From assembly GCA_002753335.1 (NCBI GenBank), contig PEAD01000002.1:124001-188000 (forward strand): 64,000 nucleotides of DNA, in the 5' to 3' direction. The notes under the pieces were generated by a model, which did no database searches, had not been told where the DNA came from, and saw nothing but the letters and a program-made list of their open reading frames with translations. Made by a program: the position numbers and the translations under genes. Numbering within the stretch: the stretch's first letter is position 1; each line of letters begins with the position of its first letter. Source of the stretch: Nitrospirae bacterium MYbin3 (GTDB lineage: Bacteria > Nitrospirota > Thermodesulfovibrionia > Thermodesulfovibrionales > Dissulfurispiraceae). Shown here one piece after another: positions 1 through 64,000 of this stretch.

Positions 1-65
1 TCTTTATATATACGGCGTCCAAATTTTTGTCATAATATACCTTCATTTTAGTTGGCTTGCTTTTC

Positions 66-305
66 TTAACAGTTCACAGCAAAATCAAAAACTGGGACTT
101 CAATAACCTTTACAGGTCTAAGCTCAAGTTTCGCAAATTTCAATAATTCCTCAACAACTGCTGGGGCATAAGTTTTTTCTCCGCAATTATTGCAAACTTC
201 GGCCGGGACATGCTCGACAAAAAGATGCTTGTCGCCTTCTTCGTAGCTGAAGGTCACCAATTTTTCAGCTAAATTGCCTCCGCAAAAAACACATTTCATT
301 TTCAA
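66..305 (-). CDS. YgiT-type zinc-finger protein (MqsA-like antitoxin N-terminal domain)
   Basis: CVFC...CNNCGE zinc motifs and VPAEVC; directly downstream of a DUF4258 gene. Confidence 0.85.
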   Translation of the reverse strand: MKMKCVFCGGNLAEKLVTFSYEEGDKHLFVEHVPAEVCNNCGEKTYAPAVVEELLKFAKLELRPVKVIEVPVFDFAVNC

Positions 306-605
306 TTACCTCCTACTTCTAAAATCAATCCATTCAGCCGAATCAGGCTCGTATACAGTAATAACCACAACTGATGGCGGCAACGAAAGCTGGACATGCA
401 GATGCCTGCCACCGCTTGTTTTTCCATATAATAGACAGCTTGGAGAATATTTGTCATCAGGATACTCTTCAATAATCGTACCAAGCATAACAGCATTTTC
501 GATTTCAGGGCGGTCAATAGACCTCTCAATCATCCTTTTTACTGCATGATCGGAAAATCGATATTGGCCATTTTTTATTTTATCCTGAATCCCGTCTATT
601 GTCAT
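306..605 (-). CDS. DUF4258 domain protein (putative toxin partner of the YgiT finger)
   Basis: FSDHAVKRMIER...IIEEYPDDKYSPSCLLYG...VITVYEPD pattern. Confidence 0.85.
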   Translation of the reverse strand: MTIDGIQDKIKNGQYRFSDHAVKRMIERSIDRPEIENAVMLGTIIEEYPDDKYSPSCLLYGKTSGGRHLHVQLSLPPSVVVITVYEPDSAEWIDFRSRR

Positions 606-701
606 TAATTAAACCCAATAGCTTCTTTATTTGTAAGTCAACTAAATAGAACCGTCCCATTTATTTCTTATATTTATCATGTTAAAGAGAACCGTTATTT
701 T

Positions 702-3700
702 TTACCTATCAATTATTGTGCAACTTGAAGCATTAACGACTGTTAACCCTATACAATTATTCCCGTCAGTATCCAACCCTTTTAGTCCTGCATCAGTATA
801 AGAACAAGATGGAGTATCACTATCGCATCTTGGACTTGTTGAATAAAGTTTAAGGTCCTGTCCATTAGTAATAAGCTCTGTATTTGCAGTAATAGGATTA
901 GGCGCGCAAGCGCCAGTGCCTAATCTGTAATAAGTATTTCCAGGTTGGGTGTTCCAAATACTTATTCGTGTACCAGAACAGTTTGCTGGCAAAAATGTCG
1001 CAATCACTGTACAGTTTGCGGTTATCGCGCTCGTTGTATAGGTGAATGCCGCCGTTCCATTTGCTGGAGATCCTCCGCAGGTGCCGCTCATAGTTGCTGT
1101 GAAAGTAGCATTGGGTGTTACCGTGATGCTTGCGGTTCCATTATAGTTGACTGTTTGGCTTGCTCCGATTGTGCCGCCGGTGCCTACACGTGAAGTAGTA
1201 ACCGTATATTGTCTTGTAGCGCTGCAACTAGCGGTAGTGCCGCCATTAGATCCGGTGCACTGCCATGTGTAAGTTGATGTATTAGGTGTTACTGATGTTG
1301 GGGTGCCTGCAGAGCACAAATTAGTTGGTGTTGAGGTGAACGAACTGCCATTGTCTGTGCCACATGTGCCGTTTACGGAGGTTGCTATGGCTGCTGAGCA
1401 ACTGCCAGTGTCTCCTGTAGAATTTGTTAGGTTTAAAGTATAAGTCCCGGGAGTAACAGCTCCATTGCACGAATAGCTGCCGTCGTTAACACTGGTAGCA
1501 TTGGCGCATGCAGTACCGGATGAAGGCGCTCCGGTAGCTGGCGACCATGATATGGCAACAGGACCGTTATTTGTTGTATAGCTAAATGTGGATGTTCCCC
1601 CCGCGGCTGGAACAGGCGTTCCACTTATTGTGCATGTTGGATTAGGTACAGCAAACGGGACATAATAGACAGTGTCTTTGATTCCTCCATCACTTTGCCC
1701 ACCAATAACATACAGATAACCATTATTCACCACACTTGTATGGTGCTCACGGAGCTGGCTTGTACTTGAATTGTCTTTTATCGATGTAGTTTCTTTCCAG
1801 GTTCCGATAGACCCGTCAGTATTTATAGGAGCATAATAAACTGTATCACGTCGTGGGCTCCATCCACCAATAACATACATATAACCGTTGTTCACTGCGC
1901 TTGTGTGAAGATAACGATTTTGGGTTGTACTTGAGTTGTCTTTTATCGATGTTGTTTCTTTCCAAGTTCCGATAGACCCGTCAGCATTTATAGGGGAGTA
2001 ATAAACCGTATTCAGTGGATTGCCTGCATTATCAGATCCACCAATAACATACATATAACCATTGTTCACTACGCTTGTATGGAGCCAACGAGGCTTACTT
2101 GCAAGCAAATCGTCTTTTATCGATGTTGTTTCTTTCCAAGTTCCGATAGACCCGTCACTATTTATAGGGGCATAAAAGACCTTGTCAGAGGATGTTACGC
2201 CACCCCCAAGCACTGTGCTATTTCCCCCGATAACATACAGATAACCATTGTTCACTACGCTCGCAAGGTGGTAGAGCGGCTGGCTTGTGCTTGAGTTGTC
2301 TTTTATCGATGTTGTTTCTTTCCAAGTTCCGATAGACCCGTCACTATTTATAGGCGCGTAATAAACAGTATTAACGGGGGCAGCTCTATTTCCTCCAATA
2401 ACATACATATAACCTTTGTTCACCACTGTTGCATGGGCATCACGTGGTTTGCTACCCCCTACGTCAATTGGATTTGTCGCGAGCCAAGTTCCGATAGTCC
2501 CATTAGAATTAATAGGGGCATAGTAAACAGTGTCACGACTAGTTGTAGAGGCATCATACCCACCGATTACATACAAATAATTATTATAAGCTACACTTGT
2601 ATGGAGCCTACGTGGCTGGCTTGTACTGCTGACATTTATGGACGATGTTTCTGCCCAAGTCTTCACATGGCCTGTAGGCTGAGTATAAAAGCCTGAGCCA
2701 AAGTTAGAAATTGTGGCCTTGTTTCCTTCAGCTGCGTGTGTAAATCCGAATTTCACATTATCTAAACTGCCGGGCAGGGCAAAACATCTTTTTATAAGCG
2801 GTGTCTGCGTATAATCACTGGTAAGGTCATTGCAATCATTGCAGTCAACCCATGCTCTTAGAAGGGCATAACGACTCGTTGAATTAGGAGTAAATGTGGT
2901 GCAGGTACTGTCGTTGTAGTCATTGCGGATTTCGATGCGTGCAATATGGGTTGATGCGTCTTCAAGCCATGTAGCAGCGCTTGTATAATAGCAGCCTTCA
3001 GACGGGATGGCAAGAGGAAAGGTTGATCCTAAAGCGCATGATGCATTTGAACCTGAATGCGCATTGCTTGCTCCACCTACCGCAGCAATGTGATTGCTGG
3101 ATGGGTCGCTTTTGGATGAGGAATAACGTGTGTCAAATTCAACAGACAGACTATTGGCTCCTATAGGATTAGCTGCAGGCGTCGATCCTGTGTCATATCC
3201 GAGATGTGTCCCTAAATCTCCACAAACAGAGGTGGAGTTTGCGCTTGTCATTAAGGTATATGTGAAGCCGTCCCCGTAGGTTGATGAATCGCCGGTATCA
3301 CTTCCAGAAAACTTAAAAGCGTAATACGCCCGCATGGTTTTCCCTAAAAAGGTTGGGTTGTTGTCAGACCAAATACATCCCGGCGCAGTGCCTGAGCTGT
3401 TTCCCAAGGTAACCGTTGTAGCTGTAGCAGAAACTCCTGACCCTGCCGGAGTTGATGATAAATTGCTTATAAAACCTTGCGCCCCAATAGGGTCTTTAAT
3501 TGGGCCGGAGCTGCCACCGCATGAAGCCTTAATGTTTATGCTTAATGTTTTTTGGATCTTATTGTTATTATCATCGCCTTTTACAAAAAATGTAATAGGA
3601 TATGTTCCGGCAGTGGCGGTAATCGCCGTAATAGCATCAAGCTGAGCGCTTAATGTCGTGCCCCATGTGGCAGTAGCGCATCCGCCTGATGCTACAACAG

Positions 3701-4439
3701 GAATGCCGGATGTTGCAGTTATTCCTGCGGGTAAAGAACCGCTGCTTGTTTCTATGCACCATGAATATTGACCGGTAGAGGATATCCCCCCTGATGCAAA
3801 TACTGAAGCAGAATATGTTTTTGTAGCGCATCCATCGGGAAGCTGGTTGTTCAGGATAGTTAGCCTTCCGCTGGAACAGCCAGCCTTGCTTTTAAGCACT
3901 TCTAGTGGAAGTGTTCGGTAAAGATTGTCATTGTTAGTATTGAAAGATGATGGGGTTTGTATTTCATCAGATAAACTTCCTACAAAAGAATATGATCCGG
4001 ATGTGTTGGGTGGGGCCACCCCCATTGAAGAATCAGGTCCTTTGCTAGTAACTAAAAAAGCCATATAAAGACCACTTACGGTGTCGCGAATGCTTGTGGT
4101 TGTTTTTCCGCATAAACCACCAGTTGCGGTGTTTGTCAAATCACTGTCATACAAGTAAATAAAGTCGTTGCCCCATGGGTCTTTAGTGTCTCTCAATAAG
4201 GTGGGGAAAGTGGTATTATTAGGCAATACCTTGTTGGTTACACCATAGCTTATTACCGCATTGACGGCAGCATCAAGCGAGCCGATTGTTTTTTTAATCT
4301 TTTCTGTTTTTGCTTTTGAACCCCAAATCCAAATAGTTGCGCTTATTGTTGCGGTAATAATTATAAGAATTAATGCCGCCCATATAAGAAGAGAGCCTCT
4401 GTTGTTTCTAATATGTGGCGGAAAGCATCGTATATTCAT
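702..4439 (-). CDS. Large pilin/pseudopilin-like adhesin: pilin domain, Ig-like domain, L-type lectin-like domain, Kelch-repeat propeller, Cys-rich C-terminal domains
   Basis: N-terminal RG|SLLIWAAL class III-like signal; DPWGN pilin motif; GDGFTY...SLSVEFDT lectin-like motif; repeated YMYVIGG Kelch motifs. Confidence 0.75.
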   Translation of the reverse strand: MNIRCFPPHIRNNRGSLLIWAALILIIITATISATIWIWGSKAKTEKIKKTIGSLDAAVNAVISYGVTNKVLPNNTTFPTLLRDTKDPWGNDFIYLYDSDLTNTATGGLCGKTTTSIRDTVSGLYMAFLVTSKGPDSSMGVAPPNTSGSYSFVGSLSDEIQTPSSFNTNNDNLYRTLPLEVLKSKAGCSSGRLTILNNQLPDGCATKTYSASVFASGGISSTGQYSWCIETSSGSLPAGITATSGIPVVASGGCATATWGTTLSAQLDAITAITATAGTYPITFFVKGDDNNNKIQKTLSINIKASCGGSSGPIKDPIGAQGFISNLSSTPAGSGVSATATTVTLGNSSGTAPGCIWSDNNPTFLGKTMRAYYAFKFSGSDTGDSSTYGDGFTYTLMTSANSTSVCGDLGTHLGYDTGSTPAANPIGANSLSVEFDTRYSSSKSDPSSNHIAAVGGASNAHSGSNASCALGSTFPLAIPSEGCYYTSAATWLEDASTHIARIEIRNDYNDSTCTTFTPNSTSRYALLRAWVDCNDCNDLTSDYTQTPLIKRCFALPGSLDNVKFGFTHAAEGNKATISNFGSGFYTQPTGHVKTWAETSSINVSSTSQPRRLHTSVAYNNYLYVIGGYDASTTSRDTVYYAPINSNGTIGTWLATNPIDVGGSKPRDAHATVVNKGYMYVIGGNRAAPVNTVYYAPINSDGSIGTWKETTSIKDNSSTSQPLYHLASVVNNGYLYVIGGNSTVLGGGVTSSDKVFYAPINSDGSIGTWKETTSIKDDLLASKPRWLHTSVVNNGYMYVIGGSDNAGNPLNTVYYSPINADGSIGTWKETTSIKDNSSTTQNRYLHTSAVNNGYMYVIGGWSPRRDTVYYAPINTDGSIGTWKETTSIKDNSSTSQLREHHTSVVNNGYLYVIGGQSDGGIKDTVYYVPFAVPNPTCTISGTPVPAAGGTSTFSYTTNNGPVAISWSPATGAPSSGTACANATSVNDGSYSCNGAVTPGTYTLNLTNSTGDTGSCSAAIATSVNGTCGTDNGSSFTSTPTNLCSAGTPTSVTPNTSTYTWQCTGSNGGTTASCSATRQYTVTTSRVGTGGTIGASQTVNYNGTASITVTPNATFTATMSGTCGGSPANGTAAFTYTTSAITANCTVIATFLPANCSGTRISIWNTQPGNTYYRLGTGACAPNPITANTELITNGQDLKLYSTSPRCDSDTPSCSYTDAGLKGLDTDGNNCIGLTVVNASSCTIIDR
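1660..2640 (-). repeat. Intragenic Kelch-like tandem repeats (~55-60 aa; 5-6 units)
   Basis: Near-identical DNA blocks TTTATCGATGTTGTTTCTTTCCAAGTTCCGATAGACCCGTCA at ~1777, ~1941, ~2116 and ~2301; protein repeat YYAPINSDGSIGTWKETTSIKD. Confidence 0.9.
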
Positions 4440-4443
4440 ATTG

Positions 4444-5421
4444 TTAAGGGTTTATTGTTATTACAAAAGACTTATTGTCGTTATTATTGTTATTGTCACT
4501 AACCGCGATGCGTATGTTATAGCTGCCGGCAGCAGGTGTTCCTGAGTTATTGTCAAAACTTAGCTGTGTGCAAGGTGAGCCTGAGCCTGACCATGTCTGC
4601 CTAGTTACGGGGTTGGCGCCGCACATTACACGAAGCCATGACATATTACCGCTTATGTTATCCCAGTACCATTGATATCCGCCAGCTGCATAGGGAACAC
4701 CACCTGAAGCAAATACATTTGCACTGTAAGGGGTTGCTGTAGCAGAGCCTGAAGGCATTTCATTATTTATCATTTGAAGCGGCGCACCCTGACAACCGAT
4801 TTGGGTTCTGAGTTCGCTAAGTGTAACCCATTTAACGATATCGTCATAAGGGTCTGCACTGCCGGCAGATCCGTTGACAGTAGTGTTCGGGTTTTCGAGC
4901 GGACTGTAAATAGTAACAGTTTGCGGTGACGCTGCTCTGACATCCTGAGTGCCCCAGCCGGTTGGGGTTCCTGTCTGTATATTGAAATTTGCACCGCTGC
5001 TGAAGATGATAAATGCTACATCCGTAATGGTTCTATTCCCTTTAATGACATCATTTATTTGCAAAGTAACGCTTGTTGTTCTTCTGCCGCAAATGCCTCC
5101 TGATCCTGCAGTTGCTGTATCATTGTCGTATATATAATATAGCGAATTGCCCCAAGGATCGTTGGGGTTTCTTATTAGGGATGTGAATTCGGCACCTGTT
5201 GAAGGTAGCCTTTTAGTGGTCATCCCAAAACTGACTACGGATTCTATTGCGCTATCTATATACCCTTCAGCCTGTTTTACCTTTGCTCCCTTAAGCGTGG
5301 GGCCCAATACACCAAGGCCGAGGCCCAAGATTATACCGATTATTATAAGCACCATAGACAGCTCAATAAGTGTAAAGCCCTTGGTATTTCTGAATTTGGC
5401 AATGATCGAAAAGATATTCAT
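4444..5421 (-). CDS. Prepilin-type N-terminal cleavage/methylation domain protein (type IV pilin / T2SS pseudopilin)
   Basis: KG|FTLIELSMVLIIIGIILGLG motif; DPWGN. Confidence 0.9.
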   Translation of the reverse strand: MNIFSIIAKFRNTKGFTLIELSMVLIIIGIILGLGLGVLGPTLKGAKVKQAEGYIDSAIESVVSFGMTTKRLPSTGAEFTSLIRNPNDPWGNSLYYIYDNDTATAGSGGICGRRTTSVTLQINDVIKGNRTITDVAFIIFSSGANFNIQTGTPTGWGTQDVRAASPQTVTIYSPLENPNTTVNGSAGSADPYDDIVKWVTLSELRTQIGCQGAPLQMINNEMPSGSATATPYSANVFASGGVPYAAGGYQWYWDNISGNMSWLRVMCGANPVTRQTWSGSGSPCTQLSFDNNSGTPAAGSYNIRIAVSDNNNNNDNKSFVITINP

Positions 5422-5460
5422 TTTTATTCCCCCGCTCCTCTATGTTACAGACATAGTTAC

Positions 5461-5489
5461 ATTTTATAGCTTTTTATGAGGATAAGCAA
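5461..5489 (-). promoter_or_regulatory. sigma70-like promoter upstream of the pilin genes (copy 1 of a 32-bp direct repeat)
   Basis: Minus strand TTGCTT-N17-TAAAAT. Confidence 0.55.
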
Positions 5490-5644
5490 TGTGTTGTATC
5501 TAACATAACACTTAAAGCAAGCGCCTCGGCTTGAGCAATAGCATTTTCACGGGTATGTCCATATTTCATCACACCAGGAAGCTCAATAATTTCAGCTATC
5601 CATTTCCCATCTGTTTCTTGTTCGGTTTCAACTGTAAATGTCAT
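5474..5644 (-). pseudogene. HicB-family antitoxin, probably C-terminally truncated (56 aa; not in the ORF track)
   Basis: Manual translation MTFTVETEQETDGKWIAEIIELPGVMKYGHTRENAIAQAEALALSVMLDTTHCLSS*; GGAGG RBS; ends inside the promoter repeat. Confidence 0.7.
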
Positions 5645-5675
5645 AAAAGCCTCCTGCTAAAATTTCGTAGTGCAT

Positions 5676-5739
5676 GGCTAATGACATAACTAACCGGTGC
5701 GCAGTTTTCTCTAGCGTCCGGTTGAGTGTTTTGTTAGAC
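5676..5739 (-). other. Integron attC-like recombination site (R' box degenerate)
   Basis: Minus strand GTCTAAC-aaaac-ACTCAACC...GGTTAGT-tatgtc-ATTAGCC; imperfect palindrome overlapping the 3' end of the upstream gene. Confidence 0.65.
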
Positions 5740-6037
5740 CGCCTGCATTTATAGCCTCATTGATCAATCTTAACTCAAGTCGATAGCCGAGGGCCTGAGC
5801 ATATTTCTGCAATGTAGCCAATGACGGCGAGTGCTTTCCCTTTCCGGATTCCAGACGTGCCACGGCAGACTGTGTTGTTCCTATACGTTCGGCGACCTCT
5901 GACTGAGTGATGCCAGCTGAGGTGCGTGCTTTCAAAAACTCGTCAAAGAGTGTGAACTCCTCAGCGAGACGATCATATTCGGCCTTAACATCAGTGCGAG
6001 ATAGAGCACGAGACTTAAGTTCTTTGTGGGTTAGCAT
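5711..6037 (-). CDS. XRE-family HTH antitoxin (HigA-like)
   Basis: GITQSEVAERIGTTQSAVARLESG...PSLATLQKYAQALG. Confidence 0.9.
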   Translation of the reverse strand: MLTHKELKSRALSRTDVKAEYDRLAEEFTLFDEFLKARTSAGITQSEVAERIGTTQSAVARLESGKGKHSPSLATLQKYAQALGYRLELRLINEAINAGGLTKHSTGR

Positions 6038-6066
6038 TCTTTACCTCCTTCATACGCCGCCTAGCG

Positions 6067-6390
6067 TCATACTAAAACTCCTTCTCTTTCGATAGCCTCA
6101 TAGAAAGGCGTATGGAAGTTCTTCTCTTTCTCAAAGGCCTTAAGGTCTTTTATCACAGGCGAGAACGATACGCCGCTTTGCATCTCTTCTTCAACAAAAA
6201 TATCGATAACTTTTGCCTCTATTGAGGGGGCTTTGTCTTTTTCGATAACAAGAATATCGAAATCGGACCATTCACCGAAATCACCCCGAACTCTCGACCC
6301 AAAGGCGTAGAGGGATACAAAATTTTGCGGCAGGTAGTCGGTAAGCAGCTGCCTTATTTTCTGCAACGATTCTTTTTCATAAATTTGCAT
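6067..6390 (-). CDS. Minimal nucleotidyltransferase (MNT; type VII TA antitoxin-like)
   Basis: FGSRVRGD...SDFDIL motif; C-terminal IEREGV. Confidence 0.85.
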   Translation of the reverse strand: MQIYEKESLQKIRQLLTDYLPQNFVSLYAFGSRVRGDFGEWSDFDILVIEKDKAPSIEAKVIDIFVEEEMQSGVSFSPVIKDLKAFEKEKNFHTPFYEAIEREGVLV

Positions 6391-6415
6391 GGCTAATAAT
6401 ATCGTACCTCTTTAA

Positions 6416-6444
6416 ATTTTATAGCTTTTTATTCGGATACGCAA
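6416..6444 (-). promoter_or_regulatory. sigma70-like promoter upstream of the MNT gene (copy 2 of the direct repeat)
   Basis: Minus strand TTGCGT-N17-TAAAAT; 29/32 identical to 5461-5492. Confidence 0.55.
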
Positions 6445-6468
6445 TGTTATCATATCAGCAACAAAAGA

Positions 6469-6774
6469 CTAAGCGGCAATATTGCTGTATGGCTTAATCT
6501 TAGCAAGCATCCCGGCCATCTTATCTTTCGCTACAGAAAGGTCATAATCAACCTGTAGCCTTTCCCAAAAACCGTCACTCAATCCAAAATATTTTGAAAG
6601 CCTAAGGCCGGTATCTGCTGTTATGGATCTTTTGCCCGAAACGATTTCTCCTATACGACGCTGTGGTACGCCGATTTCCTTTGCCAGTCTGTACTGCGTT
6701 ATTGCCAAGGGCTTTAGAAATTCTTCAAGGAGAATTTCTCCCGGTGTCGGATATTTTATCTCTCTTTTTCTCAT
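6469..6774 (-). CDS. higA: HigA family addiction module antitoxin
   Basis: PGEILLEEFLKPL..TQYRLAKEIGVP..RSITADTGLRL..FW..LQ..YDL. Confidence 0.92.
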   Translation of the reverse strand: MRKREIKYPTPGEILLEEFLKPLAITQYRLAKEIGVPQRRIGEIVSGKRSITADTGLRLSKYFGLSDGFWERLQVDYDLSVAKDKMAGMLAKIKPYSNIAA

Positions 6775-6783
6775 AGCATCCCC

Positions 6784-7062
6784 CTAATGATAATCGACAA
6801 TTTCTACATCCAAAGCATTGCCATTTTTAAATTTGAAGCAAATACGCGACTGGTCGTTAATGCGTATGCTCCATTGCCCTTTGCGTTTACCTGACAGCGC
6901 CTCAAGCCTGTTGCCCGGGGGAACCCTCAAATCGTCTATTTCCCCTGCAACATTCAGTAAAGCAAGTTTTCTCATTGCAGCTGCCTCGAAACCTGAAAAT
7001 TTGGCGATACGCTTGCCTTTGAACATTTTTTCAGTGTCGTGGCATTTAAAAGATACAATCAT
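6784..7062 (-). CDS. higB: HigB (RelE/ParE family) toxin
   Basis: MIVSFKC...DLRVPPGNRLEALSG.RKGQWSIRINDQ.RICF...VEIVDYH. Confidence 0.92.
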   Translation of the reverse strand: MIVSFKCHDTEKMFKGKRIAKFSGFEAAAMRKLALLNVAGEIDDLRVPPGNRLEALSGKRKGQWSIRINDQSRICFKFKNGNALDVEIVDYH

Positions 7063-7156
7063 GCTTAATAATAATGCAACGCGTTACTATTGTCAAACAA
7101 TAAGCTGTCATGTTTTTATTTGATATAATAGTATAAATGACTTAAGGGAAGGCTCA

Positions 7157-7432
7157 ATGAAAACATTATCAAATGAAGAAAAAGATATTGTTGATGCCTA
7201 CGAAAAAGGCAAAATGGCTCTTTCATCTCCAACAAAAAAAGAAATTGAAGCAATCAAAGCAACAGCACGAAAGACGTTAGTAAAAGACAAGCGAATTACC
7301 ATACGTCTCTACGACCATCATTATCAAGGTATTCAAAAAAAAACGATCGAGATGGGGTTGCCTTATCAAACACTTATTTCTGGAATAATTCATAGATATA
7401 TTGAAGGCGACTTGGTTTCAAAAACAGGATAG
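7157..7432 (+). CDS. CopG/RHH-type antitoxin (BrnA-like), orphan
   Basis: KDKRITIRL...GLPYQTLISGIIHRY. Confidence 0.75.
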   Translation: MKTLSNEEKDIVDAYEKGKMALSSPTKKEIEAIKATARKTLVKDKRITIRLYDHHYQGIQKKTIEMGLPYQTLISGIIHRYIEGDLVSKTG

Positions 7433-7434
7433 AA

Positions 7435-8370
7435 ATGCTGACTCTTTCTTACATTGTCCGGCAGGTCGAGTCTAGGCTTTTACAGATAATACCGGCAAAG
7501 ATACTTTCGGTTATTATTGGCTTTCTGCTGTTTTCCTCGACAACCTATGCCGAAAATTTTAGTTATGAGAAATACGATTCTATAATTGGAGCGTTGCAGA
7601 CCCATAAGGTTCAAGACAATGAATCTCTTATAGAGATTGCGAGAAAATTTGATGTGGGTTATAACTCTATAGTAAACGCCAATCCTGAGTTTGATCCTTT
7701 TGTTCCTACTGTGGATGGCGAGGTAAAAGTACCTACCGAATGGACTCTGCCTGAGGTTGACGTTTATGACGGAATTGTTATCAATATTTCCGAAATGAGG
7801 CTGTATCATTTTTTTATGCAAAAAGGGAGAAAACTGGTTCAGACTTTTCCTATAGGCATCGGAAGCGAAGGGAACGATACTCCACTCGGGAATTTCAGGG
7901 TTGTCGAGAAGATTGTTAAACCAAGCTGGCATGTGCCTGATTCAATCAGAGAGGAGCGGCCTGAGCTGCCGCGTGTTGTGCCGCCCGGCCCAGAAAATCC
8001 TCTTGGTTCGCATGCTTTAAGGCTTTCTTCTCACAGCATAATGATTCATGGCACAGACAAGCCGTGGGCGGTAGGAAGGCGCGCTACTCATGGATGTCTG
8101 AGGCTTTATCCCGAAGATATTCCGAAGCTTTTTAAAGCCGTTGCAAATGGCGCCAAGGTTGTTATAACAAGGCAGCCGGTTAAGGCAGGCCTTAAGAGCG
8201 GGAAGGTGTATCTTGAGGTGCACAAAGACGACGAAGAACGCCCCGAAAACTACATGCGGCTTGCTGTCGGCGTGTTGAAGAGAAAGAATCTTTTAAAAGA
8301 TGTAAGCACAGAAAAACTTTATCAGGCTATACGTGACAAGACAGGAATTCCTGTCTTGATTTCTGAATAA
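7435..8370 (+). CDS. LysM-containing L,D-transpeptidase (ErfK/YbiS/YcfS family)
   Basis: LysM LIEIARKFDVG; VVPPGPENPLG; IHGT...RATHGCLRL catalytic motif. Confidence 0.93.
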   Translation: MLTLSYIVRQVESRLLQIIPAKILSVIIGFLLFSSTTYAENFSYEKYDSIIGALQTHKVQDNESLIEIARKFDVGYNSIVNANPEFDPFVPTVDGEVKVPTEWTLPEVDVYDGIVINISEMRLYHFFMQKGRKLVQTFPIGIGSEGNDTPLGNFRVVEKIVKPSWHVPDSIREERPELPRVVPPGPENPLGSHALRLSSHSIMIHGTDKPWAVGRRATHGCLRLYPEDIPKLFKAVANGAKVVITRQPVKAGLKSGKVYLEVHKDDEERPENYMRLAVGVLKRKNLLKDVSTEKLYQAIRDKTGIPVLISE

Positions 8371-8373
8371 AAA

Positions 8374-8404
8374 AGAGGCTCAGGATTTGTCATCCTGAGC
8401 CTCT
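8374..8404. terminator. Hairpin terminator between convergent genes
   Basis: AGAGGCTCAGGAT-ttgtc-ATCCTGAGCCTCT, preceded by an A-run (U-tract on the minus strand). Confidence 0.8.
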
Positions 8405-8422
8405 GGAATGTCTAAAAACAAA

Positions 8423-8803
8423 TTATTTCTTTTGATGGAGTTCAAAAGCCTTCTGGGCTTTCTTTGAAGACATTTCAGCCTTTGACAAAGCAGCTTCGGC
8501 TCTGTCAGCAGCAGCTTCAGCTCTCTTTGCAGCTGCATCTGATTTTGCAGAAGCGTCCTTAGCCATATTCATGGCATCAGCAGCCAAAGCCTTTGCGTCT
8601 CTTGCATCTTTCTTAGCCTGGTCAATCTCGGCCACTTTGCCCTCGATGGAGCTTACTTTTGATTCGATAGCGGCAACTCTTGCTTCGAGCTTGCTGATTC
8701 TGTCAACAAGCGGGTCTATCTGCTGCTTTACGTATTCCTTTGTTGCACATCCTGCGGATAAAAGAAACATCACTGCTATCGTAAGCAATAAAACTTTTTT
8801 CAT
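8423..8803 (-). CDS. Lpp/OprI-like alanine-zipper lipoprotein
   Basis: Lipobox LSAGC; Ala-rich coiled coil; C-terminal Lys (HQKK). Confidence 0.85.
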   Translation of the reverse strand: MKKVLLLTIAVMFLLSAGCATKEYVKQQIDPLVDRISKLEARVAAIESKVSSIEGKVAEIDQAKKDARDAKALAADAMNMAKDASAKSDAAAKRAEAAADRAEAALSKAEMSSKKAQKAFELHQKK

Positions 8804-8988
8804 CTACGTAACACCTCCTTTCTGGTTTTATTAGTTTATTAAAAAGCATACACCCATCTATGTTTTTTTTCAAGCACAAAAATGGCTCTGAGACAAAAAC
8901 TATTAAACACCGATACTTAGCTTCAAAATCAAAAATCAGGAATCAATTGACAAAAACATTTAGTGTATAGTTAAATATTAATTCTCTT

Positions 8989-9064
8989 GGGCGGATAGCT
9001 CAGCTGGGAGAGCGCTGCCCTTACAAGGCAGATGTCGCAGGTTCGATCCCTGTTCCGCCTACCA
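8989..9064 (+). tRNA. tRNA-Val(TAC)
   Basis: Full cloverleaf; anticodon arm CTGCC-CTTACAA-GGCAG; TTCGA; CCA end. Confidence 0.97.
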
Positions 9065-9089
9065 TTTTTTCTCTGTGCGGTGCCCCATT

Positions 9090-9166
9090 GGGGCGGTAGT
9101 TCAGCTGGTTAGAACGCCTGCCTGTCACGCAGGAGGTCGCGGGTTCGAGTCCCGTCCGCCCCGCCA
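9090..9166 (+). tRNA. tRNA-Asp(GTC)
   Basis: Cloverleaf; anticodon arm CCTGC-CTGTCAC-GCAGG; CCA end. Confidence 0.97.
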
Positions 9167-9197
9167 TAACCCCCAAGAGTTACAACGAAGATTTACC

Positions 9198-9226
9198 TTC
9201 CACCGATGGTTAAAAGATGTTATAAT
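9198..9226 (+). promoter_or_regulatory. Putative promoter for tRNA-Ser
   Basis: TTCCAC-N17-TATAAT with extended TGn. Confidence 0.45.
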
Positions 9227-9251
9227 TTTTGTTCTGAATAGCTGGTTCTTT

Positions 9252-9341
<90 letters not shown>

Positions 9342-9351
9342 GTGCAAGCAA

Positions 9352-10128
9352 CTAGAATTCCACTCCCACTTCAGCAAACGGTCCGCTGAATTTAAATCCG
9401 GCCTTTATGTCTTCCGCATCAATGCTGATATCTTCGTAGCGGTACCCTGCTGCGATAAAGCCTTTTAGTATGCCGGCATTTATAACTCTGCCTTTAATTC
9501 TTCCAACCACATCGTAATAGTGGGCATTGCCAAAGGATATGCCTCTTAAATCTGCCTCAATAGAAACCTTTTCGTGAATTTTTATCTGTGCTCCAAGATA
9601 ACCCATAGGCACAGGAAGGGTAAGGCTTTTTGATATGCTCTGGTTTGTAGCAGGCTGGTCAATTTTTATTTTAAAGTCTATTACTCTAAGATTTAATCCT
9701 GCATCAACATTAAGAGTGTCTTTCGTGGCGGTTTTCACAAATGGAACACCATAATAAAAAGCAAAGTCATAGTGATCGAGCGTAAGTTCTGTTGAATATG
9801 AATTATTAGCCGTAAAATTCTGGTTGTCAAACTGGAAATTTGCGGCCTTGATACCGGTTCCTTTGAATTTCATGGGAGTGGCCATAATGTAAATATTGGG
9901 CAAAAAAAGCGGCAGCTCAGCCTTGACACGAGCATACATCTGGCTTTTGCTGTCATATTTCAGATCACTTGCAAGGCCGAGAGAGTCGCCTTTATACTGA
10001 AGATTGCCGTCAGGGCGCTGGTACCATACACCCAAGGCCACCTCTCCGCCAAGAGCCAGAACTATTTGTGGTATAAAAAAGACAGAAAAGAAAATGAATA
10101 TACCCATCAATTTCGAAAATTTCAACAT
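9352..10128 (-). CDS. Outer membrane beta-barrel protein (TIGR04219-like)
   Basis: Signal peptide; ELPLFLPNI and PVPMGY motifs; C-terminal GPFAEVGVEF. Confidence 0.8.
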   Translation of the reverse strand: MLKFSKLMGIFIFFSVFFIPQIVLALGGEVALGVWYQRPDGNLQYKGDSLGLASDLKYDSKSQMYARVKAELPLFLPNIYIMATPMKFKGTGIKAANFQFDNQNFTANNSYSTELTLDHYDFAFYYGVPFVKTATKDTLNVDAGLNLRVIDFKIKIDQPATNQSISKSLTLPVPMGYLGAQIKIHEKVSIEADLRGISFGNAHYYDVVGRIKGRVINAGILKGFIAAGYRYEDISIDAEDIKAGFKFSGPFAEVGVEF

Positions 10129-10164
10129 TATTTATTCCTCCTTTTAGGCAATATTAGACAACTG

Positions 10165-11103
10165 CTATTTTGCTGATGAAACTTTGTCGCCTTCTTTTAT
10201 TGAATCGCATTTTCCGCTTATGCAGACTGCATCTGCCGAAACTTTGTCGCAGCCGATAATCTTCAAATCTGCTATAGGTTCAACTATGCGTCTTATCACT
10301 TGGCCTGTGGTGGGGCTCGTTATTTCTTTTGTAACCTTGATTACGTACATTGTCATGTCTTTTTGGATACCGATGTTTTGTCCGGCGTCTAAAATGAATG
10401 TCTTGTTGCTGCGATCCACATGAGCAATGACGGTATTTAAAAAAGAATCCTTAATTTTAGCTGATTGGTCTTTTAGCTGTTTCACAATGTCAGTAACAGT
10501 TTTTCTTGTTGCATTTCCCAATAAGGCGTCAACTTGGCCTGTATCATCAACAGCCGCATAATCGCCCATTTTAAAGCCGGAGGCAGAATCATCTCCCTTT
10601 CCTTCAACAGCAGTTATTATTTCTGCAGAAGTAGTATCAATCATTCTCGCATTTGCAGCCACCTTTGCAACGCTTGTTTTGGTGCCTATGCCCAATATTC
10701 CGGTACTCGAAAAGCTCAGTCCATACTGTGTAACGCTTCCGACAACAACTGCGCTTACACCCAATATCTTGCCTATTTTAGCCGCCTCAGCAGTATCAAC
10801 AAGCCCACTCATAGAAAACTTTTGTTCATTTAATACTTTTTCGATCTGCCCTCTCTCTATTACTTTAAAAGTCCCGTCTTTAACGAGCTCGGTAATAAGC
10901 ATATCAGTAACAGCACGTCCTATATTGCTTTTGTTTATTTTGACGTTCTGAAGTCTGCCGTCGTCGTCCTTTTTCTGAACCTGTGTGGTTGTGGCTGCAT
11001 CCTCAAAGTCCAATACCGCTATTTTTTTCTCGCCTGCGTGAGATATTCCTGCGATTAAAACAAGAGATAATGCTAAAGCAACCACATTTTTGATAGAAAA
11101 CAT
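10165..11103 (-). CDS. CsgG/HfaB family protein with C-terminal FlgT-like domain
   Basis: IAVLDF...DMLITELVK...FKVIER..IEKVLNEQ...AAKIGKILG..VVGSVT. Confidence 0.85.
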   Translation of the reverse strand: MFSIKNVVALALSLVLIAGISHAGEKKIAVLDFEDAATTTQVQKKDDDGRLQNVKINKSNIGRAVTDMLITELVKDGTFKVIERGQIEKVLNEQKFSMSGLVDTAEAAKIGKILGVSAVVVGSVTQYGLSFSSTGILGIGTKTSVAKVAANARMIDTTSAEIITAVEGKGDDSASGFKMGDYAAVDDTGQVDALLGNATRKTVTDIVKQLKDQSAKIKDSFLNTVIAHVDRSNKTFILDAGQNIGIQKDMTMYVIKVTKEITSPTTGQVIRRIVEPIADLKIIGCDKVSADAVCISGKCDSIKEGDKVSSAK

Positions 11104-11125
11104 TCCGATGACTCCTTAACCTAAA

Positions 11126-11151
11126 CAGGGCCAACAATAGTGTTGGCCCTG
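11126..11151 (-). terminator. Intercistronic stem-loop
   Basis: CAGGGCCAACA-atag-TGTTGGCCCTG perfect 11-bp stem; short U run on the minus strand. Confidence 0.55.
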
Positions 11152-11173
11152 CTCATGGTTTGTAAGCTTTTTT

Positions 11174-12106
11174 TTAAAACAAACTGTAAAATCCGAAGGT
11201 TAGTGACGGTTTCCGTTTTTCGGCATTCACACAGTTATAACTTGTGGATACAGGTATGTTCACTCCCAAGTTCAGCGCACGCTTATCGGTGAAAAAATAC
11301 TTCACCTCAGGAGTAACGTCCACAGTTGAAAGCCTGTCTTGCTGTTCAACTCCTTCTATCTTTGTCCCCTGGGTTACCGAGCCTGACAGTTTAAGTCCTG
11401 TCCAGATTCTCAGCTGTTTTGCAACATTAGCATCTAAAGCGGCCATCCAGGTAAACGAATCACCATAATTTACTTTTTGTCCATATACCTTAGGAGTATT
11501 TATTGGATGTATATACCCACCACTACCTATAAACCTGAATATGTCTATCCTTTTTATAATCCTCTGCGTAAGCCCAACATCATAGGAACCAGAGCCGAGT
11601 CCTGCATCCTGATCGCCCGACGGAAGCTTTCCTGTTATTAAGGTCTGGTATTCTATCTCCTTCTCATCACCGAACCTCTGTTTAAGTGTCAGGCTTATGT
11701 CGCCGATACTGGACGATTTATTCCAGTTGCCGTCTGCCTCCTGATATTTAACGAACATAAAAGGCACGTTTCCTACGATTGCGGTCCTTTCGCTAAAACT
11801 GTGGCTTATCGGAATGTTAAAGACTTTTTTGTTGCTTGACATGGTTGAGTCAATGCCAACCCCTGTTGTCCCAGCAGGAACCGGAGCCGCTGTTGGCGTC
11901 TGGATATCCGTGTTAGTCTGAATGGTTGACTTCACAGAATCATTGCTTATTTTGTCCTGAGGATTGTTCGGAACGACTATCTTTTCTGCTCCCACGGGAG
12001 CAGTTTCTGATCCTCATCAAGCTGCTGCTGCAAAATTAGCAACAGATACGACTAAAACAAAGCCAAGAAGCAATACTACAAAAAACTGGTTTTTTGATAG
12101 ACTCAT
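11174..12106 (-). CDS. Outer-membrane beta-barrel transporter-like protein, candidate selenoprotein (two in-frame TGA at codons 30-31)
   Basis: AGGAGG RBS and ATG at 12106; 29-aa signal peptide; TGA TGA at 12014-12019, in frame with ORF 11174..11995; GDISLTLK / KLPSGD..GLGSGSYD barrel motifs; terminal Phe. Confidence 0.7.
11986..12003 (-). promoter_or_regulatory. Putative bacterial SECIS hairpin
   Basis: Minus strand CTGCTCC-CGTG-GGAGCAG starts after a 10-nt spacer from the second TGA; G in the apical loop. Confidence 0.6.
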
Positions 12107-12183
12107 AGATACCTCCTAAAATAATTAGTATTGGCATATAAATTAGCACGATAAAAAAGAATTTTTCAATAATAAGCGTAAAT

Positions 12184-14835
12184 TTAACCTTCTGCAAGAT
12201 TCTTGACTCTTTTTCTAAGCTCGTCAGCAAAATGCTGGTATACATCAGTTTCTCCTGCTTTTCGCCTGATGTCCATTCGGTCAATTTCAAGCGGGCTGCC
12301 GAATGAAACCGTTATTTTGCAGGGCTGTATAAAAGCGGAGCCCTTAGGGAGAGCTTTGAATGCGCCTTCAATATAAGCAGGTATCACCGGGACACCGAGC
12401 TCTACTGCTAGCACACCAATGCCTTTTTTGAAGGGCATAAGCTTACCGTCAAAGGACCGGCCACCTTCAGGGAATATGCAGAGAGAAGACTGTTTTTTAA
12501 CTGCAAAGGCTGACAGTTGCAGTGCCCTATGCAGATAAGTTTCCTGATCTATAGGAATTACGTGGCCCAATTTGGCAAGCCATGATCTGAGTTTGCCAGC
12601 AAAAAAATTCTGCAGTCCCAGAAAATAAAGTTTTTTAAAAACATCAAAAGGCACCGATGCAGCAATAATAAAAGCATCAAGATAACTTGTGTGATTAGGT
12701 GCGATTACGAATGCTCCTTCTGCCGGAATGTTTTCGAGTCCTCTTACTTTTAAGCAAAAAACTGTTTTAAAAATAAACTTCTTGGCAAAGAACAAAAATC
12801 TTACAATTGCTGTTTCAATGATGCTCAAACGGCTTTCGATTCTTTTTAAGTCTTCGGTTGATGGCGACTTAGCAAGTATTGTCCCCCATTCAGATTTTTC
12901 AGAAAATTGTTTTTCACCGGTATCGCTTTTTTGATCTGTCAAACATTCTTTTATAAGGACTACTGCATCTTTTACTGTTTGCACCCTTGAGGTAAAAGCT
13001 TCCGGGATATTTATCAAAAATGTTTCTTCAAGAATTGACACAAATTCTACCCGCTTTAAAGAATCAAAACCGAGATCGAGTTCTATATTCGTGTCCCATT
13101 GTATCGAAGCCTCGTCATCCGCAAGCGAATTAATGCAGCGCACCACCTCGCGCCCAACAGAATCCTCAATCAGTTCTTTATCTATTCCCCTGCGTTTTTT
13201 AGCCTCAACAGACGCTTTCAACGATTCCCCAACCATGAATCTGCGCAGTTTCCCAAGCGGCGTGCGCGGAAGAGGTTCCTGACAGAGAGTAAAGCCTTTT
13301 ATACGCATATATTCCGGCAGCTTCATAGACACTGCACTGATATCCCATTTAAGCGTTTCAGAAATATTGCCGATTTTTATTTTTTTTGCATATTCCAGGT
13401 CAGGCACTATCACCGCTTGAACAGCATGAGCCACTCCTTTATTTTCGATGCCGACCACACAGATCTCTTTTATGAGGGCAATTGATGAATACATTTTCTC
13501 TATGTCTTCAGGATAGATGTTTTTGCCTGAGCTCAATACTATCACTTCTTTCTTTCGAGCCGTAATAAACAGATACTCTTCATCGTCAAGATGTCCAATG
13601 TCTCCTGTAAAAAAACGGCCTTCTTTAAGAACCGCTTCTGTTGCAGCCTGATTCTTGTAGTAGCCTGTCATTACCATAGGCCCTTTTACCGTAATCTCAC
13701 CGTCATCCGATATTTTTATGTCAGCATTTGCCAGCGGTTTCCCCGCCGAGCCCGGTTTTCTTTTTTCGGGCGGGTTAAATGTTATGACAGGCGAGGTTTC
13801 TGTAAGTCCGTATCCTTCAAGCACGGTGAACCCAAGGGCTTCGAGATCGCTCATAACCTCAGGTTCTAGGCGGGCGCCGCCGCTTGCAAAAAACCTGAGT
13901 TTGCCGAAATTTGAGTGGACCGAGCGAAAAAATATTTTTCCGAGATTTAGTCCTGAATTATTTCTCAATATGCCGCAAAAATTCATAAGCTTCAACAGGA
14001 GAATCGAAAACCCTTTGCGTTCCTTTATCCGTGCAACAATACCATTTCTTATCATATCAAGCAGTCTCGGCACACAAACAACAACCGTCACACCGGTGTT
14101 TTTTATGGCCGAAACAATTTCGGCAGATTTTATTCCCGGACTGAAGGTTATTGAGCTGCCCAGAAAAAGCGGAACTATAAATGTGCACATGAAAGGGTAG
14201 GTGTGATGAAGCGGCAAAACAGAAAGTACAGTGTCATCCTTTGTAAGTACGCCCGCAGCTATCACCGCATCGGCATCTGAAGAGAAATTTTTGTGCGTGA
14301 GAACTACGCCTTTAGGTTTGCCTGTTGTGCCGGAAGTGTAGATTATAGATGCAATACAATCAGCCGAAAGAGAATCGCAGGGAGAAGGGTTGAATCCTTC
14401 AGGCACAGGCATCAGCGATTCTTTTTCTATCGGTACAGCTTTCGTGTTCATTGCTTTTGCGGCAGCAAGCGCAACATTTTCCGTTTTCGCACTAAAAAAT
14501 ACGACCTTTGCTTCCGAATCTATTAAAAGATTTTTGACCTCTTCCGCTCCGAGTTGAGCGTCTATCGGAACAGCTATCGCGCCAAGCCTTACAGTCGCCA
14601 TGTACGAGGCGCACCATTCAGGCCTGTTTTCGGAAACTACAGCAACCCTGTCGCCCTTTTTTATACCTGACAAATAAAGTGTGCATTCGAAACACTCTAT
14701 AAGAGAATGGAGTTCCGAATAGGTCATGGTTTCCCATGAGTCTTCATAGTAATTAAACGCAATACTATTCTTGTTGTCTGCAAGTGACAATGAGAACATA
14801 GAAGGAATAGTATTGCTATTTATTGAATCAGCCAT
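12184..14835 (-). CDS. Long-chain acyl-CoA synthetase fused to acyl carrier and lysophospholipid acyltransferase domains
   Basis: YTSGTTGKPKG, EGYGLTET, TGDIG; DLGFDSL (ACP Ser); NHTSYLD and FPEGGRS (PlsC). Confidence 0.92.
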   Translation of the reverse strand: MADSINSNTIPSMFSLSLADNKNSIAFNYYEDSWETMTYSELHSLIECFECTLYLSGIKKGDRVAVVSENRPEWCASYMATVRLGAIAVPIDAQLGAEEVKNLLIDSEAKVVFFSAKTENVALAAAKAMNTKAVPIEKESLMPVPEGFNPSPCDSLSADCIASIIYTSGTTGKPKGVVLTHKNFSSDADAVIAAGVLTKDDTVLSVLPLHHTYPFMCTFIVPLFLGSSITFSPGIKSAEIVSAIKNTGVTVVVCVPRLLDMIRNGIVARIKERKGFSILLLKLMNFCGILRNNSGLNLGKIFFRSVHSNFGKLRFFASGGARLEPEVMSDLEALGFTVLEGYGLTETSPVITFNPPEKRKPGSAGKPLANADIKISDDGEITVKGPMVMTGYYKNQAATEAVLKEGRFFTGDIGHLDDEEYLFITARKKEVIVLSSGKNIYPEDIEKMYSSIALIKEICVVGIENKGVAHAVQAVIVPDLEYAKKIKIGNISETLKWDISAVSMKLPEYMRIKGFTLCQEPLPRTPLGKLRRFMVGESLKASVEAKKRRGIDKELIEDSVGREVVRCINSLADDEASIQWDTNIELDLGFDSLKRVEFVSILEETFLINIPEAFTSRVQTVKDAVVLIKECLTDQKSDTGEKQFSEKSEWGTILAKSPSTEDLKRIESRLSIIETAIVRFLFFAKKFIFKTVFCLKVRGLENIPAEGAFVIAPNHTSYLDAFIIAASVPFDVFKKLYFLGLQNFFAGKLRSWLAKLGHVIPIDQETYLHRALQLSAFAVKKQSSLCIFPEGGRSFDGKLMPFKKGIGVLAVELGVPVIPAYIEGAFKALPKGSAFIQPCKITVSFGSPLEIDRMDIRRKAGETDVYQHFADELRKRVKNLAEG

Positions 14836-14916
14836 ATGCTAAAAATATAATAACACCATACCCTGTTTTTTAGATTCTTTGCTGCGAGTTGGAGTTTGTT
14901 TTCAACTGAACGCGTA

Positions 14917-14946
14917 TTGCCATGAAAATTAGGCGTCTGTTATACT
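14917..14946 (+). promoter_or_regulatory. Promoter of tRNA-Met
   Basis: TTGCCA-N18-TATACT with TGn extension. Confidence 0.55.
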
Positions 14947-14963
14947 TATATTTCCCTTTGTAA

Positions 14964-15040
14964 GGCGGTGTAGCTCAGACGGTTAGAGCATGCGGCTCAT
15001 ATCCGCAGTGTCCGGGGTTCGATTCCCTGCACCGCCACCA
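14964..15040 (+). tRNA. tRNA-Met(CAT), elongator type (Ile2 not fully excluded)
   Basis: Cloverleaf, G1-C72 pair, anticodon loop CTCATAT, CCA end. Confidence 0.93.
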
Positions 15041-15046
15041 AGTTTT

Positions 15047-15119
15047 TGTTACCGGGACTAATTGTTGGCCCGTTTGGCCAACTTTAGGTTCCTTTTACTT
15101 TTGGCCAAGCTTTGGTTCC
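15047..15119. repeat. Tn7-like end with three putative TnsB-binding sites
   Basis: GGGACTAATTGTTGGCCCG (15054-15072) and inverted copies TTGGCCAACTTTAGGTTCC (15074-15092) and TTGGCCAAGCTTTGGTTCC (15101-15119). Confidence 0.75.
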
Positions 15120-15171
15120 TTTTAAAATATTACCATCTATAATAGACTCTATGACATTACAGAACTAGCTC

Positions 15172-16056
15172 TTAATCACCAAGTCGATATGGTATAGTGT
15201 ACTGCCTTATTGCATCCATTACATGATGTAGTAACCCGCCCATGGATCTTGAATAATATTCCGCTCCTATCTTTTCAATCTCGTAAAGAATATATTCCTT
15301 TTCATTTAAACGTCCTCTATGTTCAGGGTGAGACCAAACAAGGTTAACCAACTTTTTAAGATACTCTATGTTTTCATTTGATTCCATTGTTTCAAAAAGA
15401 GGAAGCAAAAGATTGCAGTCTATGTCCTGCCAGTCAAGAATTTGATTAAACAGCTTCAAGGGAATATCTACTGATTTTATGAAGAAGTGAGCACTTGATT
15501 TCATATACGAATTAATATTTTGATGATATTTTATATCCATCAATTTTTTTTCTACTTCATTCTCATTAAAAAATGCAAAATTGCGCTTTCTCCGCGCCAC
15601 AAAAATATTATTCTCTGTATCTTTTATGGCAAATGCGCATGCCGTGTAGCCATTGCGCTTTTGTCTCCATATACGTCTTGCGTACTCTATCGGTTCATCG
15701 GAAATCCTAAAAAAAATAAAATTAACTTTAAGATTGTGGTTAGCAATAATATTTATGATTTCATAATCAATATCTCGTTTGATATTTTCGGGTAAAATAA
15801 TTTTTATAGGACAAGTCATGTCTGCCTGCCTAAAAGGATTATACGATGTATTGTCTAAATACCCTGGATCCAAATTTAAAAATGGTGCCATCTTTTTCAA
15901 ATAACCCATTGACAGCGAATTTTTCCCACTTTCATATTGCGCTATTGCAGCCTGACTTACTCCTATTGAATCGGCAATATGTGCTTGAGATATACCTTGC
16001 ACCCGCCGTGAAATTAGAAGTAACTTTGAAAATGCAATCATCGGAGGAAAAAACAT
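15172..16056 (-). CDS. XRE-family HTH transcriptional regulator with unknown C-terminal domain
   Basis: GISQAHIADSIGVSQAAIAQYESG. Confidence 0.8.
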   Translation of the reverse strand: MFFPPMIAFSKLLLISRRVQGISQAHIADSIGVSQAAIAQYESGKNSLSMGYLKKMAPFLNLDPGYLDNTSYNPFRQADMTCPIKIILPENIKRDIDYEIINIIANHNLKVNFIFFRISDEPIEYARRIWRQKRNGYTACAFAIKDTENNIFVARRKRNFAFFNENEVEKKLMDIKYHQNINSYMKSSAHFFIKSVDIPLKLFNQILDWQDIDCNLLLPLFETMESNENIEYLKKLVNLVWSHPEHRGRLNEKEYILYEIEKIGAEYYSRSMGGLLHHVMDAIRQYTIPYRLGD

Positions 16057-16091
16057 ATGTTACATTATATATTTGATTTTAAAATATTCTA

Positions 16092-16203
16092 CAAATAGTA
16101 TCTATTTGATATTGCAACAATTTTTCTTCAATTTTATTCGTCATAAAAACACATAACTTATTTTATAACATATCTATCAATATTTATAACATTTTGTTAT
16201 AAA
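16092..16203. promoter_or_regulatory. Palindromic operator candidates in the divergent xre/tniQ intergenic region
   Basis: CAAATAG-tat-CTATTTG (16092-16108); TTTATAACA-ttt-TGTTATAAA (16183-16203); extra half-site at 16162. Confidence 0.45.
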
Positions 16204-16220
16204 TATTCAAGGAAACTTCT

Positions 16221-17378
16221 ATGAGAAAAAGCACTAAAGCTATTAAGCAAAGAAACTTAGTTATTGTTGATAACCCATACCAACCACTTGATCTAGAAAT
16301 TCCAGAAATCCCTGAACGCAGAATACTTATAGCTGACCCTATTGGAATCGGTACGTCACTTATAGAGGGTCTCAACAGCTTGATTTCTCGAACAGCGCAA
16401 AAATATAGCATTCCGCTTAATATCCTAATGTACGAATTTTTCCCACAGTTAAAGGAAAAGCTTGTTTTCTACTCTGAAAAAAAGAAAGCACCTTTTATAA
16501 AGCCAGAGTTGTTCAAAGAGATTGAGAGCGCAATTTCCTCAACAATGCCACTTATGAGGAGTTTGAACAACAATATTAATCTTCAAATGCTAACTACGGC
16601 GACATTAGGATTTCACAAAATTAGATTTCAGCATTTAAATGAGCCCATTATCCGCAGATCTCGCGCATGGTGCCCAAATTGCTATCAAGACTGGCATGAT
16701 CGAAAATATCCGGTTTACGACCCCCTTATATGGAGCATATCATGCATTAAGGTCTGCCCTACACATAAAGCTCATTTGCTTTTATCCTGCCCCTACTGTC
16801 TTGCAGAGCCACCAATGATTGCCGACAAATACCGCCCAGGCTATTGCTCCAAGTGCCGAAAATGGCTTGGTAAGAAACAAGATAGAAATAATTACGATAG
16901 TGTTGATTTAAGATGGCACAAATGGCTTTTTAAAAACATAGGTGCGATGATTTCAGAGCAACACAGCAAACATGAGGTCAAATTTGCAAGCAGAAAATAC
17001 CGAATAATGAAAGCGTGTTTTGATGAACTTGGACTACCCCAGCATAATGTTCAATCTGCAACAATTGAAAATTACTTTCCCTCGTTTGAATCATTTCTGA
17101 AATTTATTTATTTGTCAGGCCTTCAATTTTCCAAAATGATGTGCTGCGATGAAGAACTACTCCCAATTAACATTTCTGAGTATGCCAAGGCATCAGAAGA
17201 GCTCAAAAAAAGACATGAAAAATATAGCAATATTTTTTCTCGACCATATAATTTAGCCGATTCGATTGATCATGAGAAAACAAATTATTGTTTCGATGTA
17301 AATATTTTTGATCTCATTCTTGGGTGCAAGAAATTTTACCCCACTCGATTAGGCACTAATAATGATATTAGGACATAG
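16221..17378 (+). CDS. tniQ: TniQ family protein
   Basis: GIGTSLIEGLNSLISR; RAWCPNCY...YDPLIW...CPTH..L...CPYC...CSKC zinc motifs. Confidence 0.88.
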   Translation: MRKSTKAIKQRNLVIVDNPYQPLDLEIPEIPERRILIADPIGIGTSLIEGLNSLISRTAQKYSIPLNILMYEFFPQLKEKLVFYSEKKKAPFIKPELFKEIESAISSTMPLMRSLNNNINLQMLTTATLGFHKIRFQHLNEPIIRRSRAWCPNCYQDWHDRKYPVYDPLIWSISCIKVCPTHKAHLLLSCPYCLAEPPMIADKYRPGYCSKCRKWLGKKQDRNNYDSVDLRWHKWLFKNIGAMISEQHSKHEVKFASRKYRIMKACFDELGLPQHNVQSATIENYFPSFESFLKFIYLSGLQFSKMMCCDEELLPINISEYAKASEELKKRHEKYSNIFSRPYNLADSIDHEKTNYCFDVNIFDLILGCKKFYPTRLGTNNDIRT

Positions 17379-18696
17379 CTATTTATCAAGCTTAAATCCA
17401 GAAGGACTAGGAACTCCTCTTGCTGAGTCCGTAACTAGTTATATACCTCGTTTATGCAAACTACATTCTATTAGCTTTAGCACGTTTCTATCAGACATTT
17501 TATTTCCGAAAATGGGTACTTTGTCATTAGTAAATAGCATTAAAAGGGGTTGTTCCAGAGTTTATACGCGCCCGTATGCGTTTAACGGCGTCAGCAATTT
17601 TACCGAGAAGATAATCCATACACTTGAGCTTCTCACTCTCCAAAAGAATCTAATTTATATAACATTGCTACCACTAAGAAATATCATTAGCTGTCAAAAC
17701 GTCTTCCGCCATTATCGCGCATGGTGTCCAATATGCCTTGCAGAACGCAAAGATCGTGCACTCACAATATACGAGCCTCTCGTATGGACAATAAAAGCCG
17801 TTAGGAGTTGTTTAGTCCACCACATATCACTACGCACTCAATGCCATAAATGCGGCAATATGCTACCAGTGATAGCAAGACATGTCCAAAACGGGTTTTG
17901 CTCTACATGTGGGCACTGGCTCGGTTTAACAGATACAAACAATAAATATCCTGTGGATCCTATCCCCGATTTCGACTCATGGAAAGATAGAAACATTGGT
18001 GAATTGATATCTATTCTTCCAGAAACTATAAATATAACTCGCAACGAAACATTGCGTACAGTACTAACAGAGCACATTAATTTGCATTATAAGGGTAGTG
18101 CCTCGGCATATGCCAGGTCGGCAAAAATTCCAAAAGCTACTATAAGCAGATGGCAAGCAGGAACAGCTCTGCCTTCCCTAGAAAATCTCTTGAAGATAAG
18201 CTACAGAAGCCAGACACCATTAGCAGACCTTATAACTAAGGGTCGCTTGCAGAAGGATGCTAAAGTCTTTGATTATCAGGATTCGGAATCTCTTTTCCCC
18301 GCTTCTCCAAGGAAGACCAATGATTTTGACTACGCTTATGTCAAGCGACACCTCGAATCTGTCCTTAAAAGCAAATCGGAAAATCCTCTTTCCATGACCA
18401 AAGTGGCTGAGAATTTAGGCTATACGAAAAAAACTTTATACAAACATTTCTATGTTCTTTGTCGGCACATCTCAGCGAAAGCAGCATGTCATAGAAAAGC
18501 CCGCAAAGAGCAAAGACTAGGTCAAGAAAGACTTTTTGTTGAGAAAGTTGCTGAACAACTGCACATCGAAGGCGTGTATCCAAGCTATGACGCTATCGAA
18601 AATGCAGCCCCCAAAAAAGGAATTATGCGCAGCCACGAATCACGAGACGCTTGGAAAAACAAGTTGCGTGAGTTTGGGTTTGAGAATGGAGGCTGA
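17362..18696 (+). CDS. tniQ: TniQ/TnsD family target selector with C-terminal HTH domains
   Basis: GLGTPLAESVTSYIPRL; RAWCPICL...YEPLVW...CLVH...CHKC...CSTCGHWLG; HTHs IPKATISRWQAG and MTKVAENLGYTKKTLY. Confidence 0.88.
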   Translation: MILGHSYLSSLNPEGLGTPLAESVTSYIPRLCKLHSISFSTFLSDILFPKMGTLSLVNSIKRGCSRVYTRPYAFNGVSNFTEKIIHTLELLTLQKNLIYITLLPLRNIISCQNVFRHYRAWCPICLAERKDRALTIYEPLVWTIKAVRSCLVHHISLRTQCHKCGNMLPVIARHVQNGFCSTCGHWLGLTDTNNKYPVDPIPDFDSWKDRNIGELISILPETINITRNETLRTVLTEHINLHYKGSASAYARSAKIPKATISRWQAGTALPSLENLLKISYRSQTPLADLITKGRLQKDAKVFDYQDSESLFPASPRKTNDFDYAYVKRHLESVLKSKSENPLSMTKVAENLGYTKKTLYKHFYVLCRHISAKAACHRKARKEQRLGQERLFVEKVAEQLHIEGVYPSYDAIENAAPKKGIMRSHESRDAWKNKLREFGFENGG

Positions 18697-18768
18697 TTCT
18701 TTAAGCGCAAAAAAACAATACCAATAAAAATCGACCAGCATTAATGCGAGGTCAAAAAGGAGGCAGTT

Positions 18769-19901
18769 ATGTTATCTAGTGAAAATTTTGAGGTCTGGTG
18801 CGCAAAGAATAGGGTGTCCGAAAAAGCAAAGGCTTTCATTTCACGCGTCCGGGGTTCACAACCCTCAAGGGCTGTGGGGAACCGGTTGCGAAATGTCAAA
18901 GGTGCTTATCCCAGCAACAAAAATGGCTTCATGGTCCAGTTTGAAAGCCACACAGCTGAACTATGTGGTATTTATACTTACGAGTATGATGCTGACGTGC
19001 TGGAATACTATGATCAGCCCGAATTGATATATGTCAGATACAAAGACAAAAACGGCAGGGCGGGACTTTTTGGATATAGGCCGGATTTCCTGGTAATTAC
19101 AGAATCATGTGCATTCATTGATGAGTGGAAAACTGAAAATCAAATCGCAAAGCTATCTGCTGACTATCCCGACCGGTATTACCGTGATAGTGACGGCACC
19201 TGGCATTATGTGCCTGGGGAGGAATTTGCTGATAGCATTGGTCTTCAATTTAGAGTACGAACAACTGAGGAGATTAATTACACGCTACATCGCAATATTC
19301 AATTTTTAGAAGATTATCTCCGCGCAGATAATTTAACAATACCGGAAGAAAAGATAAACCTTATACTTTCAACTGTTAAAAGCTCTCCCGGAACAACTCT
19401 TTCAAGCCTTATTGATAGTCTCTCACCGCAGGTAAGCGTTGATTTTATATATATAATGATTTCCGATTTTAGAATATATCTTGATCTAGAAACATATCTA
19501 CTTGTAGACCCTGAGCATGCAATCATTTTCCCGGATGAAGAAATCGCAAAAGCCCTTAAAATATTCGATACCCAGCACCCTACGCTTTCTTTCCAGGACC
19601 TGCGACCTGTTTTGGTAGATGTCGGAGGATCATTAGTATGGGACGGCATACCTTTGACGATTGAATTTGTGGGGGCATCATCAATAGTTCTTAAGGGCAG
19701 GGATGATAAAATCATCACGTTAGAAAAAAGTTTATTAAACAAGTTTGTTCGGGAAGGAATCATTACCGGCCTTACTACGGTTACGGGAACTTCACGTGAT
19801 TTTGTATTGGAAATTATCATGAAAGCTAGCAAGGATGCCTTGATTAAGGCAAATCATAGGTACCAAACCATACTGCCTTACCTTACCAGAAATAACCATA
19901 G
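18769..19901 (+). pseudogene. TnsA-TnsB fusion transposase, 5' part only (interrupted by IS3)
   Basis: TnsA endonuclease motifs QFESH.E, EYYDQP, YRPDFLV, DEWK; frame continues past TnsA length; last ~15 codons of ORF 18769..19950 come from the IS end; no DDE core. Confidence 0.8.
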
Positions 19902-19962
19902 TGAGAAGTGGTCGGGTTTGTCTGTACAGGCTGAAGCCTATTATAAGTGATAAGCTGTTCTA

Positions 19963-20793
19963 TCAGGCTGCCACCTTAATAGATGGCAATGTGCCATAGT
20001 AAACTTCATCCGGTGTTTTGTCGTCAAGTCCTTGATGCCGCCGCCGACCGTTGTAAAACTCAAAATACTCTATAAGTCCTTTCCTTAATTCCGCAATCGA
20101 ATCATAAGACTTCAGATAAATATCTTCATATTTCACGCTTCGCCAAAGTCGCTCTACAAATACGTTATCTTTCCAGCAGCCTTTTCCATCCATGCTGATC
20201 TTAATCCCGTTGTCTTTGAGTATTTCCGTAAATGCCTCCGATGTGAATTGACTACCTTGGTCTGTATTGAAGATCTCTGGTTTGCCGAACCTTGATATCG
20301 CCTCTTCAAGAGCCTCTGTACAAAAAGAGGTATCCAGCGTATTTGATAACCGCCAGGCCAATACTTTTCGGCTGGCCCAATCCATTATCGCTACAAGATA
20401 GCAAAATCCCTTGGCCATAGGTATATAGGTTATGTCAGCCGCATATACCTGATTCGCACGATTGATTTCCATTCCACGCAACAAGTAGGGATAAACCTTA
20501 TGATCAGGATGAGGATTAGATAGCCTTGGCTTTTGGTATAAAGCCACTATGCCCATCTTCAACATCAGCGTCCGTACATGGCCGCGTCCAATCTCATGCC
20601 CTCTGTCCCTTAGCTCATTGCGTATTCTCCTGTTGCCGTAAAAAGGATATTTCATGTGAATTTCATCTATTAGGCGCATCAGCTCCAGGTCTTTTGCGTT
20701 CATAGGAAATGATTCATAATACAAGCTCGATCTCGACATGTTTAGTATTTGACATTGCCTGGTCAGCGGCAATTCATTAGCACGATCTATCAT
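19963..20793 (-). CDS. IS3 transposase OrfB (DDE integrase core)
   Basis: ADITYI, NTDQGSQFTS, DNVFVERLWRSVKYE. Confidence 0.95.
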   Translation of the reverse strand: MIDRANELPLTRQCQILNMSRSSLYYESFPMNAKDLELMRLIDEIHMKYPFYGNRRIRNELRDRGHEIGRGHVRTLMLKMGIVALYQKPRLSNPHPDHKVYPYLLRGMEINRANQVYAADITYIPMAKGFCYLVAIMDWASRKVLAWRLSNTLDTSFCTEALEEAISRFGKPEIFNTDQGSQFTSEAFTEILKDNGIKISMDGKGCWKDNVFVERLWRSVKYEDIYLKSYDSIAELRKGLIEYFEFYNGRRRHQGLDDKTPDEVYYGTLPSIKVAA

Positions 20794-21092
20794 CTCTTTG
20801 CGCTCGGCTCGGCTATGCGCCCGAGCGCGACTGATAAAAAATCGTTCTCCATAGTCAATTGCCCTATCTTGGCATGTAGCTCTTTTACTGGAGGACCTTC
20901 TGCCTCTTTCTTATCCTTGCTAAAAACTTCCTCTGCCCTCTCCAACAGTTGCTTCTTCCACTCCGTGATTTGATTCTGATGAACTCCAAATCGCTGCGAC
21001 AGCTCTATCAAAGTCTGCTCCCCTTTGATTGCCTCCAGTGCCACTTTTGCCTTGAACCCTGCCTTGTGATTCCTTCTCGGTCTTTTTGCCAT
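20790..21092 (-). CDS. IS3 transposase OrfA (HTH)
   Basis: FKAKVALEAIKGE..ELSQRFGVH.NQI..WKKQ; ATGA overlap with orfB. Confidence 0.93.
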   Translation of the reverse strand: MAKRPRRNHKAGFKAKVALEAIKGEQTLIELSQRFGVHQNQITEWKKQLLERAEEVFSKDKKEAEGPPVKELHAKIGQLTMENDFLSVALGRIAEPSAKR

Positions 21093-21171
21093 TTCGCTGC
21101 TCCTTTCTCTAATTATTTTAGAGCAGCTTTATCACTTATGTCCTAGTTCAGTTTTTCCAGACCACTTCTCA

Positions 21172-21352
21172 CTACGCCACAGCCTTTCTACATAGACATT
21201 GTCCATCCAGCAACCTTTGCCATCCATGCTTATACTGATGCCGTTGCTGATAAGTATCTCTGTAAAAGCCTCTGATGTAAACTGACTGCCCTGATCTGTA
21301 TTGAATATCTCAGGCTTCCCATACCTTCTTATTGCTTCTTCCAGTGCAGCTC
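21172..21352 (-). pseudogene. Fragment of a second, related IS3 orfB
   Basis: Manual translation AALEEAIERYGKPEIFNTDQGSQFTSEAFTEILISNGISISMDGKGCWMDNVYVERLWRS; similar but not identical to the intact OrfB. Confidence 0.85.
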
Positions 21353-22639
21353 TCTCGACAATCTACTCACATTTATTAAGCGAAAGACTTTAAATGCTCC
21401 TAATGAGAAACATATTAACAAAATAGGCTCAATACTAAAACGATGCCGTCCCTCAAGATAATAAAAGCTGTGTAATAGCGAGTATGAACTAAAAAGAAGT
21501 AACACAAGTATTATTATAGGGCGTACTTTTTTTACTGTTAATGCCCATATTAGCCCAATAATAGCACCAGTTAATATTACTGTATAATATATTTTATATA
21601 TTATACGATAAGAAGCTGGATAGAGTAATCCAGCTGAGGGGGGAAACCACCAAAAATAATACAGTTTCTTAATAGTACGTTCGATAAATTGACTCGGATG
21701 CTGTCTAATAAAAGTAAGTGCCTCCGCTTTAAACAATTCCATCTGCCCTATCTCATCGAGACTTTTTAGTTTTTTACGTAAATCGTCTGGAATTGAATCT
21801 TCCCATGTTTTCCCTGAATACATCATTGGTGTTCCCCAACTTTGAGGGTTATTCCCAATCCATAGACCAACCCACTGGTTTGTTTGAATAAACACAAATT
21901 GTTTAAAAATAATCGTATTGCGTATAACCCAAGGCGTGACTATAAGAAACAGCGCGACTATACTAGATAGAATGACACTTTTTGCTTTTTTTTTGTCCAT
22001 GGAGTAATGCAAAATCCAGAACCAACCAAGTACATAGAAAGGCAAGAATGTTGCTCGTTCTAAAACACATAGTCCCGTGCAAAAACCTAATAATATATTA
22101 TGGCGCAAACCATGACTTTCAATTGAAACCATCATTAGAAACAAGGAGCTACAGATAAGAAACGAATACAATGACACTGAATGCAACATAGTAGAGGAAT
22201 AAATAATCATGCTAGGATGCAATGCCGAAAGTATCGCAGACAAGTAAGCACACTCAGAATTCAAAAACTTCTCTGTTATAAAAAAGACTATCGCGCAGGT
22301 AGCAGTACTAAGTGCTATCTGCAATAATAAAATCAATATCTGGTTGTGCCCAAAAATAAGATAGATAAAAGCACATAATACTGGAAATACAGGCGCTATA
22401 CCAGCTCTATATTGGTTATCAAGGAATTCAAACATAAATCCATTTCCTTGGATTAAATTGAATGCCACCTTTTCATATTCAAAAGTCCTTATTTCAAGAT
22501 AAACAGTATAATAAAGTAGACAAACAATCCTCACGCCTAATGCTATTAAAAGAATAAAGCACAGTTTAAGGTGTCTTTCTGTAACGTTTTTTATAAATAA
22601 ATCTGTTACCAAAAAAATTATCCTTTTTCCCAATGGCAT
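21329..22639 (-). CDS. ArnT/GT39-like (GT-C) membrane glycosyltransferase
   Basis: Many TM segments; PWVIRN...GLWIGNNP; RHRFSIEP. Confidence 0.8.
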   Translation of the reverse strand: MPLGKRIIFLVTDLFIKNVTERHLKLCFILLIALGVRIVCLLYYTVYLEIRTFEYEKVAFNLIQGNGFMFEFLDNQYRAGIAPVFPVLCAFIYLIFGHNQILILLLQIALSTATCAIVFFITEKFLNSECAYLSAILSALHPSMIIYSSTMLHSVSLYSFLICSSLFLMMVSIESHGLRHNILLGFCTGLCVLERATFLPFYVLGWFWILHYSMDKKKAKSVILSSIVALFLIVTPWVIRNTIIFKQFVFIQTNQWVGLWIGNNPQSWGTPMMYSGKTWEDSIPDDLRKKLKSLDEIGQMELFKAEALTFIRQHPSQFIERTIKKLYYFWWFPPSAGLLYPASYRIIYKIYYTVILTGAIIGLIWALTVKKVRPIIILVLLLFSSYSLLHSFYYLEGRHRFSIEPILLICFSLGAFKVFRLINVSRLSRELHWKKQ

Positions 22640-23262
22640 ACCTCATACAGGCTTCCAAAAGGAAAAACATATATATTTGAGATAGAAACTCTCTTAAAGA
22701 ACACTTCAGAAGCCTCTGATATTTGTTTATGATTCGAAAAATGGTATTCTCTGATATTATATCCTAAATATCGAAAGGCATAATCCATGATCTTTTTATC
22801 TATGGGCACACCATAAATAACCTGTCCGTTTTGTTTTAATACCCTAGATATTTCTAGAAACGCAGAATACAGAAACTCTGGCTTTAAATGTTCCAATATT
22901 GATATAAGCAAAACGCTGTCGAAATAACTGTCCTGATAAGGCATATTTAGGATATCGCCATTACTCAAATATGTCATAACCCCCAATTTTTGGAATCTCT
23001 CTGTAATAGCCTCGACATTTGCTGTTAAGTCAAGCCCATGAATTTCATTATACATATCATTCAAATGTAGAAATGTCACTCCAGAACCAAAACCTACCTC
23101 AAGTACACTATGCCCCCCGGATAACTCTTTTAGACACTTTTCGACCCTTCTTCTAAATAAGTTTCCTATAAAAGGTAGTCTGTAAAATCGTATAGGGTCA
23201 TTTCTATCATTGATACCTGAATACTCGCTCAACTCTATCATCCTTAATAAAGGCTTACCCAT
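22618..23262 (-). CDS. Class I SAM-dependent methyltransferase
   Basis: VLEVGFGSG; ISILEHL. Confidence 0.85.
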   Translation of the reverse strand: MGKPLLRMIELSEYSGINDRNDPIRFYRLPFIGNLFRRRVEKCLKELSGGHSVLEVGFGSGVTFLHLNDMYNEIHGLDLTANVEAITERFQKLGVMTYLSNGDILNMPYQDSYFDSVLLISILEHLKPEFLYSAFLEISRVLKQNGQVIYGVPIDKKIMDYAFRYLGYNIREYHFSNHKQISEASEVFFKRVSISNIYVFPFGSLYEVCHWEKG

Positions 23263-23263
23263 T

Positions 23264-24055
23264 TTATCCTTTCTTTACCAGTCTTATTATAAAAAAAGAG
23301 CTGAAAATCCGCGGGAACTCGGTAGCTAAATATCTGTCAAGACCGAATAGCCACTTATACAAAAAAAAAGGTATTGGAATCTTAGTAGATATTCCGCCCG
23401 TTACCATATATGATAATGCTGAATAGTAATTAATACTTGTATTAGAGAAATCATAAATATCTGCAATCTCCTTTTCCCACCCCCTATTCGAAAAAAATAA
23501 CATATATGGAATGGCTATATTGGAAGACGAAAGAGGACCTTCTACCTCTTTAATTTGGGGGTTATCGATATCAAATATAGATGATTCATGGTGGAGATAT
23601 TTATAGATAATATTTGATAGAATTGAAAAATATGGCTCTAACATAATGATGATACCGCTCTTCTTTAATTTAGAATGCATCTTTTTTAAACAGACGATAG
23701 GATCATATAAATGATGCAATACGTTAGTCATGGTAATAATGTCAACGGACCCGTCAGGTATAGAATCATATTTATCTATATGGTGACAATCAAAATTATG
23801 GTCAAGATAGTCCAAATTCATAACATCACTAGTTATCACATAATCATAAAAATATTTCAAAGGCGATATTCCACTGCCTATCTCAATGATAACTTTTCCT
23901 GAAAGTCCCTCAATTCCACTAAATTGAGTGTTATAAAGATTTTCATACCAATAAAGAAGATTTTTGTTTTTAAATAGATTATTCCTGTTTCTCAGAGTCC
24001 TTGACTTATCATCTTCCAATATATCTTCTTTATACATATCGTATCCTAAACACAT
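23264..24055 (-). CDS. Class I SAM-dependent methyltransferase
   Basis: IEIGSG; NVLHHL; MLEP. Confidence 0.85.
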   Translation of the reverse strand: MCLGYDMYKEDILEDDKSRTLRNRNNLFKNKNLLYWYENLYNTQFSGIEGLSGKVIIEIGSGISPLKYFYDYVITSDVMNLDYLDHNFDCHHIDKYDSIPDGSVDIITMTNVLHHLYDPIVCLKKMHSKLKKSGIIIMLEPYFSILSNIIYKYLHHESSIFDIDNPQIKEVEGPLSSSNIAIPYMLFFSNRGWEKEIADIYDFSNTSINYYSALSYMVTGGISTKIPIPFFLYKWLFGLDRYLATEFPRIFSSFFIIRLVKKG

Positions 24056-24802
24056 TTACGATTTACTTGCAGTGATTAATAATGAACCTGAAAATTCTTT
24101 CAAAAATGGTATAGTCTCAATCCTCTCACCAAACTTACTAAAAAAAACAACCCAATTAGATGGAATAATCGGATGCAAAAAATCAAATGGTATTACACTA
24201 ACTTTATTAAAACCAACCTCTTGCAAGATTTTTTTTAAACTCCATCGAAAGAACGCAGTTTCATTTTCTGTATTCTGTAGTATTTTCCCGATGAAACGAA
24301 TATTTTTCTCGATAGCAATTTGAGGATTCATCATATTGGGCTCGAAAAACATTATAATCCCTCCTGGTTTTAAAATCTGCATGCAATATATTAAAGATGA
24401 TCTGATGGGCAAATGATGCAAAATAGAATTACCTATTACAACATCAAATACGCCCAAACTTGATGGCTTCATTGTAATATCACTAACCAAAAACTTAGCA
24501 TTTTTATAACTACTATAGCGTTTGGAAGCAATTCTTATGCATTCAGTGGATATATCGCAAGAGGTTAAATCTAAAGATGGTAATTCGCTCAAAATATATC
24601 TAGAAAACGCGCCGGTTCCACATCCTAATTCAAAAACTTTTGGATTATTAAGATGGGTGAGATTTTGCTTAAGCAGTTTAGCACGCCTTTCCAAGCGTTT
24701 TATTCCCGCTTTAGTGGTACTTCCCCACCAAATTTCGCCTTTTTCACAAGCAAGCGCATTAAAATGTTCACGCTCAATATCCTGATTTAATCTATTGTTC
24801 AC
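24056..24802 (-). CDS. Class I SAM-dependent methyltransferase
   Basis: FELGCGTG; NSILHHL; FFEPN. Confidence 0.88.
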   Translation of the reverse strand: MNNRLNQDIEREHFNALACEKGEIWWGSTTKAGIKRLERRAKLLKQNLTHLNNPKVFELGCGTGAFSRYILSELPSLDLTSCDISTECIRIASKRYSSYKNAKFLVSDITMKPSSLGVFDVVIGNSILHHLPIRSSLIYCMQILKPGGIIMFFEPNMMNPQIAIEKNIRFIGKILQNTENETAFFRWSLKKILQEVGFNKVSVIPFDFLHPIIPSNWVVFFSKFGERIETIPFLKEFSGSLLITASKS

Positions 24803-24875
24803 CCAAAAGTCTCTTTTTATAGTATTAAAATCTGGAGTATATTTTTATAACCGTTATATTTTATTCGTGATTATA

Positions 24876-26312
24876 CTATACAAACTTTATTTTTTTTGCT
24901 GAATACAACAACATCTTTAATAAAATGTACCCATGTTTCCATCTGCGTATATTTGTCGTTCCATATGAACGCTCCTTGTATACAATAGGGATCTCGACGA
25001 CCTTCAAGCCGAGCCGAAATGCGCCAAATATAAGGTCGAAATCACCAAAAGGATCAAATTCCCCGAAAAAAAATCTATTCTCAGCAATCTTACTGTAGTT
25101 GTCCCTTGATATAACCTTTGTGCCACATAGAGTATCTTTAAATTTTTGGCCAAGCACGTATGAAAACGCTAGTGCAAAGAACTTATTAGCTGTCATGTTC
25201 AAAAAACGCATCGCCTTCTTATCCATAGGATAAACAAGCCTACTCCCATTCAAAAACTCCCCCTTATCGGACACTATCGCAGTATAGAATAAAGGCAGGC
25301 TCTCAGGAGCCACAGACAGATCAGCGTCTAAAATCATAAGTATATCCTTAGACGCAATTTCTAATCCCATTCGTACAGCATCCCCTTTACCTTTTCCAAG
25401 TTGTTTCATTATCTTAATCTGCCTGCTCGCCATATATTTACGCTGCACTTCGACAATTTTATCCCATGTATTATCATTAGAGTCACCCTCCACAAATATC
25501 AGTTCGTCATTCGGTCCCATTTGTGGCAAACGTTTTACAAGATTCTCTATATTATCCGCCTCGTTCTTAGCAGGCACAACAACCGAAACCGACAAAAGAT
25601 GTTTCCGACTTAGCCCTATAGGTCTCGCCATAATTATATTAATCATGCAAAACAGTCGGAAAAAAGGTATGTTGGCGCAATACCGATTAATAAAACTGCT
25701 TACAAAAGGTATATATATTGGACAAAGCATTCTGCTATTAGACAGTACCAGTTCAAAATCTGTAAGTAATAAGAAATTGGAGATGTCTTCATGTGAGATC
25801 CAATTCTGCTCCAAGGTTTTAGCGCGCAATCCAAACAAAGTTGCAAGATATATTAAAGGTTTCCAAACATTACTGTAATATGTCACTATAATTCGTGATT
25901 TAGAAGAACAAAGAGTGTGTAATACCCCAAAAAGTTTCTGAATATCATTTTCGTGTTGGATATTGCCGTTCATTAAAAAATAATCTGGAGGAGTCCCCCG
26001 AACATCCTCCATTGAACATATCCGCTCAGAACTAATAAAATCAACTGCATCCCTATCAATAAACAAAAAGCGTACTTGATTGAGAAACTCGACAGACCGA
26101 TCAGAGGACGGATTTATCTCTACAACAGAATTATTAGGCATGATATAAACAGAAAAATACCTAAAAAGGCATTGATAATAGTATTTTTTAAATTGTTTTT
26201 TTAGACTATCAAAAAACATTATAAATAGAGGCATACATTTCTTCTCAATCCAAGTCACATTTAATATGATAAATCTGATATTCACCAAACTCACGGACAT
26301 GCATCCCCTCAA
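24876..26312 (-). CDS. GT2 glycosyltransferase (polyprenol-phosphate glycosyltransferase-like) with N-terminal degenerate methyltransferase-like domain
   Basis: SVVVPAKNE, GKGDAVR, ILDADL, DTLCGTK; start codon uncertain. Confidence 0.85.
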   Translation of the reverse strand: MRGCMSVSLVNIRFIILNVTWIEKKCMPLFIMFFDSLKKQFKKYYYQCLFRYFSVYIMPNNSVVEINPSSDRSVEFLNQVRFLFIDRDAVDFISSERICSMEDVRGTPPDYFLMNGNIQHENDIQKLFGVLHTLCSSKSRIIVTYYSNVWKPLIYLATLFGLRAKTLEQNWISHEDISNFLLLTDFELVLSNSRMLCPIYIPFVSSFINRYCANIPFFRLFCMINIIMARPIGLSRKHLLSVSVVVPAKNEADNIENLVKRLPQMGPNDELIFVEGDSNDNTWDKIVEVQRKYMASRQIKIMKQLGKGKGDAVRMGLEIASKDILMILDADLSVAPESLPLFYTAIVSDKGEFLNGSRLVYPMDKKAMRFLNMTANKFFALAFSYVLGQKFKDTLCGTKVISRDNYSKIAENRFFFGEFDPFGDFDLIFGAFRLGLKVVEIPIVYKERSYGTTNIRRWKHGYILLKMLLYSAKKIKFV

Positions 26313-27807
26313 GCTCTTTTAAAAAATTATCCGGCAAATATCCATTTATAGTAAGCAAATATCTAACACCATAGCGATCAATTATATGACTCATTGGGAT
26401 TAAAAGTCTTGGAAATACAGGTTCAAGAATTTTAAATCCATAACCATGACCACCATAAAGAACAGGTTGTCGAGTTTTATAAGCAACTACATCAAGCCAC
26501 TGCATGGGGAGACACATCACAACACCACGAGTTTTTTGTTTTAAATAATTAAGCGCATTATCAAAATCGCTGTCAATTTTTTTTGTCTTGCTGTTCTTTA
26601 AATGTTTGTAAAATACTACGATGCATAATAAAGATATAAAAACACAAGACATATATTCTATCCAAATAATCTTATCTTTTACACTTACATAAAAAGCAAT
26701 GCCCCATAATAACGCAGCTGGAAACGCAGCATTATAAAGATACAAATATCCCATACCAAGACATCTCATAAAAGGAACTAATACAGTCAACGTAGCCCAT
26801 AAAAGCATGAAAAATAATAAGAGGAATATCCAATAAAACATTGTCAAGTCCATATTTATAATAATATTATGAAACGAAGTGAATGTGCCCCCTGAAAGCC
26901 TTCTTATACCGGTAATAATTTTAATTAAAAATATCATCCAGCCAGCAGGGTTGTATGCAAACAAAAAACATACATGTTTAAGCACTCCGCGTATACCTTT
27001 CTTATGTTGTCTGGTTGTGGATTCATAACTCTCCTGACCGTATATAGGTGATTCCTTTATTGGATGAGCCCCCCTCCACTGCCAGTTTCTATTCCAAAAA
27101 GCAAGGACATCCCAATGAGCTATAGCTACTTTAGTATAAAACCCCCTACTCATAAGAATAGCGACTAAAATAGAAGTTGGAATCAGCAGAAACAATCTCC
27201 AATCCAATGATATAATTCCTGAACATATACACAGGAAGAAGAAAAGCTGTGTAGTCATCTTGTGAGTCAATAGAATGATAGCAGCAATCAATATAACTAT
27301 AGGCCACAACCACATTGAACCATTGCCAAAGTAATGCCAAAGAAGGAGAGCTATTAAGATATCAAGAAATAATGCGGCTAATCCCCGAGGATTTAATTGG
27401 ATGTTATAAGAGATTAATAGAGGTATAGTAGCGTAAATAATTCCAGCTGTATATACTGCTAACATCTGACCATTAGTCAATAAATACGTCAATTTGAGCA
27501 GAAGAGTCAATCTTATTAAGTCAATAAAAACAGCAATAAGATGACTATGCGACTCAAAAAAACTTTTAGGTATATATGCAATAACCAGAGGAAATAATGG
27601 CGGGTACCATTGGTGCACGTCCAGTATATATTGAGGTAAAACAGGTGGGAATTGCCTGTCCTGTTTATATTTTGATATATACGCCTTCCAAAACCAATGG
27701 TCAACTCCAATACCTAATGGCGAAATTATATGAGGGATAAAACGTAATACAAAACAAAAAACAAACAGAATTAGGATCAGTACATATTCAATTAAATACT
27801 CAACCAA
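26245..27807 (-). CDS. Polytopic membrane protein, probable GT-C glycosyltransferase
   Basis: GVDHWFW loop after the first TM; YPPLFP; multiple TM segments. Confidence 0.55.
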   Translation of the reverse strand: MVEYLIEYVLILILFVFCFVLRFIPHIISPLGIGVDHWFWKAYISKYKQDRQFPPVLPQYILDVHQWYPPLFPLVIAYIPKSFFESHSHLIAVFIDLIRLTLLLKLTYLLTNGQMLAVYTAGIIYATIPLLISYNIQLNPRGLAALFLDILIALLLWHYFGNGSMWLWPIVILIAAIILLTHKMTTQLFFFLCICSGIISLDWRLFLLIPTSILVAILMSRGFYTKVAIAHWDVLAFWNRNWQWRGAHPIKESPIYGQESYESTTRQHKKGIRGVLKHVCFLFAYNPAGWMIFLIKIITGIRRLSGGTFTSFHNIIINMDLTMFYWIFLLLFFMLLWATLTVLVPFMRCLGMGYLYLYNAAFPAALLWGIAFYVSVKDKIIWIEYMSCVFISLLCIVVFYKHLKNSKTKKIDSDFDNALNYLKQKTRGVVMCLPMQWLDVVAYKTRQPVLYGGHGYGFKILEPVFPRLLIPMSHIIDRYGVRYLLTINGYLPDNFLKELEGMHVREFGEYQIYHIKCDLD

Positions 27808-27860
27808 ATGAAACCCTCCTCACAAAGAGTAAAATTATTCTTGAGTGAACAACTGTAATT

Positions 27861-29234
27861 CTACTTGATTAGTGTTTCAAAAAACTCTCGGTCTTTTGCT
27901 GTAGTTAAATGAGAGTTGTGCCACAATACACTGAAATTAGCACCAAACTTCAGTGCAATTTCTTTTAGGTTAATCATCAAGTCGAGTGCTTCATCTGTAT
28001 AACCCAATCCAAGATAAAGATCATCAATTACAGAACAATCCATTAGTATCAATGGGCGTTGCCTAATCTTTAAAGGCGCATTTTTTTGCCAACTCCACAT
28101 ATTGAAAGATTTGGATGTTCCGTAGCGAAAGCCTGGCGCATCAGCAAATGAACCAGTAGAGTCATATTCAAAACCTGCTGCATCAATATAATCGGGTGTT
28201 TGTGATGTATCCCACCGCAAATAATGCTGTCGATTGCCTAGCACACTGTCATCCGCATTAGCAGCTTTGCATGCCATAGCTAAGCGTAGGCGTTCCTTTG
28301 CAATTTGTGATGAATTTTTATAAGTATTGTAACTAGCATGCATACCAATTTCGTGTCCTCGCCTAGAAATCTTATGTAGAAGTTTCTGAATATACGGCTC
28401 ATTCAAATCGTAACAGCCATCAATTACACCTGCTGGGTGGTCGGCAATAAAATAAAAAGCCGCCCGACGACTATGCTTTTCACAGATTTCCATGTACCAG
28501 TCAAAAGTATTAAAATGATCTTTAAAATAATTATCACAATCTCTGACAACAAAATTTTTTACTCGTCGGGCGGCGAGGCTAACATCGTACCTATTAAGTA
28601 AATCACTACCAAGCAGACGAGCAAGATTTTTCAAGTCTCTTGTACCACAATCGTAGGGTTGATCAACATCACAGGTCACAAACACATGCCCTTTTTCAGG
28701 CTTTCGCTCTAGTTGAGGCCATAGAAACTTAATGCATGCCCATAAAATTTCCACATATTCATCTACAATTGGCCGATAAAGAAAATTAGCCTCATACGCC
28801 AGAGAAGAAACAGCAGCAAAACGATCGTGATCATCACGCGCAGATTTCACAACCTCTTCATAACGTGAAAGCATATAGAAAGCTGTACCAAAAATGTCCA
28901 CATGGCAACGCACACGGTTTTCTGAAAATTCAATGCTCGGATTGCCAAACAGTACCGGCAAGGGTTCTGTTATTTTTTCAATATCCAATCCAGAGACGTC
29001 AGACAAATTCCATTGAACGAGGGCAAGGGATTCAGGCTTTAGCCAACTGTCTGCCGCACCAGTAAAAAAAACATCCGCCAGATCAATTTTCTTTCCATTC
29101 ATACTAAGGCAATAGCCGGATTCCAAAGATGGAACAGCAACATAATCCAAACCTAAAAAATCGTTAAAAATAATCGAACAAACCCATTGAGCCTCTATTT
29201 GACGATTCTCAGGAAGCCGTATTTGAATCATCAT
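27861..29234 (-). CDS. Polysaccharide deacetylase family protein
   Basis: TCDVD, GHEIGMHASY, RQHYLRW, YDST, LWHN. Confidence 0.85.
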   Translation of the reverse strand: MMIQIRLPENRQIEAQWVCSIIFNDFLGLDYVAVPSLESGYCLSMNGKKIDLADVFFTGAADSWLKPESLALVQWNLSDVSGLDIEKITEPLPVLFGNPSIEFSENRVRCHVDIFGTAFYMLSRYEEVVKSARDDHDRFAAVSSLAYEANFLYRPIVDEYVEILWACIKFLWPQLERKPEKGHVFVTCDVDQPYDCGTRDLKNLARLLGSDLLNRYDVSLAARRVKNFVVRDCDNYFKDHFNTFDWYMEICEKHSRRAAFYFIADHPAGVIDGCYDLNEPYIQKLLHKISRRGHEIGMHASYNTYKNSSQIAKERLRLAMACKAANADDSVLGNRQHYLRWDTSQTPDYIDAAGFEYDSTGSFADAPGFRYGTSKSFNMWSWQKNAPLKIRQRPLILMDCSVIDDLYLGLGYTDEALDLMINLKEIALKFGANFSVLWHNSHLTTAKDREFFETLIK

Positions 29235-30149
29235 TCACCTGCAAGCATTGAGCAAGTCCCTGCTTGCAGACAACACCTTCATCTTTCTACTCATCCTTGT
29301 CACATTAAAATAAGGAACCTGTAGGGCTCCAAATGCCCTGAAAAATCGCTCGACAGACTCAATCATTGAACCTTCAAAATCGAACTTCCGAGTAACAGAC
29401 GCAGCATGTTTAATTGCCTCCCACATGAGAAGGCTTGTAGCTCCGCTATTCCTTAGCTCAGGGGCCCCGCCACCCATTAGATAATAAGCTGAATTCTGAT
29501 CCCAGACCATATAAAGTGCAGCATGCAAACATCCCTTCACATCTTCAGCAAAAAATATTCTCCTTGCATTGCGACTATCGCAGGCAGCATCCAAGCGAAG
29601 ATAGAGATCACGGCTGTGAGGCTGTTTCATTCCCTGTCGCTGAAATGTTAGCGCATTGACCTCAAGAAAGCGATCTATCCCCAAATCGCACCGTACCGCT
29701 ACAACCTTTTGGGCTTTGCGTATGTCTCTGCGTATGTTTTCCTGAAAACCTTTCCATATTCTTTCGGTATCAGACAGGTCATCTATAATATATGTGTATC
29801 GGGTTGTCTGATCAAAGCCTCTCCAGTAGAAGGGAAGCCAATTCGTAACTGAATACTGGAAATTCTGATTGAAGCAATCATAAGGGGGTAGTTTTTCTAT
29901 CAATTCAGTCATCAAGTCCTTCTGCTCAGCATACCGTCTTGCTATTTTTGCTGTAGAGGATCTTATCCATGGGCCAAGGGTCTGCGTCAATGGCGGCATA
30001 TTTAGAAAAGTCAGCCCATAGCGTTTTCGGATAACATACGGAAGTCGGGCTGCAACTTCTTCTCCACGTCTGGCCTCAACAGCCCCCCAAGAGCCTGGAG
30101 CGACAGCATCAAGCCACCATGGTTCCTGAAAAATACAATTAGTGCACAT
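29235..30149 (-). CDS. FemAB-like GNAT family acyl/aminoacyl transferase
   Basis: IFQEPWWLDAV; SGATSLLMWEAI; FDFEGSMIESVERFFRAFG. Confidence 0.85.
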   Translation of the reverse strand: MCTNCIFQEPWWLDAVAPGSWGAVEARRGEEVAARLPYVIRKRYGLTFLNMPPLTQTLGPWIRSSTAKIARRYAEQKDLMTELIEKLPPYDCFNQNFQYSVTNWLPFYWRGFDQTTRYTYIIDDLSDTERIWKGFQENIRRDIRKAQKVVAVRCDLGIDRFLEVNALTFQRQGMKQPHSRDLYLRLDAACDSRNARRIFFAEDVKGCLHAALYMVWDQNSAYYLMGGGAPELRNSGATSLLMWEAIKHAASVTRKFDFEGSMIESVERFFRAFGALQVPYFNVTRMSRKMKVLSASRDLLNACR

Positions 30150-30820
30150 TAAATTCTTTTCTTTAATACGATTGAGAATCGGTACGGATGAAATAACGAG
30201 CCGTAAACAATAGCCTCAAACTTATCCTTTTTTAAAGCTATAAAATCCCTCGGATTGTACCAGTTTCCCATACTATCGCTATGCTTAAATCTGGATTTTA
30301 TTATTCCTTTGACAAAATTCAAAATGCCAACCGTAGGCGATACTGAAAGCTCCCCTGAATAAAAGATACCTCGCTGATCCTTCCAAAGGATGTTGGCAAT
30401 CAGCAATATTCCTGAAGACTCAAGCATGTCGAATGAATTCATTAAATATCTTTTTAGCATAACAGTGTCAAAGTACTGGATTACTCCGTTACTGAAAATA
30501 AGAGAATATTTATTGTCGGAACAAAAGCTTGAAGCGTCAGCATTAACCAACTCAATATCAGGATGTCTATCTTTGAATATATTCAGTAAGCTTGTCGATA
30601 TATCAACTCCCATATATTTATCCATAGGAAAAGTAAGGTATTCGAATAAAGCCCCGTTGCCGCAACCAGTTTCCAATACGGCCCCCCCCGAGAATCCAGT
30701 TGATCTGATTATAAGGTTAAGTTCCTCTGCGTAAAGACGGTACCAGAAATCATTATTATACCTGTGCAAGGGTGTAACCTGATGATCCCAAAATGATTTC
30801 CAGCGTTGTAGTGTCCTCAT
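30149..30820 (-). CDS. Class I SAM-dependent methyltransferase
   Basis: VLETGCGNG; GVIQYF. Confidence 0.85.
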   Translation of the reverse strand: MRTLQRWKSFWDHQVTPLHRYNNDFWYRLYAEELNLIIRSTGFSGGAVLETGCGNGALFEYLTFPMDKYMGVDISTSLLNIFKDRHPDIELVNADASSFCSDNKYSLIFSNGVIQYFDTVMLKRYLMNSFDMLESSGILLIANILWKDQRGIFYSGELSVSPTVGILNFVKGIIKSRFKHSDSMGNWYNPRDFIALKKDKFEAIVYGSLFHPYRFSIVLKKRI

Positions 30821-32244
30821 GTCGTAAATTTAGCCTTTATCTGTTTAAAAAACAGATAAAAATAATAAGAAATCAATATGATTACACCAAAAATAAACGT
30901 AACAATACGCGGTACAGGAAACATGAGCAAGAAATACAGCACAATAAAAGATGCAGCTATAAGGACTAATAATTTCCTGAACAGCCCATACAATCCGTCC
31001 AGTGAAAAACCGGCTATTTTAAATGTTATTCTAAGCCAGATGGCATTATACAAGAAAGTAACCATGGAAAGGACAAATACACATATAACCGGTGTTACCC
31101 CCATATAAAGAAGCCCCACAGTAAGTAAAATACAGATTACATCAAAACATATCTGTAGTAAAAGCGCAGTGTTCTGACGAAGTGATATTTCGTAAATCCT
31201 GTCAAGCCATGATGTAAATAGAAGGCAAAAAGATGCAGGCGCCAGCGCAGCAGCATATACGCCTGCATCGCTCCACTTGGCTCCAAAAGCAACTTTGAAT
31301 ATATCAGACGACCAGACTACAAAAAAGATAAAAAGGGGGGTAAAAAGTTCTGTGATTCTGATAAGCAGTTTCATGACTATCTGCTCAATCCTATGGGTAT
31401 CCATAGAAAACGAGGCTTCTTGAAAAAATACTTGGCCTATAGCGGATGATAGGAGAGCGATAGGTACGTTAAGTATGCTCCTACTGAAATCTACAAAACC
31501 TGCAACCTGAACAAAACCTATAGCACTTAGAGCAAAAACAATAAACCTGCTTGAAAAAATACCTATTAGACTGTAAGGCATGCTGTATATAGGAAATCTT
31601 TTGTAAATTGTAGCGTTCCGTTTTATACTATCCCATGTGATACTCCTAATTTTTTTTCTGTCATGTTTCCATACATGCCACGCCAAACCCGAATTTGCTA
31701 CACATTGACCTGACAGAGCCCCGACTATAAGTCCACTACTGGATTGTCTGTTTATGCCTATAAAAAGGTTAGTAAAAACCATTACAGCCTTCTGAATGGT
31801 GGAAGTAATAGCCAGTGTTTTATATTGTTTTTTGCGAGTTGTCCAGTAATTTAGTGTCTGGTAAGTTCCCATAAAAAAAACCATGAGCAAAATAAAATAA
31901 AGCCATTTTGAAATTTCTAAGTTGCCATCATACAAAATGATTTGCTCATAGAATATCCATAATAATAAAAACATTGTAATACTAATAACCGTTACAATTA
32001 ATACTGAAAGAATTGCAATACTTAGAGCATCACCCTCACGTTTAGGCAGCATAATAGCAAGCTCATACCTGCCCGTAGATATAATACTTAAAAATGATAC
32101 AATGGCCATACATAAAGCGAAAATTCCAAAATCTTCTGGTGCATAGAGCCTACTTAGAACAGGAGCAAATACAATTGGTATAATTTGAGCTACAGTAGTC
32201 CCGGTTATCAAAACTAAAACATTTTGAACAAAAGTACTTTTCAT
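30817..32244 (-). CDS. wzx: Wzx-type oligosaccharide flippase
   Basis: GTTVAQII...LSRLYAPEDFG...RYELAIMLP; ~12 TM. Confidence 0.88.
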   Translation of the reverse strand: MKSTFVQNVLVLITGTTVAQIIPIVFAPVLSRLYAPEDFGIFALCMAIVSFLSIISTGRYELAIMLPKREGDALSIAILSVLIVTVISITMFLLLWIFYEQIILYDGNLEISKWLYFILLMVFFMGTYQTLNYWTTRKKQYKTLAITSTIQKAVMVFTNLFIGINRQSSSGLIVGALSGQCVANSGLAWHVWKHDRKKIRSITWDSIKRNATIYKRFPIYSMPYSLIGIFSSRFIVFALSAIGFVQVAGFVDFSRSILNVPIALLSSAIGQVFFQEASFSMDTHRIEQIVMKLLIRITELFTPLFIFFVVWSSDIFKVAFGAKWSDAGVYAAALAPASFCLLFTSWLDRIYEISLRQNTALLLQICFDVICILLTVGLLYMGVTPVICVFVLSMVTFLYNAIWLRITFKIAGFSLDGLYGLFRKLLVLIAASFIVLYFLLMFPVPRIVTFIFGVIILISYYFYLFFKQIKAKFTT

Positions 32245-32325
32245 TATATATTTAAGAAACCTTCTTGGTTACTCGTACTTGTATGATACCACCATTTCTG
32301 AATTCCATAATCCAAGATAATGTTA

Positions 32326-33474
32326 TCAATTGAAATAACCTTTAATTGCTTCTATCACATAATCCGTATTCTCCCTCGTCTGGAGAGGCCCTATAGGCAG
32401 ATTCAATACGCTTTGCGCAGCCTGTTCGGCGTGTAGGAGTTCTTTATACGCCTTACTGCGGCCAGATTCAAAAACCTTCATCCTATGCAAAGGGAACGGA
32501 TAATAAACCATAGACGAGACACCCTTTGATTTAAGATATTTCTGCAGCTCATCCCGACCACCTTCTATTACTCCGATAGGGTATTGATTGTAAACATGAT
32601 AAGCAGCCGCCAGTATTTCCAGCAGCTTAATGCCCTTAAAATCTTTCAGTCCCTCCGTATAAAGCTCAGCTACTTGCCTTCTCCTTGCATTAAACTCATC
32701 TATAAATCTAAACTTAGCCCCAATTACAGCAGCTTGAAGCGTGTCCATCCTCGCATTGTACCCTATATAATCGACATTGTATTTGTCTTTCCCCCCATGC
32801 TTGAGAAGCATGCGCACAATAGAGGCAACTTCAGAATCATCTGTGGAAACCATACCTGCGTCTCCAAAGCCACCGAGGTTTTTTGAAGGGAAGAAGCTGA
32901 AAGCACCAAGAGTACCGATTGAGCCAAGTTTTTTTCCTTTCCACATTCCGCCAAAGGCTTGGGCCGCATCTTCAACTACAAACAAATTATATTCTCGTGC
33001 AATCTCCAGTATATCGTCCATGTTGCATGACTGCCCATAAAGATGAACAGGAATAATACCTACAGCTTTCGAAGAATTTTCTTTCAAATACGATCTTATC
33101 CTGGATACGTCGATATTATATGTCTTCGGATCGACATCGACAAACACAGGCGTGGCTCCTGACCGTAAAATTGCATCACCTGTTGCAGTAAAAGTAAACG
33201 GTGTCGTAATAATTTCATCGGCCTTATCGAAATAGTCCTGCCCCTTCATCTTTATCGACAACGCCCTGAGCGAAAGGACTAGAGCTTCCGTACCCGACGA
33301 GGTTCCTACAGCGTGCTGCACTCCAAGATATTCCACAAGCTTACTCTCCAACTCACCGACTTCAGGACCCAATATCCACTTCTGATGTGCGAGGCATCGT
33401 TGAATTGCGGCATCAATATCCGGCTTCATGTACGCGTATTCAACGTGCAGATCCAGCATAGGTAAGGATCGCAT
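32326..33474 (-). CDS. wbpE: DegT/DnrJ aminotransferase (WbpE-like)
   Basis: EDAAQAFG; SFFPSKNLGGFGDAG; adjacent to wbpB/wbpD. Confidence 0.8.
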   Translation of the reverse strand: MRSLPMLDLHVEYAYMKPDIDAAIQRCLAHQKWILGPEVGELESKLVEYLGVQHAVGTSSGTEALVLSLRALSIKMKGQDYFDKADEIITTPFTFTATGDAILRSGATPVFVDVDPKTYNIDVSRIRSYLKENSSKAVGIIPVHLYGQSCNMDDILEIAREYNLFVVEDAAQAFGGMWKGKKLGSIGTLGAFSFFPSKNLGGFGDAGMVSTDDSEVASIVRMLLKHGGKDKYNVDYIGYNARMDTLQAAVIGAKFRFIDEFNARRRQVAELYTEGLKDFKGIKLLEILAAAYHVYNQYPIGVIEGGRDELQKYLKSKGVSSMVYYPFPLHRMKVFESGRSKAYKELLHAEQAAQSVLNLPIGPLQTRENTDYVIEAIKGYFN

Positions 33475-34064
33475 TAGAGGGACTCTTTAACCACAGTTAT
33501 CGTCTTATCTTTCAACACATATTCATTCCCGCAATCAAGGCAAGACGCTTGTCCCCTCTTGAACCTGAGGGTCAATCCGCACCGGCACGCCCAGCCGATC
33601 TGCTTTGCAGGCACTCCCGCTACTACAGCATACGCAGGTACATCAGATTTTACGACCGCCCCCGCCCCTACAATTGCGTATTTGCCGATAGTCACCCCGC
33701 ATATAACAGTTGCATTTGCGCCAATAGTGGCTCCCTTCTTTACCAAAGTCAGGCTGAACTCATTTTTTCTATCGATAAACGCCCGCGGGTTGTAAACATT
33801 TGTAAACACGCAAGAAGGGCCGCAAAAAACCTCGTCCTCAATCCGCACACCTTTATATATCGAAACATTGTTCTGTATCTTGCATTTATTTCCGATAGTT
33901 ACATCAGGACCAATCATTACGTTCTGACCAATAACACAGTCTTTACCAATGCACGAGTTTTTTAATATGTTAGAAAAGTGCCATATCTTCGAACCATCAC
34001 CTATTGATACGCCCTCATCAATACAGGCAGTCTTATGACTGTAATACAATGAATTGTTTATCAA
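33474..34064 (-). CDS. wbpD: Hexapeptide N-acetyltransferase (WbpD-like)
   Basis: KIWHFS...KIQNNVSIYKGV..VFCGPSCVFTNVYNPR. Confidence 0.88.
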   Translation of the reverse strand: MINNSLYYSHKTACIDEGVSIGDGSKIWHFSNILKNSCIGKDCVIGQNVMIGPDVTIGNKCKIQNNVSIYKGVRIEDEVFCGPSCVFTNVYNPRAFIDRKNEFSLTLVKKGATIGANATVICGVTIGKYAIVGAGAVVKSDVPAYAVVAGVPAKQIGWACRCGLTLRFKRGQASCLDCGNEYVLKDKTITVVKESL

Positions 34065-35035
34065 ATTTTATTACCTATTAGAGCTTTTTGCGCCAAACTC
34101 AGAACTCTCAATACTTTAAGTCCCTCTCCACCATCAGTCATAGGATTACTCCTTTGCTTTACACAATCATAAAAATGCATCAATTCCAACTTCAGAGGCT
34201 CACCCTTGTCAACAGGAACAACAACATAATCAGCCTTCTGGGCTACTGGAATATTACCATCACGCCACTCAATTTTATGCGGATATAGAAACAACTTCTC
34301 CTCGCTTACATCATCGAAAACAGCCATAGCTTTTGAACCAACAACAATCAATTTCTGTTCTTTATACGGATGTAGCCAACTTACAAAAATATGGCTTTTT
34401 ACGCTATTTCTGAACTCCATAGTAGTCAATGTTGTGTCGTATGTGCCTTTGGTTATATAATCTCCTCCAAATGACAATACCGATTCAGGCTCCTCTTCAA
34501 GAAGCATAAGAATAATGGATATATCGTGAGGAGCAAAACTCCAAAGTATGTTTTCTTCTGTTCTCAGTTTGCCTATGTTCAGCCTGTTTGAATATATATA
34601 CTGTATATTTCCAAGTTCTCCTGATAGGATAAGCTCTTTCAACTTTATCACCGCAGGATGGTATTGCAAAATGTGACCTACCATAAGTATTTTTTTCTTT
34701 TCAGCAGCTAAAGCCACAAGTTCCTTCCCTTCTTCCATTGTTAGTGCCAAAGGTTTTTCTACAAAAACATCTTTCCCTGCAAGCAAAGCTTTCTTTGTAA
34801 ATTCATAATGAGTAATTGCCGGAGTAGCAATGGTTACAGCAGATACTTCAGCGTCTGACAGAACATCATCATAAGACAATAAATACTGCACATCAGGAAA
34901 CTGCCTTTGGGTCTCTGTAATTATAGTCTCATCAAAATCACAAGCCGTTCTGAGACATTTCATTCCGATAAGAGCACGTAAAATATATTTACCCCAATAT
35001 CCAAGGCCAATGTGAGCAATATTTTTTTTTCTCAT
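34061..35035 (-). CDS. wbpB: Gfo/Idh/MocA oxidoreductase (WbpB-like)
   Basis: GLGYWG; VEKPL; WSFAPHDIS. Confidence 0.8.
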   Translation of the reverse strand: MRKKNIAHIGLGYWGKYILRALIGMKCLRTACDFDETIITETQRQFPDVQYLLSYDDVLSDAEVSAVTIATPAITHYEFTKKALLAGKDVFVEKPLALTMEEGKELVALAAEKKKILMVGHILQYHPAVIKLKELILSGELGNIQYIYSNRLNIGKLRTEENILWSFAPHDISIILMLLEEEPESVLSFGGDYITKGTYDTTLTTMEFRNSVKSHIFVSWLHPYKEQKLIVVGSKAMAVFDDVSEEKLFLYPHKIEWRDGNIPVAQKADYVVVPVDKGEPLKLELMHFYDCVKQRSNPMTDGGEGLKVLRVLSLAQKALIGNKI

Positions 35036-35042
35036 TTAATCC

Positions 35043-35885
35043 TCATTTTCTATATCCAACCGCACACCAATAAGGCCTATTAGTGCTAAATATTATATTT
35101 CCAAGTCCTGATCTTTCCATCATTTTGCGTATCTGTTCTCTTGTAAATCGCTGCTCTAGCTTCGTGCCAAATCGGTCCAAAGCATCATTTCGCAAAACAT
35201 AAAAACTCCTTTTCCTATAATCCGATAGAGGGAAAGAATCCATATTATGGCCAGTAATCCGTTCAAATACTAAGGCAAATCTTGAGAGTGGCCAATAAAC
35301 CATAAGAGCAATAGTCTGGCAAATAAAATATCTTATTTTAAATGGCATTTTCGATATAACATAACGACACATCTCACTTAGTTTCCATAGATAACGATAC
35401 CAAGTAGGCTTGCCGTCAAATGCATGATAAAGGTATATCAAAAAAGGAGCACCTTTTTTTAATTTAGAAACACATGATGAAATACCTGCCTCAGTATCAG
35501 GAACATGATGCAAAACGCCGAGAGAGTAACCGAAATCAATCGAACTATTTTCTAACGGAATATCATCAACACTTGCAACATGGAAAATGCAGTTTTTGTT
35601 ATCTGCTAAATTCTTCTTGGCTACTTCAAGCGCTTCATAGCTAGCATCTATGCAATGAAGTAGCCCGATTCTTGGGGCTAAAAGTTTGGCCCAACGACCT
35701 GTTCCACATCCAAAATCAAGGTTTACCGTGTTTTCAGATAATACATGCCACGGGAAAATTGAAAAATAACTATTAAAAAGTTCATTAAGATCTCGCTCGT
35801 CAAGTCCGGATTGGTCGAAAATGCACCATTCGTCCCCGAAATCTTTTACTACTTGTTTGTCTATATTAGCTTTTTTACTACCCAT
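35043..35885 (-). CDS. Class I SAM-dependent methyltransferase
   Basis: DFGCGTGRW; SLGVLHH. Confidence 0.88.
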   Translation of the reverse strand: MGSKKANIDKQVVKDFGDEWCIFDQSGLDERDLNELFNSYFSIFPWHVLSENTVNLDFGCGTGRWAKLLAPRIGLLHCIDASYEALEVAKKNLADNKNCIFHVASVDDIPLENSSIDFGYSLGVLHHVPDTEAGISSCVSKLKKGAPFLIYLYHAFDGKPTWYRYLWKLSEMCRYVISKMPFKIRYFICQTIALMVYWPLSRFALVFERITGHNMDSFPLSDYRKRSFYVLRNDALDRFGTKLEQRFTREQIRKMMERSGLGNIIFSTNRPYWCAVGYRK

Positions 35886-35896
35886 AAAAAAAGGTT

Positions 35897-37225
35897 CTAA
35901 ACTGAGCGCTTTCTTGAAAGGTAGAACAATAAACCTAATAATACCGGCAATATCTGCAATTTATAGCGAGCTGCTACACCCAAATTTGCAGAAGAGACAA
36001 TGCCGTGCACCAATGCCCATATCACTGTAAAAAGCATAGCCCACAATATAAGAGGCTCTTTCAGCTCCATCAAACGTGTCCTCTTTATCGCCAACAAAAA
36101 GAGTAAAATCAGAAATAAACTTTCCAATCCAGCCAGTAATCCAAAAAGGTTCATCACCTCACCCGGCAAAGGCCTAAACAGAGCTGTAAAAGCACCAAAA
36201 GGCAGAAACTTAACAATACTGTCAACACTGTCAAGAGAAACATTTAACTCCTGCTGTGAGCCTGATTCTGTCATTACATAACCTTGATTTACACGATTAG
36301 CAACAGTCAAAATTTCCTGAAAAACTTCTATCTCAAAAGTCTCCATAAAAACTTTAGCACTCATAAAAATAGCAATAATAACAAAAAGCGATACAGCAAT
36401 CTTTGATAGCAAACTAGTCTTTCCCTGAAAAAATAAAATCAACATAGGAAACACCATTATAGGACCTAACCATTGTCTGACTACAGTAGCAACTAAAATA
36501 CCAACGCCACCAACAATAAGATATCTAAACCGTTTCATCTTGTAAAATCCTACAACTCCGTACACATAGAGTGAAATACCTAGAAAAACAATGGGTTCCT
36601 TACCTAAAATTGAAGACCAGAACAAAATGCTGGGAAACAAAGCAAGAAAATAAAAAATATTTTTATCCTCTCTTTCAAAAAATATAACTGCTGCTCTATA
36701 AAAAATAGATATTCCTATAAATCCAAGCATCGCAAAACTGACTTTAGTAGCATGATATGAATCAAAAATCATTTGCTGTATTTTGGACATATATATCATA
36801 ATCGCATTAGAAGTATAACTTTTAAACCCTTCAAAACCACTAAGCGCAGATCCAGCTTCTGTAGAAAGCTCATAATAAACATATGAATCTAGTCCATAAT
36901 GGTTCTCATAAAATAGCATAAAACCCAATGTTACAAAAATCTTCGCTATCCATCCCAATACCAATATTTTTTTATAAAAGGATGCAATAGGCAATAATAA
37001 AATAATAAGTCCTAAAAACAAAGCCCATACGATTCCTAAAATATAATCCAAAACTATGTCATCATTGGGTATTTTATGTCCTAATTCAGTTATAAAAAGA
37101 GAAAAAATTGGAGATGCTATTGCAATAATGACAGATATCACAACCATAAATAAAAATTCTTTACCTATATGGCTAGTTATCAAAATTCTCATTTTTACAT
37201 ATAACTTTTTCCAACAAAGCGACAT
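35897..37225 (-). CDS. Polytopic membrane protein, probable Wzy-type polymerase
   Basis: ~11 TM; PSILFWSSILGKE; NLGVAARYK; start uncertain. Confidence 0.6.
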   Translation of the reverse strand: MSLCWKKLYVKMRILITSHIGKEFLFMVVISVIIAIASPIFSLFITELGHKIPNDDIVLDYILGIVWALFLGLIILLLPIASFYKKILVLGWIAKIFVTLGFMLFYENHYGLDSYVYYELSTEAGSALSGFEGFKSYTSNAIMIYMSKIQQMIFDSYHATKVSFAMLGFIGISIFYRAAVIFFEREDKNIFYFLALFPSILFWSSILGKEPIVFLGISLYVYGVVGFYKMKRFRYLIVGGVGILVATVVRQWLGPIMVFPMLILFFQGKTSLLSKIAVSLFVIIAIFMSAKVFMETFEIEVFQEILTVANRVNQGYVMTESGSQQELNVSLDSVDSIVKFLPFGAFTALFRPLPGEVMNLFGLLAGLESLFLILLFLLAIKRTRLMELKEPLILWAMLFTVIWALVHGIVSSANLGVAARYKLQILPVLLGLLFYLSRKRSV

Positions 37226-38255
37226 ATCTTGGCGCCATTATCTGCAATGAGTAATACTTTTCTACCATTTGCCTACCATATCTACCAAATCTCTGTCTCA
37301 AATCAAAGTCATAACGCAAAATATTCAATGCACGTATCCATTCTTCTGTTGTTGTAGCCAAAAAACCATTTTTACCTTCTTTAACAAGCTCACAATTAAC
37401 TCCGACTGGTGATGCTACAACTGGAAGACCACAAGCCATATATTGGATTAACTTAAAACCGCACTTACCTTTCTCCCATAAATCATCATGAAGCGGCATA
37501 ATACCAACATCACAAAGTTGTATATTTCTTATTTCATTATCATCAGACCATTCTATGTTTTGGTAATTTACTCCAGACAAATTTACCTTACCAGCTCCTA
37601 TTAATATAACTTTAGCAAATCCGTCTTTGCAGATTTCGGCTAACGCCGTTTCGATGCCTTCGACATATTTAGACGTAGAGGGAGAACCTATCCATCCAAT
37701 AGTAAACAGTGATGATAAAGTTCTTTCAACCTTTATTTTTTTATATTTATTATTATCTATCACTGTCGGGAACACCTCAACATTGTTATTAAATCTTAGT
37801 GCATAATCAGCAAGGTACTTACTCCCAGTAATTACATATTCTGCTCCTTTTATTATCGCGCTTATTTTATCTCTAAATAACCATCTTACAATGAAAAAAT
37901 GACTATTATCATAGTTGTGGAATATAGCATCATCATAATCAAATATGTACTTTATTTTTCTAAGTATTAGATATTTTTCAAATAAAGAGAAATAAGGAAA
38001 TACTTCGCAGTGAATAACAACCAAATCGTATTTATTTACATGTAATAATGTTTTAAGTCTCCGCATAAATGCCTTCACTACCTCAAAAATATCATTTTTG
38101 CCGGTTTGATATTTTATTTCTAGATAGTTATCATCAAAAAGTGGCGATACTACACATCTAATTCCTGCATGTTCAAAATATGGTATAAACTGTAGAAATC
38201 TATATCTACAACTAGCAGCTTTTTTATAATATTTAGGTAAAAACAAAATATTCAT
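37173..38255 (-). CDS. GT4 glycosyltransferase
   Basis: ASCRYR; DYDDA; GKCGFKLIQYMACGLPVVASPVG; start taken at MNILFLPK. Confidence 0.9.
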   Translation of the reverse strand: MNILFLPKYYKKAASCRYRFLQFIPYFEHAGIRCVVSPLFDDNYLEIKYQTGKNDIFEVVKAFMRRLKTLLHVNKYDLVVIHCEVFPYFSLFEKYLILRKIKYIFDYDDAIFHNYDNSHFFIVRWLFRDKISAIIKGAEYVITGSKYLADYALRFNNNVEVFPTVIDNNKYKKIKVERTLSSLFTIGWIGSPSTSKYVEGIETALAEICKDGFAKVILIGAGKVNLSGVNYQNIEWSDDNEIRNIQLCDVGIMPLHDDLWEKGKCGFKLIQYMACGLPVVASPVGVNCELVKEGKNGFLATTTEEWIRALNILRYDFDLRQRFGRYGRQMVEKYYSLQIMAPRYVALLEKVICKNENFDN

Positions 38256-38360
38256 TTGTATTGACTTTGAGGTTTCTGAAAAAGTATTCTTATAATTTTG
38301 TTTCAAATATCTTTCACAGTCAATTTTTTAAAACCCTCTAAGATAATTTTGTTATCAACT

Positions 38361-39539
38361 TTAAGACATTATATGTTTATAAATTTTAAAATACTTTTCA
38401 GCCCCAATTTGCAGTGAAAGATATTTAAGCGCAGTCGCTCTGCATCTTTCCCTCAACACTTCCCCTTCAGACAATAAATTTTTCAATTCATATATAGCCC
38501 TTTTATATTCCTCTTCTGAGAATTCATGAATAACAACACCGACCCTTTCATTTATAATAATTTCATCGCAATCTCCAATCCCGGAATTAACAATAACAGG
38601 CAACCCACAGGCAAGATACTCCCCAAACTTGACGGGTGAAGAATTATATCTCTTGTAAGGGTTAATAAAAAAAATGCCTGCGTCTGCTTCCACAAGCAGT
38701 TCTGAAACCGCGCCTCTTTGCGGCTTTATAACACTTATTCCGGAATCATTAATCCCTTTTTCTCTTGCGGCTTCAAAAAACAAACCGGGCTCATTTTGAG
38801 TCAGAAAGACAAATAATGCATTTGGAATATCCCAGCGCATAACCTTAAAAAAATCGAGCATTTCACTTATCAAGTACCATGTTTCGGATTTACCCAGATA
38901 AACAAGCTTAAAATTACCGCCGTCCTTCTCTTTGTTTTGAACATACCTGAACTTATTCATATCTGTACAACACGGGATAACATCCATCTTGTTTAATAAT
39001 CGTGTTGACGATCTTTTAATGACTTCAGAGTGTCGATGTGTCTCGACGGTAAAGAAATCGCATTTCTCAAGCAATATATTCTCTCCCCAACGCATCATCT
39101 TATAAAGCAAACCATTTTTAGACAGAAGGTCTCCTCCTACATATTTCTCCGCCAGGAGTCCTCTTGTATCAAAGAAAAATTTAATACCCAATAGTTTCAC
39201 AGGAATAAAAGAGATCAATGCGGGAAACAACCCTCTGGCATGCACAGCATGAATTTTATTTTTCATTGAGATTGAAAAAACAGAAATTATACCCAAGATT
39301 ATATTTAAGCAAGTCGCCGGTAACCTCGGTCTGTTCCGGTACATTAAATATTTCCATCTGATATTATGTCCAAACTCGGCAATATATTCCCTAGAAACAG
39401 CAAGAGACTCTCTTGTTTCAAAGGTCAGTAATGAGTATTGGGTACCTTGTTTCCGGGCAATTTCCCTCATATATGAAAAGCCCTGAGATTCCATTAACGG
39501 GTCAGACGCTGCCTGATAAGCTATGAATAAAATATTCAT
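38361..39539 (-). CDS. GT4 glycosyltransferase
   Basis: SSPVKFGEYLACGLPVI. Confidence 0.88.
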   Translation of the reverse strand: MNILFIAYQAASDPLMESQGFSYMREIARKQGTQYSLLTFETRESLAVSREYIAEFGHNIRWKYLMYRNRPRLPATCLNIILGIISVFSISMKNKIHAVHARGLFPALISFIPVKLLGIKFFFDTRGLLAEKYVGGDLLSKNGLLYKMMRWGENILLEKCDFFTVETHRHSEVIKRSSTRLLNKMDVIPCCTDMNKFRYVQNKEKDGGNFKLVYLGKSETWYLISEMLDFFKVMRWDIPNALFVFLTQNEPGLFFEAAREKGINDSGISVIKPQRGAVSELLVEADAGIFFINPYKRYNSSPVKFGEYLACGLPVIVNSGIGDCDEIIINERVGVVIHEFSEEEYKRAIYELKNLLSEGEVLRERCRATALKYLSLQIGAEKYFKIYKHIMS

Positions 39540-39552
39540 GCGTTACTGAAAA

Positions 39553-41019
39553 TTATTTTAATCTCCAGAGTTTCAGGACTTCCCTGAAAGCCCTTCCAAT
39601 AACGCTTTTAAATTGTGTGAAGCTTACATATATCAGTCTTAACGGATTATTTATATTGTCCTTTAAAAAATTTGCGATATTCATAGGCAGTATTACAGTC
39701 AGCCTTGTCTTTAAATAGAGTTTCTGAAAAGTATTGGAAGACATATCAGCATAATTCACCTGCGGCATTTCGATATATGATACATCGTCAATATTCAGAT
39801 AAAGCTTGCCCTCAGATTTTAATTTTTTATATATCTCAGTCCCGGGCAGGGGCATGAACAGATTTAATGACACAGTATTAGGGCGGGCTTTTTTTATAAA
39901 GGACACTGTCTTTTTTAAATCCTCTTCTGTCTCCCCCGGATATCCAACAATAAAATTACCCTGAAACCTCAATCCGCTCTCTTTTGTCATTTGAGCAACC
40001 ACTAAATTCCGTTCTACATTCGTCCTCTTATCCATCAAGTCTAGTACTCTCTGTGAACCTGATTCGAAACCGTATTCCACTTGAGCACAACCAGCATCCT
40101 TCATCATAGATAAAAGTTCTGGTTCAGCTACCTTTGTGCTTATCTGAGCAATCCAAACAATTTTTTTATGCAGATCATGTTGCTTAAAAAGTGTAAGCAT
40201 TTCAACTGCCCTTTTTTTACTGCTCAGAAACATGTCTTCGGCAAAATATATAGCCTCAACACCATATTTGTTAATCAACTCCTCGATCTCCGCAACGACC
40301 CGCTGCGACGAGTGGTATCTGACCTTTCTTCTTCCGATTAATGGGCCTGCGCAATAATGACAGTTATAAGGACAGCCTCTTGAAGTAAAAATATGAGTTG
40401 TTCTTAAAGAAAGATTTCTGCTGATATACCGGCTCGGCCTTGTGTAATATTGCATTTCAAGGATGTCCCTTGCAGGAAATGGCAGAGAATCAACAGATTC
40501 TATGAGTTGTCTGTCATAATTAGAAACAATTGTACCGCCATCTTTTCTGTATGTTATGCCATCAATCCTTTCCATATCAACATTATTGGCTATATCCAAC
40601 ATCGTCATTTCACCTTCTCCGCGAACAACAATATCGATACCTCTGCACATCTCAAGTGTCAGTACGGGCTCTCCGGTGCTGTGAGGGCCTCCTATAACAG
40701 TTTTAATATCAGGAAAAAGCTTTTTAAATTTTTTTGAAAAGGTATTAACATCCGAGATATTTGGAGTCGTAGCACTGAAGCCGACTATATGAGAATTGAA
40801 TTTTGTTATAAGATTCTCAGTATCCCTGTCCACCTTATCAAAATCAAGGTTATTCTTGCGGAGCAATAAATCTCGGTCTATTATCTGAACAGAGTGACCA
40901 TTTTCTCTCAAAACAGCAGCTATGTAAGCCACACCAAGAGGCGGCCAATATTGTTTATTAGGGTCTGACAGAGCCCTTTCTCTTGATAACAGCGGATAAA
41001 CTAAAGATATATTCATCAT
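39553..41019 (-). CDS. B12-binding radical SAM protein
   Basis: PPLGVAYIAA; GGPH; RGCPYNCHYC; GFESGS. Confidence 0.92.
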   Translation of the reverse strand: MMNISLVYPLLSRERALSDPNKQYWPPLGVAYIAAVLRENGHSVQIIDRDLLLRKNNLDFDKVDRDTENLITKFNSHIVGFSATTPNISDVNTFSKKFKKLFPDIKTVIGGPHSTGEPVLTLEMCRGIDIVVRGEGEMTMLDIANNVDMERIDGITYRKDGGTIVSNYDRQLIESVDSLPFPARDILEMQYYTRPSRYISRNLSLRTTHIFTSRGCPYNCHYCAGPLIGRRKVRYHSSQRVVAEIEELINKYGVEAIYFAEDMFLSSKKRAVEMLTLFKQHDLHKKIVWIAQISTKVAEPELLSMMKDAGCAQVEYGFESGSQRVLDLMDKRTNVERNLVVAQMTKESGLRFQGNFIVGYPGETEEDLKKTVSFIKKARPNTVSLNLFMPLPGTEIYKKLKSEGKLYLNIDDVSYIEMPQVNYADMSSNTFQKLYLKTRLTVILPMNIANFLKDNINNPLRLIYVSFTQFKSVIGRAFREVLKLWRLK

Positions 41020-41025
41020 TATCTC

Positions 41026-41158
41026 CAGACGTTAGAATTTTTCATTATTTGTTTTTTTAGTTCTATTTTTTTTGATTTTCTTTCAGATTAGTCATCAGCT
41101 GACTTTTCCATGCCTTATTTACCATTTTCCTATATCTAGGGGGTTGTGCAAAGGTCTC
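41026..41158. mobile_element. Degenerate MITE-like element, copy B
   Basis: Ends CAGACGTTAGAATTTTTCAT and GGGGTTGTGCAAAGGTCTC; similar to 62945-63084. Confidence 0.45.
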
Positions 41159-41220
41159 GTCGTGAGAACATAAAACAACGCAGTCAAACTCCACGAGGCA
41201 TTCTGGAAAGACTTTTGTAA

Positions 41221-42351
41221 TTAAAAATTGGGTGTTAATTTTGAATCAATATGTTGCACAATCTTAGCATGACTGTTAAGGCCAATCCATAAAGGCAATC
41301 TCAATATACGATTTGCTAATTCATCCGTATTCTTAAGATCACCATGCGTACGCCCATATTTCTTACCGGCAGGGGAACTGTGTAAAGGAACATAATGAAA
41401 AAAAGCATTTATAGAATTGTTCTTAAGGTAATCAATCAAATCTGATCGTATTTTTGCTGAATTAAGTAATATATAATAAATATGTGCATTGTGTTGACAG
41501 TCCTCAGGAACAATTGGACGGCGTAACAATCCTCTATATTCTAAGTGTGCAAGCTTTTCATGATACTGCTGCCATATCTTTAATCGAGACTGTGTAATTA
41601 TATCAGCCTCTTCCATTTGAGCCCAGAGAAAAGCAGAAGTTATTTCACTTGGCAAATATGATGACCCGATATCAAACCAAGTGTATTTGTCAGCCAATCC
41701 TCTCTAAAACTGGGAACGATTAGTGCCTTTTTCCCTTATAATTTCTGCGCGCTCAATAAAATTAGCATCATTAACCAATAAAGCACCGCATTCTCCAGCC
41801 ATAATATTTTTAGTCTCATGAAATGAATAGCAACCAAAATGACCAATCGATCCCAAATGTTTACCTTTATATAATGACATAATACCCTGTGCAGCATCCT
41901 CGATAACTATAAGTTTATGCCTATATGCAATATCCATTATTGAGTCCATTTCGCAAGCAACACCAGCATAGTGTACAGGTACAATTGCTTTTGTACGATT
42001 GGTTATAGCTGATTCAATTTTTTTTTCGTCTATGTTCAATGTATCAGAACGTATATCTACAAAAACAGGAACAGCACCTCTAAGTACAAAAGCATTAGCA
42101 GTAGATACAAATGTGTATGACGGCATAATCACTTCATCAAATGGCTGAATATTAGCTAAAATAGCTGCCATTTCCAATGCTGCTGTACATGAGTTGGTAA
42201 GTAATGCTTTCTTGGAACTCGTTTTTGTCTCAAGCCATTCGTGACACATCTCTGTAAATGGGCCATCGCCAGCAAAAATCTTATTAAAGTAAGCTTTAGC
42301 AATATACCACAGCTCCTTACCAGTCACATATGGTTTATTAAAAGCAATCAT
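41221..42351 (-). pseudogene. wecE: dTDP-4-amino-4,6-dideoxygalactose transaminase interrupted by an in-frame TAG
   Basis: SFHETKN; EKGTNRSQF*RGLADKYTW; TAG at 41704-41706 with both halves in the same frame. Confidence 0.88.
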
Positions 42352-43220
42352 TAACTTACCTTCCTTGCGACAATAAGACGAGATCCACCAATAATAATTG
42401 AAAAACCTAATTTTATTAAACTACGTTCTATACATAAAATTAAATATAATATCTTATTAACAGTTGGACTGATATTTAAATCATCAAATACTTTAATATC
42501 ATGCTTATTGGACCTGTAGTATCTAGATGCAATCATAGCAGGTAACAAAAGAGAAACGAACGAAGTAGATCGAATTATTTTAAATCCAGCATTCTCTATT
42601 TTTTTATGAGCTTCATCAACCGTATAACGGCGAACATGAGACCAATACCTATCTGTTTCACTCCACAACCAAGGATGTTGAGGTATAGTTAGTATTAAAC
42701 CTCCCCCTTTTTTAACAGCTTTAAATATTTCTGAAAGGACAACCTCATCTTCTTGAATATGTTCAAGAACATCAAAAGCTCCAACGACATCAAATTCATC
42801 AACAAAAGGCATATTTCGAACATCCATTTGCATAAAATATGCATTTTTAACGCGACTAGATGCAAATAATAGACTTTCAATAGAAACATCGCATCCCATC
42901 ATCTTTGCATACGGAAAAGCCGACGCAACACCAGACAATACGAAACCAGTTCCACAACCTATTTCCATAAACGACCAAGTACCTGAATAATATTTTTTAA
43001 GCATAAATATTATTAGTTCATTACGTGCACGAAACCAGAAACTGAAATTTTCCAGTTCAAAAAGTTTTACAAAAAATTCAGTCTTATAGAAACTTCCATC
43101 ATTAGATAATTCTATTGCCCACGTGGGAATGCCAGCTATTTGCTCAGGAGTAAAACCGCAATTAAAACATGATAAATCCTCAAAAGAATAAAACCTTTGG
43201 CATTTTTGGCAACAAATCAT
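42351..43220 (-). CDS. Class I SAM-dependent methyltransferase
   Basis: MEIGCGTG; FDVLEHI; HVRRY. Confidence 0.88.
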   Translation of the reverse strand: MICCQKCQRFYSFEDLSCFNCGFTPEQIAGIPTWAIELSNDGSFYKTEFFVKLFELENFSFWFRARNELIIFMLKKYYSGTWSFMEIGCGTGFVLSGVASAFPYAKMMGCDVSIESLLFASSRVKNAYFMQMDVRNMPFVDEFDVVGAFDVLEHIQEDEVVLSEIFKAVKKGGGLILTIPQHPWLWSETDRYWSHVRRYTVDEAHKKIENAGFKIIRSTSFVSLLLPAMIASRYYRSNKHDIKVFDDLNISPTVNKILYLILCIERSLIKLGFSIIIGGSRLIVARKVS

Positions 43221-43246
43221 TTAAGAAAAATGAACAAGTAACTATA

Positions 43247-44179
43247 TTAAAGTAAAATTTTTCGCACCACGAATTGAGGCCGTTTATTGGCCACTAAGTA
43301 AATACGTCCTATATATTCACCAATAATACCCAAAGCCATTAATATAGCCCCCCCCATAATCAATTGTAAAAGAACTAAAGTTGTCCAACCTTCAACTATA
43401 TTACCTCTAAAATACATTGCGGCATAATATAAGGATAGAATTAGCCCAATGAATGCTACCAATATTCCAAACAATGAAGCAATGCGCAGTGGAACAATAG
43501 AAAATCCTGTAGTATGCCTTAAAAATACTGAAATGGATTTTTTCAGAGTATAATTACTCTTGCTAGCAAAGCGCTTATTATGTTCAACCTCAACTTGAGC
43601 TATAGATCTTGTTGCACTAAAAATCAATCCATCAACATACGGATATGAGCCCTGATAATTTATGATTGAGTTTATAATAACTCTACGAATAACCTTAAAT
43701 GGGGACAGATAAATCTCACTCGGCTTTCCAATTAAAAATTCTGCTTGTTTTGCGTTAATGTAACTTCCAACATTCTTCCACCACGCCTGCTGTTTTTTTC
43801 CATAATATTTTGCATAGCATACATCATATCCACTTTCACATTTTGCCACTAACTTAGAGATATCATAAGGAGAATGCTGTAGATCATCATCCATTATAAC
43901 AATGTATTCACCTCTAGTATTATTTAAACCTGCCATAATAGCATTGTCTTGACCAAAATTACGTGCAAGACATATTCCGATTACTTTATCATACTTTTTA
44001 CTAAGAGAAATTATAACATCCCAACTATTATCAGCACTACCGTCATTTACTAAAATAACTTCATATAACTGGCCAGATAATGCATTACTAATTTGGGCAA
44101 GCAACTCAGGAAGAATAATCTCACTATTATAAACCGGAACTACAATACTAATTTTTATATCATAGGGATATTTTGTCAT
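43247..44179 (-). CDS. GT2 glycosyltransferase, ArnC/GtrB-like
   Basis: VVPVYN; RNFGQ; MDDDLQH; two C-terminal TMs; GIIGEYIGRIY. Confidence 0.9.
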   Translation of the reverse strand: MTKYPYDIKISIVVPVYNSEIILPELLAQISNALSGQLYEVILVNDGSADNSWDVIISLSKKYDKVIGICLARNFGQDNAIMAGLNNTRGEYIVIMDDDLQHSPYDISKLVAKCESGYDVCYAKYYGKKQQAWWKNVGSYINAKQAEFLIGKPSEIYLSPFKVIRRVIINSIINYQGSYPYVDGLIFSATRSIAQVEVEHNKRFASKSNYTLKKSISVFLRHTTGFSIVPLRIASLFGILVAFIGLILSLYYAAMYFRGNIVEGWTTLVLLQLIMGGAILMALGIIGEYIGRIYLVANKRPQFVVRKILL

Positions 44180-44209
44180 TAAATTAAGATAGAATGCAGG
44201 AATTTAATA

Positions 44210-45484
44210 CTAATTATATCCTTCTGGTCTACTTTGGTTACCTCTATATATAATCCATTTCTTTACTATAAAATATGATGAAAAAATAATAATAAATGGC
44301 AAGACTGATGCAGAATATCTTGTTTCTACATGTAATGGCAAAAATATAATAAACACATATATTATAGGTATAGATAGCAAAAAAAATCTTTTGTCATTTT
44401 TATATGAAGCAAATATTCCTAATATTCCTGTAATTATTATAATAGCATTTAACATAAAAAAAACACTTTTATAAAAAAAATATTTATGGGAACCTGATAC
44501 AGCACGCATAGCATAATGATCAGATCTAGTTCCAAACCAAAGTCTTGGGGCTCTAATAATCCAAGTTTTAATTACATCAAGAGGTTCAGATGTAATTTTC
44601 TCAAAACTAAGATTTTTGAAATATTGATCAAATTGATTTCTATGTTCCCAACGATCTCTAATTTCATTTTTTTTATCTTCATTAGTTCCAATTATAAAAA
44701 CATCATCAGGCAGGAGCTTTGAATTGCGCATCCAATCAGGATTTTTTTCCCATGTACCTATCCAAAGACCGGGTCCCAATATACCCTTACTTAAAAATAA
44801 TCCGCCATTCGACAGCTGGAAATTGCGTATTATCCATGGAGAAATTGTAATAATTACGGCAATTAAGTAGATAATCAGGCCTTTTTCACGCTTATTGATA
44901 ATCATAAAAAACATAACCGTAAATATAGGCAAAAGCAAATAGACATCTCTAGACAATATAGTAAAACCCATTAATATCCCTGAGATAATAAATCTAGATT
45001 TTTTTTGAGAAAATACCATTATCAAAAAAGACATTAATAAAAACATAGTAGTTATGTTTTCGCTAAATACTCTACTGTTCATAAGTGCTTCGAATGGAGA
45101 AGAAGCAATTAACAAACTGCTTAGAAACGATATATGTTTACTATGTTCACTCAATAAAAAATATGTAATTATTGCACCCCAAATCGATATTATGCTTTGA
45201 ATAATAAAAAAAGCATTTAAATTATAGCCAAATATAGTATCTATCAAACCAACAAAAGCCGAATAAATAGGCGGTCTATAATATGATGCGGTTACAGGAT
45301 TTCCTTCTCCATGTATCGCAAAATTAAATATATTTCTACCAACCTCCAAATAATATAAACTATCACCCGTAGCAAAAAGACAATTAAAATCAAAAAGTAT
45401 CAGCATAATAATTCTAACAATTATTGCAAACGCTATTATGAAAGTAACCCTATATGATATATTTTGATTTATTATCGATAACAT
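44210..45484 (-). CDS. ArnT/GT39-like (GT-C) membrane glycosyltransferase
   Basis: GDSLYY; YRPPIYS; PWIIRN; ETRY. Confidence 0.78.
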   Translation of the reverse strand: MLSIINQNISYRVTFIIAFAIIVRIIMLILFDFNCLFATGDSLYYLEVGRNIFNFAIHGEGNPVTASYYRPPIYSAFVGLIDTIFGYNLNAFFIIQSIISIWGAIITYFLLSEHSKHISFLSSLLIASSPFEALMNSRVFSENITTMFLLMSFLIMVFSQKKSRFIISGILMGFTILSRDVYLLLPIFTVMFFMIINKREKGLIIYLIAVIITISPWIIRNFQLSNGGLFLSKGILGPGLWIGTWEKNPDWMRNSKLLPDDVFIIGTNEDKKNEIRDRWEHRNQFDQYFKNLSFEKITSEPLDVIKTWIIRAPRLWFGTRSDHYAMRAVSGSHKYFFYKSVFFMLNAIIIITGILGIFASYKNDKRFFLLSIPIIYVFIIFLPLHVETRYSASVLPFIIIFSSYFIVKKWIIYRGNQSRPEGYN

Positions 45485-45543
45485 TTATTGATACCTTTAT
45501 ATTCTCCATTATTGTTTTTTGTACTTATCCCGCGTTTTCTACT

Positions 45544-46755
45544 TTAAACAATGTGAACAAAAGGAATTGGAATAATAAACTTAGAATGATAGTTACCAGC
45601 CTCACGTACTTTATTGATTATTTCATCTCTATAATTCCATGCTGTAAGTAGAAAATAATCAGGAGGATTCAACAGACCTTCATCCTCGGGAATTACTTTT
45701 ATATAGGATTGTGGTAAATATTTACCTTGTTTCCCAGGTGTACTGTCAATACATAATGGAATTTCATTGCATGTAAGGCCAACAAAATTAAGAAGGGTAT
45801 TACCTTTAGCAGTAGCTCCATACGTATATATAGTCTTACCAGTGTTCCTAAGATTCTTAATAAGTTTTCCAATTTGTCCCCTAATTTCATATGCTTTGTC
45901 TGCGAAATTTTTTAAAGACTGACGATTTATAAACATCTGCTCACACTCAAGGTATTCATTAACAGATGGGTTTATTATAATACCATCATTCTCCCGTTTA
46001 GCTACGAATACTATAGAGCCTCCATGAATAAGTGAAGTCATAACATCAATAAGTCGCAATCCGTGAATATTCAACAAAGCCATCATCGATCTAATAGAGT
46101 AATAAAACATATGCTCATGATATACCTGATCAAATTCGTTGTTTTCAATTGTGTTCAATAAATATGAGTTCTCAATAACTAAATAACCTGAATCTGAAAG
46201 TAATGTTGTCACTCCTTTCATTAAAACATGCGGATTAGAATTATGTGCAAAACAATGCCTAGCTATAATGATGTCAGGAACCCCATATTGATCTCTTATT
46301 ATTAATGCAGATTCGGAATTAAAGAAATCACAAATTGTATCAACTCCTGCTTCATTAGCAATTTTACAAATATTCTCAGCAGGGTCAATACCAACAACTC
46401 GCGATACTTTATTCCTAATAAACTTGAGAAATAAACCTACATTGCTGCCAACCTCAACGACAAATGACTCCTTTTTAATATATCCGGATGATTCAAGATA
46501 GCCGTATAAATATCTGTAATGTCGAGTAAGCATTGTTGATTCTGGCGTAATATAAAGATATTTTAAATATAGTTCTTCAGAACTAAGACAATCACGAAGT
46601 TGAACGTTGTAACAACTCTCGCATAACTCAAGCACAAGAGGAAACGTTTGTTGCACAGCCAAAGAACTGTCCAGAAGTGAATTCGCAGGAGGAGTTAATC
46701 CGAGATTTAAAACTTCTTCAGTAAAAGAATTACATATACGGCATGCCATAATCAC
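45544..46755 (-). CDS. NDP-sugar C-methyltransferase family protein
   Basis: CRIC zinc domain; EVGSN; FDQVYHEH; HGGS; YGATAKGNTLLN; AWNY. Confidence 0.88.
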   Translation of the reverse strand: MIMACRICNSFTEEVLNLGLTPPANSLLDSSLAVQQTFPLVLELCESCYNVQLRDCLSSEELYLKYLYITPESTMLTRHYRYLYGYLESSGYIKKESFVVEVGSNVGLFLKFIRNKVSRVVGIDPAENICKIANEAGVDTICDFFNSESALIIRDQYGVPDIIIARHCFAHNSNPHVLMKGVTTLLSDSGYLVIENSYLLNTIENNEFDQVYHEHMFYYSIRSMMALLNIHGLRLIDVMTSLIHGGSIVFVAKRENDGIIINPSVNEYLECEQMFINRQSLKNFADKAYEIRGQIGKLIKNLRNTGKTIYTYGATAKGNTLLNFVGLTCNEIPLCIDSTPGKQGKYLPQSYIKVIPEDEGLLNPPDYFLLTAWNYRDEIINKVREAGNYHSKFIIPIPFVHIV

Positions 46756-46785
46756 CTCAAAGCTATACTTATATCAACTATTTTT

Positions 46786-47724
46786 TTAACAAAGAAACTT
46801 AGATGCAAAAAGAGAGAAAACATGGTCGCTAGTATGGTTCGACAAGATATAACTTTTACATCTATCAAAGAAATCACGTTTCCACATCTTATCTAGTTTT
46901 TCTATTATAACAAAAACTTCAGCTAACTCATTAAATATTAACCGTTCAGCATCCAAAACTTTAGCTAGATTTTCATATGCAGGGGTTCGGCTAACAATCG
47001 GTATTAACCCCACAGCAATGGCTAAAATCATTTTACTATCACCTCTTAATAGAGCCTGAGAGCACCCAGCATGATTTAAAATACAATATCCTATGTCTAG
47101 TTTACAATCTAATGCAGAGTCCACATTCCAATCAATAAAAGTAACCCATGGATATTTTTTTATGTAACTCTTAATTTCAGTTAATTTTGTACACACAATC
47201 AATCTGTATTCATGCCTAAATCGTATAATATTCATGAACTCTTCTATTGAAATAAGATTCCCAGGATGCCCTATCCAAAAAATACCTCTTGAATTTTCAT
47301 TCCTTACAAAGAACAGTTTGTTAATTTTATTTGGATTAACATCTATAACAGTTGGAAAAACAAAAATCTTAGAAAAATCTACATACTTAGTAAGATAATT
47401 TTTTGTAGTTTCTAAAGCTACTAATACTATGTTTGCTATTTTAGTCATTATAACAAAGAAAATAAAATGTCTTTTTCTTGTCGGCATATCATTAACATCA
47501 AAAAATACTCTCTTCCCTAGTAATCTAAAAATTATTGCATGTAGAACAAATCTCGGAGTATAACATCCTTGCAAATGAAGATATTTACAATCAATAGACT
47601 GCCAAATGCTTAAATCTCTAAAAACTTCAAACCCATAATTACTTGCTGAATGAAACAAATAAAAGCTTCGGAGTCTCGCGCTTGCCACTTTAATATCTCC
47701 AACTGTATAAGCAGCAATCTTCAT
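46786..47724 (-). CDS. Hypothetical protein, divergent glycosyltransferase-like
   Basis: ASARLR, FFDVND and WIGHPGN resemble GT4-like motifs. Confidence 0.5.
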   Translation of the reverse strand: MKIAAYTVGDIKVASARLRSFYLFHSASNYGFEVFRDLSIWQSIDCKYLHLQGCYTPRFVLHAIIFRLLGKRVFFDVNDMPTRKRHFIFFVIMTKIANIVLVALETTKNYLTKYVDFSKIFVFPTVIDVNPNKINKLFFVRNENSRGIFWIGHPGNLISIEEFMNIIRFRHEYRLIVCTKLTEIKSYIKKYPWVTFIDWNVDSALDCKLDIGYCILNHAGCSQALLRGDSKMILAIAVGLIPIVSRTPAYENLAKVLDAERLIFNELAEVFVIIEKLDKMWKRDFFDRCKSYILSNHTSDHVFSLFASKFLC

Positions 47725-47776
47725 TTAAGCAAATAGAACATTTTTACCACTAAACAAGCCAATAATATTAATATAT

Positions 47777-48769
47777 TTAAACATCATCATAATTTATACT
47801 ATATATTTCCCAGTTACTTAAGCTTAGAGATTTATCCAGTCTATTTTCCTGGGTAAAAATATTAAAATCCAATTGCGAATGCATTGGACCTATTTTAAAT
47901 GGATTTTTAATATAATTATTGTTTACCAACATTTTATCGAAATAATTAGTTTCAAAAGTAATAGCAACTATACCTCTATAATCTCTTTTACATGCTTCTA
48001 TTTCTAAAGCCTTTAACAATAGCTCAAACACTATTTTATCCTCATAAATGGACTCCATATCAACTATGTTTAAAAAACCTGATTTCCCTAAGCTGTATAT
48101 CAAATACCCGTTTATCATGTTGTTTTCATAATGGCAAATTATTTTGTAATTAAATCTTGGGTTTAGCATTCTCCACTTTAAAAAATCCGCTGATTTTTCT
48201 AAACTTATTTTAGTAGAATCATTCCTAAATTGATAATTATCAAATAAACCGTTTATTGAATCATATATTCTTATTGTAGGATTTATTTTATTGTAAAATA
48301 AATTTGAGATTTCTAATAAAATTTTTGGCTTAAAATAATATATTAACTCACCAACATTTAGCCATCCATTTTTCAAAAAAACAGATGTGGCTTTTTTTGA
48401 GCATAAAGTATAACAAAATATAGGATTTAATAATTGGACTTGATCCTTTAAGGATAGGGTTATTAATGTTCCTAATCCTTTTCCTTGATGAGCGGGATGA
48501 ATCATTAAATCAGTACATTTATATACAACTTTTTTTTCTGATAACACATTCACTTTTTCTGGAACCATAGCACCAGAACCAATAAGTTCTTCGTTCAAAA
48601 ATATACCCTTCAATATTGCCTCGCCGGCTGGGTTGTCAAAATATTTCCATTTTATCAATTCAGGCTTTAACTGCTTTTTACATGACAAAAAATATAAATC
48701 AGCCATTTGACTAATATGTTGAATGTTAAGATTTTGGACAATATATTCAGACATTCTCAATTTTCCCAT
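47777..48769 (-). CDS. GNAT family N-acyltransferase
   Basis: WKYFDNPAG; DLMIHPAHQGKGLG. Confidence 0.82.
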   Translation of the reverse strand: MGKLRMSEYIVQNLNIQHISQMADLYFLSCKKQLKPELIKWKYFDNPAGEAILKGIFLNEELIGSGAMVPEKVNVLSEKKVVYKCTDLMIHPAHQGKGLGTLITLSLKDQVQLLNPIFCYTLCSKKATSVFLKNGWLNVGELIYYFKPKILLEISNLFYNKINPTIRIYDSINGLFDNYQFRNDSTKISLEKSADFLKWRMLNPRFNYKIICHYENNMINGYLIYSLGKSGFLNIVDMESIYEDKIVFELLLKALEIEACKRDYRGIVAITFETNYFDKMLVNNNYIKNPFKIGPMHSQLDFNIFTQENRLDKSLSLSNWEIYSINYDDV

Positions 48770-48780
48770 TATGTTATTAA

Positions 48781-49818
48781 TTAAATAACATGCTTTAAAT
48801 TATTTGCGTAAGGATATTTAAACCCTCCCACCGCCCTAAAAAAACCTTCACGTTTCGAGTTGGCATAAAAACCAAACCGGTTATGAACATCAGTTTGATA
48901 GTTAGAAAAAGAATTATTGACGAGCAATATATGCTTATAGCCAAAATCTTTTGCCATATTAATTTGGGGCTCTCTGAAACTACCGTTTGGGAATGCGTAT
49001 ATATCTACAGGATTTTTTATAAAATTCAAAAAATAGTCTCTGCAATTTACCATATCTCTTTGGAAATATTCATCAGATTCAAATCGCATCGATGCATGAG
49101 AATAAGAGTGTGCACCCAACTCATGCACACCGATAAGTTGTCGTACTTCTTCTAGAGACATCATCGCAGTTGGTACAAAATTATCCATATTTAAAAACTG
49201 TGGCATAAGTTCTTCCTCCAACTCGCGCTGTTCTGACATAGGTCTATTCTTTATAAATGAAGATACATGCAAACCCATCTGGTAGCGGTTGCTATTGAAA
49301 AATCTAATATCAGTACCGCTAATTTTGAGTTGCTTTAGCAAACTACTAGGAGCTCTGCCTATAAAATCTTGTGCAATTACATTAATAGGTGGACATTTTC
49401 GCTCCACACACTCAGGAATTATATTTTGATTTACAGAAATATGGTGTTTTTCAAGTATTGGTACAGCATATTCTATAAAATCCTTATATCCATCATCAAA
49501 TGAAAGAATCAACTTCGGCTTACCAGACACAGCTAAACTGTTTAGATTTTCGAATGTTGTCAGTTCAAAGTTCTTTTTTATAAACAATAGTAATTCGTTG
49601 AAAATTGCTGGAGTTAGAGACTGATACGCGCTACCATCTTTCTCTGAAACACGATGCAAGTTGAGTATTGTAAGCACACCCGCTTTACGAATTACAATTA
49701 TTCTTAACTTCAAAATAATTTGATTAGCAAAACTAAATAACGCAATATTCTTAATTATTTTCATCAAAACAACCACATCATCTAGCCTCATTTCTACCCA
49801 GTATCTTGCGAATTGCAT
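48781..49818 (-). CDS. Polysaccharide deacetylase
   Basis: LHRV; LSFDDGY; LGAHSYSH; AFPNG; true start probably downstream of 49818. Confidence 0.88.
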   Translation of the reverse strand: MQFARYWVEMRLDDVVVLMKIIKNIALFSFANQIILKLRIIVIRKAGVLTILNLHRVSEKDGSAYQSLTPAIFNELLLFIKKNFELTTFENLNSLAVSGKPKLILSFDDGYKDFIEYAVPILEKHHISVNQNIIPECVERKCPPINVIAQDFIGRAPSSLLKQLKISGTDIRFFNSNRYQMGLHVSSFIKNRPMSEQRELEEELMPQFLNMDNFVPTAMMSLEEVRQLIGVHELGAHSYSHASMRFESDEYFQRDMVNCRDYFLNFIKNPVDIYAFPNGSFREPQINMAKDFGYKHILLVNNSFSNYQTDVHNRFGFYANSKREGFFRAVGGFKYPYANNLKHVI

Positions 49819-50905
49819 TGCACTGCTGATCTATTTCTTCATCACTAAGGTTAAATGCACAAGAAAGGTTAATGCCTCGTGACGATATATCGTATGCAAC
49901 TAAGTTTTTGTCCTTATATTTAGCTTCATATTCTGGATATGCGGGGAGAGACGAAAGCGGGTAAAAAAACGGACGCGATGGAAGTCCCATATCCTCTATC
50001 TGACGCATAGCCTGCTTCTTTGTCATGTTGTGTGATTTACCAAACACTAGTGCGGTTGTCCACACACCATTCACACCACCTTCAGGCTCAGTATTGAAAT
50101 ATATATCCTCTATATTTGATAAGCGTTCTTTGTATTTATAGAATAACTCACGTTTCTTATCTACAAGCTCTTCAATCCTTTGGAACTGGGCATATCCAAG
50201 TGCTGCCTGAAGGTTAAAAGGCATATATTTATATGTAACCTCAGAATTGTAATACGGAATACCTGCAACCCTTCCGTGGTCACGTAGAAACATGCAACGC
50301 TCATAAAGATTATCGTCATCTAAGAGAAGCATTCCACCCTCGCCGGTTGTTATAGTTTTTGTTCTATGAAAGCTGAAAACCGAACCGATACCAAATTTTC
50401 CAGCCCTTACTCCTTTATACATAGAACCTACTGCCTCCGCAGCATCTTCAACAAGAGGTATGCCGTGTCTTTCTGATATAGCTATAAGAGCATCCATGTT
50501 GGGCATGTTGCCGTATAGATCGACTGCTATAATAGCCTTGGTTTTTGAAGTAATGCTCCTTTCAACTGATGAGGCATCAATGCACCAATGTATGGAATCT
50601 ATGTCACAAAAAACAGGTTCTGCACGAAGATATGTAATCGGAGCAGCAGTCGCAATCCATGTACATTCAGGGCATATAACCTCATCGCCATTTTTTATTC
50701 CTATTGCAGTAAGCAGCAGATGTATTGATGTAGTGCAATTGGGAGTCATTATGCCGTATTTACGCCCGTGATAAGCAGCAAATTCTTTTTGAAATGTTTC
50801 TACATAATAGTATGCATTCTCATACCATCCGTCGCGCATGGCATCCTCTACTATTTTAATTTCATGATCTGTTATCCATGGTCCTGCCATAAAAAACTTT
50901 CCCAT
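49778..50905 (-). CDS. DegT/DnrJ aminotransferase (perosamine synthase-like)
   Basis: EDAAEA; SFHRTKTITTGEGG. Confidence 0.9.
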   Translation of the reverse strand: MGKFFMAGPWITDHEIKIVEDAMRDGWYENAYYYVETFQKEFAAYHGRKYGIMTPNCTTSIHLLLTAIGIKNGDEVICPECTWIATAAPITYLRAEPVFCDIDSIHWCIDASSVERSITSKTKAIIAVDLYGNMPNMDALIAISERHGIPLVEDAAEAVGSMYKGVRAGKFGIGSVFSFHRTKTITTGEGGMLLLDDDNLYERCMFLRDHGRVAGIPYYNSEVTYKYMPFNLQAALGYAQFQRIEELVDKKRELFYKYKERLSNIEDIYFNTEPEGGVNGVWTTALVFGKSHNMTKKQAMRQIEDMGLPSRPFFYPLSSLPAYPEYEAKYKDKNLVAYDISSRGINLSCAFNLSDEEIDQQCNAIRKILGRNEAR

Positions 50906-51615
50906 TAATCCAAAACCTCTCGATTGCGTATTATTGATTTTGCTGGCACACCAACTACAGTAATGTTATCAGGCACATCCTTTGTAACCACCGCTCCAGC
51001 GCCAACAATTGCATCTTTACCTATTGTTATTCTAGGCAACACAGTTGCTCCTGCGCATATCCAAGCATTTATTCCAACATGTACAAGTCCGCACAATGTA
51101 GCCCCAGGCGATATGTCAACACCATCATCTAAAACAACTTCGTGGTCAAGGCTTGCATTAGTGTTAATAATGCATTGTCTGCCGATTTTAGTTTCCGAAG
51201 TAACTATAGCACCAGCAAGAATCTGTGAGCCTTCCCCAATTTCAGAATTATCATCAATCCAAGCTGCAGGATGAATAATCGTCACTGGCTTTAACCTTTC
51301 ACTCACAAATCGTTCATGCAATTTTAATCTTTCCCTTCCATAAGGAGGTCCTATTGTAATACTAAAACCTATTTCATCTCGATTTTTCTTGATAAGCCAT
51401 TCCTCTATATAATCTCCTTTAAACAATGGTACATCTTTAAACGGCGGAATTAACCCTTCTGTATCATCAAAAACAGCCAACAACCTTGAACCATAATATT
51501 CTATTATTGGCCTTGTTACCTTTGCCTGACCAGTTCCCCCATAAAAAATTATCAAAGGAGGCAGTTTGAAAATATTCTTCATATAGTTTTTAGTAACGAA
51601 TACCGTCTTTTTCAA
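50905..51615 (-). CDS. NeuD/PglD-family hexapeptide acetyltransferase
   Basis: IINTNASLDHE; VGAGAVVTKDV; VVGVPA. Confidence 0.88.
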   Translation of the reverse strand: MKKTVFVTKNYMKNIFKLPPLIIFYGGTGQAKVTRPIIEYYGSRLLAVFDDTEGLIPPFKDVPLFKGDYIEEWLIKKNRDEIGFSITIGPPYGRERLKLHERFVSERLKPVTIIHPAAWIDDNSEIGEGSQILAGAIVTSETKIGRQCIINTNASLDHEVVLDDGVDISPGATLCGLVHVGINAWICAGATVLPRITIGKDAIVGAGAVVTKDVPDNITVVGVPAKSIIRNREVLD

Positions 51616-52984
51616 GAAGATTACTGAACTCTTCCTTTACATGATCACCCTGTCTGAAAATAAGACTTTCAAGATAGTTAGATTCTGATATTGACTTAGA
51701 TGCTTTATCGGTAAGTTCAATATCTATCAAGCTTCTAATCCATTGTTCGTCAATATTGTACTTAATAAAAAATGTACCTAACTTGGATAAATTTTTAATT
51801 CTTCTCTGAGTACAAGAATCAAATTTAATCGCGCCGATTCCACTATAAAGATCATAAGATATATCATCACCATGCAAAGCAATATTATTGTTTTTGCAAT
51901 AATCATATAATATTGTACCTGGGTATACCATAAGAGGAAAAGTTGCTGTAAAGGAGCCGCCAGCCACACGCTGACCAAGTTTTATCGTATCAATTGCATC
52001 TCCGATAGGATCTGCAACAGGTAACCCAATAATAAGTTCTATTTTAACCCTAATATTATACGATTTAAGCCTATCGATAGCATTTTTTATCATCGATTCA
52101 CTCTGATACTGACGATTAAATAATCTTAAAGACTCCGGACGTGATGTCTGAACTCCCATAGCTACAGTAGTTACAAGCCCTGATAGTATCTCTATTGTTT
52201 TATCTGATGCTCTAACAACAGTATTAGGATTGACAAATCCATATATAGGTAAGTTAATTTTTTGTTTCCATGCTGAAGAGAACTCACTTAACCAAGACTC
52301 TATTTGGTCACCATATAACATATCATCATCGCCCAATGTAACTTCCTTGGTTGGAAATTCTAAAAAAATACTGGCCTCTTCAATTAGATTCTTAATAGGT
52401 CGGCGTGTAAGCCAGAATTTCTTATATTCATCAGGAGAGTATGCTTTCTTAACCCGTGAAGTTGAGCAGAAAGAGCAATTATATGGGCAGCCAAAGTGAG
52501 ACATAATAGCTTTACGGTGACGGCTACCAATGCGAGGAATATCTGTGTAATACTCACGCTTAGCAGGCATAATTTGATCAATAGGAATGAGGTTCCCCTT
52601 TACAACCAATCCACTAGATCCCCGGTTATTAATAATATTATCAATTGTTCCGAAAACCGGTCCAACAACAATAATATCAATCTCTTCCAACTCGACCACT
52701 TCTGGCAAAGCTGATACATGTGCTCCACCAAATACTGAACTCACCCCAGGTATAATTTTTTTAATTTTATGAGCTAATTCCCTCGCCGATTTGAAAAATG
52801 TGGTCAAAGGCGAAAAACATATAAAATCAGGTTTGTATTGTATTACATTTTCAAGTACACCATCAAAATCAGCATCAAACCATTTAATCTTATGGCCGCT
52901 TTTCAATATCTCAGCAGCAACAAATTCTAAACCATACATACAATCAGTCCCCATGTGAAAAAGAGCAAATTTTTTTATCGGCAT
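51590..52984 (-). CDS. B12-binding radical SAM protein
   Basis: FGGAH; GCPYNCSFC; IIGLP. Confidence 0.88.
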   Translation of the reverse strand: MPIKKFALFHMGTDCMYGLEFVAAEILKSGHKIKWFDADFDGVLENVIQYKPDFICFSPLTTFFKSARELAHKIKKIIPGVSSVFGGAHVSALPEVVELEEIDIIVVGPVFGTIDNIINNRGSSGLVVKGNLIPIDQIMPAKREYYTDIPRIGSRHRKAIMSHFGCPYNCSFCSTSRVKKAYSPDEYKKFWLTRRPIKNLIEEASIFLEFPTKEVTLGDDDMLYGDQIESWLSEFSSAWKQKINLPIYGFVNPNTVVRASDKTIEILSGLVTTVAMGVQTSRPESLRLFNRQYQSESMIKNAIDRLKSYNIRVKIELIIGLPVADPIGDAIDTIKLGQRVAGGSFTATFPLMVYPGTILYDYCKNNNIALHGDDISYDLYSGIGAIKFDSCTQRRIKNLSKLGTFFIKYNIDEQWIRSLIDIELTDKASKSISESNYLESLIFRQGDHVKEEFSNLLEKDGIRY

Positions 52985-53055
52985 ATTAATCCTCCTCAGT
53001 AAATTACCACCGACATTGTAAGTGGCTTTAAACTACAACTCCTGACATTGTTATA

Positions 53056-54279
53056 TTACCCATTCTGCTTTTTTGCAACAATAAACTCAATATCGTTAAT
53101 TACATTAATAAAACGTTTTGATAAAGGAAGTAAGTTATCTTGGTTTCTATATCGTTTTCTAACTACAGTTTGCCTAGCTATTGTACTACACAAGAAAGGC
53201 AATTCTTCTGCATAAAAAGCAGCATCAACATCAAAATTAGTTTTAGCAAAATGCCTATGATATACAATTGAGAATACCGTATGTCCACAAATATATGCTT
53301 CATAAAGTAATGTACTAATAAATCCAATAAATATTTTAGGGGCTCCAGATAACAAATCATCCTTACTACGAGTATCAATACATTGAAGCAAGCCATCAGG
53401 AAGTACATTTGTATCTGATGGATGAGGTCTATATGTGTGATTAATTTTATTTTTTTTCAATAAATTTGATAATTCTTGAAAAATATCCGAAAATGGTGAC
53501 CCTTCGTCAGTACCAACAAGAACAACATCCCTAATACCTTCATCCCTAACATGTGGTATATCCCATGGTGGCCCCATAATGAAAAATTCAGAATTTTTGA
53601 TATATTTAGAGTAATATTTCTTTGAAGTTTCGTTATATAGGACATTAAAGGGGGTTCTCTCTCCAGCTCTTACAACTAAATCGTCATTTACAACAAAATC
53701 AGCATACATGCCGTGCTGAATACATAAAACTCGAAATACAGAATTAAACTGATTAGCCAAGGATGAAAAAAACATATCTTGAGGGTGAGTGTCTGAAGTT
53801 AAGATTAGATAACAAATTTCTTTCTGTAATGAAAATAACCTATAGAACCTATACATCTCACTTTCCAAGCTTTTTGTATTATTTTCGAAATAAGCTTTAT
53901 AAAAAAAATAAACAATGTTGTGAACTAGAATAAATGCAATCCTATTTCTTAACGCATAAATCACATCTGACTTACTTCTTGCAATAATCAATACTTCGTC
54001 GCTTTTTAGACCATTTAAAAGCTGTTTATATCTCAGTCCAACAAAAATAAACTTCTTATTTTTACTCATTATAATACCAAAAGCATTCATAATATTTATA
54101 AAATATCTCTTTATCCAAAATTTTTTGTTGTTCTCAAAATAAAGCTGTGTTTGTAACATAAAACCTTTATTTAATTTGCCTATATAAAAGAGATCTAACT
54201 TCTTCATTACAGCATTATAATCATTTAACATTATTTTGCATATATCATCTATCTCGTATTTTTTTTTGTATTTTTTCAT
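53056..54279 (-). CDS. Hypothetical protein, possible CMP-nonulosonate transferase (GT-B)
   Basis: IQHG, YRPHP and ISTLLYEA motifs; immediately downstream of pseI. Confidence 0.5.
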   Translation of the reverse strand: MKKYKKKYEIDDICKIMLNDYNAVMKKLDLFYIGKLNKGFMLQTQLYFENNKKFWIKRYFINIMNAFGIIMSKNKKFIFVGLRYKQLLNGLKSDEVLIIARSKSDVIYALRNRIAFILVHNIVYFFYKAYFENNTKSLESEMYRFYRLFSLQKEICYLILTSDTHPQDMFFSSLANQFNSVFRVLCIQHGMYADFVVNDDLVVRAGERTPFNVLYNETSKKYYSKYIKNSEFFIMGPPWDIPHVRDEGIRDVVLVGTDEGSPFSDIFQELSNLLKKNKINHTYRPHPSDTNVLPDGLLQCIDTRSKDDLLSGAPKIFIGFISTLLYEAYICGHTVFSIVYHRHFAKTNFDVDAAFYAEELPFLCSTIARQTVVRKRYRNQDNLLPLSKRFINVINDIEFIVAKKQNG

Positions 54280-54318
54280 AAATGTTATAAGTTAGTTACA
54301 CCACTTCTCTGTAAGCTT

Positions 54319-55371
54319 TCATCCAATTAATTCCCACTTCAAAGCAGTTCCGCGTCTTATATCCCGATTAACCGTCTTTCCTAATAGTTGTTCAAAATGT
54401 TTCGGTTGCATACCATACCCTGGTCTTATTGCCCTCAAATTTTCATGTGTTAGTTTATCACCGGCCTTAATGTCTTTAACAACATACAATGAGCGTCGAA
54501 ACTTAATTGATATCTTTTCGTCAGCGCTTAATTCATAACTTATTGTGCCGAGAGACTTCCAAGCTCTTGAAGTTTCTTGCACAAAAATCTTCATTTCATC
54601 AGGCTCTATAGAAAAAGCGCTATCCACACCTCCATCAGTGCGACTCAGCGTAAAGTGCTTCTCAATAACGGTTGCACCTAAAGCTACGCTCGCAACAGCA
54701 ACACCTACCCCCATAGTATGGTCTGACAATCCAACTTCACACTTGAACATTTCACGAATATGCGGAATAGTTAAAATATTTGAATTCTCAGGCATTGCAG
54801 GATAGGCGCTGGTGCATTTCAGAAGAATTATATCCTTACATCCAGCTTCACGAGCACATTCAACAGCTTCATGAAGTTCAGCAATGTTTGCCATGCCTGT
54901 TGAAATAATCAATGGCTTGCCTGTATAAGCAACTTTACGAATAAGAGGCAGATGATTATTTTCGAAGGATGCTATTTTATACGCCGGCACATTTAACTCT
55001 TCAAGAAAGTCAACGGCTGTTTCATCAAAAGGAGTACTAAAACAGATTAGCCCAAGTTCCCGGCAGCGATCGAGAATAGGTTTATGCCATTCCCATGGGG
55101 TATACGCTTGCTTATAAAGATTATATAGCGAATTGCCCTTCCATAGGCTATTTGAATCTGAAATATAAAAATCACCTTCTGCAATATCAATAGTAATGGT
55201 ATCAGCAGTATAAGTCTGCAACTTTAGTGCATGAGATCCAGAATGAAATACAGCATCTACTATTGCAAGAGCACGATCCAGAGACTTATTATGATTACCA
55301 GACATTTCTGCAATAATAAATGGTTCCTGATTAAGTCCTATCCTTTTATTGCCTATGGTTAAATTTTTCAT
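54319..55371 (-). CDS. pseI: Pseudaminic acid synthase
   Basis: IIAEMSGNHN; KLQTYTADT; TPWEWH; GLSDHT; EKHFTL; C-terminal SAF domain; start at MKNLTIG by ATGA overlap. Confidence 0.92.
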   Translation of the reverse strand: MKNLTIGNKRIGLNQEPFIIAEMSGNHNKSLDRALAIVDAVFHSGSHALKLQTYTADTITIDIAEGDFYISDSNSLWKGNSLYNLYKQAYTPWEWHKPILDRCRELGLICFSTPFDETAVDFLEELNVPAYKIASFENNHLPLIRKVAYTGKPLIISTGMANIAELHEAVECAREAGCKDIILLKCTSAYPAMPENSNILTIPHIREMFKCEVGLSDHTMGVGVAVASVALGATVIEKHFTLSRTDGGVDSAFSIEPDEMKIFVQETSRAWKSLGTISYELSADEKISIKFRRSLYVVKDIKAGDKLTHENLRAIRPGYGMQPKHFEQLLGKTVNRDIRRGTALKWELIG

Positions 55372-56069
55372 TTTTCTCCAATTAGTTTGCGACCTAAATA
55401 AAATGCCTCGGCCGCTTCGACACCTACAAATGCCCCCCTCCATCTGGCCAAATGTTCAACAGCCTTTATAGAACGCGCATGAGGCCAAGGTCTCATTTCA
55501 GACTTATATGACTGAAGCGCATTTAACTTGATGGACAGCGTACTGCTCACATCTTCAAACCAATTCGGAGTAAAGGCCTGTGATAAATCAGGAGCCTGCC
55601 AACCTGTGCTCGAAGAGACTTCAAAAAATAATATTTCTCTTAAATGGTTTTCAGGCTGAGGCCGACAGGCAACCATAACTGCCGAATTTACTATTCTGTG
55701 ATCGATATTTAGGTCTCCAAAATGGTGAGTATAAACAATATCAGGCTTTATATGTTTTAGATGAGCTTCAATTATTTTAACTATCATTAACATATCAACA
55801 GAATCCATCCTATTATCCGGCAGGTCATGGAAGTTAAGAGACTTAACCCCAAGTATTGAATTAGCCTTAGTAGAGGAACCCTTAAGGCGACGCAAGTCAT
55901 CATTTCTCTTTCTTAGGCTGCAATTTTCATCACGGCCTGTTATCCCTTCTGCAAGAATAACTACATGCACCTCATCGCGGTTAATAGAGTGTTTTGCCAT
56001 AGTTGCGCCACAGCCGAGCACTTCATCGTCAGGGTGAGCAGCTACAACCAATATACGCTTGGGTTTCAT
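55368..56069 (-). CDS. PIG-L/LmbE family deacetylase
   Basis: AAHPDDEVLGCG; DLNIDH; start at MKPKR. Confidence 0.9.
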   Translation of the reverse strand: MKPKRILVVAAHPDDEVLGCGATMAKHSINRDEVHVVILAEGITGRDENCSLRKRNDDLRRLKGSSTKANSILGVKSLNFHDLPDNRMDSVDMLMIVKIIEAHLKHIKPDIVYTHHFGDLNIDHRIVNSAVMVACRPQPENHLREILFFEVSSSTGWQAPDLSQAFTPNWFEDVSSTLSIKLNALQSYKSEMRPWPHARSIKAVEHLARWRGAFVGVEAAEAFYLGRKLIGEK

Positions 56070-56863
56070 AACCTCCTCGCTAAACAAGCCATTATATGTT
56101 TTTCCATCTTAAAGCTACCATGGGTGTTAAAATGGTCCTCGATATCAAGCAATATAGCATTCTCATGTGCAGAAGAGAAAAAAGTTGATGCCTTCCAATA
56201 ATCCATAAGAACCTTAGATGATGGGTAGCTAATCATATTTTTGAATGTTTCAGTATTTATGGATAAATATTGTGATAATATTGGAATAACCTCGTGTTCC
56301 ATAAAGGTAGATGAACTACGTTTTACAATATCCGGAAGAATAAAATGTCTTTCAATTATTTCAAAAAGAGGAGAATTGTTATTGCCATAAGGCCCGACTA
56401 TAAGGATTGTTCCATCATAAGCCAAATTGTCAATCATCTGCTCCAAAGTTTTTTTTGTATCTGTAGAATAATACAGTCCATAAAAACAGGATATAAGATC
56501 AAATTTTTGATTACTAATCTCGTGGTCATCAAACATATCTTCCATAGCAACCTTCTTCAGAATGTATCCAGTAGCCCCTATTGACCGAAGCCTTGAATCT
56601 GCGGCCTGAAGAGATTCCTGAGATATATCCACCCCTATAAGCAAGACATTCCTATTATTTGCTGCGTATTTCAATAATTGGTTTCCTGTGCCGCAACAAA
56701 TATCGAGAATAGATGTAAATTGAATTTTATTTATTAAGCAATCAACCCATCCGTCAAAATCATTAGTCCCATAATTTTTATTAACTTCTGACCTTTGCTT
56801 AAGGTTTGGGGTACTAGTTGCGCTATGCATCAATTCGCTATGAGTATCAGATTTTATGTTCAT
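56066..56863 (-). CDS. Class I SAM-dependent methyltransferase
   Basis: LDICCGTG; GVDIS. Confidence 0.85.
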   Translation of the reverse strand: MNIKSDTHSELMHSATSTPNLKQRSEVNKNYGTNDFDGWVDCLINKIQFTSILDICCGTGNQLLKYAANNRNVLLIGVDISQESLQAADSRLRSIGATGYILKKVAMEDMFDDHEISNQKFDLISCFYGLYYSTDTKKTLEQMIDNLAYDGTILIVGPYGNNNSPLFEIIERHFILPDIVKRSSSTFMEHEVIPILSQYLSINTETFKNMISYPSSKVLMDYWKASTFFSSAHENAILLDIEDHFNTHGSFKMEKHIMACLARRL

Positions 56864-57545
56864 GCCCTCTACCTCCTAAAGTCATTTTTTCAATTTTCAA
56901 TAAATATATTTCTCCTTCTATCTCAAAAAAAGCCGGATAACGTTCATTATCAGCTACGCGAAACAAATTAAACTGTTCTTTTATTGTCTTATCAGGATTC
57001 AGCTTACTATCTTTTTTTGAACGTTTTTTGTAAAAAGTTGACTCACCATACTGTTCAACACCTTTTTCAACTATGCCAGGATATTCATTGATAAAGCGAA
57101 TGCACATTCGTATGGTAGTCTCAGCCTGTATCCTTCTAAGTTCACCTGCAAGCTCGGTGCCGTTGAACTTCATTACATCCTTTATATATATCTTACCGCT
57201 GTCAACATATTCCGACGCTTCAAGGAGACACACGGGTATCTCACTTTTTCCTTCAAGTATCTGCCATGTAAGTGGAGCCCAACCTTTTCCACTCGGCAAA
57301 TCGCTTTCATGGATAACGAGATTATGGCGATTTCTCGAAAGAACTTCTCTGGAAACTATTTGACCACAACTTAGAAAAAAAGCAATATCCCCTGGTAATA
57401 TTTCATTTGAATTATGCACTATACTGACACTATGATTATCTTTTACAAGTTTATTTGCAAGTTCTGGAATATATTCGCCAATCCAACTGTCAGAATCAGA
57501 AAGTATCGTTATATGCAAACTTAAATCAGGCATTTTATATTGCAT
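56847..57545 (-). CDS. Sugar N-formyltransferase-like protein
   Basis: NLVIHESDLPSGKGWAP; VDSGKIY. Confidence 0.85.
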   Translation of the reverse strand: MQYKMPDLSLHITILSDSDSWIGEYIPELANKLVKDNHSVSIVHNSNEILPGDIAFFLSCGQIVSREVLSRNRHNLVIHESDLPSGKGWAPLTWQILEGKSEIPVCLLEASEYVDSGKIYIKDVMKFNGTELAGELRRIQAETTIRMCIRFINEYPGIVEKGVEQYGESTFYKKRSKKDSKLNPDKTIKEQFNLFRVADNERYPAFFEIEGEIYLLKIEKMTLGGRGHEHKI

Positions 57546-58276
57546 ATATCATCTTCAAAATCATTAAGCCTGTCTTTATAATCCTTAACTGTCTCAACAG
57601 TCACCTTATTTCCATCAGGGATTAATTTCATTATTGCCTTGATATCATAATTACCTTCCCCAATATGATCATGCCTGTCATATGCACTATGATAATCACC
57701 ATCGGTCAGATGAAATATTTCAGGCTTTAGGCAAAAAAATTCATCAATGAATTCCATAGGGTCTTTATTTAAGCCTCTTGCAGCGCAAAAAGCGTGGCCA
57801 ATGTCCAAGCAGCAGCCTATGCTAGCTTCGTTCATCAAAAATCCAATTTCTCCAGCCGTTGCACCGTTACAGATAAGTCCGTCAAATAATGCATAATAAG
57901 GTTTGTTTTCCACCAAAAGCCTGTGGTCATTTATCTCAATTAACTGTCTTGCAGTTTCGTTGATATCGCCTGCTACTCCTGGATGAACAATTATCTTCTC
58001 AACTGACAGACTGTCAGCAAAATGCATCGTTTCTTTGATTAAGTTCATGTTCCGCTCTTTAGACTCGCTCTTGGCGAGGTTTAGTCCTGATTGATAATGA
58101 GGCGCATGTATCACATAAGGTATCCCGAGACTTTTCCAAAGATTAATCACATCACCAGAAGTATCTGGCAAATAATATATTTCAATGTATTGATATACCC
58201 CTTTATCATACATCCGAACGGCGTCTCTAATATAATTCTCATTATTAGACCAAAGCTTGAGCCCAAATTGAAACAT
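57521..58276 (-). CDS. Xylose isomerase-like TIM barrel protein
   Basis: IHAPH; VHPG; VENKP; LDIGH; HLTDG; HDHIGEG. Confidence 0.8.
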   Translation of the reverse strand: MFQFGLKLWSNNENYIRDAVRMYDKGVYQYIEIYYLPDTSGDVINLWKSLGIPYVIHAPHYQSGLNLAKSESKERNMNLIKETMHFADSLSVEKIIVHPGVAGDINETARQLIEINDHRLLVENKPYYALFDGLICNGATAGEIGFLMNEASIGCCLDIGHAFCAARGLNKDPMEFIDEFFCLKPEIFHLTDGDYHSAYDRHDHIGEGNYDIKAIMKLIPDGNKVTVETVKDYKDRLNDFEDDICNIKCLI

Positions 58277-58281
58277 TTATT

Positions 58282-59577
58282 TCAACGGATTTTGAAAAGC
58301 GGTTCAAGTGGTTTACACTTGAGCACTATATTCATATTTTTATTTTCTACAGCGTCTTTTATGATATACAAAACATGATTGTAAGCGTCAAGCAATGATG
58401 TAATATCATCATCGTTATGAGAATAGCTCAAATTGTGAGTGCCATATGTAAGCATCCCAGACAAAAACATCTCCTGCAGAAATAAAGTTTTAATCTCCAT
58501 AAGCTTATATGGTGAAGCGTCCTTAATATTCAGAAAAGACCAGTTTGGATGTCCTGAAAGAGAGATATAATGTGACAATCCATATTTTTTGAGCATGCCC
58601 CCTAATGCGGCTAATATCTTCTCTCCTTGAGTTTTCATAGTATCGATAACAGGATATTTCTGCAATTTGGTCATAGTTGCAAGTGCAGCTGCCAGTGATA
58701 ATGTCTCTCCCCCAAATGTAAAAGAAAAGAAAACATCTTCCATTAGCTTCATAATATCGGCCTTCCCAGCAACAACTGAAACTGGATAACCATTGGAAAG
58801 TCCCTTGCCAAATGTAGCAAGGTCAGGAATTACACCAAAATATTCCTGTGCTCCTCCGTTGGCAAACCTGAAGCCTGTTATGGTCTCATCAAAAATAAAT
58901 ACAGCACCGTTTTGCCGGGTCAATTCAGCAGCCTTGTGCAAAAAAGCATCCTCAGGCTCACTCGTATTCATAGGTTCCATTATTACTGCGGCAACCTGAT
59001 TAGGCCATTGCTTGAGTATATTCTGCAAAGATTGTATATCATTGTAAATAAATGTATGGGTCAGTTCTTGCGTTGACTTTGGAACCCCCTTATTTCGTGC
59101 GGTAGAGCCTATGTACCAATCCTGCCACCCATGATAACCGCAAACCGCCACATGGTCACGCTGCGTATATGCTCGGGCAATTCTAATGGCACCTGCCGTG
59201 GCATCTGAACCGTTCTTTCCAAACCTTACCTTCTCAGCGCAGGGAACCATTTCGACTATTTTCTCTGCGACCTGAATCTCAATTGGATGCGGCAAGGAAA
59301 AAATTGTCCCTTCTTCCAATTGCGCCCGTACGGCGGCAGTTACATCAGGGTCATTATAACCTAAAGTAATCGATGCATTCGCATTGATAAAATCAATATA
59401 TTTGTTTCCATCAGCATCCCATACATGGCTCCCTAATCCCCTCGTAATAAAAAATGGAGAAACTCCGAAAGGAAATTGTGTTTTACTTTTACTGAAAGTC
59501 TGTGAACCTAGGGGAATCACTTCTAGTGCCCTTGCCAGCATTTCTTCGGATATATGATATCGTGATGATAATGTCAT
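58282..59577 (-). CDS. Class III PLP aminotransferase (GSA-aminomutase-like)
   Basis: GSQTFSKS; FGKNGSDAT; FDETITGFR; TFGKGLSNG. Confidence 0.9.
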   Translation of the reverse strand: MTLSSRYHISEEMLARALEVIPLGSQTFSKSKTQFPFGVSPFFITRGLGSHVWDADGNKYIDFINANASITLGYNDPDVTAAVRAQLEEGTIFSLPHPIEIQVAEKIVEMVPCAEKVRFGKNGSDATAGAIRIARAYTQRDHVAVCGYHGWQDWYIGSTARNKGVPKSTQELTHTFIYNDIQSLQNILKQWPNQVAAVIMEPMNTSEPEDAFLHKAAELTRQNGAVFIFDETITGFRFANGGAQEYFGVIPDLATFGKGLSNGYPVSVVAGKADIMKLMEDVFFSFTFGGETLSLAAALATMTKLQKYPVIDTMKTQGEKILAALGGMLKKYGLSHYISLSGHPNWSFLNIKDASPYKLMEIKTLFLQEMFLSGMLTYGTHNLSYSHNDDDITSLLDAYNHVLYIIKDAVENKNMNIVLKCKPLEPLFKIR

Positions 59578-60443
59578 GTTTTTTTAAGTTCAGGAAAAAA
59601 AACTAAAAGCTTGTCAAGAAAAACCTCTGGCTCAACCATCCTCTTTTGTTCGTCAAGTATTACATATTTTTTTCCTGAAGGTACTATTGTATATACCGGA
59701 TGCTCTGTAAGGTTAGCGCTCAGGACTTCACATCCTTTTATTCCAACATGCATATTCATTTTTGCAATATTAGGGTTGTCATCCAGCCATGTGTATACCT
59801 CATGCAAATCAAGAGGCATTCCCTTATAGAGAGCATTGTAAATCCTACTTATCATATCAATATCTATAAATTCATCTATAGTCAGTCTGTATTCGGGTCG
59901 GCAAAGGTCAATATCAATCTCTATGCCGCGTGTTTTGAATTTTTCCATATTTTCTTTTATGTAAATTGGCACAGCAGCACCACGATAGTAATTATGAGTC
60001 TCCTGAAGCGCCTCATACGAAATAAGCTCTGAAAGCGTACCCTGAATCATAGTCATATTAGATACATAAATAAGATCAAAACATTCTTTTTTGAACTCCT
60101 CTACAAAACGTGATGCGCTTTCAATATCAAATATCGGGGAGTCACATGTGACGCGGATAACGGCATCAGCTTTTTCACGTTCACAGAGTTTTATGTGCCT
60201 GTCAACAATATCCTGCTCTGCCCCTGCATACCATCCGCAGCCGAACTGTTCAGCTTCATCAATTAGTTTTTTATTTTGGGGATCAACTGAAGTAGCTAAA
60301 AAAACTCCGTCAAGCCCCCTCACATGTTTCATACGCTCCACATGATGAGCGAATATAGACTTGCCTGCCATCTTAATCAAGACCTTGCCCGGTAGCCTGG
60401 TTGAAGCCATTCTTGCAGTAATTACGCCTATCACTTTTCTCAT
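59574..60443 (-). CDS. SpsF-like cytidylyltransferase
   Basis: ARMASTRLPGKV; RVTCDSP; RLTID; start at MRKVIG. Confidence 0.88.
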   Translation of the reverse strand: MRKVIGVITARMASTRLPGKVLIKMAGKSIFAHHVERMKHVRGLDGVFLATSVDPQNKKLIDEAEQFGCGWYAGAEQDIVDRHIKLCEREKADAVIRVTCDSPIFDIESASRFVEEFKKECFDLIYVSNMTMIQGTLSELISYEALQETHNYYRGAAVPIYIKENMEKFKTRGIEIDIDLCRPEYRLTIDEFIDIDMISRIYNALYKGMPLDLHEVYTWLDDNPNIAKMNMHVGIKGCEVLSANLTEHPVYTIVPSGKKYVILDEQKRMVEPEVFLDKLLVFFPELKKT

Positions 60444-61423
60444 ACAACTTTCTCCCATGCTTTGGTTACTGCAGACCGCTCTGCCGCAAGAGCGAGCTTG
60501 AGCACCAGAATCGAGTGCCCGACAGAGTTGAAGGTTTCCTTGCCGGATTTTATACAATCGAGAAAATATCTCACCTCATCAAGATACATCCCGTTATAAC
60601 AAAGATCGATTTTCATGTCATTCCATGCCCATTCCGGCTCAGAAGTTGTAATTGTCCCTATATCGCCACGCACAAAATCCCAGGCAATAGTACCCTCACT
60701 GCAAACGACCTTGCAGTGTCTCGAGTATCCATGCTGAAGATAGTCCATATGAATTGTACATACGCTGCCTGACGCAAACCTTACAATCATCTCAACATGG
60801 TCTTCCGTATCTATTTCAAGAGAAGATATAATGCCTTTGTCGCATATAACCTCAACCGGTTCTCCAAAAAACCAGGCTGCATAGTCAAGTTCATGAATAC
60901 CGTCAAAAATCAGATTTCCTCCCAAACTTTTGAGGGCTTTATAATGGTTCCTGTAGTCCTTCTTATCAAACGGAAGATAAAAACCTGATTCGAGATTAGC
61001 CCAAAGTGGTCTTGAAAACAAGCTGTTTGTTGACAGAGTTTCATGTATAGCAGCTATGGCAGGGTGAAAACGCATATTGCAACCCACCATAGATATAAGA
61101 CTGTTCTTTTCAATCACCTGCACAAGTTTGTCAACCTCATGCATGTTCAATGAAAGAGGTTTTTCTATGAAAAGATGACAACCTGCCTCAGCACATTTCA
61201 TTGCAGGTCTTATATGGTCATTGCTGTAAGTGCATATAAATGCTGCATCAGAGTCCATAATGAGCGCATCTTCAAGGGAGATAAATACTTCCTTTGCGAA
61301 AGGCTCTATTTTTTTGAGATTATCAGCATTTATATCAACAGCAATAACTTCATTGCCTAGGTCTGCGAGATTCTTTAAATGCCTGCTCCCAATGGAACCT
61401 ACACCAACAACAAGAATCTTCAT
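60440..61423 (-). CDS. Gfo/Idh/MocA oxidoreductase
   Basis: GVGSIGSRH; IEKPL; IHELDY. Confidence 0.9.
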   Translation of the reverse strand: MKILVVGVGSIGSRHLKNLADLGNEVIAVDINADNLKKIEPFAKEVFISLEDALIMDSDAAFICTYSNDHIRPAMKCAEAGCHLFIEKPLSLNMHEVDKLVQVIEKNSLISMVGCNMRFHPAIAAIHETLSTNSLFSRPLWANLESGFYLPFDKKDYRNHYKALKSLGGNLIFDGIHELDYAAWFFGEPVEVICDKGIISSLEIDTEDHVEMIVRFASGSVCTIHMDYLQHGYSRHCKVVCSEGTIAWDFVRGDIGTITTSEPEWAWNDMKIDLCYNGMYLDEVRYFLDCIKSGKETFNSVGHSILVLKLALAAERSAVTKAWEKVV

Positions 61424-62964
61424 GCTGATTTATCCTTGCCGCCTATTTGTGACAATGGATATGAGCCAGACTTTTCCATGTCCTGTCTCCTCTTGTAAAA
61501 GCTGGTCAAAAAGTTTTTGTAAAAAAACTTATCGAACGGAGTGCCATAAAACATCTGCTTGTTCCTTATCTTAGCCAATGAGATGAATACATTATTTTTA
61601 ATCCTGTCTATACTCCTGTCAATCTGATGATTGCCGAGTCTGACTGCTGATTCCATATTCAGATAATAGGCAGCACTCTCTGAATACTTGCCGTTTACCT
61701 GCCAGGGCCTTATATATTCGGCTGAAGTATACATATCAATAACACATTTATCCGTCCATTCAACAAAACTCGTAGGCTCTTTCAAGTAACCTTCCTTTAA
61801 CAAATTTTCAGTAAGTTCACATTTTGGATAAGGCCTGAAAGTGCCCACCCCGCACGTAAAGTATGGGTATTTTCTCAGCCTGTTTATAAATGAAATTGTC
61901 TGTTTTATATCATCAATTCCCTCTCCTGGAATTTCCAGTATGAATGATGACCTCGCAATTATTCCGTGGTCGTTACACTTTTTCACCGCATTCTCGGCCT
62001 GTTCAGGCGTTATGCCTTTTTTCATCAGCTTTAACGTATGCGGTGAACCAGATTCAATCCCCAGTGTAAGTTGGATCAATCCAGAACGTTTACACAGGGA
62101 AAGTGTCTCATCGTTCAGCATTGTATCATTGAAGTAATCACACCGGCATTCACCGTCCCATGTAATATTGAGCTTTTTATTGATTATGCCTTCACATATT
62201 TCCCTCACCCGTTTAATGTCCACAAAAAAATTGTCGTCAACAATCTTCAGGTGCGTTATATTATATTTCCCCACAATATGTTCTATCTCTGCAATAACCT
62301 TCCCCGCACTTTTTTTACGGTATCGTGTGTTATCTGATACCACATTTATGCAAAAAGTGCAGTGTGACGGACATCCCCTGCTGCTTTCATAAGGAAGCCA
62401 GCGCATCGGCTGCCTGACATATTCAGACAATTTATCCGTAAGATAATTGCCGATAAAACGTTCTATCATCGGGTCTAGGTTATAGTCCGTCAGTGGCAAG
62501 GCTTCGATATCAGCTATTGCCTTGCTATATATTCTTTTATCCGGAAGTTCACCTGCATAAAGCTTTTCTGCAATGTTAACGATATGCTCTTCTCCCTCGC
62601 CAGCCACAACAAAATCCACATATTCAGATGCTGCCATCTGTTCAGGAAATAGTGTGCAATGCCAACCCCCGACAACAACAGGCACTTGGGACTGCTTTTT
62701 TATATGCTTCATAATACGATATGCATCCGGCGCTTCCGATGTAAGCAGGGCGATCCCTGCAAACAAAGCTCCTTTGACTTTATCGCTGATCGTCTGCAAA
62801 TGATCCTTTTCAAAAGCTGTGTTTATTATTTCAACATCATAACCGGCTTTCCTGAGGGCACTGCCAATACTTATGAGGTTTAAAGGCGGATAGTTGTTGT
62901 AATTATAGACATTCTGAGGTCTTATAAGTAATATTTTATTTGAAGAGACCTTTGAATTTTTCAT
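61420..62964 (-). CDS. B12-binding radical SAM protein
   Basis: YPPLNL; GGWH; RGCPSHCTFC; GIESGS. Confidence 0.92.
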   Translation of the reverse strand: MKNSKVSSNKILLIRPQNVYNYNNYPPLNLISIGSALRKAGYDVEIINTAFEKDHLQTISDKVKGALFAGIALLTSEAPDAYRIMKHIKKQSQVPVVVGGWHCTLFPEQMAASEYVDFVVAGEGEEHIVNIAEKLYAGELPDKRIYSKAIADIEALPLTDYNLDPMIERFIGNYLTDKLSEYVRQPMRWLPYESSRGCPSHCTFCINVVSDNTRYRKKSAGKVIAEIEHIVGKYNITHLKIVDDNFFVDIKRVREICEGIINKKLNITWDGECRCDYFNDTMLNDETLSLCKRSGLIQLTLGIESGSPHTLKLMKKGITPEQAENAVKKCNDHGIIARSSFILEIPGEGIDDIKQTISFINRLRKYPYFTCGVGTFRPYPKCELTENLLKEGYLKEPTSFVEWTDKCVIDMYTSAEYIRPWQVNGKYSESAAYYLNMESAVRLGNHQIDRSIDRIKNNVFISLAKIRNKQMFYGTPFDKFFYKNFLTSFYKRRQDMEKSGSYPLSQIGGKDKSA

Positions 62965-63084
62965 ATTTTTTTGTATTTTATTTTTTCCTGTTTATTTTTA
63001 AATCAGTCGTATTTTAAGCAATTAGCTTTTATTCCTTTTTTCAGTTTCATAAATATCCTCAATAATGGGGTGTGAAAGGGTCTC
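62945..63084. mobile_element. MITE-like element, copy A (140 bp) with GAGACC terminal inverted repeats
   Basis: GAGACCTTTGAA at 62945 and TGAAAGGGTCTC ending at 63084; T-rich interior. Confidence 0.5.
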
Positions 63085-63091
63085 TCCTATT

Positions 63092-64000
63092 CTATTGCAA
63101 GATTCGCTTGATACTATCAATAACAAAATTCTGACTATCATCAGTTAATCCAAAGTATATAGGAATACTTATGGCTTCTTGATAATACCTCTCAGCTTCT
63201 GGAAAATCACCATACTTGAACCCTAAATTACGATAATAAGGATGAATATGCACCGGTATGTAATGTAGATTTACGCCAATCCCGGCACCACGAAGCTCTT
63301 CAAACACCATTCTATGCGTCTTACTAGTTTTGTAAGTCTTAAGACGGATTACGTACAAATGGAGCGCAGAATAAGTATCAGGATTCTGCCACGGCAGCAC
63401 AATGGGCAATTCCTTCAGGCCGTCATTATAACGCCGAGCAATTAGATGACGACGTTTTACGAAATCATCAAGACGACCCATTTGACTTGCCCCTAAGGCA
63501 GCTTGCATATCATTCATCCGGTAATTAAAACCGAGATCTATTTGTTGGTAATACCAGGGACCGTGGGACTCGCCCTGCATCACTTGAGGATTGCGGGTTA
63601 TGCCATGTGAGCGCAAACGTATCAGCTTTTCGTACAAGTCTTCTCTGTTTGTCAGCACAACTCCGCCTTCTCCGGTAGTAATGATCTTAACCGGATGAAA
63701 GCTGAATACCGTCATATCGGAAAATGCGCAATTACCGATTATATGTTCATGATAACGCCCTCCAATTGCATGGGAGGCATCTTCAACAACACTAAAGCCA
63801 TAGCGTTTTGCAAGGTTATGGATTCTCATCATATCGCACGACTGTCCTGCAAAGTGAACAGGGACAACAATCTTTGGAAGCCTTCCTTTTTGCTCCGCGT
63901 CCCTTAGCTTTTGTTCAAGTATATTTGTATCCAGATTATATGTACGCGGATCGATATCAACAAAGTCTATTTTAGCGCCGCAATAAAGCCCGCAATTGGC
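63092..64000 (-). CDS. pseC: UDP-4-amino-4,6-dideoxy-N-acetyl-beta-L-altrosamine transaminase (5' end outside the window)
   Basis: EDASHAIG; SFHPVKIITTGEGG; LRSHGITR; WYYQQIDLGFNYRM; the frame stays open to the window edge. Confidence 0.9.
   Translation of the reverse strand, partial: ANCGLYCGAKIDFVDIDPRTYNLDTNILEQKLRDAEQKGRLPKIVVPVHFAGQSCDMMRIHNLAKRYGFSVVEDASHAIGGRYHEHIIGNCAFSDMTVFSFHPVKIITTGEGGVVLTNREDLYEKLIRLRSHGITRNPQVMQGESHGPWYYQQIDLGFNYRMNDMQAALGASQMGRLDDFVKRRHLIARRYNDGLKELPIVLPWQNPDTYSALHLYVIRLKTYKTSKTHRMVFEELRGAGIGVNLHYIPVHIHPYYRNLGFKYGDFPEAERYYQEAISIPIYFGLTDDSQNFVIDSIKRILQ

Follow-up and report, generated by a model that had tools for sequence, protein, structure and literature searches.

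Can two consecutive UGA codons between a signal peptide and an outer-membrane barrel both be read as selenocysteine (Sec) through a single hairpin? The question is raised by a reverse-strand gene of Nitrospirae bacterium MYbin3, located in the window analyzed here, the whole 64,000-nucleotide stretch at positions 124,001 to 188,000 of contig PEAD01000002.1 (assembly GCA_002753335.1). We conclude that the sequence feature is real and unusual and that the gene is probably a tandem-selenocysteine gene, with an assembly artefact as the concrete alternative. Both codons, the hairpin, the intact frame, and the Sec genes of the genome are directly visible.

Gene layout at the signal-peptide junction

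Every element described in the initial annotation is present in the sequence: a ribosome-binding site, the ATG at 12106, a signal peptide, TGA TGA, a perfect hairpin, and a barrel in frame (Table 1). Signal peptide and barrel fall into one frame only via both TGAs, and the position of these codons exactly at the signal-peptide junction supports read-through. Taken as one gene, the barrel ORF has a signal peptide upstream and an aromatic residue at its C terminus. Based on the A-x-A rule, cleavage would occur after Ala28 or Ala29, and residues 5 to 28 of the signal peptide form a helix in an AlphaFold2 model. Databases split the gene in two, a 29-aa peptide (P0050) and a 273-aa barrel that lacks an export signal.

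Table 1. Coordinates of the candidate gene and its neighbors, given as positions in the window
Feature	Position	Strand	Description	Basis
Ribosome-binding site AGGAGG	12112..12117	-	5 nt upstream of ATG 12106	read from sequence
Predicted signal peptide	12020..12106	-	29 codons, ends in four Ala	read from sequence
TGA TGA, candidate Sec-Sec	12014..12019 (12019-12017, 12016-12014)	-	codons 30 and 31, in frame	
SECIS-like hairpin CTGCTCC-CGTG-GGAGCAG	11986..12003	-	7-bp Watson-Crick stem, CGUG loop	
Open frame	11174..12013	-	279 codons to TAA 11176-11174, last residue Phe	
CsgG-family (PF03783) exported protein	10165..11103	-	directly downstream of barrel gene	
TIGR04219 outer-membrane beta-barrel gene	9352..10128	-	next downstream (context)	
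AMP-binding/acyl-carrier/acyltransferase gene	12184..14835	-	upstream of barrel gene	

Two other ways of reading the layout were rejected. A barrel restarted internally at GTG 11995 would lack an export signal; the nearest Shine-Dalgarno-like run is at a distance of 15 nt, and the GTG itself is part of the hairpin loop. A variant genetic code is ruled out, as TGA ends 414 of the 1,308 long ORFs of the genome.

No selenium or metal link was found among the neighbors of the barrel gene. A same-genus genome carries an orthologue of the upstream gene, followed by approximately 400 nt of unrelated sequence that runs to the contig end without a barrel start. The only DNA run listed does not cover the TGA site: it has no depth over 11814-12014, and the nearest contig of that run ends at 12083. 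Elsewhere in the window, a low-GC block (15172-20793) comes after a tRNA-Met gene (14964-15040). It contains ORFs that we take to be TniQ-like (two), transposase-like (one), and IS3-like (one), and is likely an integrated mobile element.

The hairpin and its expected frequency by chance

The hairpin (12003-11986) has an energy of -10.8 kcal/mol. It starts 13 nt past the first TGA and 10 nt past the second, and its loop lies 20 nt from UGA30 and 17 nt from UGA31. As given in the accessible sections of PMC13188914, the bacterial SECIS consensus comprises a loop of 3-9 nt with G in the first two loop positions, a stem of 4-16 bp, a spacing of 16-37 nt, and an energy of -7.5 kcal/mol or lower. The SECIS-like character originally proposed for this hairpin extends to every feature of that consensus, for UGA30 and UGA31 alike, and the spacing agrees with that of SECIS elements in this lineage.

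The chance level was assessed by applying the same hairpin test (energy of -10.8 kcal/mol or lower) to control positions, with thresholds fixed after the target had been seen. An equal hairpin follows 39 of 12,000 random TGAs when the loop may lie at 16-37 nt and 12 of 12,000 when it must lie at 17-23 nt; the corresponding counts are 29 and 10 for 6,540 early in-frame codon positions and 2 and 0 for the 414 long ORFs that end in TGA. Among positions that follow a signal-peptide-like sequence in this genome, 1 in 1,288 has such a hairpin, and back-translated homologue linkers (n = 12,000) yield 0.48% and 0.09%. Overall, control positions have an equal hairpin downstream in 0.1-0.5% of cases. 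When the target peptide itself was recoded synonymously (n = 20,000), an equally good hairpin appeared in 8.6% of sequences; the structure is thus largely given by the encoded peptide, and codon choice alone indicates no clear selection.

The stem receives a terminator-like score only when read on the + strand, where no ORF of at least 80 aa ends, and a terminator role was rejected. Rfam returned two weak matches, both under the gathering score, and no donor of the UGA-hairpin segment within the genome was found among the best 20 blastn matches listed. A second TGA TGA with a strong hairpin (-16.8) occurs on contig C63 at 35113 (-), together with a T-run and downstream sequence that has no coding signal; it is an ordinary double stop with a terminator.

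Selenocysteine decoding in the genome

The proposal presupposes Sec machinery, which was found: selA, selB, and selD score above curated cut-offs and tRNA-Sec (selC) above the Rfam cut-off. The selD gene of this genome itself carries a TGA. Fourteen TGA-containing candidates were scanned, and 11 match selenoprotein-bearing families (a peroxiredoxin, SelD, three rhodaneses, YeeE with two TGAs, VhuA, VhuD, a DsbA-like protein, ExtKL, and FdhA), three of which, SelD, ExtKL, and FdhA, pass curated cut-offs; the remaining three candidates are not selenoproteins. Nine of the hairpins in these known families have the loop 19-23 nt from the UGA, that of SelD lies at 32 nt, and two sites have no strong hairpin. 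The spacing of UGA31 (17 nt) is shorter than that of the nine strong SECIS elements.

Under thresholds that were again picked after the target had been seen, the whole genome was scanned, starting from 1,824 TGAs with an upstream ribosome-binding site and start and at least 20 open codons after them. A hairpin of -6 or lower with its loop at 17-24 nt was found at 39 of these TGAs. Only ten of the 39 have a coding score of at least 0.1 on both sides, and these are nine selenoprotein-family genes and the target. Among relatives, a hairpin of -8 or lower with the loop at 20 nt accompanies 15 of 17 Sec-type peroxiredoxin genes, and none of 11 Cys-type peroxiredoxin genes has one reaching -7. The target hairpin and the peroxiredoxin SECIS elements have this 20-nt register in common, and in most cases a 6-bp stem as well.

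The stem arms of the target and of the selD hairpin are identical at 13 of 14 nt, a post hoc comparison in which 6 of 704 background hairpins do likewise. When the 10 known hairpins of the genome are compared with one another, none attains 12 of 14. Because no known SECIS matches another so well, the resemblance to selD is not something that Sec recoding predicts, and we give it little weight.

The selD hairpin (C46 39188, +; loci L178-L191) is itself unusual in that its loop lies 32-33 nt from the UGA, and 12 of 13 readable selD loci, that of the present genome (G000) included, share this far-placed hairpin; L185 was mis-parsed. The gene for the YeeE/TsuA-type transporter has two in-frame TGAs (C46 68879 and 68012, -), with a strong hairpin at the second only. 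About 1.3 kb upstream of selD, the gene for a small exported protein has an in-frame TGA (C46 37813, +) with a weak hairpin (-3.8 at 22 nt). The segment around this TGA presumably resembles a MerP/heavy-metal-binding motif, and the gene is possibly a further selenoprotein.

Protein fold and family

No Pfam or NCBIfam model matches the target protein. An AlphaFold2 model built on a 23-sequence alignment (pLDDT 83) has approximately 12 long strands forming a predicted beta-barrel from residue 81, with short helices at residues 51-64 that are likely a plug of presumed position; the N-terminal arm (residues 24-45) is modeled at low confidence. The one Cys of the target (residue 292) is absent from the 22 aligned homologues. 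The best Foldseek matches are Pput2725 (PDB 4RL8; E = 1.4e-12) and FapF (PDB 5O65; E = 2.7e-12), with a TM score of 0.64 by query length. The initial description of the protein as a porin-like barrel is borne out to this extent: the frame is intact, and the modeled fold is that of a COG4313/FapF-like channel. In a leave-one-out test the barrel scores 353 bits against its profile, within the range of eight intact homologues (254-375 bits), and thus has not decayed.

The target shares a barrel with an N-terminal plug segment with the COG4313/PF13557 channels (Pput2725) and with Pseudomonas FapF, and its predicted number of strands (about 12), signal peptide, and C-terminal aromatic residue agree with those of COG4313 channels. 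However, it is only 14-17% identical to Pput2725 and FapF and has no match to the PF13557 profile, which 5 of the 23 aligned family members do match. The N-terminal segment of Pput2725 plugs the barrel from the periplasmic side, according to the available part of PMC4493636; by analogy, the two UGA residues of the target are probably on a flexible periplasmic arm.

The barrel family is rare and patchy. At E <= 0.001 it numbers 67 representatives, including the target's own two pieces. It occurs only in G000 among 317 genomes of the order and in 2 of 401 in the phylum, and in two samples centered on other hosts it was found in 4 of 401 and 13 of 239. Many homologues adjoin CsgG/FlgT-like or large lipoprotein genes (read by eye), and these neighbors suggest that the core role of the family is secretion or surface assembly rather than selenium handling or aromatic uptake. 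The same genome has a stop-free paralogue, 39% identical, at C59 50066-51073 (+); a short extension carrying two separated Cys forms its mature N terminus, and a CsgG-like lipoprotein gene follows it, as a CsgG-family gene follows the target. Another homologue, L114 (G703:C37), consists of the C-terminal barrel half only, and its neighbor is what we take to be a type I methyltransferase-like gene.

Homologues at the UGA positions

The initial annotation looked to homologues with CC, CU, UC, or UU at the two codons, and on this point it found no backing: none of these pairs follows the signal peptide in any relative examined. Specifically, CC occurs after the signal peptide in 0 of 72 family proteins and inside the signal peptide in 3 of 72. 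In the closest homologues (50-51% identical), a signal peptide is present and the mature start is free of Cys. No relatives above 55% identity were found, and N-terminal segments no longer align at that distance. In six distant members, the paralogue among them, Cys residues occur singly or far apart in unrelated N-terminal extensions, and acidic mature starts with Asp/Glu-rich stretches are frequent among homologues.

At the DNA level, the segment from start codon to barrel contains no in-frame TGA in any readable homologous locus (1 + 17/20 + 17 loci). Three weak short matches were left out of the 20-locus set, in which L050 is truncated at a contig boundary and L055 contains an N gap, and the last 17-locus set overlaps partly with the genomes of the earlier sets. 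The first scans of a three-sequence alignment against loci found nothing, and viral contigs and plasmids gave no match. Weak matches in the loci of 29 relatives were rejected as members of another PF13557 subfamily, whose mature start has neither Sec nor Cys, as were 28 of 30 PF13557 loci from the family, with L081 and L088 left out. A lipoprotein with Sec at the lipobox is not favored, since close homologues have Ala-type cleavage sites.

Every known selenoprotein now seems to have Cys homologues, according to the portion of the deep-Sep paper available (PMC12013277). As neither a Cys homologue nor a PF13557 match was found for the target, we assign it neither to the bacterial SECIS selenoprotein genes nor to the COG4313 channels, although it resembles both in the way it would work.

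Assembly error and other explanations

The explanation that competes most directly with Sec insertion is an assembly artefact, in which the gene would be an ordinary stop-free barrel with an acidic mature start and the hairpin a coincidence. We consider this doubtful, yet it has a concrete route: if a base was gained where the Ala29 codon ends and another was lost approximately 7 nt later, Asp-Glu would turn into TGA TGA. The argument that two independent nonsense mutations would be required does not stand, as one local 1-nt slip over GAT-GAG yields both TGAs; since stops that look like paired 1-nt slips are seen in housekeeping genes of this assembly, the economy argument for Sec falls. The error survey compared G000 with the same-genus genome over 1.75 of approximately 3.6 Mb (800 orthologues, 281,777 aa); DNA-level gap counts were discarded as too noisy at approximately 80% identity. 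No two-frame breaks were found among the 800 orthologues, and nine rows have internal stops. Four of these stops are mid-gene with coding signal on both sides, one near the C terminus is ambiguous, and four rows were dropped as lying upstream of the real start or as shadow frames. The four mid-gene premature stops are length-neutral, and three are unselected, the fourth being a GGDEF gene picked beforehand. They occur in glutaminyl-tRNA synthetase (C46 13104, -), in pyruvate kinase (C41 71840, +), and at C41 48428 (+) and C1 51525 (+), in a GGDEF response regulator and an unnamed gene. At all four sites the adjacent residue is also unlike the orthologue and there is no net frameshift. In the response-regulator/GGDEF gene, the Asp-Glu of two relatives has become Gly-TGA, and the DNA reads as a single-base insertion and a single-base deletion no more than 5 nt apart. 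We infer that these stops are errors and not real mutations because they are in housekeeping genes, and they likely represent a systematic type of assembly error. The Asp/Glu-rich mature starts of many homologues, none of which needs Cys, also fit an artefact. In contrast, the lesion rate is low (approximately 1 per 90,000 codons, or about 10 per genome), and the error must have struck within a few codons of the cleavage site and before a hairpin that is rare in controls (0.1-0.5%), for which the joint chance is very small. SECIS-like hairpins are absent from all five lesion sites (best, -5.0).

Real UGAs could also serve as a selenium-dependent checkpoint on synthesis, either with no chemistry for the residues or with one Sec only, which we regard as improbable. 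The residues would then be dispensable, or be lost with the signal peptide if it is cut after U31, or UGA31 would mostly terminate. Consistent with a checkpoint, Cys at this place is dispensable for the family, a cut after residue 31 would produce a chain beginning with G-S, as mature P0003, P0007, and P0044 do, and UGA31 is nearer to its hairpin, at 17 nt, than in any strong SECIS of the genome. However, selenium-related neighbors are absent, as is the conservation that would show selection, and the Ala run is a better signal-peptidase site. It is very unlikely that the locus is a true pseudogene, that is, a newly acquired accessory gene with a real compound mutation and a hairpin arising by chance. 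Such a history would suit a family this patchy, with a stop-free paralogue on C59 and a homologue, L114, without its N-terminal half. But there is no further lesion in 310 codons, the ribosome-binding site and signal peptide are intact, the profile score is undiminished, and the same chance hairpin is required. The likelihoods that we attach to the four readings are matters of judgment, and the prior for an orphan Sec-Sec protein is small and poorly known.

Proposed route to a protein with consecutive selenocysteines

We lean slightly toward an exported outer-membrane channel with a functional Sec-Sec pair, both UGAs being read via one hairpin. An even chance is what we give to the fuller description, a protein with two consecutive Sec residues, one SECIS, and a soft-metal-binding or redox-switched tip, in a family without Cys at that place; synthesis of such a protein would require selenium at two successive steps. 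SelB carrying Sec-tRNA would dock on the hairpin and decode UGA30 at 20 nt, the spacing of the lineage's peroxiredoxin SECIS elements; one codon on, the loop would be 17 nt from UGA31, still within 16-37 nt, and a second Sec would be inserted. Signal peptidase would cleave after the Ala run, leaving (A)-U-U-G-S as the mature start. The barrel would enter the outer membrane with its arm probably periplasmic, as for the Pput2725 plug, and with Sec-Sec at the arm tip before the plug.

Homologues work without Cys here, so the pair would be a lineage-specific add-on. Our preferred role for it, by analogy with CC/CU motifs, is soft-metal (Hg/Cu-type) binding or a redox tag near the plug, which is the weakest step of the proposal. 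The available part of PMC4513850 gives a recoding efficiency of 30-40% per UGA in E. coli; at that rate approximately 10-15% of ribosomes would get past both codons, and output would be low and selenium-sensitive. As a by-product, the channel would be made only with selenium available. A plausible, speculative origin is a U-C ancestor and one base change.

Comparison with known selenoproteins

With bacterial SelB/SECIS recoding of the E. coli fdhF type, the gene shares an in-frame UGA, coding sequence on both sides, a hairpin, and a genome with selA, selB, selC, and selD; it differs in that two consecutive UGAs would use one hairpin and in that no Cys homologue was found. A vicinal chalcogen pair is also a feature of the CC/CU selenoproteins SaoB, SaoC, SaoL, and HgcA. 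In the sections of the literature available, these have CU, TU, or CC, many Cys homologues, and a conserved operon, whereas the target has no NCBIfam match. Some CC/CU-motif selenoproteins are exported, and metal binding has been proposed for them, in the accessible part of bioRxiv 10.1101/2022.07.06.499078. The GSU2204 family (an MtrB/PioB-type barrel) and the FCYXU TonB-dependent receptor are beta-barrels with Sec as well, but as described in the source sections at hand each has a single Sec, and their families and motifs are unlike those of the target.

Neither a UU motif nor the COG4313 family appears in the accessible part of Table 1 of PMC13188914 (119 families, some motifs blank), and the main text of the BSepDB paper (PMC13326102) contains nothing matching. 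Within a limited coverage of the literature, we found no report of a Sec-Sec protein occurring naturally in bacteria or of a bacterial SECIS serving two consecutive UGAs. If the Sec-Sec reading is true, a single bacterial SECIS is sufficient for two adjacent UGAs, and a Cys-bearing family is not a prerequisite for the origin of a selenoprotein. Current pipelines, which filter on Cys homologues (as described in the available portion of PMC12013277), would miss both cases, and the gene would be a natural template for the limits of SECIS spacing and for vicinal Sec-Sec chemistry. If the TGAs are an error, a 1-nt slip over Asp-Glu makes TGA TGA, and orphan Sec calls made from this assembly should be verified against reads.

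The genome also contains hgcA, which we treat as context only for the proposed metal role and which scores above the NCBIfam cut-off at C57 4634-5596 (-), and on this basis the organism may be a mercury methylator.

Follow-up and report, generated by a model that had tools for sequence, protein, structure and literature searches.

How the selectors of Tn7-family elements come to use new attachment sites remains open; the TnsC ring is considered to fix the spacing between target motif and insertion site. The question is raised by a locus in the window, the 64,000-nt stretch of DNA that was analyzed, at which the end of a Tn7-like element stands close behind a tRNA-Met gene. The original prediction had placed an element end 6 bp past the tRNA CCA, and indeed the TGT at 15047 starts 6 nt past the CCA and 9 nt past the discriminator. 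That this spacing departs from the family's about 30 bp had been missed.

The interrupted element in the window

The attachment gene has a G1:C72 pair, and the genome (G000) contains three CAT tRNAs in all; we take this one to be of the elongator type. The left-end site arrangement of the family is present beside its 3' end (Table 1). The putative transposase-binding sites at 15076 and 15103 scored 16.3 and 18.0 bits on a matrix of 16 family ends that excluded the window, and their register is that of family ends. In a matrix-free repeat test the end reached a value of 38, the 99th percentile of a background of 1,500 genomic TGTNAC sites being 26. Divergence is seen in the terminal 25 nt, which score 2.5 bits and fall short of the terminal-matrix threshold of 5.8 bits. 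In summary, the sequence at 15047 is a genuine left end of the TnsAB family.

Table 1. Coordinates of the attachment site, the element and the adjoining insertion sequences in the window
Feature	Position	Strand	Remarks
tRNA-Met(CAT), presumably elongator type, attachment gene	14964..15040	+	ARAGORN; discriminator A = 15037
Anticodon-arm motif GGCTCATATCC	14994..15004	+	proposed TnsD core site, putative binding; from sequence
Predicted 5-bp target duplication GTTTT	15042..15046	+	first copy only
Left end	15047..15119	+	TGT + 3 sites (1 inverted, 2 direct, 17 bp)
Inverted 17-bp left-end site	15054-15070		opposite sense to the two direct sites
Direct 17-bp left-end sites	15076-15092 and 15103-15119
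XRE-HTH protein, 294 aa	15172..16056	-	PF01381, E 5.7e-10; divergent from tns operon; C-terminal part unassigned
TniQ, 385 aa	16221..17378	+	TniQ core + eroded XRE-HTH region; distal HTHs absent; 45-aa tail of low confidence
TnsD-type selector, 444 aa	17362..18696	+	TniQ core + three predicted helical DNA-binding modules
tnsAB 5' part, ~378 codons	18769..19903	+	TnsA nuclease + TnsB start; IS3-interrupted
IS3-family element	about 19904..21169	-	NF033516, E 1.6e-80; orfA 20790-21092, orfB 19963-20793
Older IS3 fragment, outside the Tn7-like element	21170..21347	-	remaining part ends contig C61

Two overlapping TniQ genes, the second with extra HTH domains, had been proposed, and both ORFs matched PF06527 (E 5.8e-9 and 1.8e-14), with 17 bp shared between them. 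Additional HTH matches were obtained for the 444-aa protein, and the element thus encodes a TnsD with a TniQ core and C-terminal HTH domains. This TnsD aligned to the TnsD 8V32_J over residues 6-439 (E 1e-63), and its predicted model has a pLDDT of 86. Among solved structures, 8V32_J matches both TniQs best, which bears out the suggested kinship with the I-B2/I-D TnsAB lineage. Trees were built with FastTree and from 30 sequences with SH-aLRT support; their deep nodes are weak. In the 30-sequence tree the 444-aa TnsD falls into one clade with the sole TniQ of the relative G439 (SH-aLRT 99.3), and it is likely the tRNA-Met selector. The following ORF, recognized earlier as a TnsA of unusual length, contains the nuclease motif PD106..E119-W-K121, matches PF08722 and PF08721, continues for about 135 aa beyond the TnsA domains, and aligns throughout with the first ~375 aa of TnsAB fusions of 880-910 aa (best 46%). 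TnsA and TnsB are one polypeptide, of which G439 has the full-length form, and the window element belongs to the I-B2/I-D lineage of TnsAB-fusion Tn7-like elements.

The divergent XRE-HTH gene, which was absent from the original prediction, likely encodes a regulator. Its look-alikes in the atlas were below 0.9; divergent HTH genes upstream of the tns operon were also seen in G439, G007, G004 and G466. Relatives of the element were not found in viral contigs, the 33 plasmid records were all below 60% identity, and a metagenome scan yielded two loci, one of them duplicating G410.

The tnsAB ORF is terminated after about 378 codons by the IS3-family element, which had been overlooked, and the window copy is likely immobile. 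Flank comparison showed that the two flanks of this IS3 belong to different insertions: C61 pairs with the right flank of the window (CAC) and C50 with C51 (GTT), and the left flank of the window (GTG) is unpaired. The join across the IS3 is chimeric, through either a mis-join or real recombination. The glycosylation gene cluster at 21329-64000 was considered as cargo of the element and was rejected because the pairing leaves the left flank without a partner. Contig C51 carries a matching tnsB half followed by tnsC (TnsC, an AAA+ ATPase of 387 aa). Judged by sequence, both probably belong to the window element because the tnsAB halves share their best hit (P0060) and do not overlap; codons ~379-505 of tnsAB are missing from the G000 assembly. 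A second element at tRNA-Lys on C51 is improbable, as no end was found there and the genome has a single A half and a single B half. The proposed search for tnsC and the other end was therefore successful in part: tnsC sits on C51, and the notion that the genome lacks it was wrong, but no right end with GTTTT was found in G000 (right-end site array at 0 of the 184 genomic sites at which GTTTT follows ACA).

The selectors lie upstream of tnsAB without cas genes in view, as had been stated. The profiles PF01867, PF01905, PF18320 and PF05107, which together cover cas1, Cas7, DevR and Csc2, had no match in G000, which is 93.7% complete, and a simple repeat script found no CRISPR array in it. Cascade genes covered by these profiles and an array inside the element, which mark the I-B2 and I-D CASTs, were thus not found, and the 15 scanned ORFs of the G439 element likewise included no cas gene. 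For an operonic partner of the Tn6022 type (TnsF, TnsE), no Pfam match was obtained among the scanned ORFs of the window and C51, which lack the right part of the element.

Short-gap insertions at tRNA-Met

An intact relative with tnsC, of the kind that the original prediction had advised to look for, was found in G439. Its 24.5-kb element (C2, 1325458-1349922) is inserted at tRNA-Met with a gap of 6 and is bordered on both sides by the 5-bp duplication TTACT. It encodes an HTH protein, a single TniQ (468 aa) related to the 444-aa protein of the window, TnsAB (890 aa) and TnsC (389 aa). Behind it lies an older left end with a would-be gap of 9.

Across the class, TGTNAC was found 5-14 nt after CCTGCACCGCCA in 20 of 390 genomes (23 matches). 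The repeat test was passed by 12 of the 23 short-gap matches and by none of 14 matches at 15-44 nt, and the terminal matrix by 14/23 versus 2/14. When the search was opened to all tRNAs of 271 genomes, 17 matches were obtained, and the 11 that passed either test were all at tRNA-Met. TGTNAC preselection was omitted for 41 tRNA-Met flanks of relatives, of which seven passed at 4-14 nt; three passed at 25-36 nt by repeat score alone, their terminal scores being -23 to -34, and are read as chance. L207, which is among the 12 passes, has the look of a low-complexity chance match. Eight of the 23 matches (4 of the 12 passes) lie behind partial att copies that lack the anticodon arm, for which we assume that the transposon preceded the integrase island. 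Three end-like sequences lie at 13, 20 and 25 nt from tRNA-Met.

The TnsD clade could be tied directly to a short-gap end in only two genomes, G000 and G439. No tnsAB match was present in 17 of the 18 other genomes searched, most of which have a short-gap end, and the 18th (G004) has a different TnsD clade, at tRNA-His. G053 and G410 carry the TnsD of the clade on elements that show no ends; their tRNA-Met flanks contain only TGTG at 9 nt (G053) and a degenerate end at about 15 nt (G410). Taken together, this lineage inserts mostly 6-11 nt past the tRNA-Met discriminator, and the postulated homing to tRNA-Met is upheld by the recurrent ends and by the intact element in G439.

Spacing and the proposed target motif

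The usual gap of the family is 29-34 nt after the discriminator (nt 73) of a tRNA or tmRNA, with a mode of 31 (20 ends scored of 24 loci given). Published insertion distances are 29 ± 1 bp for tRNA-targeting TnsAB elements (PMC9881144) and 30-33 nt (PMC10293859), and the window end lies outside the typical 29-33 nt. At tRNA-Leu and tRNA-Ser, other TniQ clades of the same host class retain the spacing that is usual in the family. The short gap corresponds to a shift of about 22 nt toward the tRNA, which sets the anticodon arm of tRNA-Met, GGCTCATATCC, at the position of the T-arm motif GGTTCGATTCC in known targets. In the window, 7/11 positions of this arm are identical to the T-arm motif at 15016-15026, which lies 22 nt further downstream. 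The distance from T54 to the end is 49-54 nt in family elements (n=20), and that from C32 to the end is 48-52 nt in nine hand-picked short-gap ends at intact tRNA-Met; in the window it is 51 nt, the modal T54 value of the family, an agreement that restates the 22-nt shift and is no second observation. According to PMC11837452, the left end and the conserved target motif are 40-50 bp apart. Among the 38 tRNAs of G000, the anticodon arm of elongator tRNA-Met is the best T-arm mimic at an offset of 21-22. The likeness is modest (6.8 bits, fourth of 38 when all offsets are counted), and tRNA-Pro(CGG), which was not seen as a target, scores 6.4.

We lean slightly towards the reading that the window holds an IS3-interrupted copy of a TnsAB-fusion lineage that inserts 6-11 nt past the tRNA-Met discriminator, its 444-aa TnsD probably sitting on the anticodon arm instead of the T-arm. 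With the same modest preference, the clade would have been retargeted: TnsD slid by 22 bp along the tRNA gene, exchanged the T-arm for the anticodon arm and became specific for tRNA-Met, and the TnsC ruler remained as it was; a protein would then choose its chromosomal site through the DNA of the anticodon loop. By analogy to PmcCAST and McCAST, TnsD would bind the tRNA gene and load a TnsC ring, the ring would recruit TnsAB bound to the element ends, and cut-and-paste insertion would follow at a set spacing from the bound motif. With a constant distance (about 51 nt) and a motif read 22 nt further upstream, insertion would therefore occur beside the CCA and be confined to tRNA-Met.

It is considerably less probable that the target is the same and the ruler differs, TnsD residing on the T-arm or acceptor stem and the assembly covering a stretch of DNA shorter by about two helical turns. 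The shift comes close to 21 bp, and 21-22 bp equal two helical turns; moreover, the att copies in front of four passing ends retain just the final 15-20 nt of the tRNA, and G442 has two such copies with an end at each. However, TnsC is of normal size on C51 and in G439, TnsD aligns to 8V32_J over its entire length, a heptameric TnsC has been described as the ruler in this lineage (PMC11915506), and a generic T-arm reader would leave 11 of 11 passing ends at tRNA-Met unexplained.

Somewhat less likely still are new contacts of TnsD with the 5' part of tRNA-Met (D-arm/anticodon region), which would render the T-arm likeness and the 22-nt match coincidental. The helix of the second HTH is unlike that of most canonical TnsDs (KKTLY/KRTLY), and some likeness is built in, since anticodon and T loops both have 7 nt on 5-bp stems. 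Nevertheless, the shift lies within about 1 nt of the sole offset that superposes both loops, and at this offset the Met arm is the top mimic. A secondary origin of the short gap, by insertion at about 31 nt and later deletion of the spacer, is very improbable: IS3 and IS21 copies have heavily rearranged the locus, but the perfect 5-bp duplication at gap 6 in G439 largely refutes it, the gaps cluster at 8-11 over several families with differing end sequences, and no passing ends were found at 26-44 nt.

The 385-aa TniQ, known systems and meaning

The original prediction saw in the 385-aa TniQ, with its unrecognized C-terminal half, a possible new targeting pathway. Only Pfam fails to recognize this half: residues 229-335 match the Hel2/XRE-HTH region of TnsD with one helix of the XRE-HTH missing, and the half is for the most part an eroded TnsD HTH region. 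A new domain was rejected, as atlas hits stayed below the bar and a fold search returned TniQ/TnsD only. The distal HTHs are lacking, no full-length relative was found, and a comparison with 1.84 billion representatives gave no close relative, the best 150 matches being 26-45% identical and mostly ending near residue 250. The protein is the longest branch of the tree, with an unstable position.

It is doubtful that the protein acts as a functional second selector with TnsD or another partner. Its ORF is intact with the zinc-binding cysteines kept, core-only TniQs are typically partner-dependent adaptors (PMC10293859), the same slot is occupied by a second TniQ of 518 aa in G410 and of 467 aa in G053, and a partner gene could be missing with the unassembled right part of the element. 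The lost helix, the distant matches, the unstable branch and the failure to find a cas gene or other partner in view speak against this role, and G439 homes with one TniQ. The 385-aa protein is probably not a new selector, and likely a shortened paralogue dispensable for homing. The TnsAB and tRNA-Met part of the original interpretation is retained, and the new-pathway part is not supported.

The element shares with tRNA-targeting TnsAB-fusion elements (Hsieh and Peters, PMC9881144; including PmcCAST I-B2 and McCAST I-D) the fused TnsAB with the nuclease aspartate at 106, the tRNA-proximal end with one inverted and two direct sites, and an HTH-extended TnsD (29% to the L136 TnsD); two TniQs are often present there too, and the 5-bp duplication is seen in G439. 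It differs in the tRNA-Met target, in the gap of 6-11 versus 29-34 nt, and in that no cas genes were found with the profiles used. The genes here run tniQ-tnsD-tnsAB-tnsC and point away from the left end, whereas tRNA-adjacent cyanobacterial loci have tnsAB-tnsC-tniQ-tnsD, reading towards it. In CRISPR-array-targeting Tn7-like elements (PMC11837452), a tRNA-type TnsD was likewise retargeted via a look-alike of the tRNA motif at equal distance from the end. There the C-terminal HTH was lost and the elements moved to CRISPR repeats, whereas the TnsD described here retains all modules and appears to slide inside the tRNA gene. As in the 998 dual tniQ-tnsD loci surveyed by Faure et al. (PMC10293859), one TniQ exceeds 400 aa and one is smaller, a pair thought to stem from local duplication; in contrast to these loci, the small TniQ is first in the operon, and no Cascade, TnsE or TnsF partner was found.

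The type of element was already known, and the target geometry is the new part; the window copy is a broken member, and its value is that of a pointer to the clade. Through a 22-nt shift that occurs naturally inside a single gene, the choice of the motif is separated from the reach of the ruler, and the intact G439 element makes the sliding idea testable by a standard assay. If true, it would provide a simple path from a broad tRNA reader to a reader of one tRNA, and a protein-only integrator for a conserved site.

The broken element in the window

The window element almost certainly belongs to the known family of Tn7-like transposons with a TnsAB fusion, and the window copy is broken. Scored with a matrix from 16 family ends that left out the window's own end, its left end carries two transposase-binding sites, at 15076 and at 15103, both in the family register. 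An inverted third site at 15054 is weak on this matrix (2.8 bits) and matches the other two directly. The left end is followed by an XRE-HTH gene on the minus strand, TniQ genes of 385 aa and 444 aa, and a TnsA-type ORF, which corresponds to the N-terminal ~375 residues of TnsAB fusions and retains PD106..E119xK121; D106 is the catalytic residue named for McCAST, a characterised I-D relative, in PMC9881144. The original prediction of a Tn7-like TnsAB element with two TniQs at tRNA-Met was upheld with respect to family membership.

The tnsAB gene is cut by an IS3 element after about 378 codons. Another contig of the same genome, C51, starts with a TnsB catalytic half that matches residues 506–866 of the relative P0060 at 61%; tnsC comes next, and after it an IS21 and a group of inovirus-like genes. 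Because both halves have the same best match in the set of TnsABs compared and cover separate parts of the protein, they most likely represent one element, of which about 128 codons would be unassembled. Judged by their 3-bp flanks, the IS3 copies join contig C61 to the right side of the window and contig C50 to C51, whereas the left flank in the window has no partner, and therefore the window's join across IS3 is chimeric, from assembly or recombination. End and duplication searches of the contigs of this genome did not reveal the right end, and a profile search of the genome (93.7% complete) gave no match to four cas families.

Positions 21329–64000 contain more than 40 kb of co-oriented, G+C-poor minus-strand genes, among them genes for glycosylation, methyltransferases, and B12 radical-SAM proteins; this block probably continues contig C61 and not the transposon. 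The inovirus-like genes include an ORF that, by resemblance, we take to be Zot-like, and a 46-bp att copy is present on contig C60.

Features of the window, its genome, and relatives (G053, G439)
Feature	Location	Remark
tRNA-Met	window 14964–15040	
Left-end TGT	window, starts 15047	after tRNA-Met
Inovirus-like prophage genes (G2P-type Rep), IS3-cut	C51 8015–12036 and C50 1–4130	adjoin tRNA-Lys(CTT)
Direct repeat, 119 bp, 99%	G053:C39 55057–55175 and G053:C30 6553–6671	two copies only found
SMODS-SLATT pair and restriction-modification methylase	L216 3566–5006 and 12334–14520	cargo of intact G439 element

A recurrent short gap at tRNA-Met

At family ends adjoining tRNA or tmRNA genes, the gap between the discriminator (nt 73) and the left-end TGT was 29–34 nt (20 scored ends, 24 loci given), in a sample of 80 TnsAB loci from other genomes plus the loci with handles. 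This agrees with the 29 ± 1 bp and 30–33 nt stated in PMC9881144 and PMC10293859, respectively. The window gap is 9 nt.

The motif TGTNAC was found 5–14 nt after the tRNA-Met 3′ anchor in 20 of 390 genomes of the class (23 matches). A matrix-free repeat test was passed by 12 of these 23 matches versus 0 of 14 at 15–44 nt, and the terminal matrix by 14 of 23 versus 2 of 14; the window end passed the former and failed the latter. A pattern for any tRNA, which misses the canonical elements of the class because their termini differ, gave 17 matches in 271 genomes. Eleven passed either test, all at tRNA-Met, with gaps of 8, 8, 8, 9, 9, 9, 9, 10, 13, 20, and 25 nt. As the genomes are kin to one another, none of these counts is independent. 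In G439, an intact element of 24.5 kb has a tRNA-Met gap of 6 nt, TTACT at both sides, defence-like cargo, and a single TniQ, TnsAB, and TnsC, all reading away from the tRNA. Apart from this element, most of the short-gap ends are relics that lack tns genes. The recurrent tRNA-Met site, shifted by 22 nt, is real, and it is very probably a dedicated short-gap site.

Non-autonomous elements of 6–10 kb, in which both ends are present and tns genes are absent, lie behind partial tRNA-Met att copies (G439:C2 about 1371654–1381790; G442:C1; G036:C16); their flanks showed no matching 5-bp duplication. One copy of the 119-bp repeat lies just after tRNA-Met, the other about 50 bp after tnsC of a dual-TniQ element. 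In three Bacillota loci (L070, L073, L093), left ends of TnsAB elements follow a tmRNA-type 3′ end, at 31–33 nt in L073 and L093, with the order tniQ-tnsAB-tnsC-tniQ or tniQ-tniQ-tnsAB-tnsC. Right-end/left-end tandem junctions occur in L090, L092, L093, and L104, and in L131 (7837–8000) and G484 (L205) the usual orientation is reversed, the right-end type adjoining the tRNA or att copy.

The two selectors

Residues 6–439 of the 444-aa TniQ align with the TnsD structure 8V32_J, and its predicted fold is confident. It forms a clade with P0032, P0033, P0035, P0037, and the TnsDs of G439, G410, and G053 (SH-aLRT 99.3; 30 of 55 sequences used). Its family occurs in 9 of 390 class genomes, four within this clade, and in all four the clade TniQ lies upstream of tnsA.

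The 385-aa TniQ has a normal core. Its residues 229–335 scored 23.8 bits against a profile for the C-terminal part of TnsD (best of 500 shuffles, 4.5), with a 12-residue gap inside the HTH, and residues 341–385 have a pLDDT below 50. Sequence searches found no close relative, and its position was stable in neither of two trees, one of which left out six likely duplicates (L020, L087, L089, L098, L130, L137). The proposal that this protein defines a new targeting pathway is unlikely to hold.

In the dual-TniQ relatives of G410 (L052 9201–12667) and G053 (L016 7901–10619), TnsA and TnsB are separate ORFs, which may mean that the fusion was split secondarily or has decayed; G410 has an additional TnsA-like ORF. 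No transposon ends were detected for these two elements.

The anticodon arm as a candidate TnsD site

PMC11837452 describes a conserved target motif 40–50 bp from the left end, which by our own alignment is the T-arm in canonical targets. The distance from T54 to the end is 49–54 nt in canonical elements, and that from C32 of the Met anticodon loop is 48–52 nt in nine short-gap elements, hand-picked at intact tRNA-Met genes. The anticodon arm GGCTCATATCC and the T-arm GGTTCGATTCC are identical at 7 of 11 positions. Among the 38 tRNAs of the window's genome, the tRNA-Met anticodon arm is the top T-arm mimic at offset 21–22, with tRNA-Pro(CGG) close behind. The simplest reading is that TnsD would have shifted to the tRNA-Met anticodon arm while the TnsC ring, a ruler according to PMC11915506, would have remained unchanged. 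On balance, we slightly favor anticodon-arm recognition from these distances and similarities. However, a direct link between a TnsD gene and a short-gap end exists in two genomes only, short-gap ends also lie behind partial att copies, and three longer gaps occur; all of this counts against it. The three longer gaps contain pyrimidine tracts, which may be scars of repeated insertion.

Published work already covers dual TniQs, the TnsAB fusion, and homing to tRNA genes by elements that lack cas genes (PMC10293859, PMC9881144, PMC11406308, PMC8649781, and bioRxiv 10.1101/2025.07.27.667033). Judged from listings of the literature on Tn7-like/TnsD targeting of tRNA genes, the short-gap tRNA-Met geometry has no apparent description. 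A word search for 'Met' gave no hit in the supplement of PMC9881144, in whose table most targets are unlabelled, and the large published sets of loci may include short-gap tRNA-Met elements to which no attention was drawn. The tRNA-Met site shifted by 22 nt sets this clade apart as a variant with a testable mechanism.
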